NCBI GenBank assembly: GCA_964016885.1
Contig: OZ024749.1
Coordinates: 45,880,001 to 45,944,000 of the forward strand
Reading direction: 5' to 3'
Length of the DNA stretch: 64,000 nucleotides
Source of the DNA: Eledone cirrhosa
Lineage: Eukaryota
Shown here: positions 1 to 64,000 of the stretch, piece after piece
How the letters are laid out: the number at the start of each line of letters is the position of its first letter
Position numbering within the stretch: position 1 is the first letter of the stretch
Position numbers and translations under genes: made by a program
Notes under the pieces: generated by a model
The model's input: the letters and a program-made list of their open reading frames with translations, nothing else
Told to the model about the DNA's origin: nothing
The model's database searches: none

Positions 1-52
1 TAATAATATATATGTATACATATAAATATTTATATATATATATTTATATATT

Positions 53-84
<32 letters not shown>

Positions 85-636
85 AATATATTTATATTTA
101 TATATATAAATATATAAATATATAAATATATATAAATATTTATATGTATACATCTATATTATTATATATATTTCTAACACACATATATCATATATAAATA
201 AATCTATATATACTTGCATATGTGTATGTCCATATATGTGTATATTTATGCTTATTTGTGTCTAAGGACAAATATTGTAATGCATTAGCTTATTCCCTGG
301 CTCTTCTCCATCAAATCTATGTCGATAACACTTCAAGACGATATCCGTTGTTTCACATTAGGCCGTTTTAATGCATTTGCTTCTAAGAGCTCTTTTGCAT
401 TCTGTTTTTTGTAATAAATGTCTTCCATTTATATTTTATCTTATTTTATTTCTTGTTGTTGTTGTTGATGATGACCGGGTCCTTTTCAGCGCATCATTGG
501 ATCCGATTGCATTTTTACAGCATAGCAACACGGATGTATATTTATACACACATTTAACGTAGCAATCACAACATTATATGCAATAATGATTACACATCTA
601 AACTCACATGCATATGCACTCGTATATATATGTATG

Positions 637-672
<36 letters not shown>

Positions 673-729
673 TATACATATGCATATCTATTTATGTATA
701 TATATATATATATAAGTACATACGTATAC

Positions 730-787
<58 letters not shown>

Positions 788-1007
788 TACAGAGTGGGAG
801 AGAGACAGAATGAAACTGACGGTCTGGCAGACAGACATAAATACATACAAACTGAAGTTACATTTGCATTGAACTTCAAATACATTAGGGCAACATATTA
901 TAAATTTATACCTATATATATATATATATATATTTATTTATATATACACAGGCACACACACAAACACACAAACATACACACACACACACACACGCACACA
1001 CACACAT

Positions 1008-1241
<234 letters not shown>

Positions 1242-1313
1242 GCGATGTGTCTACGAATAAACATTTGAAAAGCCCTTTAGTTTGCGGTTTCAAGCAGAGT
1301 CAGCAGAGGATAA

Positions 1314-1352
1314 CTGTCAGCGCATTTCTGGCTTAGGGCTTCATCAGGACAG
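1314..1352 (-). ncRNA. Degenerate hammerhead-like motif
   Basis: The minus strand reads ctgtc-CTGATGA-agccctaagcca-GAAA-tgcgct-gacag. Stem I is a perfect 5 bp, but stem II is weak and there is no proper NUH triplet. Confidence 0.45.
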
Positions 1353-1772
1353 AGCTTCCGCTGCCCTGCTCTTGTACAGAAAAACTTAGAACTTTATATA
1401 AAACTATTTGGCGAGCATATATTTTCCTATATAGCTCTCTATATGGCAATAAATAAGACGCGATTACGCAACCACCAACACGATGTCATCAGACAACATC
1501 TTAGGCAATACGATTGTCATGTTGTACAAGCAACATACACAATTGTCAGGGGAACGGATAAATGTTATCTGCATATTATTGAAGAAGAGAAGAAAAATGA
1601 CGCCACGAATGGTTAGTTCCCGAAGCATAAGAATGATTTGACATAATTACAATATGGGGGAGGTAGACAGAAAGCTAGATATATATACTTCGAACTGAAG
1701 AAAGAAATAGCGAAATATATATAGATATGAGCAAATAATTGACCCGCAGAGAGTGAGGTGGTATATATACAG

Positions 1773-1822
<50 letters not shown>

Positions 1823-1835
1823 GTGGTATATATAC

Positions 1836-1950
<115 letters not shown>

Positions 1951-1951
1951 T

Positions 1952-2029
<78 letters not shown>

Positions 2030-2389
2030 GTGGTATATATACATATATATATATACATATATACATATATATAGAGAGAGAGAGGGAGGGGGGTCAAGAG
2101 AAGTGGAGAGATAGTGAGAATTGATGAAAATACCAATTCGATGTGAGGATGAGTAAGACAGAGTGAAATATGCGTGATACGAGGCATTCCTCATGGAGAA
2201 TATTAATGAAGGAACCTTGAAAATATAATAACATAAAGTACCAGCTTGTTCATCCTGAAGGGAAGAAAAGCGATATAATCTCTTCAACAGATGAAATTAC
2301 AATATATTATATCGCAACAGTTGTTTAATTATTCACACACACACACACACACACACGCACACACAAACACACGCACACACACACACACA

Positions 2390-2446
<57 letters not shown>

Positions 2447-2474
2447 ACATATATATATATATATATATATAAAT

Positions 2475-2548
<74 letters not shown>

Positions 2549-2941
2549 ATATATACATGTATGTATGTATATACACACATATGTGTTTGTCTGTACATGT
2601 GAATATACATTTGGTTTCTATATATATGTATATTTATGTATGTGTGTCTGTATGTGTGTATTAGTTTGTATATTGTGTATTTTTATGTGTGCATGTGTAT
2701 ATCTGCGTATGATACTGTTTGTTATTGTATTTCAGTGTGTTAGTATTCATATGGAGACAATTTTATTTGTCATATTCTTTTTTTATATTTGTTTATCAGT
2801 AATTTGCATAATTTACTAATATTCTTATTTTTTAATGAATTATTTCCCCTGCTGTTCGCCCCTCCTTCCTTCATCATTAACTGCCTGACAATCTAATTTA
2901 CATCGAATGACAACAGTTTGATAAATTATGGTAATTATTAA

Positions 2942-3125
2942 AGATTGCCAGAATCGGTAGATCATCGGAAAACATACTTTGTGGCATGGGGTTACTTTCC
3001 TTTACGTTTTGAGTTCAAATCCCGCCAATGTTATCTTTTCCTTGCATCAGTACGGTTTAGATAAATAAAGCATCAGTAATGCGCTGGGGTCTATTTAATC
3101 GACTTTTCCTTGTCCCCAAAATTGT
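2942..3125 (+). mobile_element. tRNA-derived SINE, older long subfamily (degenerate)
   Basis: gagttcaaatcccgcc B-box, then cagtaatgcgctggggtc...aatcgacttttcc...ccccaaaattg tail. Confidence 0.75.
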
Positions 3126-3222
3126 GTGCGTATGAGTGTTTGTATATGAGTGAGTGCAAGTAAAGAAAGGTGATACATTTGAACGTGTCATAAAACGCAG
3201 TGGGTGAGTGTTTCAATGAGTA

Positions 3223-3385
3223 AAAGAAGAAGAAGAAGAAGAAGAAGAAGAAGAAGAAGAAGAAGAAGAAGAAGAAGAAGAAGAAGAAGAAGAAGAAGAA
3301 GAAGAAGAAGAAGAAGAAGAAGAAGAAGAAGAAGAAGAAGAAGAAGAAGAAGAAGAAGAAGAAGAAGAAGAAGAAGAAGAAGAAG
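3223..3385 (+). repeat. (GAA)n microsatellite
   Basis: Pure GAA run grading into GAC/GAT. Confidence 0.98.
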
Positions 3386-5292
3386 ACGACGACGAGACGA
3401 CGACGATGATGATGACCTCGGTGAAGATTCCTTATTGAAATGATAATGTCGTTTGGCTGTCGCTTTTTCTATATTTCTATCTCCATGTGTTCTTTTGTTT
3501 TTGTATTTGACTTGGAGATTGTAATTTTTGTTTTATTTAGTTTGTATTATTTCGCTGTTTCTGTCCTAACTTTATTTCCATTTGAAAGAAACAACGCTAT
3601 TTCACATATATATTCTTACACATTCACACATACATGTAACTGAAATCTTTAGTTATGCAACATCACACACCAACGCCTGGCCGTAAACATATACACCGAA
3701 ATACTCCCGCATCGCTGTTCACTTACACTCATACACATATACTCAATTGGAATATGTATACACATTTACACAAATACACTCACATGCACATACATACTCT
3801 CATATATACACATTCACTTGCAGACATATCCATTTGCTCTTTCAGTTAAGCACACTCACATATATAGTGCTATACTGATATACAGACACACATATATAGA
3901 CACACAGACAAACATGTACACTTACAAATTCTCACAATCACATGCATACGTACTCACAGGTATAAAACCATAGATACAAATACACGCACAATTACACGCT
4001 CACAATCCCTCAGTCACTTACAGCGTCTCCTTGCTATAGATTCCGTTTAGTATGCACTAAAGAAGTTTGCAATGCGGCAAGAGTAGAATTATTTAACCGA
4101 TTGCATTAGCAACAGAATATCATATTTAGCAATAAATGAATAACATTCTAACCAAAATAGAAGTAAATATTAAAATCTCAAACTCTATATTGATTTTAAC
4201 TCAATTTAATTGTCTTGAACTTTCATTTTTTTTCTGATATAATATATTTTAATATAAGGATGGAATATTACTAACTGCTCTAAGAATAATTGACGATTGA
4301 GTAACAATTGTCAATAAAACTTATTTCATTGAAAAAAAAAAAATGAACCTTCGATATTTTTGTACATGGATATTTTCATGGGATCTGGGAACACGTGTAA
4401 TTATGCAAATACTAAATAATTTAACATCGCTATCGATATTCACGAGTGATGTATTCTGTCACACGTCCTATTTCACCTAATGTAAATTTCGGTGTGATAA
4501 TATATGTTGAAAATAATGAATAAGGTATCCACTGGAAAATCGGAAAAGGTGGCCAATTTATTCTTTTATGAGAAAGTGATTTGGCAGAATTCAGAGACAG
4601 ACGTAAATCTTTAATTCAATACTTGAATGAAATTAGAAAGACGAAAGACAACAAGATAGAATAAACGCCAAGAAGAATGAAGTCATGAGGAACAGCTAAA
4701 AAATTATAAATATCATCATGATATCTGAAAAACAGAGTACCGAAAGCAGAGGTAAGACATACTTAGGTTCAGTTCTGTGTCAGGAAAGAGATAACTAGAA
4801 CAAAAGTAAATTTATGATTGAAATTTCGAAAAAAGTATTTTAGTTTAAATAATAAATAATAACAAACATTAAGGGCAAAACACTACATCGAGATCCACCC
4901 GTAGAATAGTCTCATACTACCAACCACAACCCCTCGACATTTTAACAAGAGTGAATGTGGAAAATTCAAAAGAGCGTTATCGCGTGGACTGTAGATTTAG
5001 TGACGCAACAAATTATGCGGCTGCCATGTCACATCTTGTAAATCCTTGCTATCTGAAATGGCATTACGGTGGACAGAAACAAGCGGAAAATGAAATGAAT
5101 CAAAGCCACCTAGCATCGATATTTATTGTAGAAACGTTTTATAGAATAACAGTAAAGCATAGCTCACACATGACGTTCAAACTGCTTGCAAGTCACGGAT
5201 ATATCACACAATGGGCTTACAAGAGAATAGAAATGTCCATAATATATAATACATTATATTTCACATTGTTATGTATACATCTCTATACATTG

Positions 5293-5330
<38 letters not shown>

Positions 5331-5412
5331 GAATATAGCCATATACATACACATATATATATATACATATACACACACACATTTATATATATATATATAT
5401 TTGATTTTTTTT

Positions 5413-5529
5413 AGTTTCAGAAGATCCCGTTAAGAGTGAAAGCAGCGATTATTTGCTTAAACTTTAATCTGTTATTTTAATAAATGTTTGCTCTCTTTGG
5501 ATTTTAGTCTTCACATTTATTATTATTAC
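5413..5529 (+). mobile_element. Family Y copy (internal deletion)
   Basis: agtttcagaagatcccgttaagagtgaaagcagcgattatttgcttaaactttaatctg...ggattttagtcttcacatttattattattac-(TA)n. Confidence 0.8.
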
Positions 5530-5557
5530 TATATATATATATATATACACACACATG

Positions 5558-5647
<90 letters not shown>

Positions 5648-6333
5648 TATATATATATATGTGTGTGTGTGTGTGTATGTGTCTGTGTGTATGTGTGTAT
5701 ATACATATGTAGAGAGAATGTTACATTATAACGTATTTTATCATATGTTATCTTCTGCCTCTCTATATATTATTATGTTATGCACAGATCTCTATGCATT
5801 GTTCTATCGTTATTTTTTCTCTCTTGGCATCATTTGCCTTCTATCTGCACTTACTACATGTTCTTGTTTCTTCTCAATTTCTAAGTATCCAATTTTTCTC
5901 GATAAGGTTGTTGATAAACAACAGGCCCAACATTATCGATATCCTGTTCCTCTAGGTTTTCCTCTCTTATCTCTCTAGTTGTTGCAAGATTCGTTTAGCA
6001 TACTGAGATTATCATTTGATTATTTCCTGTTGACTTGAAACCCTACACTCCAAGATGTCAGATTCAGGTCTTTCCTACATTTTAAATTATTTGGGGACCA
6101 TATTTTATGTTAGCTACATTACGGAAGACACATTTTTTTAAATGTTATGCAGAGATCATTAATGACCATGCGAAACGCTTAAGTTAAATTACAAGGGACT
6201 ATTCACAGCAAACCTTTTAATTAAAATTAGTGTTAAATTCTGATTTTTTACTTGCATTTCTTCACTGATCAAATGGTGTTTTATATTTAGAATGAATTGT
6301 CTCCATTTCTTATACTTCACCTACGTTATCTTT

Positions 6334-6497
6334 ATAATTGTTTCTACAAGGCCAGCAATTATCCAGTACATTACTGGTACTTTATTTTATCGACCCCGTA
6401 AGGCAAAGTTAACCTCGGCGAGATTTGAAGACAGAATGGCAAGGGCCGTAACTCTATGCGTCAAAGCATGGTGTCCGACCCTCTACCGATACTGCCA
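6334..6497 (-). mobile_element. tRNA-derived SINE, young subfamily
   Basis: Reverse-complement match to 8490-8680 with small deletions. Confidence 0.85.
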
Positions 6498-7044
6498 TGA
6501 ACTCTAAACATTTTTTTCTTTAAATTTTCTTGTTTTTTTTTCATCTACTCAATTTGTCATTTGTTATAAGTATTTCTCTGTCTCTCTCTCTCTTCATTTT
6601 TCTTTTCTTGTGTCTCATCCATTCTACGTGTCTGACTTAATAACGTACAGGTAAATTTCAAATTCCCAATAATTAATTATTTCTTAGTTCGAAATTTCTC
6701 CACACATTTCTCACACACACTCTCCCTCCCACATATATCTCTTTCTCTCTCTCTCCCTCTCTCCACCCTCCTATCTTTCATACACTTAAACACATAGACA
6801 CATACAGAGAGACATATATATATATATCAAGGGATATGAGCTGTGAATTGTTATATATTTTACACATTGCTGTTTGTTGTTTGCAATGTGATATTCATCG
6901 GGATTTCATTTCCTATGAAGATATCTTACTACATATGGTGAAACGTAACTAAAACTAATAAAATGTTACAATTTCTCTTTTCCCTAAATAATTTGCTTGG
7001 ATTGCACACACACACACACACACACGCACACACACACACACACA

Positions 7045-7075
<31 letters not shown>

Positions 7076-7140
7076 CCACACCCACACACACACACATATA
7101 TATATATATATGTATTTATATATATATATACATACATATA

Positions 7141-7187
<47 letters not shown>

Positions 7188-7454
7188 TTGTATGTGTGTA
7201 TGGAGGGTGGGTATATACAAAAACAGTCGTATAGTATGAATGTATACAACATTTTGTCACTCTTATCATTGTATAATGGATAAAATAACTGCATCCAAGA
7301 AAAGTTAATCCTATAAAAGTATATATGACTCTTTCTATATATCTATATATCTACATCAGTGGGCCTATATACACACGTATATTTACATACCTATATGTGT
7401 ACGTTTTTTTAATGTACTTATGTATGTTTGGACATTAACCAACACCTACTAGAA

Positions 7455-7527
<73 letters not shown>

Positions 7528-8489
7528 CCCAATATACTTAGATTACATCGTAAGTTGCATTACCGCGTAATTTTACTTGTGCTCTGATATATCTATGTTT
7601 AACTTATCTCCTCTTTGTTCTCTCCTTCACTCATGATATCTAAGCTTATACATGTACTTATTAGGAAATGTATGTATACATAATTATAATAAAATGTCAC
7701 ACAAACTCACCAAAACACACATCGACAGACACACATATACAGCACTTGAAAGTGTACATATATATATATATATATAAACATGTATACATACAAACACACA
7801 CACATTCATACATACATAAGTACATTTATACATACTTATATGCATGCATACGTACATACACTCATACACACACACATACGTACATACATACCTATATACA
7901 TATATACATACATGCATACATACATATATACACACATACATACGCATATTCATACATAAATATTGTTAGGTATGTAATTCCTCAAGTATGGGTCTATGAA
8001 ATTATTTCATAGTACGCGAAATTTTCGAGAAACCCGTTAAGTTCTTCTCTACTTAGGTAAAGATGTCTAAGATATTCAAGCAAGATTAGTGTAACAAACA
8101 TATGCATTTTTAATTATGAGAAGTTCTAGAGATGATTACCTTCCAGATAGGAGCTGATATCGAATAATAATCGCATGAAATTCTTCGTGGGGAGTGGTAA
8201 ACTCAAGCCGACTGAATGAATCAAGATGGACGTTTGATAAAGAAGGTGATATCCGTTTTCTTCACATTTCATTTCATGGGATTTATCTATACACGCCATA
8301 CATTTTATGATACCGTGTTTCTTCTTCTTATACTTGTTATTGTTATTAGTAGCATAAGATAGAAGTTTTGATTTTGGTGATGTTGTACTTGCTGCTATCT
8401 TTAGTCTTGTAATTTTTATTATTATTAGTAGTATTAGTTGTAATATAATTTTCAATAATACATTTATCTTTATCAATTATTATTATTAT

Positions 8490-8680
8490 CGGTGGATTGG
8501 CAGTATCGGTAGAGGGTCGAAGGCCATGCTTTCCAGCATAGTTATGTCCCTTTACGATATGATTTCAAATCCCGCCGAGGTTGACTTTGCCTTTCATCCT
8601 TACGGGGTCGATAAAATAAAGTACCAGTAATGCACTGGGTAATTGCTGGCTTGTGCCTAAAGTAGAAACAATTATTATTA
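8490..8680 (+). mobile_element. tRNA-derived SINE, young short subfamily, near full length
   Basis: A-box-like tggcagtatcgg, B-box-like ttcaaatccc, central gcctttcatccttacggggtcgataaaataaagtaccag (resembles the Meta/MESC SINE domain from memory), (ATT)n tail and an attattattatc duplication. Confidence 0.9.
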
Positions 8681-9164
8681 TCATTGTAGTAGTAGTAACA
8701 GTACAGGAAACATCAGCTGTATTATATTAAATATTATACTAATGCTTCATTAAATCTGTTAGGCTAACTTGCAGATATTTTCCTGGTTAAAACTAGATAG
8801 ATATTTAAACAATATTTTACTAATATTGCGTGTCATGTATAATACATGTTTAAAATTACAACTGTTACCGATTCTCTACTGAATGAGGCGCATAAATATC
8901 ATATGTTTATTATAACCTACCTTAGTCTCTCTCTCTCTATCTCAATATCTCTTTCTTTCTTAACATTTCTCTATCTCTCTAATTGTCTATCTGTGGAAAA
9001 TTAATGGATTTTACAATGAACTTCCTCAATTTCAACAACACAGCCATTCTGTAATGACACACCATTTAACCAACAATATATGAGGCAATAATTAGTGTAA
9101 AGCATTCATTATGCGTGCACATCAATATCTATCCACCAATGTATATATGTAAAAAATGTCTAAA

Positions 9165-9436
9165 GTCTGTCTTAAGCCAGAAGGCATATTTGGCTGGTGC
9201 TTATACCGGTTTTATCGCGTGAAGCGACTGAGAGCACAAGGCTTCCCCATGGACAGGACGCCAGTCCATCGCAGGGTTAACCTTGCAGCAATTTCTGGTA
9301 CTCATTTTCAGCTGAGTATACTAGAAAAATGTCAAATGAAGTGTTTTGCTCAAGAACACAACATGCAGCCCAGGAATCGAACCGATTGCATTATGATATT
9401 AAGTCCAACATCATTAGCACTACGTCATTGCCTCCA
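9165..9436 (-). mobile_element. Second tRNA-derived SINE family (V-SINE-like)
   Basis: The minus strand has a ggttcgattcc B-box, tgtgttcttgagcaaaacactt, and gcgatggactggcgtcctgtcca...agtcgcttcacgcgataaaaccgg. The superfamily assignment is from recalled motifs. Confidence 0.7.
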
Positions 9437-10402
9437 CATAATGTATCTATATTGGTCTACGTAAATAAAATACACTCTCAGCCACATGGAATGAGACACA
9501 CGCAGATGCTAACAATCAAAATGCAACATTAGTTTTCAACATAGGCGCGTCTGCATCTAGATTATGTCAAGCATGCGTCGAAATCAATATATATCTATAA
9601 ATCTATGACGAAGTATGTAACTGTGGATTTACAAATGCTGCTCTATATCTTCTAGTCAAAGTCTCCGTTCGTGCAACACTAACTAATTAAAAAGCTATAT
9701 TTGTGTATATAAATGTAGTTCTATGTGTATGTATTAATAATTATTTAACATACAAAATTATACGGTAATAACCTTAACCGGTGTAATACATCTCTAACGA
9801 TCTATGTGGTTATTTTCCACCTGGACTCTGGGTACCAGTGTAGTAAAACGGAGAAAGACTTTAGTATTGTAATTACTTATAGAACTATTAAAATATTGCT
9901 GGACCAAGCAGACACTAGCTTCAGAATTATTCAAAGAATACTTCAAGTCTTATGAGATGAAACATGTGTAACCGTACTGCTATAACTATTATACTGTCAT
10001 TTAGGTTGTCCATAGATGAGTTGTACCCGCTCTGCAGTAAAATACGCAGTTACTTGTATTACCTATAGTGTCTATGAACATGTAGATATCCACATATACA
10101 TATATTCACATAAACATAAGTATGAATGCAATTATATGAACATTCAAATGCGTAGATTTTACTAACATACATAAGCGTAGAAATATTCAAAATACGTGTA
10201 CCAATGTAAATATATACACCCAAACCCGTGCCTACACACATGTTGTTATATATTGAAAAATATATACACATACGTATTTACCCACATGAAAAACATATGT
10301 GAGTATACGTATAATATATATACATATATATACTATATACATACATATATATATATATGTATGTACATACAGACATATATGAACACACACACACACACAC
10401 AC

Positions 10403-10515
<113 letters not shown>

Positions 10516-10639
10516 GGTGGATGTGTATATGAGTGTTTGAATGTGTGGATGTGTATGTGCGTGTACTATACATAATTATGTATCAGTAGATCGATCGATC
10601 GATCATTCAATTTATCTCTGTATACACATACGCACACAA

Positions 10640-10677
<38 letters not shown>

Positions 10678-10869
10678 GCGTATGTGTGTGTGTATATATA
10701 TATATATATATTTGCGTGACACTTTCTCTTTGAAGTACATTCATACAAGGGCACGTAATTCGGGGGGTAAAATAATAAAGCGCGGTTGATCAGCTGCAAG
10801 TTAATAATTTTATCTATTTCAACACGCAATATCATCTACACTATGCATATATACACCAAAATATTAAAT

Positions 10870-12490
<1,621 letters not shown>

Positions 12491-12908
12491 TATTTGGATG
12501 TCAGAAAAAAATATCTCAAATACTTAACAGATTTTGAGGTAGAATTCTTATATGGGTTTGCTTGAATCAGTTTTCTGTGTCTCTTTGTCTGCCTATGAGT
12601 CACTCTCTTTGCCTTCGTCTGAACACACAACTATCGCCTCCTATGTCGCTTTATAACTATATCCTCGTCTCAGATATTTATTAATTCGTTTGAATCTTGT
12701 CTACATGTTAAAAGTCGGGAGTTGATGGCTCATTATTCGTTTGACATGCTTCACTTCTACGACAGTAACGTAAATATATGAAGGTGTATATTATGTTAAA
12801 TGATATAATTTCAGTAAAACAATATTTATCGCATGAATAAATGAAACCAAGTATGAAGTAAAATATAAAAAGTTATTGTTACTATAATTTGTTGAACAAC
12901 ACTACATA

Positions 12909-12984
<76 letters not shown>

Positions 12985-12987
<3 letters not shown>

Positions 12988-13071
12988 AAAAGTATGACCG
13001 TAAGTACCCTAAGTATTGAGTATTCTGGTGCGTTATGGTCCACCTGGTTCCTTACCACACTTCCTTTGTTA
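12985..13071 (+). mobile_element. Family X copy (5'-truncated, short inverted piece)
   Basis: accctaagtattgagtattctggtgcgttatggtccacctggttccttaccac matches 35441-35493. The leading tggaaaagtatgacc is an inverted fragment of the family. Flanked by (TA)n. Confidence 0.8.
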
Positions 13072-13278
13072 TATATATATATAGAGAGAGAGAATTCACA
13101 AGAATCAAAGCTATGTTCAAAGCATTTATTCACTTACAATTGTTTCATCCAAACCTAGGCTTGGAGTCTTACTGGTAATAATGGTAGTAATAAATTAATG
13201 ACCTTCACTGATTAGGGTTTATAATATATATAACTATAAAAAGTTTTAGTATATACATAACCATAAATAGTATCCTTA

Positions 13279-13363
<85 letters not shown>

Positions 13364-13605
13364 TGTTTTATTGATATTTTTTATCTGATTGTCCCGAATC
13401 TTCTGTTAGCGATTTTTTATCGTATGGTTGATTTTAGACTTGTTCTATGTGTGACGGTATTTTAACGATAGTTATAGCTCTGATTCATCTGAATTATTGA
13501 GCCCTCTGCCGCTCATTTCGAATTTTGTTTATCGTGAACTCGTGCGCCGATTTTTCGATACTCGATCTTTCTAATATACATATATATATATATATATATA
13601 CATAC

Positions 13606-13715
<110 letters not shown>

Positions 13716-15166
13716 ATATAAGAGTGAAAATATGTATACATGTGATACAGGGTGTGACATTTTTATATACAGTCAGAAAAACACACACGCACACACGCAC
13801 ACACGCACATACGAATATATATATATATATATTTAGAGAGAGAGAGAGAGAGAGGGAGGGAGTATGTGTAAGAGACCAAAACATTGCACAAGATAGTTTT
13901 AAAGTTAGCTCTGTAAAAGTAGAGTAAAAATAAAATGACCAACACCCGAACACTGTGAATAATGTTTATGGAAGAGAATGAAGATTTCAACAAATGTTAT
14001 GAGAGAAGTAGATAGAAAATGAGAAAGAAAAGTGAACTAATCAATGATATGGCTTGTTTACTCTCCAATATGATTAAAACGTGAGTATTTGTGCAATCAG
14101 ATGAGGTAGTGTTTGATTGAGGGATCAAACGAGGGAGTGTTAGAAGGTTCACAGAAATCAGTGAAGAAGTTGGTGAAGGTTAAAGTCACTGAGTTAGGCT
14201 TCAGTTGATCTGTACTTCGGAGGTGGGTGAATGAGTCAGCGAGTGAGAAAAACATTGAACGGGTGCGCGAGTAAGGGTTTTAGTGGAGCAATATATATCA
14301 CAGATGGAAAAAGGCGATTGAGACAATCAGAGAGTAAAACTAGAGTCAAAGTGATAGTGTATGTGTCTGTGTATGAGACAGAGAGATGAGAAGAGAGAGA
14401 GAGAGAGATGGAGAGAGAGAGGGCGGGAGATAGAGGGAGAGAGAGAGAGAGGGAGAGAAATATAGAAAGTGATAGACACAGATATATATATATATAGAGA
14501 GAGATAGATAGATATGTAGATATACAGAGAGAGAGGGAGAGAGATAGAGAGAGCCAGATAGGTAGAGACAGAGAGGGGAGAGAAAGTGATAGACACAAAT
14601 AGATAGATAGAAAGAGAGAGAGATATATATAGAGAGAGAGAGGGAGAGAGAGAGAGAGAGAGAGAGGGAGAATGTGAGTGACAGTAATAATTTTTAATAC
14701 ATGCAAATTAAGCTGAAGATGGCGCTTGAAGAGAACATCAATGTTGTCTCTCGCGTGTTTCTTACATGCAAAGATGAAAGACAAAGAGAATACTGAAATA
14801 AAAAAGAAAATAATAGAATATAAAAGAATGAAAAGAATTCAATTAAAAAAAATATATTGAGAAAAACAAAAGCAAAAAGGAAAAAAATATCAAAATAACA
14901 TCGCTAACAAGAAAGATGACAGCCAAGAGACAAAATAACAAGTTAGGAATGGATACGAAAGAAAAAAGATAAAAATGAAATAACACACTATATATATATA
15001 TATAAACAGCAATATATATAAAACTGCACCAGGAAAAAAAATATATTCATGGAACTTGAAGAAAAAAATAATTTGGGAGGAGGATGTTGAATGAAATTTA
15101 TTCATTAGAAAACATAAAATATAATGATAAATAACAATAGACATCTTAATAATGATTACTAATCTA

Positions 15167-16210
15167 GACACAAGGCCTGCAATTCTTATGGGGGGTGGTT
15201 TATGTTGATTATATCGATACCAGATTTAGGTAGAAGGCTAGAAATTGGGGGTGGGGGTGGGGGGTGGAAAGTCGATTACATTTTGGGGAAGGGGAAAGTG
15301 CGCGAGTGGTACTTTATTTTTTTGCCCGACCCCGTAAGGATGAATAGTAAAGCTAACCTCGACGAGATTTGAACTCAGGGCGTAAAGGACCGCATCTCCA
15401 TGGCTGCGAAGCATGCTATCCTACGCTCTCCTGATACTGCCAATAATAACGATTGTTTTGAACAGAGGCAAAATGTCAAAAATCTTAAAAACTAAGACAC
15501 CTCATGATGATCACAGCACCTAATACTATTGTTTACTGTAAGCGAATTATCAGAATTATTCATTTCTAATTTTGGGCTCAGTAAATTTGGGAGAAGGTAA
15601 ATTTGAAGAAAGGAATCCCAGTAATATGACTGGTAATTTATGATATTGGCTCAGGAAGGATGAGAGGCTAAGTTGACTTCCGTGAAATTTGATCTGAGAA
15701 TGTAAAGAGGAAGAACGAATATTTCAATCGCATTTCAGCGGACGCTCTGCCAATTCTGCACATCTAGGTTCTTAAATATATATAATAATTGTTTCTACTT
15801 TTGGCACAAGGCCAGCAATTACCCAGTGCATTACTGGTACTTTATTTTATCGACCTGGTAAGGATGAAAGGCAAAGTTAACCTCGGCGGGGTTTGAACTC
15901 AGAATGGCAAGGACCGTAAATCTATACATCAAAGCATGGCGTCCGACGCTCTACCGATACTGCCAATCCACCGATAATAATAAGGGTAATAATGCTTTCT
16001 CATATAGGCACACAAGGACAACAATTTTTGGGGAAGGGAAAGTCGATTGAATCGACCCCAGTGCGTGACTGGTACTTTATTTTATCGACCCCATAAGGAT
16101 GAAAGGAAAAGTTAACCTCGGTTGGATTTGAACACAGAACGGGAAGGACCGTAACTCTATGCCGCGAAGCATGATGTCCGACGCTCTACCGATACTGCCA
16201 ATCCACCGCC
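15167..16210 (-). mobile_element. Tandem cluster of four SINE copies (15167-15444, 15561-15764, 15783-15973, 15990-16210)
   Basis: Repeated ctggtactttattttatcgac...aaggatgaaagg...aacctc...tttgaactcag...taccgatactgccaat blocks, all on the minus strand and with differing divergence. Confidence 0.85.
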
Positions 16211-16395
16211 CTTAAATAATATTTTCCTCCTTAGATACATGGTCAGTAATTGTGTGTGTGTGGGGGGGGGGAGTAAGCTGAAAATATCGACGCCATGTTT
16301 CTGATTTATGCACAAGGCAACAATGTAAAGGAAAGGGGGAACGTCGATAAAATTGACCCCAGTGCGTTATTACTGCATTATTTTGTCGAACACAG

Positions 16396-16579
16396 GGCGG
16401 TGGATTGGCAGTATCGGTTGAGGGTCGGACGCCATGCTTTCCAGCATTGTTACGTCCCTTTACGATCTGAGTTCAAATCCCGCCGAGGTTGACTTTGCCT
16501 TTCATCCTTACGGGGTCGATAAAATAAAGTACCAGTAATGCACTGGGTAATTGCTGGCCTTGTGCCTAAAGTAGAAACA
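16396..16579 (+). mobile_element. Full-length young SINE nested antisense in an older SINE (host about 16296-16660, minus strand)
   Basis: 19-bp TSD attattttgtcgaacacag at 16377-16395 and 16580-16598. Confidence 0.9.
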
Positions 16580-16824
16580 ATTATTTTGTCGAACACAGTA
16601 AAGGTGAAAAGCAAATCTAACCTCGACGAGATTTGAACTAACAGCGTAAACGAACTTAGCTGGGGTGCAGCTGATAAGTTGGTTGGCTCTCTGGAGTTGC
16701 CGAAGTGGTGCTGTTATTTCTGGAGATAGTGATGTTGATGAAGATGAAGACGAAACATTCATATACTTATTCAAAGAACAAGTAAACAAAATTGTTTGTA
16801 AAACATTAATATAACAATATATAT

Positions 16825-16892
<68 letters not shown>

Positions 16893-17379
16893 ATAAACAT
16901 GAAAACTGGACATTAAAGATTTAGAAATAATGAATATGAAAGTAATACGAAAAATGGGGATAAAAAAAAATAAAACCTTCGCATCAAACATTATTTCTCT
17001 CACAGCCCCTACACCATCTCTAGACCCCATTAGCCATATCAGCGAAAAAAAAAATCAAAAATAAAAATATTTGAAGCTGTACGCGATGGCCATCTCGTTA
17101 CCCTTTCTACTCCGTCTTAAAACCTTATCATTTTAACCTAACCCGGACTTGGCATGCTAGTGAACTCTGAGCGTTATAATGGGGAAATGCACGACATCGA
17201 TGATAACATTTATCACATCTTCATTGAATCTTTATGCATAATGAGCTGAAAATTTGTGAATACTTGGGGTAGGATGAAGTGCAGGGGGTGGGGTTGATTT
17301 TTATTAGTGTTTTCTTGTTTTGCGGAATTGATAATGTTAATGTTGGTGATGGGAGTGATACAATTATGTGGTTGCTGTT

Positions 17380-17441
<62 letters not shown>

Positions 17442-17808
17442 TTTTAGTTGTTGGTTTGGTGGAGACGGGTGCCTTTGTGTTGTAGTTGGTGGAGGTGAAG
17501 GTTTGATAATATTGTTGCTGGTGATGTAGTGATGACTGTAGTTTTGGTGATGTTGTGTTGGTGAATATACTGCTTTTGGTAGTGGTGTTGTAGTGGTTGT
17601 AGTTATATTGTTGTTGTTGATGTTGCTATTATTGTTGTTGCTGTTGTTGTTGATATTGTTCTTGTTGTTGTTATAGTGGTGTCGGTAGCGTGTGAGAGCT
17701 AGTAACGTTAGTGTTGAAGTGAATGCTGGGCAACTAGTGGGTTCATGGGGTTTTAGAGTGGGGGGCGGTACTGATAAGGTGCTATTGATGGTTTCTGCTG
17801 AAAATAAT

Positions 17809-17960
17809 TGTTTCTACTTTTTGGCACAAGGCCAGAAAATACCCAATACATTACTGGTACTTTATTTTATCGACCCCGTAAGGATGAAAGGCAAAGTTAA
17901 CCTCAGCTGGATTTGAACTCAGATCATAAAGGGCCGTAACACTTTGCTGCAAAGCATGGC
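17809..17960 (-). mobile_element. 5'-truncated young SINE
   Basis: Family match with TSD g(c/t)tgaaaataat at 17797-17808 and 17961-17972. Confidence 0.85.
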
Positions 17961-19540
17961 GTTGAAAATAATGAAACCTCTAGTGTATTTGTTATTTGAG
18001 CTGATGTTGGGCTGCAAGACATGGGCTTATGATAGTGATGTGGTGTTACGTATGATGGTGATGTAGCGGTGATGATGAAAGTGAATTGTTCTGTTGGTGG
18101 TAGTAATAGTCATGGTGGCAACAGTGAAGGTGTTGATGGTGTTACTTTTGGTAGAGACACGACCATCTTTGATGTTGTTGCTTTTACTGTTGTTGGTGGT
18201 TTTGCTCTTGTTAGTGTTGATGGTGATGGTCGAGGTGATAGTGTTAATGGTTGTGGTGTTGTTGGTGCTGGTCAAACTATGACAAAAGACTCATATTTTT
18301 CATGTGCTGACAATTTAGAGTAGACTTAAAAATGTGGATCTTCCCTGCTTACAAGTACTCTGGAGTCCTTCAAATCTTAACAACTAACTCCATATTACAT
18401 TTAATCTCGTCTCCCTTTCTATTTTTCTTAACATTTCCTCATTTCTCTCTTTAGCGCCGATATTAACTAGAGAAATTTTATTTTTATTGTATGGGATTCT
18501 CCATCCACGAATCTTTCAATTCGTCTTTGAAAATGGAACTTTCAAAGAAAGTACCATATGAGTCTGAATATTAAACCTCGTTCAGGACCACTAACTAATC
18601 ACATATATATTATATATTTCAAAAGACAAAATCACGGTAAGATCGGCCTAATTATTGCCTTGACTAGGCTCTGTTGAATTTCATTAGCTGGAAACACTAA
18701 AAGAATCTTCGGAGAAAATATAAGATATCTGCAACGATGTAAGATCAATTAATGTTACCATTACAAGTATGAACAATTATTCTTACAAGGAAAAAAACAC
18801 TTTTTGTGGTATGAACACATTTTGTTGATCGGAGTCTTGTAAATACTTCTTTAAATAAATGAGGAAACAACGATTTGGTTTTGTATGTTAAATACACCCA
18901 ACAAACCCGAAATGAAAGTAGTAAACATATTTATCGAATAATCTTCGTGTATTTTTACTTTACAGAGAACCTTCAGTATGCTCATGGACAGATTCTTATC
19001 AGTTTCTCGTGAAAATGATAATCAAATCTAATGAAATTGTGTCGAAGAAACCTCCAATTTTGTAAGAAAAAGTAGATGAAAAAAACAAAGATTATTGTTA
19101 AACCTATGACGAGATCTATATAGATAGTCTTACGTGATAATGTCTAGTTATTTGTAGCTTTATGTCTATCACCTAACAACAATTAGTTTTGTTTCACTTA
19201 TGCATACAGCGCGGATTCTTTATATTGAAATAGAGCACCAAATAAATGAAAGCTTTTAATCACCTTTCCAAACAGGTAACTTCACCAGACAGGGCGGGAT
19301 TATTTTATTGTGTATACTGAAGATGAAGAATACAATGCATATATAGTTAATGTGCATGAACTTTTAAAAAGTTAAATTTTATGAGAATATATGAATAAGG
19401 GAAGAGCTTAAAAACGTGATCAATGTGGGGTAAATGTAAATTGTAACTCTAAACACTGAAGCGTAAAATTCATATCTACATCTTTCTCTCTCTCTCTCAA
19501 TCTCTCTCTCTCTCTCTCCCCCTCTCTCTCTCTCTCTCTC

Positions 19541-19578
<38 letters not shown>

Positions 19579-20571
19579 TATCTATCTATGTAATTATATA
19601 TGAGAACATATTCATATAAAATAAAATATGAATGCATATATAATTATATATTCTATCTGACATTCTTTTTCTTGAATTGCTTAAGTAGTAAAGTATATGT
19701 AGTTGTTGCATTTATATATTTGTGGGCGGAATAAGGGCGTGTATATAAACACAAAGTACTGAATTAGCGAGTTTACATACGCATAAATGAATACTCAACG
19801 ATAGAATACATACATTAACTTTAACATTGACAACTTTTTTCCTATACATTAAATGATCAAAACATAGTTTTATGACCATGTAAGAATATACCATAGTCCA
19901 TTGTTATTGTTGTTGTTTTGTTGGTGCTGTTGCTGTTGTCCTCGTAGATGTTACTATTGCTGTTATTATAATTATTATGATTAAGTTGTGGCGTGAACGG
20001 ACGCTGAGCAGTACATTTTACTTCGTGAGAGTTTGTCTGCATTTGATTATCTTGACTGAAATATCATATTCTTAAAATTTACTCTCAAAGAAAAGGAACT
20101 TGAAGGGAATGTAATAGGAAATGTTTTGGAAGTGAAGATAGAAATTTTTCTAAAGAAATGGGTTTTGATAGGTTGGATGAGAACTGGACGAAGGCGAAAG
20201 AGGAAAGAACTTCTAAATGGAAAGTAGATAGTGTCAATGCATCAAAGGAGGAAGTTAAAAGTTAAATAAAGTATTCAGATTATAAGGATGAGAAACAACG
20301 GGTAGAGGGTATTGATGTCATTTGCAACAAGGAATAAAAAAAAATATATTTGTATACTGGCACATTATAATATTTTAAAGATTGGGATAGCTGGATTATT
20401 CCGAGAGTTGTATTAAATACTGAAGCTTCATTCTCATACAAATGCAAATGGACAAACGTTTCATAAATTTTAACATACCATTAAATGAGTCGTCTACATG
20501 GTCATAAATATGTAGTCTACTATTTAACCACCACACACACACACACACACATACACACACATATATATATA

Positions 20572-20805
20572 TATATTTAAAAAAAAAAAACAGATAAAAG
20601 TTTATGCAAAGAATCGCTGCTTTCACCCTTAACGGGATCTTTTGAGTTTCAGAAGATCCCGTTAAGGGTGAAAGCAGCGATTTTTTGCTTAAACTTTAAT
20701 CTGTAATTTTTAAAAATATTTGCCCTACGATTCTTATATATTTGATATATATTTATCCTTAACGAGGCCTCTTCGGATTTTAGTCTTCAAATGTATTATT
20801 ATTAC
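20572..20805 (+). mobile_element. TA-embedded short element, family Y, with inverted short arm
   Basis: A minus arm (20572-20641) mirrors the plus arm aagatcccgttaagggtgaaagcagcgatt...ctttaatctg. The plus arm continues to ggattttagtcttcaaatgtattattattac-(TA)n. Confidence 0.85.
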
Positions 20806-20819
20806 TATATATATATTAT

Positions 20820-20866
<47 letters not shown>

Positions 20867-21312
20867 CCATATTTATGTTTGTGGGGGTAATTACGTGTAT
20901 GTACAAGTATTTGTCGGAGATTTGGATATAGGGGTCAGTGTTTATGTGCGACTGAGTGTACATTGAAGAGGAGAGAGAAATGTTTGCGGATTTGTAGATT
21001 TCAATGGACTTGTTATGAATGCTTAGATGAATTCCCTAGTTTGAATACACTAGCGTTTTTGAAGTAATGCAAATATATTCATATACACTTTAGATGGAGG
21101 TTGAACTATTATAAATGTTCAAAGAATATTCATACATGTAAGTGTTTTTTCTGCGTTATAAAACATATACTAAGGTATTCATACAAAAGTTTAAATTAAT
21201 ACACAATCACATACACTCACTCACAAACAGAGATTCATTCAAACACACAAGTACTAACACACACAGACACAACCGTATAATATATATATATATATTATAC
21301 ACATTCCTACAG

Positions 21313-21346
<34 letters not shown>

Positions 21347-21371
21347 AAGAACATGAGAAGAAAGAAGAATA

Positions 21372-22119
21372 CTGCGTGGTTGCACATGGGTTACATATGA
21401 TAAAATTAGTCCTTCGTCAGTGATTTGCCAACCATCATTGATATTTCGTCGCATTAAAAATCATATACCTCAGGTTGGTGCGAGCAATAGCTAAATAAAG
21501 CTATTGGGACAAGTAAATCGCGTAAAGCGAGTGAGACAAGTAAACAACATAGAAGGATGAAAGCAACGCAAAGATGGGAATAAACAAGCAACATGGTTAT
21601 CCGATCAGCATAATCTGGGTGGATTTCATGAGCGATCAAGATACAGACCGTCCGACGTGAGTGAGATGTGAGCAAGAACAGAATCCACTACTAGCCAAAC
21701 GGGAGGAAGTGAGAAGGGGAGAAACAGAGAGTGAGTGAGTGGAAGTGCGATGAAGAGGTCAGTCGAGAGAAAGTGTAACTGACAGAGGAGGCGAAAGAAG
21801 GTGAGAGCAACAGAGAGAACGGGGAAGCAGTAAGAGAGAAACAGACAAACGCAGCCGAGGTAAAATATATATAACTCTGTTATTACTTCAACAGAGATCC
21901 GACGAGATTTTGATTCCAGATTAGGGCCAGATCGATACAGCTCGAACCTTGAGCTGATCAATAGTGACACGCGCGTTAGAAATCAATGAACGTAATTAAG
22001 GCTTAACAAATCGTCCTTGTATTAGTATATTACACTCTGTCTAGCTCTACACTTCGCCACTAACGAGAAACGAAACATCGAGTTCCCACCTGGGTGAACC
22101 TACAGTTACTTCACGTTAC
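21372..22119 (+). mobile_element. Possible solo-LTR-like segment
   Basis: Complex, CpG-containing purine-rich block with tatatataa at about 21867 and ending cacgttaca. The 5' boundary and a TSD were not identified. Confidence 0.25.
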
Positions 22120-22344
22120 ACTCTCTGTAAATATATATGGGGAAAGGGGTCACCCTGTCGGTCTGTGAAGGAATTATGCATCTTCAAAGCAAATACTTGC
22201 AACTATATAGACGCTGATAATATAAGCCAGGAAAAAATTTAATTTGATATCACATCAGCCAATACGATGAAGTTGACTTGAAACTGAAGGGCCCAGAGTA
22301 TGAAGCATATAATACTGCATACCAAGCCCCACACATACGTATAA

Positions 22345-22510
<166 letters not shown>

Positions 22511-22514
22511 TGCA

Positions 22515-22741
<227 letters not shown>

Positions 22742-22844
22742 TATAAGTATGAAATATATATATAAGTATGTTAAACAAACGAATTATTAGCCGTAAAGTG
22801 TTCGGCAACCATCGTTGCACTTTTGTTCAACACTCACAAAGGAA

Positions 22845-22884
22845 CGGTGAACTAGTTTCTAGCTTATTAGCTGTCATCAGCAGC
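22845..22884 (-). ncRNA. Minimal type I hammerhead ribozyme (left arm of inverted repeat)
   Basis: The minus strand reads gctg-CTGATGA-c-agct-aata-agct-a-GAAA-ctagtt-caccg. Stem II AGCT/AGCT is perfect; stem I is only partly paired. Confidence 0.6.
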
Positions 22885-23016
22885 TATTCCTTCCTGTCGT
22901 TTTCGGTACGCCCGGCCGACTAACTCACTCGATATGCAAATTAGGCTGCTCATCCGTTAATATGCATAAGGAAAATATATACTTTCGAATGTTCGATCAA
23001 CTCACAGGAAGATATA

Positions 23017-23057
23017 CGGTGCTGATGACAACTAATAAGCTAGAAACTAGTTCATCG
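23017..23057 (+). ncRNA. Minimal type I hammerhead ribozyme (right arm of inverted repeat)
   Basis: Stem I cggtg (23017-21) pairs with catcg (23053-57). CTGATGA is at 23022-28, stem II region caactaataagcta, GAAA at 23043-46. Stem III is the palindrome ACTAGT and the cleavage triplet is GUU. Folded by eye. Confidence 0.75.
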
Positions 23058-23408
23058 TTCCTTTGTCAGTGTTGAACAAAAGGGCAACGATGGTTGCCGA
23101 ACACTGTACGGCTAATAATTCGAGATGTTTGTTTACAAACAAATCGAGCATTATAATAAATAACTGGATTTTAACAACCTTCCAGGGGTCCGTGTAAATT
23201 TTCAATACCCGAATTACTTGACCGTTTTTTTTGGCCTATGCGAATGATTGTTTACCCATAGTCTCAGTGTCTTTAGCCTTTAATGTCTGTTATAGCTCTG
23301 GTTCATTTGAATCATTGAGCACTTGCCACACATCTCGGAGGTTGATTTTCGTTATTTCGTGGGCCGAAGTGCGAATCTCAATAATTTATGTTTATATATA
23401 TATATATA

Positions 23409-23641
23409 TAACGAAGGAAATGTGGTACGGAACCAGATGGACCATAACGCACCAACGTACTCAATACTTAGGGTAGTAGAGTGAGTAATAGGAACGAATA
23501 GGACCCCGACGGCTGGCTGAAGCTGTTTCGACGGCTAATTCTGGACTAAAAAAAAAAAAAAATTATTTATTTTTTTTTTTTAGTACAGAATTAGCCGTCG
23601 AAACGGCTTCTGCTCAGTCGTCGGGGTCCTACTCGTGCCTA
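23409..23641 (-). mobile_element. Family X copy with about 70-bp inverted arm
   Basis: The long arm lies on the minus strand (23409-23562) and an inverted short arm on the plus strand (23570-23641) ends in gtgccta-(TA)n. Confidence 0.85.
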
Positions 23642-23663
23642 TATATATATATATATATATATA

Positions 23664-23809
23664 GTAATAATAATACATTTGAAGACTAAAATCCAAAGAG
23701 GGCTCGATAAGGATAAATATATATATGAAATATATGTTTCAGAAGATCCCGTTAAGGGTGAAAACAGCGTTACTTTGCTTAAACTTTAATCTGTTATTTT
23801 AATAAATAT
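23664..23809. mobile_element. Family Y copy: minus-strand 3' end joined to plus-strand 5' part
   Basis: gtaataataatacatttgaagactaaaatcc... (reverse complement of the 3' end) is followed by gtttcagaagatcccgttaagggtgaaaacagcg...ttttaataaatat. Further fragments at about 28770-28818, 46364-46420 and 55757-55781. Confidence 0.8.
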
Positions 23810-23824
23810 CTCTCTCTCTCTCTA

Positions 23825-23862
<38 letters not shown>

Positions 23863-24201
23863 CATGTGTGTGATTGGATGTGTGAGTATGTATGTATTTG
23901 TATGTATTAACCTATATACCTCTCTATATATGGAAAGAGTGTGGCACATTTTAACAAATATTTGATCTTCAATATGCACATAAACCAAGGCATTATTATG
24001 TTTTAATGTATATAATATTCACCATGTATATCCACACATGCACAATGACTATTCATATATCTAATATATCTATGTATATCAATAAATAAGCAAAGACACA
24101 TACACCCACACACATATATATGTAATATATATATATTCATATATATATATGTGTATATATATTTATATATATATATTTATATATATATATTTATATATAT
24201 A

Positions 24202-24331
<130 letters not shown>

Positions 24332-24468
24332 AATATATACACATTAATAAAATATTCGCGCATTCGTCTTTAATGATCGCTGGTCATTGTTAGAGACGTA
24401 CGCCTCTTACAGCTGCTAGAACAGCTGCTTCAAAGACATCCTATTATTGTATGTATATCTCAATATCC

Positions 24469-24511
<43 letters not shown>

Positions 24512-24628
24512 TATATAAAATATAATCATATATATATATATACTGTTGAGTTTATTCATGAGAACACAAATTTGTGGATAATACGAGTAAGCCGACAACA
24601 TGCGAGTAACCCCCACCCCCCACTCACA

Positions 24629-24672
<44 letters not shown>

Positions 24673-26294
24673 GGGTGGTTTTGTATGTTAATTAGTACAA
24701 AAGTGACGTAAACCCCAAAAGCAGATTATTCTAAATGTTTGATCATATTTGTCACTATGTATCACTGGCTGGTGTGGAAGAGTTACTACTTAAATTGTTC
24801 AAAGTTATCAGACACTGCATCTGTTTCTATAAGAGTATGCTGAAATATCTATATATGCTAATAGCGTTATAATACCGATGGAAAGAATGATAAGTTTTGT
24901 ATATAATGCGTTGAAAAATTATGTCAGTGTTGCTTAATCATGTACCAAATATTATACTTATAATCATGTGACGTATATTATATCGATAATTTTACAAATA
25001 TCTTACAAATTTTAGGTATCATAACATTTCGATAATTTTCCGGATTGTGTCGTAAGTAGTGATTCATTTCCATTAGGTTCCAATCATGATATATTTCGTG
25101 ACAAAATTCATTTTATGTTAATTTTTTATTTAAATGGACTTTTAGTTACATACTGTTTAGTGGGTACGTTAAATTTGATTAGAATATTTTACAACGAACG
25201 TTACAGGGTTGCTGTCCATTTATGTATGCATGTGTGTACTTTAAATAGGGCAGCCTATTGTATAATGTTCAAGTCGTATCCTTTGGTGAATATAGGTTTT
25301 TAATGGTAATTTTAGTGGCTTCTATTATCACTCACATTACGGCGTATCTCCTCTAAGATATTTGTAAAATATTAAGGATTTATATGTCTGTGAAATGTTA
25401 CTCATTATCGAGTAAGCTATTCTCTTTCAAAAACAACTGGCATACTCCCCCTCGAAATCGACGAATGTCCACTAAAAGGAAGAAAAGTAACAACAGTTGA
25501 ACTTTACATCATAAAAGTTATTTTAATGATATTTCCATAACCATATTAATGTGTCAAATTTGTATCCTCAATTGTTTGTATGTGGAAGAAATATTCTTAA
25601 TGTAGAATGTGTGCGAAGTACAAAGTACATTCAAATGACAAGATTCAAAGATTTTCTCGTCCATCTTCTTATCTTGAAATCACGTTACATGTATACAAGG
25701 AACAAAGTTAGTTCCCGAATTGATTTAATGATTGCATAGCTGCAGATAAGTGTTGTCAAAGAATATAAGAATGTTGACGCGTTAAACACGAGCATTTATT
25801 TTTAATTAGTGTCCATACATGTCTAAGAAATAGTAACTCTATTTTCCAATATTGTATGGAATTTACATCGAAGGTAATTAGTGGTATGCTTATTTTTGCA
25901 GAAATGCAGTATAAACAGATGAATCGAGAAAATGTATTATTGAAAGCCTGAAAGGAACCAATATAATAATTCACCAAAATAAATGCATTAATCCTATGTC
26001 TTCCATAGATTTACAAGGAATTATTATTTCAAAGGTTGGGATCAAACCATCCTGTGTTTTGGATCGCGTCTTTGACTTCATAATAAACAAGATTCAAAAG
26101 ATTAATTTTCCTAAATCGGAAGAAAATGAGAAAGAGCTAGGGTTAATAACGTATTACTTATATCACAATTTGCCGACATAGTTCAGCCCCACCACCATTT
26201 CGGTAAAAGCGCATGACATTACGTGAGGAAACAGTAAGAAAATAAATTTAATTAGTCGAAAGAACTTACACAATGCTATGATTTAGCAACAATA

Positions 26295-26645
26295 TCTATC
26301 GGGTGGAGAAAACTCTCATTGTTGGGGATTCTAAATTTATTGAGGTAAGAATAATGCTGAGAATCAAAAGCTCAGGACATACAAAATTTGATAATATTCA
26401 GAAAAATTATAAAGTGCTATAGGTAGTTGACTATATGAGAAGTATTCTACTAAATAAATCTCTCACTGGAATCTGATTTTCTTCGAACGGACTTAGTTTT
26501 TCGGATATGCCTCTAGGCGGATAGAAAAGCAATGTTTCACATACTTTTTGCACATGCTTTACTTGCGATAAACTAGAACGCAAAGACTTGAATTGGAATG
26601 AAGGCCAGACAAACCCATAAGAATGATTATCATTTATTCAAATAA
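26295..26645 (+). pseudogene. Possible decayed SGNH/GDSL esterase domain (retrotransposon ORF1-like)
   Basis: Manual translation gives RVEKTLIVGDSKFIE (block I-like), a frameshifted AIGS-D (block III-like) and KNDYHL (block V-like) in the right order, with stops. Confidence 0.3.
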
Positions 26646-26716
26646 AACGTTCTAATATAGCATTAAACAATGAATCTGAATTAGAATAGTTCGTGTTTTG
26701 TTATGCGTTGAGAATT

Positions 26717-26806
26717 GAACAAATATCATCATGCAATAACATTTGTGATTTCATCAGATAAAATAGGAAGACATGATATGAAGGTTAAAGAACACTTGTG
26801 AATAGT
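26717..26806 (-). mobile_element. Family A fragment with the 5' half of a hammerhead
   Basis: The minus strand reads caagtgttctttaaccttcatatcatgtcttcctattttatCTGATGA...catgatgatatttgtt and aligns with 41824-41905. No GAAA half is present. Confidence 0.7.
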
Positions 26807-26881
26807 CAGTCCTACAAACTGTAGAGTGCTTCTTATCCGATATCTGCATTGCTTTATTGTACTACAATGAAACTCACCTCC

Positions 26882-26918
<37 letters not shown>

Positions 26919-26956
26919 CATATACAGATATATATATATATGTGTATGTGTGTGTG

Positions 26957-26991
<35 letters not shown>

Positions 26992-27845
26992 GTATGTGTG
27001 TGTGTGTGTGTGTGTATGTGTGTGTTTGTGTGTGTGTGTGTCTGTCTTTCTGTGTGTGTATGTGTTTGTGTCTGTGTCTGTGTGTGTGTAGTTGTCTGTC
27101 TGTATATATATGTATATAAATATATATATAAATTAGGCGGTGCTGATGAAAACTGAACTGGTTTACATTGTTAAAATTCAAAATAAATGTTGCCATATGT
27201 AATTCTCATAGTTCGACCGTCCATAATGCCGCTTCTGTTATTAACTTACGTAATATGTCCTACTGAACATTAGGTTATGGCATCTTGTATACAATGACAC
27301 AATAAGAGGTCTTATAATTACGGTTATATAATACTATTCTGGCTCAACGCTACTCACTCAATAGTATTGTTCTGATTTGAAATATCTAATATTCATATAG
27401 GTTACACATTTCCCACCTTCTTCCTTCATCATCTCTCATATTATCTGCTATACATCACTGTACCTTCCTTCTCCTTGACAAACACCATATCACCATCACC
27501 ACTACAACCACCAGTACGACTACGACCATCACTAACAAACAACAATAACAAATAACACCACCGCTACCACCATGAAGATGAACGCATATTTTCAAAGCTT
27601 TCCGTCTCATCTTTATTCACCATTTTCTTCAATATATCGACGACCCCTTTTCAATATGCCGTCTAATTAACTGTTGTTGCTATTTTTATTCACTTCAATG
27701 TTGCTTTTGCCACTGTTTGTAGTTGCTATTGTTGTTGGTTCTGCTTGTTGTTGCAATGGTTGTTGCCGTTTTTATGTCATATAGTTGCTCTTGTTCTTAA
27801 GTGTGATTCCCCTGCTGATACTATTATTATTATCTTTAGGTCCTT

Positions 27846-28250
27846 GGATCGGCCGAGTGTCTAGCGCGTCGAAATATATTTAATAGTATTTGTTCATCCT
27901 CAACATATATTGAGTTCAAGTCATAACGAAGTCAGCTTTACCTTTCATACTTGCAAGTTCATTTAAATAAAGTAGCAGTTAAGTAGAGTAGTGGCTATAA
28001 GAGCTTTACTCACCCCACAAAATATTAACCTGGTTCCTAAATTAGAAACCATTATTTAACGGTGGTGCTTTGTTATATACAGTTACTAATTTCTTTCGTT
28101 CAGAATTCAAAAGCCGCCGTGGTCATTTTTTGTCCTTCATCCTTCCGGGTTCGATAAGATATAAACCCAGGGAAATATTTGGTGGATATAATTGACATTG
28201 CCTTATCCAACAAATCGCTGGTCCTGTGCGAATGTTAGAAAAATATTATT
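27846..28250 (+). mobile_element. Two tandem old SINE copies
   Basis: gagttcaagtc...ctttacctttcatac...cctaaattagaaaccattatt, then aattcaaaagccgccgtggtc...ttcatccttccgggttcgataag...gctggtcctgtgc...ttagaaaaatattatt. Confidence 0.65.
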
Positions 28251-28972
28251 GTCTTTTTATTGTCATTAATTTTCTATTTCTTATGAATTTACAGGGATGA
28301 GAACATTCGGCAGTGCATCAAACAAAACATTCAGATATATTTATCTATAGACACTTATGTACTGAGTTCATATCATACCTGGTCCCTAAAGTTTATTTAA
28401 CGATACAGACAAAAATATATTTCTCCGCCATCCGCCGAACAAGATGATATGAGATGAGGATTAATAAAATAAAATCCAAACCACAATGATCGTTAATTGA
28501 ATGGTTCTAACCTAAAATATAAAGGGATTGGAAACGTTTTAGGTATCAGATATAATCTAGATCCATCTATTTTTCTTTGGATATTGATATTGCTCTTCAG
28601 GGTGTACTCGTTCATAGTAGCTCAATGAATATCCAACTCTATTCAGGGCCTTCTCACACTTGTTAGAGGGACCTCTACATTGTTGACCTACAACAGTTTC
28701 TACAACGTTAGGAGTTTAGCCGTACTCGCAATCCTGGTCATGGTTTGTTGCGGGTTGTTGAGACTGATACAGAAGAAACAGTTAAGGGTGAAAGCAGTGA
28801 TTATTTGCTTAAACTTTATTGAGACGTATCTGAAGAACTTACGATTTCGGAGTCAGGTTCGATCATCGCATCGATCGTGCTTCGAGCTGGTCGCCAGAGA
28901 AACGACTGTAATATGTCTAATAAATTCTAATTTGTCGCACCACTGATTCTCCGTTTCTTATGTGATATATAA

Positions 28973-29019
<47 letters not shown>

Positions 29020-29659
29020 CATATATATTATATATATATTTATATACTTCATACACATCTCTGTCTATTCACCTGAATTTATCTAGTAATATCTATCTAT
29101 CTAACTACTCATAAAGCTATTTATCTAGCTATATATGTATATATAGCGTTGTTACTAATACTTTCAGGAATAACCTCACTACCGCACTTACATAACAAAA
29201 TTTATTTGACAACAAGCAACAATAACAATACAGAAATACCATTTCCAAACAATGCAGAACTAAAGAAATCCATCGGAATATTACAGAAGAAAATATAATA
29301 TTAATATAATACTAATATACATAATAAAAGGAAAACGTAGGAAACGTAAGATTTGATTAGTACTGTGATAAATAAAACTGATGCAGCTGCAGCAGTAAAA
29401 ACAACACGCAACAGCCAATTGATGAACGAACAATAGTAGCTTTTGTTTCTGAAGTGTCAGATTTCACAGAGGCATACCTAATTGATTAAGACACTTAGAT
29501 CTGACACTACAGTTAGTTCATATGTGAATGTTTCCGATTATAGAGAAGAAGAAAAAAAGCAAGATGTTGAAAGACGAGGGCCAGTATGAGAAAGACAATA
29601 TAATAGTTCGCAACATGATATATATATATATATATATATTTATGATATATATATATATG

Positions 29660-29735
<76 letters not shown>

Positions 29736-29885
29736 AGTGTGTGTGTGTGTGTGTGTGTGTAAGTATGGCAATCCATCAACCTATATGTTCATCTCATAAG
29801 TATGGATTCATCTATATAGTTGTCTCTATTCTCACAGTATATTTAGATATTTATACAAAACGACACACACACACACGCACACATG

Positions 29886-30026
<141 letters not shown>

Positions 30027-30396
30027 CAGAGGGACAGACAGAAAGAAAAAGAATGGTATCGAGCAGTTTCAAAAGTTTAGTAAAGACTTTACAGAACATT
30101 CTATTTATTTCTGTCATTGAAAGCATATTCTTTAGTAGACCTGCTTCATTTTATAACGGTAAGAATGAGCTGATTCGATGCTTATAGGATACTCATATTA
30201 AGTACGCTATATGGATTCGGGTGCCTATTAAAGTATTAGTATTATTGTTGCTTTGTCAATAATATATGCTATGTCAAAATCCTTATTTTTCAATGTGTCA
30301 TTTTAATCCAAAGAAGGACGATGAAAAGAATCCTCGTGAAATGAAACGGCGGATATATTGTTTATAATTCGTTTCATTGCTGATATTTAGATTTAA

Positions 30397-30486
<90 letters not shown>

Positions 30487-30528
30487 ATAAATATATATAT
30501 ATAAATATATAATTTAGTTATATATATT

Positions 30529-30601
<73 letters not shown>

Positions 30602-31217
30602 TTCGGCTATTGGAAATTAGCGAAAAGCAACTTCAGAAATGTGTGGCAAGCGCTCAATAGAAACGAGTGAACTAGAGCAATAAACATACGTTAAAAGGAC
30701 AAACACACTGAGATGATGGTTAAACCATTAACCACAAAGCCATAGAAGCGAGCAAGCTATTCGGGTCAAATAAATAATAAAATATGACTGAAAAATATAC
30801 CCGGACGGTGCAAGATATATCTGCAAACGGTGGTAAAATTCAATATGGCGTTTCTGCAACTCCTAAATCAGGTACTGTCTGCTTAAACAAATAATGTTAA
30901 GCTTTTTGTATGATGATCGAACTACGAAGTAACTTTTTCAACAGGCATTTAGTTCTATGCAGAGCTAAGGAACAGACCGTTATCTGAACCCACGTGCGGG
31001 GTCAGAAGGGAGAGACACCCTATTTTTGGCGGATGAATTCAGTATGTGTGGTTATTGCAAAATTGCAAAATATCACAAAATGAATTAAGCTCTCGACAGA
31101 ATAGTTTATAAATTTAACATAAGCTATTAATCAGTCAAAAGAATTAACTAAACAAATTGCATATATATATATATTTATATATATATATATATATATATAT
31201 GTGTATATATATATATT

Positions 31218-31267
<50 letters not shown>

Positions 31268-32307
31268 CACATATATATATTCTTCCCTGATTGATTCGGT
31301 GATTGACCAGCCCCGGCCACTTGACTGATTGATTGATTTTGATTGATTACTTTAGATGGTATATAAAAGAAAATCAATCAAATCACTAGAACAAGTAAAT
31401 AAATATATATGAACTCTAGCAAATAAATCTAAATTAAAACTTCGTCAACAATAGACTAAATGATACCAGAAAGGAGTCAACGTTAAGTAGGTCAATCAAT
31501 TACTTAAAGGGAAATTGCAAAAAGTATGGGAAGTCATGTTAGACAATATCAAGATCTCTTAAGTAAGTATTTGGATACAAAATACCGAACCTCAAACGCA
31601 TACACACATAACACTATACCCATCGACCCCAATGCATACGCACACGAATCTACATACACACATGCCACCGCATATATATATATATATATATATTTACGTA
31701 TATTTATATATATATATATATTATATATATATACATTCATATATATATATATATATATATATATGCATGTTTATATATACATATATACGTTTGTATGTGT
31801 GCAAGCTCATATATATATATATATATATATATAAATGTTTATATATGCATATATACGTTTGTATGTGCGCACGCTCGTGTATATAAGTCTAAGTGGAGAT
31901 GTAGAGAAAGAGATTCAGCGAGAGAAAGTATGAGAGAGATTGTTATTTGAACTTTGTGGTGGCCAGCACTTCACTAAAGAAAATTGCTCTCAACTCTTAT
32001 TGAATGGAAATCAATTTGACTCAAACGTGAGGTTTTCGTTGAAATTAACATGATAGTGTCACAGAAACATTCCCTCGTTTCTACTTCAGAGAGTTTTGTC
32101 TTATAGAATATAAGAACGTCTTTTGTTCTGCGTACGTGATTTGATACGTCAGACTTATTCTTAAGAGAGTAGAATTAGATTATAAGCCTACATATATATG
32201 TATATACATGTATATATATACATATATATATAAATATATATATATATATGTATATATATATAATATATATGTGTGTGTGTGTATGTATATACATATGTAT
32301 ATATATG

Positions 32308-32338
<31 letters not shown>

Positions 32339-32414
32339 AATATATATATATATTATATTATATATATATGCATATATATATTATATATAATATATATATA
32401 CATATATATATAAT

Positions 32415-32459
<45 letters not shown>

Positions 32460-32479
32460 ATATATATATATATATACAT

Positions 32480-32590
<111 letters not shown>

Positions 32591-33003
32591 TTGCTTGTCG
32601 TTGTTCCAACTTCTGCTGCTTCTAAATTTCGGTGGGTATCGATGCTATATGCATGGCTGACAATGTTACTGCTGCAGCTGATGATGAGGATGTTGATGAC
32701 GATGGTGGTGATAACGATGAAGACGATGATGATAAAAATGATGATGATTATAATTACAGCAGTGCATACTAAATACTGATATCAGTTTTGGTTGCTAAGC
32801 CGTAGGTCAATCGCATTAGCTATTCATGTTGATCTGACTTTTGTCAGTTTTATACATATTTACATTTCAATAGTAATATTAAAATTCTTGCTTCACTCCT
32901 AGATAACATGGATGAATGTTTCATCTGGGGAAATATTGTAGCATGTAATCCTAGATAATCCATGAGTATAGTGTATTAGTTCATTCCGTTATCTCTACAT
33001 AGA

Positions 33004-33074
<71 letters not shown>

Positions 33075-33075
<1 letters not shown>

Positions 33076-33700
33076 TAGCTAAAGTACCCCTCCTTTGGAC
33101 GGTTCAAGTAGCTTTCGATGTAGCTCATTAAACTAAATAAAGTAAATTTGAATACATAGAAGAAAAACGTACATTATGTAAACATGAAAACCTTAGGCAC
33201 TATTCCAGCGAAATAATTAATATGTGAGCTCAGTGTCATCCGTTATCCAATGTAACAACAGAAATCCAGTCTAGGTATGCATTTTTTTGACAAAAGCAAA
33301 ACCTTTTTTTCAAGTACAAAGAGTAAAGTAAAATCCGAATGAGCCGAATTGTAATAAATAAAATCGCCAAACAAAATGTTTGACAACATAAAAAATGAGT
33401 TCCTATTGTATTGACGAAAGATTACTCCTGTCTTACTTAATCACGAAATATTGACGAAAGATAACTCTTGTATTACTTAATCACGAAAATTGACAGAAAT
33501 AACCGAAATTTGTTAATGTCTCCAAAGGCCCCAATATCGATTTTTGAAACCCTTTGTAGATCATGTACAGGTCTTGTGCAAGCAGGAGCTCTGTAAAAAA
33601 TGTCAAAGAAATCGCATGAATGGTTTAGAATATATGAGCCTTCATTAACAAGTGTCCACGCAAAGATACACACACAACTAGATTTTTATATATATACAGA
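33075..33700 (-). mobile_element. Non-autonomous Helitron
   Basis: The minus strand starts TC (TCTGTATATATATAAAAATC) and ends CTAG. An imperfect GC hairpin (cccctcctttggacgg, 33087-33102) lies close to the end. It is inserted between A and T with no TSD and has an internal 40-bp tandem duplication (33409-33488). Confidence 0.75.
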
Positions 33701-33749
33701 TTATTCAAAATATTAATAAATGAAGACATTCACATAATCAAAATATAAC

Positions 33750-33812
33750 TTTTATTATATATATTTCGACAGTATTGTGCTGTTTTTTCAGTAGTCCTCG
33801 TCAGATAAAATA
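33750..33812 (-). ncRNA. Type I hammerhead ribozyme, family A
   Basis: The minus strand reads tattttat-CTGACGA-ggactactgaaaaaacagcacaatactgtc-GAAA-tatata-ta-ataaaa. Stem I is 6 bp, stem III is ATATATAT, stem II is imperfect (gac/gtc, ctg/cag). Confidence 0.7.
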
Positions 33813-34026
33813 CATGAATTGATGTATGACATACCTCAACGGTCTTGATGGTACAATTCCAGAATTGGCAGAGATTTATTACAACAAATCTCAATATTTA
33901 TATTCCACAAATAAGGACATGATAATAATAACATGATAAACTTAAATTTAATGAAGAAGATGTGGAGCGAGATATAGGTATAAGGAGGTGGTGAGTATGA
34001 GGAAATGAACCATATTAATCTTTGGT

Positions 34027-34067
<41 letters not shown>

Positions 34068-34230
34068 CATAAAGAAATTGAAAATGTGACTAAGTGTATT
34101 TTAAGAATATTTATTATTTATTTACTTTACTGGTTACAGTTCTTATGAATTTCAAAAGTAAAATTGAGATCGAGGGTTTGTGTTTCTCTCTTGTGTGTCT
34201 CACCGGTCAATCACCGAATCAATCAGGAAG

Positions 34231-34284
<54 letters not shown>

Positions 34285-35251
34285 GTGTCTGTGTCCGTGT
34301 ATGTATGTTTATATATATATCCTATGTAGGATTGTATTTTTTATGAGAAACCAACAAGATGAGAATCGTAAAATCTACCAAGCATCAGTATGAGTTCCAG
34401 TGAATATCGCAGTAGATATTTGTAACAATTTTGACGTTATAATCAACATAATTTTTAAAAAAATATAACATTGCTATAACAGGGCCCTAGCTTGTATAGT
34501 GCTGCTAAATGTCACACTTCTAAACTATTCCAGAATTTGCTTATCTATACAGCAAATACTCCATTTGCATCAGTGTTGACGATTGTCTCCCCAATTCTGT
34601 TAGATCCCCCGTGAGCCCCAAATTGACCCCATTGGCTGTATCCAAAGAATTGCATGCTTTATGGATGAACTCTTGTTTCATGATTTTAAAGCTCGCAGAA
34701 CTGATACATGCTAAGCCTAATTTCCACTAACATTTCTTGTTTTACTCTTGGGGTGTTTATTTTTATGTTGTCTAACATATGTCAGAGAATATTACAATAA
34801 AGCGTAACATGTAACAAAACACACAATACGAACCATCATAATTGTTCAAACACTATTGATCAGAATACATTATTGAAATTCTCTAGGACATAATATTTCC
34901 TGGCAGTTTGTCAGACGTTATTAACTTCTAGTTTTCTATTAGTTTAAAAAGTCCTCGTAATCTGACGCACATACATACACTATTTAATATACGCTCTAGC
35001 AGACACACACGCATACACACATACGCACACGCGCGCACACACCCATACACAGACACACATACACACACACACACACACACACCGCCATTGAGACAAATCC
35101 AAACATATTTTTAATAATAATATCGTAGTATAGTCATTGAACACCATGTTTTAGCCACACACATATACAATGTTAAACTCATCCACACACTGATACAAAC
35201 AGACGCAAGCACATACAAATATACATGTATCTTCATAACTATTAGTATGTT

Positions 35252-35288
<37 letters not shown>

Positions 35289-35339
35289 CATGTGTGTGTG
35301 TGAGTTTATATATATATATATGTATATATATGTTTAGAA

Positions 35340-35372
<33 letters not shown>

Positions 35373-35376
<4 letters not shown>

Positions 35377-35506
35377 AACAAGTCGAAACGGCTTGAGCTC
35401 AGCCGTCGGGGTCTTACTTGTTCCTATTACCCACTCTACTACCCTAAGTATTGAGTACTTTGGTGCGTTATGGTCCACCTGGTTCCTTACCACATTTCCT
35501 TCGTTA
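35373..35506 (+). mobile_element. TA-embedded short element, family X
   Basis: gtcgaaacggcttgagctcagccgtcggggtc...accctaagtattgagtactttggtgcgttatggtccacctggttccttaccacatttccttcgtta, with (TA)n on both sides. The 5' taggaacaagt is the reverse complement of internal acttgttccta. Confidence 0.8.
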
Positions 35507-35662
35507 TATATATATATATAGTGACGAAACATAAGTCAATTGCAGGAACTCATAATCCTTTATTTACTGCTATATATATTTCGATGATAACCATTGAATG
35601 GCTATGACCTCATAAGGCAGTTAGTCAGTTCTTAGATATGCCATCTGTGTTTATGGTGTTGA

Positions 35663-35704
<42 letters not shown>

Positions 35705-36641
35705 GAGAGTATATATGTATACGTAAAACCATTTTTTGTTTAAAGAAAAGGCATGTATGTGGTCAGCTATGCTGTGGTGTCCTCATATATCACCTTTTGC
35801 CATTACTTAAACAACCACACACTAAACATTAGCAGTTTAATCGCAAGTCGTTTAAATCCGAAGGTCATCACCAGAAGCAAATACAATATTTTTACCGCGT
35901 GATCTAGTTTTAATTTTGCTGTAATATTGACTAATCACCAACTAATATATCTTAAGCTATAGTCACAAGTTTAGTAAAATATCATAGCCCTCTCTACACA
36001 GTTAATGACCTCTTTGGTCAAATGACCTATCCATTCTGTTATTTCACCCCCATTTGATTGTGTTAGTGTTACCTTTAATAAAAAAAACCCCACAAATTCA
36101 CTGATTTGATTAATATGTCGAACAGTAATGTAAATCAAGTGTGCTAACATCTTCCGTGTTGTTTTCAAATCAGTTCAAAAGTACCGCTTGCCATTCCTTA
36201 ATTAAGAGATCTGAAATGCAAACTCAGCTGAATATCATTTCAATAAACGGATAAATAAATAAAGAAAACCAAACAAAAGACGAATGAATAAAAATGCGGC
36301 ACATGAACTTTTTCCTTCTTTCATTAAAGACGTGTAAGTTGTAACAAACAAGCAAGCCAACAAACAAACAGACAAATATATTCGAACAAACATATGTGCA
36401 TATATAAACTTGGTTCTGAGCCTGTATGTGTGAGTGTATATATAAAACACGGAGATAAAAACACACATAAATATATTTTCTACCAGGCACGAGGAAAAAT
36501 AAATTGCAATGAAATATATACTTAACTGGCCTTATGTCTATGGAAACATTGCAATGGTATCACGCATTCACATAGCTATATATATATTCTATACTTTTTT
36601 GTCAAATTCTCTCGCTCGGTCACTTTGTATACACACACATC

Positions 36642-36751
<110 letters not shown>

Positions 36752-36771
36752 GCAATTTTTTATATAATATA

Positions 36772-36807
<36 letters not shown>

Positions 36808-37156
36808 TTATGTGTCAGTATGTGTGTGTCTGTGTGTATGTATGCTTATGACAAAACCAATTTGATACTATTTCGGTAAAAAGGCCGCCTAGTAACATTG
36901 TTATGGTTGCTTATATTTATCAGCTTGTCTGTTTGATGTTGTGACATTGGTTTCAAACACTACCCATTATTGCTTCCTCCCAACGCGTTAATGCATACAC
37001 TAGTTTCCATTTTATATATTTGCTCTCCAACACTTTTCTGCAAGTATTTTATAACATTAGCTTGATCTTTACCTATTTTTTGTATGAGATGTATATATAC
37101 ACACAAAGACGCACACGCACACTCATATATATATACAAACCGCGGCATGGAGAGAG

Positions 37157-37207
<51 letters not shown>

Positions 37208-37483
37208 TATATATATACATGTGGTATAGGTACATTATAAATATATATATATATATTTTGGGTGGCACAAACACGGGATGTTTTCGTATGTTTCTTTACT
37301 TTGCACTTCACTCACTTGTCTTACCCTTAGTTTTAATAATATTCACAGTCTTATCGGTTTTCTTACTATTTGTGTTTGAGTAATCTTTTCCGGTTCCTTC
37401 TATTCTGAGTTCAAATACCAACGATATGAGCTTCGCAGCGACTAACGCTCTAGCCTATAAATTAAATTACCATACTCGTGTCG

Positions 37484-37789
37484 ATATATTTAATATTCCC
37501 TATCTCACATTTTCTGGATTTATGGTTTAATTATCAATTTTATTTCATTATTATTTAGGCTGAACGAAACAATTATAGTAGAAACAATTATTATTTAGGC
37601 TGAACGAAAGAATTCTCTAAATCATTAGGTAGTAACACAATATATATATATGTGTGTATATATATATATATATTTTGCTACTACCTAATGATTTAGATAA
37701 TTATTTCGTTCAGCCTAAATAATAATGAAATAAAATTGATAATTTAAGCACAAACCCATAAAATGTGTGGTAGGGAAAATTAAATATAT
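37484..37789. repeat. Diverged inverted duplication centred on a (TA)n tract
   Basis: Left arm 37484-37640 and right arm 37672-37789 match, e.g. ctaaatcattaggtagta/tactacctaatgatttag and attattatttaggctgaacgaaa/tttcgttcagcctaaataataat. Confidence 0.85.
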
Positions 37790-37863
37790 ATATATATATA
37801 TATATTGACTACCATGACTGGATCTTAACCATCTACTATGTCAGGGTATGTCATGCATCATCT

Positions 37864-37972
37864 TATTTTATCTGATTAGGACATACTTTTCAAGTTAGCT
37901 CTGAAATATTTATAATAAGTTAGCTCTGAAATATGTATAATAAAATAGCTCTGAAATATGTATAATAAAATA
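37864..37972 (+). ncRNA. Degenerate hammerhead, family A (CTGATTA) with triplicated 3' half
   Basis: tattttat-CTGATTA-ggacatacttttcaagttagctct-GAAA-tatttataataa. The unit tagctctgaaatat(g/t)tataataa occurs three times in tandem. Confidence 0.55.
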
Positions 37973-38014
37973 TACTTGATAACAATGAAGTTCTATTTTT
38001 GTTAATATTTTGAA

Positions 38015-38071
<57 letters not shown>

Positions 38072-38194
38072 CAAGTGAGGGTGAGATAGGGAGAATGAGA
38101 CAGAGACAGAGAGATATACCGTGCATTTATACATGTGAAACCCCAGAGCAAAAAGACTTAGCACTTATCTATGATAAACAAATATCATATATGG

Positions 38195-38236
<42 letters not shown>

Positions 38237-38783
38237 GTGTGTGTGCCAGTAGAAACAAGCTGGAAGGCCAGACTTTTTGGCGACTAATCCGTTCCCACAA
38301 ATCCCAGGCTGGGGAGGGTAATATTTTTTAACATTCTATGCAATAAAAAATAAAATTTATGAAAAATCACCGATTAAATCTATAGAGCCACCGCTTTCCA
38401 AAATTGTGAACATTTGCATAGAAATTTTTGTTTACATATCTATAAAACTTGTAAGAGTCCGCTTACTTAAAATTTGCGCTGAAATATCCTCTTATCAACC
38501 TTCATTTCCGTTTATTTACTTGGTCTTACCTCGAATAATGTGGCTAACTCTAATCTGTCCATATTGAAAAATAATACGCGTCAACTCAAGCAGGGCATAT
38601 GCAAATTACAAAACGAAGATTGGAACTAATGTTAACGGTCAACAGTAATTACTACCACAAATGGACTTTTGTGTCTCAAAATATGACTTTAGACTCTAGC
38701 AGGTGTTGCTATTCAGTCACATGATGACATTACCTAGGAAAATACTAGCCGGAATATAACAATATTATATATGTATATATATG

Positions 38784-38843
<60 letters not shown>

Positions 38844-38907
38844 TATGTATTTGCATATATTTATATATATATGTATGTAGGTTTATGTATTTGAATATTT
38901 ATATATA

Positions 38908-39001
<94 letters not shown>

Positions 39002-39433
39002 AATTAAACCCATGTGATGACTTAAACAGTCAAGGCAATCTGACTCATACTGACCATTTAAAAGTTTGTTTGGAAAGTTGATTGAAAAATCTGTTGGTTT
39101 AAGCGATCGTCGCTCCTTAATCTTAATATCTGCTCCCCACCCTGGGAAACGTAGGACCAATTTCGCTTTATGTCCTCCCTTCCCCTCCCTTCGTTTCTAT
39201 CGGCTTATATACATACACCTCTGTCCGTTACAGCTTACTATATTTTTACATCTCAAATATACGACACAAGCTCTTCTATTTCCATTATATGTTCTACTAT
39301 TTGCTTACACATCGACATTTAAAATTCTCCTCATGTATTTTACTTTGTGACCAGGTGTTAGTAAATTTATTGTTATATTTTAGTTCGTAGCATAACAGTT
39401 AGTGTTATATACACACACACTCATATATATATG

Positions 39434-39516
<83 letters not shown>

Positions 39517-39531
39517 GTATATATATATATG

Positions 39532-39572
<41 letters not shown>

Positions 39573-39594
39573 CAAATATATATGTATACATATA

Positions 39595-39652
<58 letters not shown>

Positions 39653-39654
39653 CA

Positions 39655-39698
<44 letters not shown>

Positions 39699-39974
39699 CA
39701 TATATGTATATATATATATATTATATATGTGTGTATATATATATATATATATACTCATATATATACATATATATATATGTATATATCTATCTATTTATGT
39801 AGGTATATATATATATATATGTATAGATATATACACATATATATATATACATATATATGTGTATCTATATTTCTATTTATGTATGTAGGTATGTATATAT
39901 ACATATACATATTTATATATCTGTGAATATATAACAACTATTTCTAAAATTGGTACAAGGCCAGTAAATTGGGG

Positions 39975-41230
39975 AAAGGTGGTAATGTTGGTAATGGTAG
40001 TAACTTTGTGTTGTTGGTGGTAGTGGTGTTGATGGTGTTTGTGTTGGCGTTTGTGTTTGTTGTGCGGCTACGGTTGTTGTTGGTATGGGTTGTAGTGATG
40101 AAGGCGATGCTAGATACGGGGAACTGGAGATGATGGTGGTGTTTTCGATGATGTGTTGTTTAGATTAGTGTTCTTCGTCGTAATAGTAATGGCGGCAGTG
40201 TTGTTTCGGGTGCGAATTTGTTGGGTAGTGATGGTTGGGAATGAGTCGTCGCTAGTATTGTTAATGATGGACGGTTTGGTGTTGGTAGCGACAATGGTTA
40301 ATGTTGTTTTTTCTGAGAAGATGGAGCTGGTGCTGTTCTTAATTGTATTACCGGTGTTGATTTTGATAGTGAAGGTGCTGATGATGTTGGAAGTGTTGGT
40401 GATGGTGGTTGTTGTTGACTGGTATTAATATTAGTGGTGGTGGTACTCGGTGGTGGTCGTAGTTGTGGTTGTGGTAGTAATGATGTTGATGGAGGTGAGA
40501 TTGGAGGTCGAGTGCTTCTATCGGTGTGATGGGCTTGGTGCAAGTGTCATAACTAGTTATCTTAGAGGAGATCGTAGTGAGCTTCTAGGTAAAGGCCACG
40601 TTGAGAAGAATGTCGAATGTGATAACGGTGATGCTGGTGGTAAGTTAATAGAAATGGTCATGCTGATTGGGTAGTGATAGATGCGGTCATGGTGGTAGTG
40701 ACGAGGTTAGTCGTAGTGGTGGTGACGGTTGTGATGATACTATTTGTGTTGGTGTTAGTGTTAAAGTGGTTAACAAGGGAGGTAGTTGTTTTGTTTTATT
40801 GGGGTCGAAGGTGTTTTAGTGGTTGGGGTATTGGTGACAAACAGATAAACTGCCTCAGTGGATGGGTGTAGCAGGGATAATGGTTGGTCTAGTGATATTG
40901 GTGGTGGTGACGATGTTTATTGTAGCGGGGTTGTTCTTGATTGGCGTGTTGAAGTTACTTCTGCTGATGCATATGGTTGTGGTGGTGCTGCTGGTCGTGA
41001 CGGTGCTTCTTGGTGGTGGTGGTGGTGGTTAGTAGTGGTGGTGTTGATTGTGGTTTTGGTAATGGTGTTTGTCCTAATAGTGCTGGTGGTAATGCTGGTG
41101 TTTCTGGTGTTGCTGGTGCTGATGTTGCTATTGATGATTGTGGCCATGGAAGTAGTGGTGGTGGCCATCATCGTCGTCGTAATGTTGATGGAGTTGTTGC
41201 TGGTGTTGGTGGTGAGGACGATGTTGTATA
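39975..41230 (+). repeat. Degenerate GGT/GTT/GAT low-complexity tract (a similar tract lies at about 17330-18275)
   Basis: Strong G+T strand skew with decayed 3-nt periodicity, which produces the spurious Val/Gly or Thr-rich ORFs. Confidence 0.8.
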
Positions 41231-41857
41231 TGCGTGTTTCTTATGTCAACATGTTTAACGAACCCTATATATATGTCCACCATGATAACAAAGCGAAACA
41301 ATGAAGTCCCATTTCAGCGTTCCGTTTTACTGGATTTCTTCTGCCAACTCCACAAACATATGATTTGGCCAGAATGCTAGTATATAAAGTTGGGTGGGGT
41401 CTGGTATGATATATCATAATGTGTGTGAAATATGGTGTGTAACGCAAACGTTTGTGCTGACGTGGCTTTAGGCGTACGTATATGCATGAGTTTAGATGTC
41501 TGCTTCCTTGCGTATAAGAGTTTATTTCTCTGTGTATGTATATATGTTAAAATGTGTGTGTGTTTGTGTGTGTTTGCGTGTGTCCGTCTGTGATTGTGTG
41601 TGTGTGCCCACGCGAGGAGACACGTATGCTTGTACAGGGGTCGAAAATTGATTCAAAGAATGGAGACTTGAACTAAGGGGCCGTTTGTTGTTTTAATGTG
41701 TGTCTCCATTTTTTTCCCTACCTCACTAGTTCTTTTTCCACCCCTCTTTCACACTTGTCTCTCGATCTTTATATATATATATATATATGTAGGATTTAAT
41801 GTTGATTTAACACTTCACTGCTCGCAAGTGTTTTTTAAGCTTCATATCATGTCTCCT

Positions 41858-41928
41858 TATTTTATCTGATGAGAACGCAAATATCATCCCATGATGATAT
41901 TTGTTTTTGAAATGCGCATAATAGAATA
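41858..41928 (+). ncRNA. Type I hammerhead ribozyme, family A (best-formed copy)
   Basis: Stem I tattttat/atagaata (8 bp, one GU). CTGATGA at 41866-72. Long stem II includes caaatatcatc/gatgatatttg. GAAA at 41909-12, palindromic stem III ATGCGCAT, triplet AUA (predicted cut after 41920). Confidence 0.8.
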
Positions 41929-41958
41929 CATGGAACTCTTTTAACTATCTTTTGATCT

Positions 41959-41991
<33 letters not shown>

Positions 41992-41994
<3 letters not shown>

Positions 41995-42188
41995 CAAAGA
42001 GTCGAGACCCCCGACAGCTGAGCTTTTGAGGTTTCATCTGCTAATTCCAAACTCTAGCTGTTGAAATGGCAAGAGCGCTGGAGTCGAGGTCCCGACTCTT
42101 TATAATATAACCATACTCTACTAGACCAAGTATTGTGTACTCTGTTGAGTAATGGTCTATCCAGTTTCAAACTGAATCCTTCGGGATA
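41992..42188 (+). mobile_element. Diverged family X relative with inverted arm
   Basis: aaagagtcgagacccccgac pairs with gtcgaggtcccgactcttt. It continues into actctactagaccaagtattgtgtactctg...aatggtc, similar to family X. TA on both sides. Confidence 0.6.
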
Positions 42189-42829
42189 TATATATGGACT
42201 GAGTGCTCTACCACTACGGATATTACCTTCCAGTGTTCTAGCACTATATATATATATATGTATATATATGAACGTCTCTCAATAGTAGGTGTATATAAGT
42301 GTGAGTTAAATCGTTTCTATGTGTGCCTGTGCAACACACTACGTATGTGTATGGGTTTGTGTGTGTGTTTGTGATTTTGTGTATGCAGGAATTTATTTAA
42401 AAGTCTGTTTCGAAACTTAATTGAAATATATAATTATATATGTTGCATTGAATAACATTTTGTTTTCTTACGAATATCAACATCTGACTAAAATAAATAG
42501 AAAACTTCTACACCAGTTAATGACCTCGCAAAATATTAAGATATTATATATTTGTTGATATTAGCTTTAAATAATTTATATTGCTTTAAATGAAATTGAA
42601 ATTGAATAGACAACTATTATTGCTTTACCCTACTTTACTATTTCATTACCTCCATAATATCTACCTCACTAAATTTTGTTTCAATAAAACAGACATCTTC
42701 TCACATAGTATAGACTGTTTTTCATTAATAGAATGCTTAAGTAATGTCAGTTTACTTAATATCTAGAACTATCTTTGTATATTAATTACTCTTTATATAA
42801 ACCACATTATATGTAATAGTTTTCTTTAA

Positions 42830-43457
42830 CAGATGGTTTAAGCCAGTAAATTTGAGGAAGGGGGAATGTCGATAAAATATACCTCTCTACATGATTGGTA
42901 CGTTATTTAATAAACCCTTTGCAGGTGAAAATAAAATTAGGCTTCGGAAGGACTTGAACTCAGAAAGTAAAGTGACGGAAGGAAATACTAAGAAACATTT
43001 CGTCCTTCGCTCTAACAAGTCTCTCTGTTCACCTCACTAATGCCGCCAGGAGTAATAATTGTTTCTAATTTTCGCACAATTACTCAGTACATTACTGATA
43101 CTTTATTTTATCGACTCCGTAAGGATGAAAGGCAAAGTTAACCTCGACGAGATTTGAACTCAGATCGTAAAGAGACGCAACTATGCTGGAATGCATGTTG
43201 TCTGATGCTCTACCGATACTGCCAATTCACCGCCGCCAGCAGTAATAATAACAGAAATACTGATAATATTTGTTTCTACTATTGGCACAGGGCCAGCTAA
43301 ATTATTACAGTAGATTACTGGTACTTTAATTTATCGACCCCGTAGGAATGAAAGGCAAAGTTAATCTCGGCGGGATTTGAACTAACGCCATAAACAGGCG
43401 TAACTCTATGCTGCAAAGCATGGTCTCCTACCTTTTACTGATACTGCTAATCCCCCG
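42830..43457 (-). mobile_element. Three tandem SINE copies (old 42830-43035; young 43060-43234 and 43269-43457)
   Basis: Family matches, with TSDs gccag(g/c)agtaataat (43045-59 and 43235-49) and aatactgataata (43256-68 and 43460-72). Confidence 0.85.
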
Positions 43458-43539
43458 ATAATACTGATAATAATAATAATAATTGAAATAACAACATAAT
43501 AATAATTATAATAATATTCATTATAATTCATCGTCCTCT

Positions 43540-43864
43540 CTTCTTCTTCTTCTTCTTCTTCTTCTTCTTCTTCTTCTTCTTCTTCTTCTTCTTCTTCTTC
43601 TTCTTCTTCTTCTTCTTCTTCTTCTTCTTCTTCTTCGTATTATCATTATTATTATTATAAGCGATAATAAAACTAAAACTAAAAAAAACAAAACAACTAG
43701 ATGAATTAATGAAAACAAGTGACAATACGGAGCTGTGTTTACTCTGCCAGGGTCGCGGCATATAACATAATATTTACTTTCCTCGGTAGTGTCCGGTTGG
43801 GTAGTTGGGAAGTGTGTGAAGGGGCTGTTGATCGCGTGTACATGTTTGTATAGAAGAAAATAGG

Positions 43865-43918
<54 letters not shown>

Positions 43919-44022
43919 TAGTAGTAGTAGCATTTGTAGCAGTAGTAGTAGCAGTAGTAGTAGTTGTAGTAGTAATAGTAGTAGTAGTAGTGGTGGTGGT
44001 GGTGGTGGTGGTGGTAGCACGT

Positions 44023-44062
<40 letters not shown>

Positions 44063-44065
44063 CGG

Positions 44066-44124
<59 letters not shown>

Positions 44125-44188
44125 TCATCATCATCATCATCATCATCATCAGCAGCACAGCAGCAGCAGCAGCAGTAGTAGCAGCAGC

Positions 44189-44226
<38 letters not shown>
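43540..44226. repeat. Compound trinucleotide arrays: (CTT)n 43540-43636 and (TAG/GGT/CAT/CAG)n 43866-44226
   Basis: Directly visible. Confidence 0.95.
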
Positions 44227-44227
<1 letters not shown>

Positions 44228-44749
44228 CTCTTGATGATTACGTTAGGTTAAGGCGTTCTACCCTGCCCAGTCGTAACAAGCTCATGTTATATCTGGTGAG
44301 ATGATGTGTTTTCGTAAAATAAGTATATGTTGTAAAATAAGATGTTGTCTAATTGATTTCCAGTGCTATCTTATAATATATCGTGAGTTATGTAGTGTTT
44401 TGTGAAATGGGTATATTCTGATGTGCTCTATCATGATTTATTGTATTGTAGTTCAGTAGACTTGTTTGGTGTCGGGGTTCTGTGACCTGGATATAATCTT
44501 ACAAGCTCTTGATTGCGTTATAGCGTTGTAGTTTAGTTGTAAATTATTTTTAGCCTACTGCCTTCTAGCGACGAGTGTTATATATACTTCGGCGTGGTTT
44601 CTTTTATTATGGTAGCTTTGGAAGTGTTTATGTGGTTTGGCTGATGGATCTTCAAAAAAGCACCTTCTTGGTTCCGCTAAAATCGGTAAGATCCTCGATC
44701 AAACGAAATAAAGAGAGTGATAAAGAAAGAGAAAGTGAATGAATTTTTA

Positions 44750-44960
44750 TAGAATGATTCATTTCTGGTGCTGCGCAAATTTGACTGCTAGATATAACAG
44801 TTAAATATCATATATACACATCCTACAGATTTACAATAGAAAGGCCGCACGGGACAATGTCCTTATAGTTGTATAACTAGAAGAGTATGATATGGCTGGA
44901 GTCTCTTTGATGATGTGCCTGGTCAATAAGGCCTGACTCTAGGCTAAACTGTAATAACAT
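44750..44960 (+). repeat. Old interspersed repeat (related fragment at about 52880-53105)
   Basis: Shared degenerate blocks tgctagatataacagttaaa versus tgctaaacataacagccaaa, with loosely collinear downstream sequence. Confidence 0.35.
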
Positions 44961-46313
44961 CATTAACAAACAATTCTAATATTAATCTATTTGACACCAC
45001 TATCATATCACCCCTATTTCCCACAAACACTATTATCACCACTCCAAAGTACTATTACTAACACTATTGCCATTACTACCCTGGAAAATGTTTGGTTCCA
45101 TCCTTTGACTTCTATTTGTTTTAAAGAGGCAGTCAACCAAGCAGCCAATTATCCTTAGCCGATCAACCACCGAATGAGTGTTTAGCCGCTGATGTGATAC
45201 GACATTTTTGTTTTATATGTTTTCCTTTTGAAATTGATATTGTTATCATCGTTGTAGTTGTTATTGTTGTTGTAGATGTTGTTGTTTTCAACCTCCCATA
45301 AGATAAAAGAAATAGAGGGATGTGATGAAACACCGAGTGCATGGGTAGCAAAATCCTCATTTGGCAGTATGAGAATAACAAAAGGAAAAGTGAAATAGAT
45401 TAACATGGTAAAAGAACAATGTTGTGCTGAATATACTGGCTGAAAATGATGATGTTGCTGGTAATGGTGCTGATACTGGTCCTTATATCAAGCCACCCAC
45501 ACACTTCCACATATCATAGTGAAATAAAATGAATAAACGAAATTAAGTTAAATTTCTCCGTAAGGGTTGTTAATATTCGGATATTAAACTAAGATAGAAT
45601 ACAATAACCAAAACACAGTCACCCAAACGCGAACACACATCAAACATTATACACACACGCAAACGCATGCGCAGAGAAGAAGACAAAAATAAATAAATAA
45701 ACAGATTAAATAAAGATGGGGTAGACATTCAATACATACAATACAACAGGAGGAAACATAATAGCACCACTGACGATGTTGCAGATGTGCAACGAAAGAA
45801 CTTTGTTAGACTATATATATGTGTTTGTGTCTATATTATATCTGTATTTTTGACCGTTGGTCAGTCAATGGCAAACATTGAAGACCGAATAAATTAACTA
45901 ATATAAAAGATACAGAAGCGAAAACCAACCAAATAGTGAATGTTTTCTAATATTAATTCTGGCAATATTATTATAACAATATGATCCTCCCCATCTATAA
46001 CAATATATATATATATATAGATATATATATATATGAAAAATAGAGAATTTGATGTGAGAAAGACGCCAACAGTAATTCATATATATAAGTGACTATTACG
46101 TTAAGATGGAAAATATTTAACGTAAAATATGGGAAAATAATCAATCCCAATATATATATATATATATAAGTATAAAGAAAAATAAATTGCTCAAGCGCAA
46201 AAATGCGATAAACATAGCTTAAAATAGGGTGATGACTCTTACAAGACTGAAAAAAATTTGCAAACGACCACTATGATGATTGAATACCGTCTGGAAGACA
46301 TGGGGTTCAATTC

Positions 46314-46367
<54 letters not shown>

Positions 46368-46414
46368 ATAATAATAAATTGGATGATTAAAATCCAAATA
46401 GGCCTCGATAAGGA

Positions 46415-46451
<37 letters not shown>

Positions 46452-46489
46452 GAAAATAGAGAAATTAACGTGAGCAAGAAGCCAACATA

Positions 46490-46547
<58 letters not shown>

Positions 46548-47235
46548 GATTATAAAGAAGCACACATATATATACAGATACATCCACTGTCTAACTTCTC
46601 ACCTTTTTGTGTACAGATGTGATGGGAGAGAGCAAAATTCAGGAATAAACAATGTGCAATGATAAAAATAACAAACAAAATCCAACCACTACAACACCTT
46701 CAGGAAACTCCAACTTTGTTTGAACCAAACCATTGAACACTCACTCCAGTTACATGCCACGGCCAACCAGTAAGCTCATGTGCACACAAAGTCTGTACAA
46801 CATACTTCTACATAGTTGTCTAAGCAAAACACCTCATTTAACAAACACATTTCACGAAAAAATATAATACAGGAATAAAAGTTAAAATATAATGATACCA
46901 ATAAATGAAAGCAAAATATTAAAAGCTAAAGCAAGCCAATTGGATTAACGCCGAACACTATATAACAAGATCGATAATATTGATATGCTTATCAATCTGT
47001 TTTCATTCAACGTTCTTTTAAAGTTTCACAATTCTTTTTATATGCTTATATTTGTAGAATATGATAACATCATATCAACGTACTAATATTATCAACAACG
47101 CTATGTATAGATATCATTAATAAGATATATGTTGCGTATCTGTGCAAGTCTGGTATTCATATGTATTTAAGAAATGATTTCAGGTAGATATTAAACAAAT
47201 TTCAAAATCACAGTACGATAAAAGGTTCATATATA

Positions 47236-47271
<36 letters not shown>

Positions 47272-47348
47272 TGTATGTATGTGTATGAACTTTCAACCGT
47301 CAAGGTGGTTTTTCTACGGGTATGTCAACATTTATAAAACATATTTTG

Positions 47349-47413
47349 TATTTTATCTGATGAAAGAGCACCAAATTTGCCTTGGTTGCCGTTAAAATAT
47401 ATATAATAAAATA
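47349..47413 (+). ncRNA. Degenerate hammerhead, family A (GAAA changed to AAAA)
   Basis: tattttat-CTGATGA-aagagcaccaa...ttggttgccgtt-AAAA-tatata-ta-ataaaata. Stem I is a perfect 8 bp, but core G12 is lost. Confidence 0.6.
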
Positions 47414-47451
47414 ATTATGGTTTTATAAATATAGTTTCCATTTATTAATAA

Positions 47452-47497
<46 letters not shown>

Positions 47498-48200
47498 GAG
47501 AGAGAGAGAGTTAGAGAGAGAGAGGCAGAGAGAGAGAGAGAGAGAGGGGGAGAAAGAAATTAATACGTGTAAGATCTCAGAGCTGTAGGATTAATCATTC
47601 ATATAGTGATCACATCTTTTCACCTAACCCTCGTATTATGGTACACATATTCTTCTTTTCCTCATAGGGGTGGAAAGCTGAGTTTCTGATGCATCATTGC
47701 ACTGCTATAATATATGAGATCCATACGGTCATCTTCATTTATAATGTAGATGTAATTAGTAGTTTCCTATGTCCTGATCTCATACAATTTTGGACATGGA
47801 GATTTTTCGATCTTTCAATTGTCCGTTTCTGGTTAGTAGGAGAATGTGCATTCAGTATAGTGACCGAACAATATTAATCATGAATATTGTAGTATCTCTA
47901 CTACTTATAATTGTGAAATCTAAATATCAATTGTAGCTATTTACCCTGAATTGTCCCAATACATTTTGTTTGCTACTGTTCACATCGGATGAGAGGTCTA
48001 TCTAGTCAGATGGTCCACGGGAGGTTATCATTAAAACAGCAAAAAAATGTAATAGTAATTACATATTGGAATAACACAAAACATACACAACCACATACAC
48101 ATACATACAGACATACATATACATTCATATATATATATATATATATATATATGAATGTATATGTATGTATGTATTTGTATGTGTTTGTGTGTGTTTTGTG

Positions 48201-48253
<53 letters not shown>

Positions 48254-48258
48254 TATAC

Positions 48259-48411
<153 letters not shown>

Positions 48412-48571
48412 AACACACACAAACAGATATATATATATAAACGAATAACTTAATACATATATATATACAATTTATACGTAGATGCATATATCCATCCCAC
48501 CATACATACATACTTACATACATACAAACATATATATATACATGCATACATACTTATATATACATACTTAA

Positions 48572-48630
<59 letters not shown>

Positions 48631-49669
48631 CATAGATACATACTTGCACGTACATTAGAATTTCGAGGTCATAAAATATACATATATCTACTATTAACGT
48701 TCTCTTATTTTCTGATTTACGTTTTTAAATATCTCTTTCGAGGAGGAGATCAGCTGTTTTACATAAACGACCGTTAGAATGTGTTAATTTACGTAATCCT
48801 TGCGTATAAATTTTCTACGCTTTCCTCATTTGTCTTCTGCTCTGGTTTACATTTGCTGAAATCTCAGTTCAATCATCTAATTTATAAGTCCTTTTCAATT
48901 CCCAGACCACGCATCTCCAGCTGAGCTGTTTCTATACTTCCCTGTCAGTATTGTATGAAAAAATGCATTTATTATGCAGTTTCCTCTCTAAAATACTTAC
49001 ATCAGCAGTCCTACTTCTTATCACGTGTTCCTGCATACGTGAGTTCAGAGTTCTAGTGTTGCGTTAATTTGAAGTTACAACCATTGTTGTTGGCATCTGT
49101 TGGAGGCTTCTTTTGTGCGACTGTTTGTATTTGAATAAGAGATCATGTTGACATGCGGGACTGAATGGGTTAAACAATTAGAAACCTACTTAATCCTAAG
49201 AAAAAAAAAATTATTTTCCTTCTTACAAAGCTGCAACCCAATAGGGGGTTGAAGAAAAGCGCTAAATTGGAAATGATTAGATATGCAACATTTCTTTCTG
49301 TGGATAAAATAAAGAAGTTTCTTCCCTTGGTTTGAGATGAAATGCTTTTATCGTAGTATAGTTTCGAATCTAGCTTATGGAATGAATTCAAAATATTGCG
49401 TTCTGATTACTACCAGAGTTTTTTAAAGATGTGTATTATAATATCATTGCATTGTAAAATGTGTTAATTTAAACAAAACTGATTTCATAATTAAAGCAGA
49501 ATGTCAGAATATGTGGAGAAAAGCCAAAGTTGTTTAATTCAGCTTCATTTTATCGGTCTTAAAAGCAGTCAGTGGATTTTTGAAGTTCAAATATTCCATT
49601 ATAAGATACAGCAATGTAAAATGCATTACACATCACACAATAAAATTCTAAATATATTTATACATAGTA

Positions 49670-49865
49670 GGCTCCCGCCACTAGAAATGACGACCGTTCA
49701 TTACAAAGTTAATCCCCAAGTATAGTAGCTACTCATTTTCATCTAAGTTGATTGGAGCAACAAGAAAATAAGTTTCTTTACTGGGGAACACAACGTGTCA
49801 CCCAGACCATGTATCAAAACCACAACATTGCTATTGTAGTTGCATCACCTTACCACTAGGCTACA
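49670..49865 (-). mobile_element. Degenerate copy of the second SINE family
   Basis: tactcattttcatctaagt...gaacacaacgtg...caccttaccactagg is collinear with 9270-9425. Confidence 0.55.
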
Positions 49866-50710
49866 ACGACTCATAGTAAAATATTACTATTCAGCATATA
49901 TACGGTACAGAATTACCAATACCAATGGGTGATCAATGATATATTCTATACAGAAAGCAACTGAAAATTCTAGTTATAGAAAACAAAATAAAAAGGATGG
50001 TTAAATCTGTCAACATTGAAATTCCGGCTGAAAAAATTCATTCTGAAATTAAAACTAGCAAAATATAGACCAGTTAAACATGGATTTATTACGTTCATCA
50101 TTCAACGAGTAAAATACGTAACAATTTATGCCTTTAGTTTTCACTCTTTCTCGTTTTCCCGTTCTGTCTCTCGTTCTGTCACTCACTCTTTCACATATAC
50201 TTGAAGATTGAAGGCACTCGCATCGTTACATATAAATACTCACACACACATGTTCACAATGTCATGTTATATCTACGTGTCTAATTGAGTAATAAAGTGC
50301 TTATTTGCATATATTTCTGTGTATTTAAATTCCTTTACCGAAACATTGCCACATAACACAACATAACAAAGATGATGTGTAATTCATCCTGTCTCTCGTA
50401 ACATTTTAACATCGATTCAACATTGATTTTTTTTCTTTAATTATCAAGCGCAACAAGCTGTATCAGACAAGCCCGGTGTTCATTTCACGCATTCTTTTGC
50501 ATATCCCCCTCTTCATTTTCCTATGGCTTGCACTTATTCGCTTGATTATTTTTATTTTTATATGGTAAGTTTGTTTCATGATTCGCATTTTTGTTGTTGT
50601 TGTTGTTGTTGTTTTCGTTTGGTTTTGCTTCATCTTCCCTGCATGCGGCCCTTCCTTACAATCCTGCAATGACATCCACGCATGAAATATAATACAATTC
50701 TATTTGGCTG

Positions 50711-50798
<88 letters not shown>

Positions 50799-50971
50799 AA
50801 TTTCTGTGTTTTTTATAATAGACTATTTCTATCTTTCTGATAATTTTTTCAAATCATTATTTTCCGTCACTTCCCCACACTCATTCTCGTTCTCATTTTA
50901 TTTGCTTGCAATTTTGTATCTTTATTTATGGTTATATCGAACTATCTAACGTTCACACAATCTCTCTTTTC

Positions 50972-51136
<165 letters not shown>

Positions 51137-51289
51137 TGCATATATGTATGTTTCTATGTGCGTGCGTATGTGTATGCCTGTGTTTTAACCGCATAGACTC
51201 ACACGCACATGTATATATGTATGTGTATATGTGTATATATATGTGTGTGTGGGTGGGTGTATGTGTGTGTATGTGTGTCTGTTTGTATG

Positions 51290-51346
<57 letters not shown>

Positions 51347-51669
51347 CTCTCTCTTTCCATGCCACAGTTAGTGAGTGTGGGTAAATCGATGACTATGTGA
51401 CTTTATATGATGTTTTTGTTTTGAAGACAGTATGTGTGTGCATTGTCTCTCCTTCTCCTGCTCTCTCTATCCCCCTCTCCCTCTTACTCTCGCTCTCTCT
51501 CTCACTATCTATCTCTTCTTTATCACATCTTATACTGGAATACCACCATTCCATCATACAGTAACCACCATCACCGAGTCCCACTACCATATCACCTACA
51601 TCACACAGTTCCATAATCAGCCGTATCATTTTCACTCAGACACTCCATTTCAATCCACTCATTTACTCT

Positions 51670-52042
51670 ACATCACACTACACCACACCACACCAAACTA
51701 CACCACACTACACCACACCACACTACACAACGCCTCTCAACACCACACCACAGCTCCCCACACCATAACACACCACACTATACCACACCACATTACACTA
51801 CTCCACACTATTCCACACTACATCCTACTGCATCACACTACACCACACTACACCACCACACCAAACTACCCCACACCACACCACGCTTCTCAACACCACA
51901 CCAATGCACCCCACACCACACCAAATCTCCCCTCACCACACCACACCACAACACACTGCACCACACAACACCATACTACTCCACACTACACCAAACTACA
52001 CCACACCGTAATACTACACACTACACCACACTAGACCACACA
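51670..52042 (+). repeat. Degenerate pentanucleotide (CACCA/CACTA)n array
   Basis: caccacacca/cactacacca periodicity. It explains the His/Thr/Pro-rich ORF 51432-52034. Confidence 0.9.
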
Positions 52043-52589
52043 TCTGTGGAATGAATGTATCATTAAGCAATCAGTAGCACGTGGCTAATTCCTCGATTTT
52101 CCATGGATTTATCAAACGCACTACCACCGCGCCAATCCGGTGACTGAGGTATAGAGACCGAGCTTGTGTGCAAGTAAAAATGCTTCTGCAACGATGCATT
52201 GACCGTCATGTGAACAAAACATGATATGCTACGAATTTCGACATTTCACACGCGACGAAATGTTCGCGTCACGCACAGACTGCATTTCCGAAACTGTTAC
52301 CAAAATGCAAAAGCACGTTTAACAACTATTCCATCTGCTGCCCTTTACCACAATGTTTCAATATCCCTCTATACCTCTCCACTATACTGTACCTGTAATC
52401 CCCATCATACCCTGTACTTCTCTCTAAACCTCAGCTCCTAAACGAAATGCCATTAACGCTAGCACTCTGTTTGCGTGTCTGTATCTATGTATATGTTTGT
52501 GTCTATGTGTATGTGTGAGTTGAGAGATGAAGGTACGGTAGTGTGTTTCAGAGATGTGAGGCTGTAGTATGTGTGTATCTGCATGTGTG

Positions 52590-52648
<59 letters not shown>

Positions 52649-53216
52649 TTGTCTTCGTGCGTGTTTGTGTAAGTGATTGAAGGTCAAGAATAGATTTCAA
52701 CCTTTCGCTTGGTTTATTGCGGCTCTGTTTTGTGTTTGCTTTTAGCGAAGGAATTCCGGCACGCGAAAAATCGAGCGTATGACATTCACGACTCGGTATC
52801 CAGCTGTTGCGGATAAATTACTCTTAGATTGAGTGAATAATCATCTATATACATAATTTAGTCATGTGTACACCTACCCACAGAACTCTCAACTTAACTA
52901 TTGAGCCAACACTAGCGTCTTAATTTAATCAATAAATTTGCTAAACATAACAGCCAAAAATACTTCAGTTCAGAAGCATCGCTCTTTTAAAATAAAGGAC
53001 TACTATCCAATAATATTATGAGTCTGCAATAAATACAGTGTGATCAAAACTGAAAGGGTTTAAGTCATTGCCCTGCTTGGGGATTATCATAGACAATCGT
53101 TAATTAGAGAGATGTGAATTCACAAATTAAATTACATCATTGCAGCATAACTGTAATTATCGAAACAAGTTGATATATATATATATGATGTTAGATGAAA
53201 ACTCACCCACCCACTG

Positions 53217-53274
<58 letters not shown>

Positions 53275-53299
53275 TTACAGGAAAACGCACACAACCACC

Positions 53300-53394
<95 letters not shown>

Positions 53395-53520
53395 AGGCCT
53401 AATAATCACCACTTGGGGGCGGCCGACCGGGGTAGAAGATGCTAAATGTTCGGTCGCCCTACTTTCTCTGATTTTCAGCCCCATGGATTCTGTCTATTAT
53501 ATTCCTTTGTTATATTTCGA

Positions 53521-53578
53521 ATACCTGATGAAGTCACCGGATTCATACTGAACCCTGATATTGAAATTATCATAGTAT
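53521..53578 (+). ncRNA. Type I hammerhead ribozyme (separate family)
   Basis: Stem I atac/gtat. CTGATGA at 53525-31. Bulged stem II (gtca/tgat, gg/cc, ttca/tgaa). GAAA at 53563-66, near-palindromic stem III ATTATCAT, triplet AUA. Confidence 0.65.
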
Positions 53579-54328
53579 AAGAAGCCTTTTAAGGAATTAC
53601 ACCAGTCCAGCCTCCTGTTATTTTATAATAATTAACTCCGTACTCGCACCACCAACTACACAAACAAAGACGGGTGAGTTGCATCACGTTGAGGGCTCTC
53701 CATAATATTACATCGAGGTTGACCATACGGAATGACCAGTTCTATCCAGTGGTAAACCAACAAACATAAATATATATATATGTATCATGAGCGGTGAAAC
53801 TAGGAGGCCAAAGGGGCCATGGTACCCCCAATAATTATATTTTGTTCCCCCAAACTACAAAAACACTCACCTATTTGTATATGCGCTACAATTTATGTAC
53901 ATGTTATATTTATAGGGTATCTAAGTTCCTTTATATTTAATATGCAGGGTGAAGGGAAACAAATTTTTATATACAGAGGGGAATGGAAGAGAGCTCCGTG
54001 TAGTAGATATAGAGAGGGACAAAATTTGGTGGTTGTTTATATACAGAGGGGGATTTTGATCTAGATATAGTGAGGGGGGAGAGTTTTGTGTTAATTGATA
54101 TGGAGAGGTGGACTGGGAGAAAGTGCAGTAGATATAGAGACTTGGAGAAGTGGCTGTACATGTTTGCTAAAAATAGCATAAATGTACCCCCTAATTGACC
54201 CCATTCTGTGTTCTGAACATAATCAACAGCGAGATTGTCTGATTTCATATTAGTTGAAAACACGAAAATCATCAATTATTATCAATTTTATTTAGTGTTA
54301 ACTGCTTTAAAAAAAAAATATATATATA

Positions 54329-54450
54329 TGGACCATAACGCACCAGAGTACTCGATACTTAGGGTAGTAGAGTGAGTAATAGGAAAAAGGTCAGGACCCC
54401 GACGACTGAGCTCCTGCCGTTTTCGACGCCTAGATCTGATTCGTTTCCTA
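54329..54450 (-). mobile_element. Family X copy
   Basis: tggaccataacgcaccagagtactcgatacttagggtagtagagtgagtaatagg...gaccccgacgactgagctc. Ends with the inverted piece ttcgtttccta-(TA)n. Confidence 0.8.
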
Positions 54451-55107
54451 TATATATCAAACATCACGAGCGCTCTATCTCAAAACTATTTTTGAAAAGC
54501 ATTAGAAATGCGCAACCGGTTAAAACTTAAAACTAAAACTGAATACTAACCAATACTTATTACTAATTTATACTTATATACTTATTCCTAAATAAACTAT
54601 TTTTCACTGGGAAAAAATTCGACAGCATTTGCTTTATCTTTTTACTAATATTTCACAACTCGTGTGTCACACCTCTATTTTTTTAAAATATATATATAAT
54701 CCGTATGTAGAAGATGTGAAGCAAAGTTTAAAATACAAATTTTCAACGATATAATTCATTGGAAGCAGAGTCAAAATAATACAAATAGTAAAAACAATGA
54801 AATTAAGCAAAATACGGGTAATTCATAGTAAAACTCTTTATTTTCCGATCGTTTCTGAGTGGTAGTTCTCCGTATGTTCATTCTATTATTGATCTATGTA
54901 AAATATATTACAAATTTTAAAAGTAAGAAAATATACATACGTCTTCCCTACCCGCCGTCTTCAGAAATGATAGAATGAACATACGGAGGACTAGCCCCCC
55001 AAAACGATCGTAAAATAATGAGTTTTACTATGAATTGTCCGTATTTTGTTTAATTTCATTGTTTTTACTATTTGTATTATATATAATATATATATATTTA
55101 CTATTTG

Positions 55108-55141
<34 letters not shown>

Positions 55142-55418
55142 GGGGGGGGGGGGTGAAAGTGGTTGGATGTGTGAGGCCGGGTCAAATCACTCTAGGTACG
55201 TCACTTTCTAAACTAAACATTAATTTCTTTTTCTATATTTAGAGTTGAGCCACATAAATGGGGCAGGTTTGATTCCAGGATGGCGGCTAACGTGAGAAAT
55301 ATACATAAACAGGTGCGAATTTCATACGAAATGCACTTAATATGACATTATAGTTTGGTTGTATTAGTTCATGTTTTTGTTGTAGTTATTGGTGTTTCTT
55401 GAAGTAGCTATTGTTATA

Positions 55419-55544
<126 letters not shown>

Positions 55545-55568
55545 TGTGTGAGTCTGTGTATACATATT

Positions 55569-55632
<64 letters not shown>

Positions 55633-55780
55633 TATATATATCTGTGTGTGTGTGTATATGTATATATACATATATATATACGTATAAATATATAGATACA
55701 TACGTATGTATATATACTTATATATATACATATAAATATATACATACATATATATATAGTCTTCAATTTTATTATTATTA

Positions 55781-55851
<71 letters not shown>

Positions 55852-56654
55852 TATGTACATATTATTCCGTTTTCTTTTTTTATTCGGACTGTGTATTTCA
55901 TTCGTTCGTATAATATTCGCTCCATTGATTTTTACACTTGTAGATTTGTTCATCGGATTAAATCCTTTGTTCGTTCTGCTTCATTACTCCTTCGTTGTCG
56001 TTGTTGTTTATGCGTTAACGTTGTTGTTGTTACTGTTACTATTTTGGTGTTTCTATTTATTTATTCATTATTTTATTTTACTTTTTATTTTACATGATTT
56101 GGTACTTGGGTGCAATAGCTATTGTTTTGTTTTTGTTATAGTTGTTTTATTTGGGTGTTTTGTTTCTGTTCATGACAGTGCTGTTATTTTCCTTGCTGCA
56201 GTTGTTACCCTTTAACGCTATCGATAAAATGTGTTTCAGCAAATAGTGACATTGCTTTCAATAGCTTGCTTCGTCACAAATGTAAAATGGAGATCCTTAT
56301 TTCTAAATTATCTTAAGAATGTCTGAAGTATGCCGGCATCGGGGCTAAACAACATATATACACGCACATGAAATATGTGTATGAACTATGTAAACATGTA
56401 GGTACATACATCTAAGTAATCCATTTTTTTTTTTGCCTGCAACAATTTAAATCGAATATCAGTGAGATTGATCTTACTGATCTTGGCTGTGTTATGATAG
56501 CACTTTGTCTCTACTTTTTATTCTAGAGTTCAGATCTTTTTGCCTTCATCTTTTCTGAATCTATACAGTACTAAGCATTCATATGGTAACGATGTGAACA
56601 ATCATACCATGGTAAGTTCACGTAACCAAATCAGAGAGGAAGCTACGTATTGAA

Positions 56655-56765
<111 letters not shown>

Positions 56766-56776
56766 GAGGGAGAGAG

Positions 56777-56856
<80 letters not shown>

Positions 56857-58220
56857 GCAGATATAGAGTGCAAGAGAGTTAACGAAACGAACTGATATTT
56901 TAATTATTAATACCGAAGTAGACACTCGTCGAATGTGAACACAGCAAAGAAATGACGACCAACATAATAGCGCAAGCAATACTATCTGATCCTCTAACAG
57001 TTCGGACGAGTTGCCATCTTTATCCAAGTGTTGATTTTTTTCATGCATACGTTCCCTATTCAAATCTACCGAAGCTCAGAAATGATTACCATTTACATAC
57101 TCATACGTGCATTAAGCCGATTATATACTTCCCACGAATATTAGAAATCATTATCACCCGAAGTTCTTTGATGTGGGATAAACAGTCAACTACCAGATTA
57201 ATAAAATGAATGTGTTTAGGGTGATTTGTCTGCGTTCTACCATCAAGTCCTACCAACGATGACTAATATAATAACGAAAAGCTCATTGTATTGAATGTGG
57301 AAGACATGTTAGACACGGCAGCTAATTTCATGTTCAATTTTATTTTTGTTGATTTGTTTGCTTTTTTTATTCAGAAAATTTTAATTTATATTGCATTTAA
57401 AGAAAATATGAAAATAACCGGATCCCATAATTGTAGTATTATATAGACAGTCTCATATCAGTCTATCTTTGTCATAAAGCCCCACACATACTTAAAGGAG
57501 CATTAGGACAACAACCTTAGTGAGTTTTAGAGTTAGCTATACGGAGTGCTCATAATTTTAAACAATTCAATAATTTGGGCAAAGACGTGTGCATTTAAAT
57601 ATGGACATACTTTATTTTCATGGAACTTACCTCCATATGAATATAGTTTGTGTTTAGTGTTATATTGTAATATACATTATACAGTTAGGAAATATTGACC
57701 GCTTTAAAATTGATTTATGTAAACACATATGAACAGATACTTCTATAAGTTAATGTAAACTGGGCAGATATGGGTTAATGGAGTTAAAATAGGTTTTGGA
57801 CACAGGATTGATAGGGTTAAAATAAATTGTATTCACATTACAGAGTGAGGGTAAAGTAAGTTTATGTAAACACGTCTGAACGTGTTATGTTAGTTCTATG
57901 TGAACAAAACAAACAAAGGTTAACAATAGTATTAATATCAATAAAAGTGAGTTGACCTGTTATAGACTTATGTAGGCAATGCATGCATTTATATAAGAGA
58001 ACACATCTACGGGAGGTTCGTATATTTTCATGTAAACCGGGCTAAACGCGTACACTATAGATATATCTAAGCAACTAAGAGCTGTGGTTACTGTGGATTT
58101 ACGTAAATGACATGTCCTAGAGTTATTAAATCGTAAATTAATAGAACTTACTACGGATTAATTTAACTGTTCCCAAACCAATCTTGGAGTACTATAGGCT
58201 AATCCACACACAATTTGATT

Positions 58221-58259
58221 GTAGTTTTTAATATATCCCGCTCCGGTAAAAAATATATA

Positions 58260-58315
<56 letters not shown>

Positions 58316-58353
58316 TATATATTTTTTACCGGAGCGGGATATATTAAAAACTA

Positions 58354-58354
<1 letters not shown>
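58221..58354. repeat. Perfect 134-bp palindrome centred on (TA)n
   Basis: gtagtttttaatatatcccgctccggtaaaaaatatataataatttta, then (TA)n, then its exact reverse complement. Confidence 0.95.
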
Positions 58355-58389
<35 letters not shown>

Positions 58390-58543
58390 ATACTTTGGGA
58401 GGGTCATGTTGCCAATAAGAAACACACGCACCAGTTGCTTTCACTTCAATTTATTATATATTTATAAATTTATAAATTTACAAATCTACAAACTTATAAA
58501 TTTCTGGTTGGTTGGTTCCACAACCAGATAGTTGTTTATATAT

Positions 58544-58588
58544 AGTCATAGTCCTTTCATCACACACTCTGTGACCTCTTCAGCGACT
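58544..58588 (-). ncRNA. Minimal type I hammerhead in left arm of the 526-bp palindrome
   Basis: Reverse-complement copy of 58697-58741. Its one substitution (agtcg) keeps stem I paired through a GU pair. Confidence 0.7.
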
Positions 58589-58696
58589 AGGGATTCCTTT
58601 CTTTGTTTCTGTGCCTTTCCTTTCTTCTGTCCTACGCCATTTTGTTGGCGTAGGACAGAAGAAAGGAAAGGCACAGAAACAAAGAAAGGAATCCCC

Positions 58697-58741
58697 AGTC
58701 ACTGAAGAGGTCACAGAGTGTGTGATGAAAGGACTATGACT
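58697..58741 (+). ncRNA. Minimal type I hammerhead in right arm of the 526-bp palindrome
   Basis: agtca-CTGAAGA-g-gtcaca-gagtg-tgtgat-GAAA-ggac-ta-tgact. Stem I 5 bp, stem II 6 bp, stem III 2 bp, triplet CUA. Confidence 0.7.
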
Positions 58742-58961
58742 ATATATAAACAACTATCTGGTTGTGGAACCAACCAACCAACCAGAAATTTATAAGTTTG
58801 TAGATTTGTAAATTTATAAATTTATAAATATATAATAAATTGAAGTGAAAGCAACTGGTGCGTGTGTTTCTTATTGGCAACATGACCCTCCCAAAGTATA
58901 ACAATATCGGTTTCAACACACGATTTCAGATAAAGAATCTTGCTAAACAAATTCAGAAACG

Positions 58962-59145
<184 letters not shown>

Positions 59146-59366
59146 TTAGATATATCCCATTCTAGGTAAAAAATATAGGAAAGATGTAGTTGAAAATATA
59201 ATTGAAGTTTTTAAAAATGTATATTTACACCAGCTTAAAACTTTGCCGGTTTTACAAGTGTCAGACTTTTCTCTCAACTTAAATTAACATTTGAGAATCT
59301 TGAAACTTATGAAACCGGCGATGTTTTAATGTATCATAAATAAATATTGTTAAAGTCGGCAATTTC

Positions 59367-59561
<195 letters not shown>

Positions 59562-59962
59562 GTGAATGTGCTTTTGTGTATATATATACATATATGTACA
59601 CTCGAACACAAAGGACGCAGATTAAGAGGCAGATAAAAGGGGAGTTTTAGTCTGGAATACATTAATAAATATTCATAGAAAGACTAAATAAAAGAAAACT
59701 AACATCAAATAATAATAAAAATAATAAGTATGGTGACAATATTAATGATGACTGTCTATGAACTATGTTCAAAGAAAAACTAATGTAATACAAATGCATC
59801 CCATATACATTTGTATATGCATGCTCACACACTATCACAATAACACTCACAAATTCACACATGCAGGCGTGCATATACATACACATACGTTCGCATACGC
59901 ACACAAATCACACACTCTTTTATACACACGCATACACACACACACACATATATATATAAATA

Positions 59963-60013
59963 TAGCCGCCGAAACGGCTTGAGCTCTGCCGTCGAGGTCA
60001 TACTTTTTTCCTA
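59963..60013 (+). mobile_element. Family X short-arm fragment
   Basis: tagccgccgaaacggcttgagctctgccgtcgaggtcatacttttttccta between TA tracts. Confidence 0.75.
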
Positions 60014-60363
60014 TATATATAGATAGATAGATAGGTAGATCGATGGCTAGATAGATTATAATGTGTGTGTGTGTTTATATAAACATTCTATGGAGTGCCT
60101 TAATGGCTGAATATTTGAAGTCATTTTCAATACTATTTGATAGTACTTTATGTATTCTATTCCCCTAATTACTCTGTTTAATGATGAACAACACCTTTTC
60201 AAATACTTCTCTACGTTTCAGCCCAGTGCTAGCATCAATTCAAACGACGTATCCCTGTCCAGAAAATGCCGGCCTTATGCCTATTTTGGAACTTGTTATT
60301 GTTACTATAAATACCATTATACGTACACATCCCGATATTCAGACATATATATTCTGGAACACT

Positions 60364-60429
<66 letters not shown>

Positions 60430-61540
60430 GTATGTATATATATGCACGTGTGTTTGTCTGCATCTGTGACTGTGTCTGAATGTTGAATGTGAGCTTGTAC
60501 GTCTGTACATATAGTGCATATTTTAGTGTATCACTGAGAATCAAATTGATCATCCTATTTTTAATGTTTTATTTTTCCTTCCCCTTCATCATACTCCTAT
60601 ATTCATTCTCGCTAAGCACTTTCTCTCAAACTCTCTCTTAATTTATGCTTTCCATCCCACCTTTATCCTTTGATCCTCCTTGATGTTGATCCAAGCGGGA
60701 AATTCAAACTAAGAATGAAAAAGGAAAGAAAAAATGATATATATCATAAAATAGGCATAGAACCTAAAAAGACATGTCGGCAATATGGTATGTTTTACGG
60801 TCAAATTGACATTTGAATCGTGACTGACATATCATTTTCTTTATTTCAATATTTCGTACACGTTATTTTTAGCTTGTTTTTTTTAATGATTTTCAAAGAA
60901 CTCTCACGCTCAATTAAACGCTTGTTCGTCAACATTTGATGCCATTACAAGTCTGTCGAGAGCTACTGATCAGAGAAAATCTAAAATATGCCACCATCCC
61001 CACAAAGAGCGATTACTTCAATAACAAGAACAACAGAAATAGCAGCAGCAGTACTACCACAGCATTAACATTGATAATAATAATAATAACATCGATATTG
61101 ACAGACATAAAGCAATAACAGCTGCACCACCTAAAATACCAACACCACAAACACCCACCCACCATAAAAAGTAAGAAAATAACAATAATAATAAAAAGGA
61201 GAAGAGTAAATAAAAATAACACCAACAGCAACATCAACAGCGTAACAAGAATCAGAATCGTAATCAACATATCACCTATACCGAAAATAAAACCAATATC
61301 ATCAAACACAGCAGCAGAAACATCACAACTAGGAACAACAACAAATACTGCATAAATATAAAATCAAACCATAAAGGAACAACAGATAACTACAACTGCA
61401 AAGGTAATTAGAATTTAAACTACAGGACTAACAGCAACGATAATGTCCCGTATTGTGCCAATAATAATTATATTCATTCGAAAATGTTCCGAATAGTGCA
61501 AACTATAATTATAATATTGTTGACAAATATGACCATAATA

Positions 61541-61834
61541 TTGGTTTCTGATTTATACAAAAGGTCAAAAATTTGGGTGGGAGGGGAAAGTCGATTAAAT
61601 CGACGCCAGTGCATTAATGGTACATTATTTTACAGACGTGCATTAAAGTACCAGTAATGCACTGGGTTATTACTGGCCTTGTGCCTAAAGTAGAAACAAT
61701 TATTTTACAGACGTCGTAAGGATGAACAGCAAAGCTAACTTTGACAGGATTTGAACTCGGATCATAAAGATACGTAATCATATGCTATAAAGCATCGTGT
61801 ACGACGCTCTACCGACACTGCCAATATATTGCCC
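61541..61834 (-). mobile_element. Long-subfamily SINE interrupted by a 59-bp antisense young SINE 3' end (61640-61698)
   Basis: 16-bp TSD attattttacagacgt at 61624-61639 and 61699-61714. Confidence 0.88.
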
Positions 61835-62982
61835 TTGAATACGACCATAATATAAATGTGATAATATTTACTAATGTGTTGGACGATGATGATGATGATA
61901 TTGATGATAATGATGAATATGGACAGACGAACATATAATTACATAATGAAAGCACTAATAATAAAAAGTATTGACCTGCTCTTTGGGGAAGACCATCTCG
62001 GTGCAGACACCAACTCGTAGAACATTATGCCAAAATTATTTTAAAGCATGTATAAAAATATTCTTTATAACAGTAATAATTAATTACGTAATTTCCCTGT
62101 TTACTATTTCTTAGTCTTTCCATTAGTTTTGTCTTTTTATATTCTACTTATTTTTATTTAGTGAATCTGTCTCAGTTCCTTCGCTCATGATGCTATTTCT
62201 TTGCAGAGATCTACTATTGTTAGTGTTTCTCTATAATATAAACAGCATTTCCTGCTCCACTGTTTCGTAGTGTAACTGTTTTGATGCATTTAGTCGAAAC
62301 AATTGACTTAAAAGTTTACGTGTTACAGCTCCTGTTATGTACACACAATTAGAGAAAGGCAAAGACAACACTGATAGTATTTGAATTAAGAAGGGAGGAG
62401 GTTTAAGGGATATTTAAACCCTAATAAATGTAGGAAGAATTCCATTCAAGTTAAACGCGTATAATACAATATACACCCAGCATTCTATATTTACCAGCAA
62501 CATTTATTATTACAACTCATAACTTACGTAATCGCTCCGTGATAATAAGATTCTGATAATTAGGAATAAGCGGGTTTAAAGACGAAGCTAAACAACAGCA
62601 GCAACAACAAAACAACAAAAAAGTGACACGAGAACTATGTAAAGAAAAATTATTTGCTAATAATTTTAAAACAGTAGATTCATAAAGAACATAATTATCT
62701 TAATACAAAAATCCAGAAGAAGCGGAAACAAGGAACACGTTTGCTAATGTTCCTTGCTTATGTTTTAGTATTAACGTACAAAAGCTACGTTAAAAATACA
62801 TAAGTCTTGCTATTTTTTCTTAATTTTACTAAAAGCTATGTGCAGAGTAACATAAAAAAAAGTTATGTGAAATAGCATAAATTTCCTACAAATATTCATT
62901 TCATATATATATGTTTCTCTTACATATTTTCTTTGATTCTGTACGATTTATTTTTTTATGTTATACTGATTTTTTTTTTCAG

Positions 62983-63038
62983 TAGATTTGACACAAACAG
63001 CGAATATTTACGTAGTAAGAGAGAACAAATTACCGTAG
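62983..63038 (+). CDS. Candidate internal coding exon, 56 bp (RFDTNSEYLRSKREQITV), product unknown
   Basis: Branch-like tactgat, then a long T run and CAG acceptor (AG at 62981-82, tandem AG at 62984-85). The donor is AG|GTAAGA at 63039. One frame is open and contains an RSKR motif. Confidence 0.5.
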
Positions 63039-63747
63039 GTAAGATTGCCAGTTATCGGCGAATAACCTATGTCATTAGCATCAGCAGGTGGTCTGTCGAT
63101 GTCACGTGAAAGAAAAAAGACCGGGAAACAGCGGGATACCGTTGGGAAACGGAAGAAAATTTTCCTAATTACGGGCGGCCGTATAAAGCGATGCAAGGGA
63201 TTGGAGAACTGAAAGAGTGGGAAGGTGAGAAATATTAAAGAGAGAGAGATAAGGGGAGAAGAGGGAAAGAGAAACATGTACTAGGGGTAGGGAAAGAGAG
63301 ATTGATTCACATAAGCTCATGCACAAATATACACGCACACACATAACATGTCATATATATATATACACACATATGTACACACATACACACACACACACAC
63401 ATATAGAAGTAGGAATATAGATAGGAAAGTAGACAGATAGATTGTTATTTATATAGATATACATTGATAGATAGATTGATATATAAAGAGAGAGAGAGAG
63501 TGAGAGAGGAAGAGAGATAGATAGAGAGAGAGAGAGAGTGAGAGAGAGAGAGACAGACATACTTCTAGACAGAGGGATAGAGTGAGAGGAGCTAGTTGCT
63601 ATGATAGAAAGCTAGTTGCTATGATTTTAACTAATAATAAGAAAAGTATATAAGGTGATGGTGTTAGAAACGAGAAAACGGAATTATGCATATGTATGAA
63701 CATATCATGGAAGAGGCTAAGAAATTGACAGACAGAGAGATAGACAG

Positions 63748-63879
<132 letters not shown>

Positions 63880-63940
63880 TTTTATAAACAAATATTGACA
63901 TACCCTTAAGAGAATGCGACCATAACACTGATCTAAATTA

Positions 63941-64000
63941 TATGTTATCTGATGAAAGCGCAGCATAATTTGCTTTGGTGTCCTTGAAATATATATAATG
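63941..64000 (+). ncRNA. Type I hammerhead ribozyme, family A (cut by window end)
   Basis: tatgttat-CTGATGA (63949-55)-aagcgcagcataatttgctttggtgtcctt-GAAA (63986-89)-tatata-ta-atg. The 3' strand of stem I runs off the window. Confidence 0.65.

What the first reader, a model, noticed from the sequence alone, without database searches (positions are those of the whole stretch)
58382..58907. Young 526-bp palindrome carrying back-to-back hammerheads on opposite strands
Seen: 258/262-bp arms, a 6-nt loop and only about 3 differences. Each arm has a hammerhead pointing outward, and the one substitution inside the ribozyme keeps stem I paired. A diverged relative of the outer terminus (atgatcctccccatctataacaata-(TA)n) lies at about 45980-46005. 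Known: Penelope-like insertions often carry an inverted, 5'-truncated copy of the 3' pLTR. Inference: this is a recent insertion. A transcript from either strand would form about 260 bp of dsRNA containing one sense ribozyme, a possible ADAR or Dicer substrate, and the DNA could extrude a cruciform.
Basis: partly seen in the sequence, partly recalled or inferred. Interest (0 to 1): 0.78.

Follow-up and report, generated by a model that had tools for sequence, protein, structure and literature searches.

The report
Twin-copied Penelope retrotransposon palindrome
This palindrome is one of at least 286 head-to-head double copies of the ribozyme-bearing end of a Penelope-like jumping gene in this genome, and sister insertions whose two arms share private A-to-G changes indicate that both arms are likely copied from one edited RNA, each likely running off the RNA's start.

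Summary
The palindrome is as described (258/262-nt arms, 6-nt loop, 3 differences, a minimal hammerhead per arm). It is the short form of an inverted pLTR pair of a young Penelope-like element (PLE). The family has over 26,000 end copies, 286 same-centre palindromes and an intact 4,423-bp parent. This layout, including opposite-strand hammerheads, is published, and this scan noted like palindromes in other genomes.

New here is evidence on mechanism:
- One arm is tailed, one not (42 of 43).
- 5' ends pile at a YY1-like AA(A/G)ATGGCG motif, mostly behind a non-native G (23 of 34); a sister family does the same.
- In 5 of 5 A-to-G hypermutated pairs both arms share private edits.

Best reading: one RNA is reverse-transcribed twice from the two tail-flanking sites, both cDNAs run off the capped start, and they are joined. 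Fold-back copying plus central deletion is the main rival. The parent RT also has a conserved ~70-aa insertion that named C-terminal-EN clades lack. No read-level test of this locus was obtained.

The parts
58382..58639 (-). Left arm: untailed pLTR copy ending at AACAATAT next to (TA)n
   Evidence: matches unit positions 1-255 of the intact element
58640..58645 (-). Loop; reads ACAAAA on the minus strand, native upstream sequence belonging to the left arm only
   Evidence: the same loop occurs in 5 of 50 other same-centre palindromes
58635..58643 (-). YY1-like motif AAAATGGCG (AAGATGGCG in older subfamilies and the sister family); inferred transcription-start region and 5'-end hotspot
   Evidence: motif as given for L1 in PMC5381506
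58646..58907 (+). Right arm: pLTR copy starting at TGGCG
58697..58741 (+). Minimal type I hammerhead: 5-bp stem I, CUGAAGA core, extra G before stem II, 6-bp stem II with G-U at 10.1-11.1, GAAA, 1-2-bp helix III, predicted cut after 58736
   Evidence: activity untested
58544..58588 (-). Mirror hammerhead; A>G turns the stem I closing pair into G-U
58882..58963 (+). Start of the element ORF (ATG at 58882, [27 protein letters not shown])
58908..58963 (+). 56-nt PLE tail, present on the right arm only, followed by (TA)n
58218..58357 (.). Adjacent single-copy 140-bp palindrome centred on (TA)n, 138/140 complementary; relation to the insertion unresolved
45600..46005 (+). Untailed 3'UTR + pLTR piece of a sister PLE family with its own hammerhead core (45770); left boundary approximate

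Best explanation
The palindrome is a head-to-head pair of pLTR copies of a young Penelope-like retroelement in a (TA)n tract, likely made by reverse-transcribing one RNA twice, from the two sites that flank the tail, with both cDNAs likely running off the RNA's capped start at the YY1-like motif and then being joined end to end. Shown: family identity, tail asymmetry, the 5'-end hotspot, the G and extra-A signature at 5' ends, and shared private A>G changes in both arms of sister insertions. Inferred: that the hotspot is the transcription start, that the G is a copy of the cap, that the A>G changes are ADAR edits, that each nicked target strand primes one cDNA (a protein dimer), and the final join. 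The copy cannot encode the protein, and its hammerheads are passengers. Identity as a PLE inverted pLTR pair is about 0.97 likely; the confidence below is for the whole mechanism.
For: Parent: intact 1,318-aa RT + GIY-YIG ORF in a 4,423-bp triple tandem. Tail rule: 42 of 43 classifiable same-centre palindromes (50 examined), 23 of 24 and 28 of 29 inverted pairs; the sets partly overlap. Hotspot: 26 of 99 copies end within 17 nt upstream of TGGCG against 50 over the next 1,380 nt, about 40-fold. In a 3'-anchored set 11 of 99 end at -18..+1 and 0 at +3..+46. Arms are coupled: both in the hotspot 8, one 1, neither 15 (p 8e-6). The first non-native base is G in 23 of 34 assessable arms, against 9 of 51 other truncation points (p 4e-6). 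A fifth A occurs in 18 of 100 arms against 1 of 93 long copies. The sister family gives 25 palindromes at the homologous motif, several with the same G+A-run ends. In 5 of 5 edited pairs both arms share edits (Jaccard 0.66-1.0), against 0.07-0.52 between loci. In the window and in several pairs each arm holds sequence the other lacks. 11 of 50 loops have at most 1 unpaired central base. In vitro a Poseidon protein cuts and extends both strands, starts at the two tail-flanking sites and is modelled as a dimer (PMC11167929).
Against: No RNA 5'-end data, so the transcription start is not observed. RTs add untemplated C at uncapped ends too (recalled), so G marks run-off more safely than it marks a cap; this locus's own junction has no such G. 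Shared edits also follow if one arm is copied from the other's cDNA, and long palindromes can lose their centre asymmetrically (recalled), which could create arm-specific sequence. Two cDNAs on overlapping RNA need strand displacement, which is untested. A second cluster of 5' ends at the hammerhead stem I edge (7 of 99) shows that structure can also stop copying. One n/n exception occurs in each. Only 5 edited pairs were found. Samples are the first hits on contigs C1-C2, not random.
Confidence: 0.62

Rival explanations
1. Fold-back: one tailed cDNA reaches the RNA 5' end, its 3' end snaps back and primes a copy of itself that is resolved at the inner ATAT site; later asymmetric deletions at the centre shape the loop. 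This resembles the self-priming model of PMC3846280, which invokes an antisense template.
For: Explains shared edits, identical arms (27 of 42 with no substitution), the tail rule and coupling at the hotspot.
Against: The untailed arm often has upstream sequence that the tailed arm lacks: this locus, L096, L093, L100 and the edited pair at C1:18.41 Mb. That needs one-sided deletions of up to >1 kb. 11 of 50 centres have 0-1 unpaired bases, too tight for a priming hairpin. Edits lie on the sense strand (T>C controls gave 0 and 0), which favours a sense RNA template.
Confidence: 0.22
2. The hotspot is not the transcription start but a strong stop for the RT or a processed RNA end (a bound protein, the edge of an RNA duplex, or A-run microhomology).
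For: A second cluster at the hammerhead edge; one edited zone begins at -2; similar ribozyme-edge clusters were noted by this scan in other genomes (AI notes).
Against: The motif is conserved between families whose flanks differ and matches the YY1 site that begins mammalian L1s. The G and extra-A signature is specific to this point. Other edited zones begin at -87 to +46.
Confidence: 0.1
3. The palindrome is itself a mobile unit (MITE-like or retrozyme-like) that is copied whole.
For: 286 copies with one centre; some loops recur 4-5 times.
Against: 27 different loops among 50; the same loop occurs with either arm tailed. In L156 both arms carry A>G in the sense orientation, not A>G and T>C as a copied hairpin RNA would.
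Confidence: 0.03
4. Fold-back assembly or library artefact at this locus.
For: No read-level check was obtained.
Against: The arms differ at three places and by a tail; the flanks differ; the layout follows the same rule as hundreds of loci with distinct flanks.
Confidence: 0.03

Closest known systems
EN+ Penelope-like element insertions with inverted 5'-truncated pLTR and one-sided tail (PMC8557442 Fig. 2 legend; PMC3846280)
   Same: pLTR overlapping the ORF start, head-to-head inverted copy, tail on one end, (TA)n targets, partial tandems, Asn-rich insert in the ORF.
   Different: The tail is 56 nt rather than 30-40. A discrete, conserved 5' endpoint makes hundreds of near-perfect palindromes. 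Edited copies tie both arms to one RNA.
Minimal hammerheads of metazoan PLEs (PMC4209133)
   Same: Extra base between positions 9 and 10.1, long helix II, short helix I, vestigial helix III; dual motifs 100-700 bp apart on opposite strands are reported there.
   Different: This copy has G-U instead of G10.1-C11.1 (the family majority has C). Loop 3 is GA or AA, not a Watson-Crick palindrome.
Poseidon element PAc in vitro (PMC11167929)
   Same: Two RT start sites flanking the tail, both target strands extended, AT-rich targets, hammerhead cleavage not needed.
   Different: Different clade; the parts read do not address inverted pairs or run-off at the RNA start.
L1 twin priming and the L1 YY1 start motif (passages in PMC9148063, PMC5381506)
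   Same: Two target strands prime on one RNA and give an inversion; CAAGATGGC lies at the element's 5' end.
   Different: L1 twin priming copies non-overlapping parts of the RNA (recalled); here the same part is present twice.
Nematis clade of PLEs (PMC8557442)
   Same: C-terminal GIY-YIG, CCHH, short CX4CxxC linker with 7 residues to the next Cys.
   Different: About 70 extra residues between RT motifs A and B', and a G(A/G)(A/P)IG motif B' not found in the supplement searched; clade not placed by a tree.

Membership tests
EN+ Penelope-like element (C-terminal EN) | Single ORF with RT and C-terminal GIY-YIG endonuclease | tested here: met
   1,318-aa ORF, YVDD at 943, VVY..YIGET at 1213-1235; Pfam gives only a weak RVT_1 hit on one copy and none on the intact one
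EN+ Penelope-like element (C-terminal EN) | pLTRs from tandem or partial-tandem arrangement | tested here: met
   4,423-bp triple tandem
EN+ Penelope-like element (C-terminal EN) | Optional tail and adjacent inverted 5'-truncated copy | tested here: met
EN+ Penelope-like element (C-terminal EN) | CCHH motif in EN and telomerase-like RT | tested here: met
   Two Cys between the GIY and YIG halves and two downstream His; the top three fold matches are TERTs, TM 0.44-0.47
EN+ Penelope-like element (C-terminal EN) | Promoter, TSS and intron in the pLTR | tested here: inconclusive
   Indirect only: 5'-end hotspot and G signature; intron not tested
Nematis clade | Reduced CX2-5CxxC linker | tested here: met
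   7 residues from CxxC to the next Cys, as in Nematis_C4 and _Cr
Nematis clade | No insertion in the RT fingers | tested here: not met
   Motif A Asp to motif B' Gly is 128-135 aa in 63 of 66 proteins, against about 61 in PenelopeD by my count from Fig. S1 and 63 in a Hydra-like copy in L036
Nematis clade | Phylogenetic placement with reference PLEs | not tested
   No reference sequences were held
Neptune clade | Long linker after CxxC | tested here: not met
   7 aa here against about 20 in the Neptune rows
Hydra clade | No CCHH, CxCX5C linker, DKT motif | tested here: not met
   CCHH present, CX4CxxC, DKS
Naiad clade | N-terminal EN and no hammerhead | tested here: not met
   EN is C-terminal and a hammerhead is present
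PLE minimal hammerhead | CUGANGA, GAAA and UH core with helices I and II | tested here: met
   stem II shows two compensatory changes against the sister family, whose stem I pairs poorly
PLE minimal hammerhead | Unpaired base between positions 9 and 10.1 | tested here: met
   G here, U in the sister family
PLE minimal hammerhead | G10.1-C11.1 pair | tested here: not met
   G-U in both arms of this copy; C in the two commonest family variants (141 of 226 copies)
PLE minimal hammerhead | Palindromic 15.2-16.2 and loop 3 for dimer formation | tested here: inconclusive
   G-C around a GA or AA loop; cofold did not give the dimer fold
PLE minimal hammerhead | Self-cleavage | not testable with these tools
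   No 5'-end cluster at the predicted cut site among 99 copies
Non-LTR retrozyme | Head-to-tail tandem hammerhead monomers | tested here: not met
   Head-to-head pair only; definition from abstracts
MITE or foldback unit | Fixed palindromic consensus copied whole | tested here: not met
   27 loops among 50, both tail polarities

The most novel reading that the evidence does not exclude
ADAR hyper-editing fossils act as single-molecule barcodes showing that PLE inverted repeats are made by double reverse transcription of one RNA. Run-off at a YY1-set capped start mass-produces perfect 260-bp hairpin loci that seed dsRNA in a cephalopod-type genome. The parent belongs to an undescribed C-terminal-EN PLE clade with a telomerase-length insertion in the fingers.
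Probability: 0.4. Interest if true: 0.78.

Novelty: new variant of a known kind. Interest (0 to 1): 0.56.

Why it matters
The locus itself is an ordinary dead PLE insertion. The family matters because PMC8557442 names the origin of PLE tandem/inverted structures and tails as unresolved, and PMC11167929 leaves the steps after priming unvalidated. The one-tail rule, the capped-end signature and the shared edit barcodes narrow those steps to two testable models and predict the promoter position. Octopus has exceptional hyper-editing and near-perfect dsRNA potential, and Penelope is heavily edited in lizard (PMC5625713). Thousands of inverted PLE pairs are a concrete candidate source of such dsRNA, and edited RNA is shown here, by inference, re-entering the genome.

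Tried and rejected
Rfam gave no hammerhead hit; the microRNA hits below gathering score reflect the perfect hairpin only. The isolated ribozyme region does not fold better than shuffles (z +0.43 to -1.02). No read-level evidence was obtained, so the reality of this single locus, its transcription and its editing stay open. The run search found three runs of one sample with 53-78% of the words, possibly the assembly's own sample, and smaller shares in other organisms; none was laid, so none is used. One search's 5'-end table was discarded because two reference copies contained an inverted arm; it was redone, and only the tail calls are used. Hammerhead cleavage as the source of 5' ends was rejected (no end within 3 nt of +91 among 99). 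A target-site duplication cannot be read in the (TA)n flanks. The left arm's A>G lies at +56, edited in 5 of 6 edited arms, but it is on one arm only and cannot be assigned to editing. A row labelled 'test' was a wrong coordinate and is ignored. PDB sequence searches gave only weak bacterial RT hits.

Full report
OBSERVATION. The palindrome is in the sequence as described. Arms are 58382-58639 and 58646-58907, the loop is TTTTGT, and there are two substitutions and one 4-nt indel, all on the left arm relative to the family majority. Each arm has a CUGAAGA...GAAA core pointing outward that folds with stems I and II. Rfam does not report it. The right arm continues for 56 nt (58908-58963) before the (TA)n; this tail and the last 26 nt of the arm are the first 27 codons of an ORF.

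FAMILY. The window lies in a 3.0-Gb assembly. The arm has 41 near-full-length matches at 94-100% among 40 scored of 354 candidates, including its own two arms. There are 5,089 exact matches to the arm's first 26-mer and 26,757 to a 26-mer at its 3' end, which also covers older subfamilies. Upstream of other copies lie a 3'UTR and a GIY-YIG ORF. [quoted passage not shown] The nearest named protein is from Octopus vulgaris at 70%, so the host is probably a cephalopod (inference). The piece at about 45600-46005 belongs to a sister family (2,697 candidates) with its own hammerhead core.

THE PALINDROME IS A RECURRENT PRODUCT. 286 loci have the same centre with a 0-14-nt loop, against 0 for the control. 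I examined the first 50 listed. They show 27 different loops. One arm is tailed and the other not in 42 of 43 classifiable cases, with 7 unclassified, and 27 of 42 have no substitution between arms. This locus, with two, is young but not among the youngest. The tail rule also holds in wider pairs: 23 of 24 and 28 of 29, in partly overlapping sets. The exception is a pair whose long arm runs on through the ORF and ends untailed at the next pLTR.

5'-END HOTSPOT. Among the first 100 hits on C1 (99 parsed), 26 end within 17 nt upstream of TGGCG, 50 over the next 1,380 nt and 23 beyond, about 40-fold enrichment. In pairs, both arms end there in 8, one in 1 and neither in 15 (expected 3, 11, 10; p 8e-6). 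A sample anchored at the 3' end (99 of the first 100 hits) gives 11 ends at -18..+1, none at +3..+46, 7 at the hammerhead stem I/core edge and none at the predicted cut site. The hotspot sequence is AAAATGGCG, or CAAGATGGCG in older subfamilies and AAGATGGCG in the sister family. PMC5381506 gives CAAGATGGC as the YY1 site with which almost all mammalian L1s begin. Of 100 palindrome arms, 34 have an assessable first non-native base, and it is G in 23. Other truncation points show G in 9 of 51 (read by hand; p 4e-6). A fifth A occurs in 18 of 100 arms but in 1 of 93 long copies, and only 1 of 24 CAGAAAAATGG hits has native upstream sequence. The sister family, whose upstream differs, gives 25 palindromes at the homologous motif, several with the same G+A-run ends. 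That RTs add C opposite a cap is recalled, not from a call. I infer a capped RNA start; it is not observed.

EDITED COPIES AS BARCODES. Some copies carry dense A>G changes on the sense strand, for example 32 between -2 and +146 with the upstream 800 nt almost untouched. Two edited patterns gave 4 and 8 hits genome-wide, and T>C control patterns gave 0 and 0. In a screen of 317 distinct copies, which included those fetched by these patterns, only A>G showed large outliers. In unselected samples they are rare: 3 of 99 arms and 1 of 50 palindromes. As with a 5' G are changed less often (23 of 109 against 177 of 481, p 0.0016), and a 3' G preference is not significant (p 0.15). This matches the ADAR signature and the weak downstream-G preference reported for octopus (PMC5625713). 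Five pairs have both arms over the edited zone, and all five share edits (both/only a/only b: 30/2/1, 31/2/1, 25/5/8, 10/0/2, 11/0/0). Different loci overlap far less (Jaccard 0.07-0.52, 15 comparisons). One of the five, L156, is a same-centre palindrome like this one. Identical positions and polarity exclude editing after insertion and exclude two independent RNAs. Three further edited or weakly edited copies had no overlapping partner arm.

MECHANISM. Shared edits allow two routes: two cDNAs from one RNA, or one cDNA folded back on itself. Two observations favour the first. Each arm often holds sequence the other lacks: here the tail on the right and ACAAAA on the left; at C1:18.41 Mb the tailed arm covers +47..+315 and the untailed arm -316..+255; likewise L096, L093 and L100. 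Also, 11 of 50 centres have at most one unpaired base. A Poseidon protein in vitro cuts and extends both target strands, starts at the two sites flanking the tail, is modelled as a dimer and does not need hammerhead cleavage (PMC11167929). I therefore commit to this: each target strand primes at one of the two sites; on the RNA's first pLTR-ORF junction both cDNAs run off after about 260 and 315 nt and are joined; priming at a downstream junction gives long, uneven pairs. Fold-back plus asymmetric loss of the centre (recalled behaviour of long palindromes) remains possible.

THE RIBOZYMES. They fit the PLE minimal hammerhead of PMC4209133: an extra base before stem II, long helix II, vestigial helix III. 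Stem II covaries with the sister family. This copy has G-U at 10.1-11.1, such motifs cleave poorly as monomers per that paper, and a read-through transcript would bury the sense motif in a 256-pair hairpin. They are most likely inert passengers. That paper already reports dual motifs 100-700 bp apart on opposite strands. siRNAs from inverted Penelope copies are known in transgenic Drosophila (PMC3681739).

CLADE. The linker is Nematis-like, but motif A to motif B' spans 128-135 aa in 63 of 66 proteins, about 70 more than in canonical PLEs and at the position of the IFD. PMC8557442 assigns the IFD to Naiad/Chlamys, TERTs and some Coprina, not to C-terminal-EN clades. The insertion is confidently modelled (mean pLDDT 92) and the best fold matches are telomerases; I did not test whether it superposes on the TERT IFD. 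Five diagnostic peptides were absent from that paper's supplement text, which shows only selected proteins. I do not file the element in Nematis, Neptune, Hydra or Naiad.

LITERATURE SEEN. PMC11167929 and PMC4209133: parts 1-2 of 4. PMC8557442: sections 3 and 11, passages, supplement part 54 and two supplement searches. PMC3846280, PMC3681739, PMC5625713, PMC5381506 and PMC9148063: passages. bioRxiv 10.64898/2026.07.22.740005: abstract and outline only; its supplements are closed and may bear on PLE clades. Searches listed no paper on edited barcodes, twin priming, a YY1 start or an IFD-bearing C-terminal clade in PLEs. The library lacks most subscription papers, so this does not prove absence. 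This scan's own notes describe like palindromes and clustered 5' ends in other genomes, and none matched the edit or YY1 word searches.

VERDICT. Its family supplies unusual evidence on how such insertions form. Interest 0.56.

Noticed in passing
G000 C1:2.088-2.090 Mb (L276/L277), C1:18.413 Mb (L278/L279), C2:177.13 Mb (L280), C4:189.33 Mb (L282), C2:103.77 Mb (L156), C4:162.10 Mb (L275): A>G hypermutated genomic copies of the pLTR, 10-59 changes each, likely ADAR-edited RNA that was reinserted.
   Followed up: yes
L086:1153-5106 and P0001-P0065: Conserved ~70-aa insertion between RT motifs A and B' in a C-terminal-EN PLE lineage with 65 homologues; possibly an unnamed clade.
   Followed up: partly
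window 58218-58357: Single-copy 140-bp palindrome centred on (TA)n beside the insertion; its arm is 72% like 59144-59172 on the other flank. Origin unexplained.
   Followed up: partly
window 22772-23135: 374-bp imperfect palindrome (78%) with CTGATGA motifs on opposite strands (22880 -, 23022 +); perhaps an older inverted pair of another PLE family.
   Followed up: no
window 20583-20711, 23488-23642, 37484-37789, 54776-55080: Further short palindromes (68-88% arm identity) from the self-comparison.
   Followed up: no
window 34518-34655 (-) and 33804 (-): Weak match to the parent RT (E 6e-6) and a nearby CTGACGA...GAAA motif; maybe a decayed PLE piece.
   Followed up: no
C1 loci: Second cluster of 5' ends at the hammerhead stem I/core edge (7 of 99), as this scan noted in other genomes.
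   Followed up: partly
L036:2011-4067 (-); L031:7713-8100 (+): Neighbouring PLEs of other types: one Hydra-like (RWK, DKT) and one with a long Neptune/Naiad-type linker and GIY-YIG.
   Followed up: no
P0063: A predicted Octopus vulgaris protein named dynein regulatory complex subunit 6-like contains a 79% identical piece of this RT; gene-model chimera or exonisation.
   Followed up: no
L009, L029, L194: This family inserted in the (TA)n directly beside sister-family pLTRs, consistent with a shared target.
   Followed up: no
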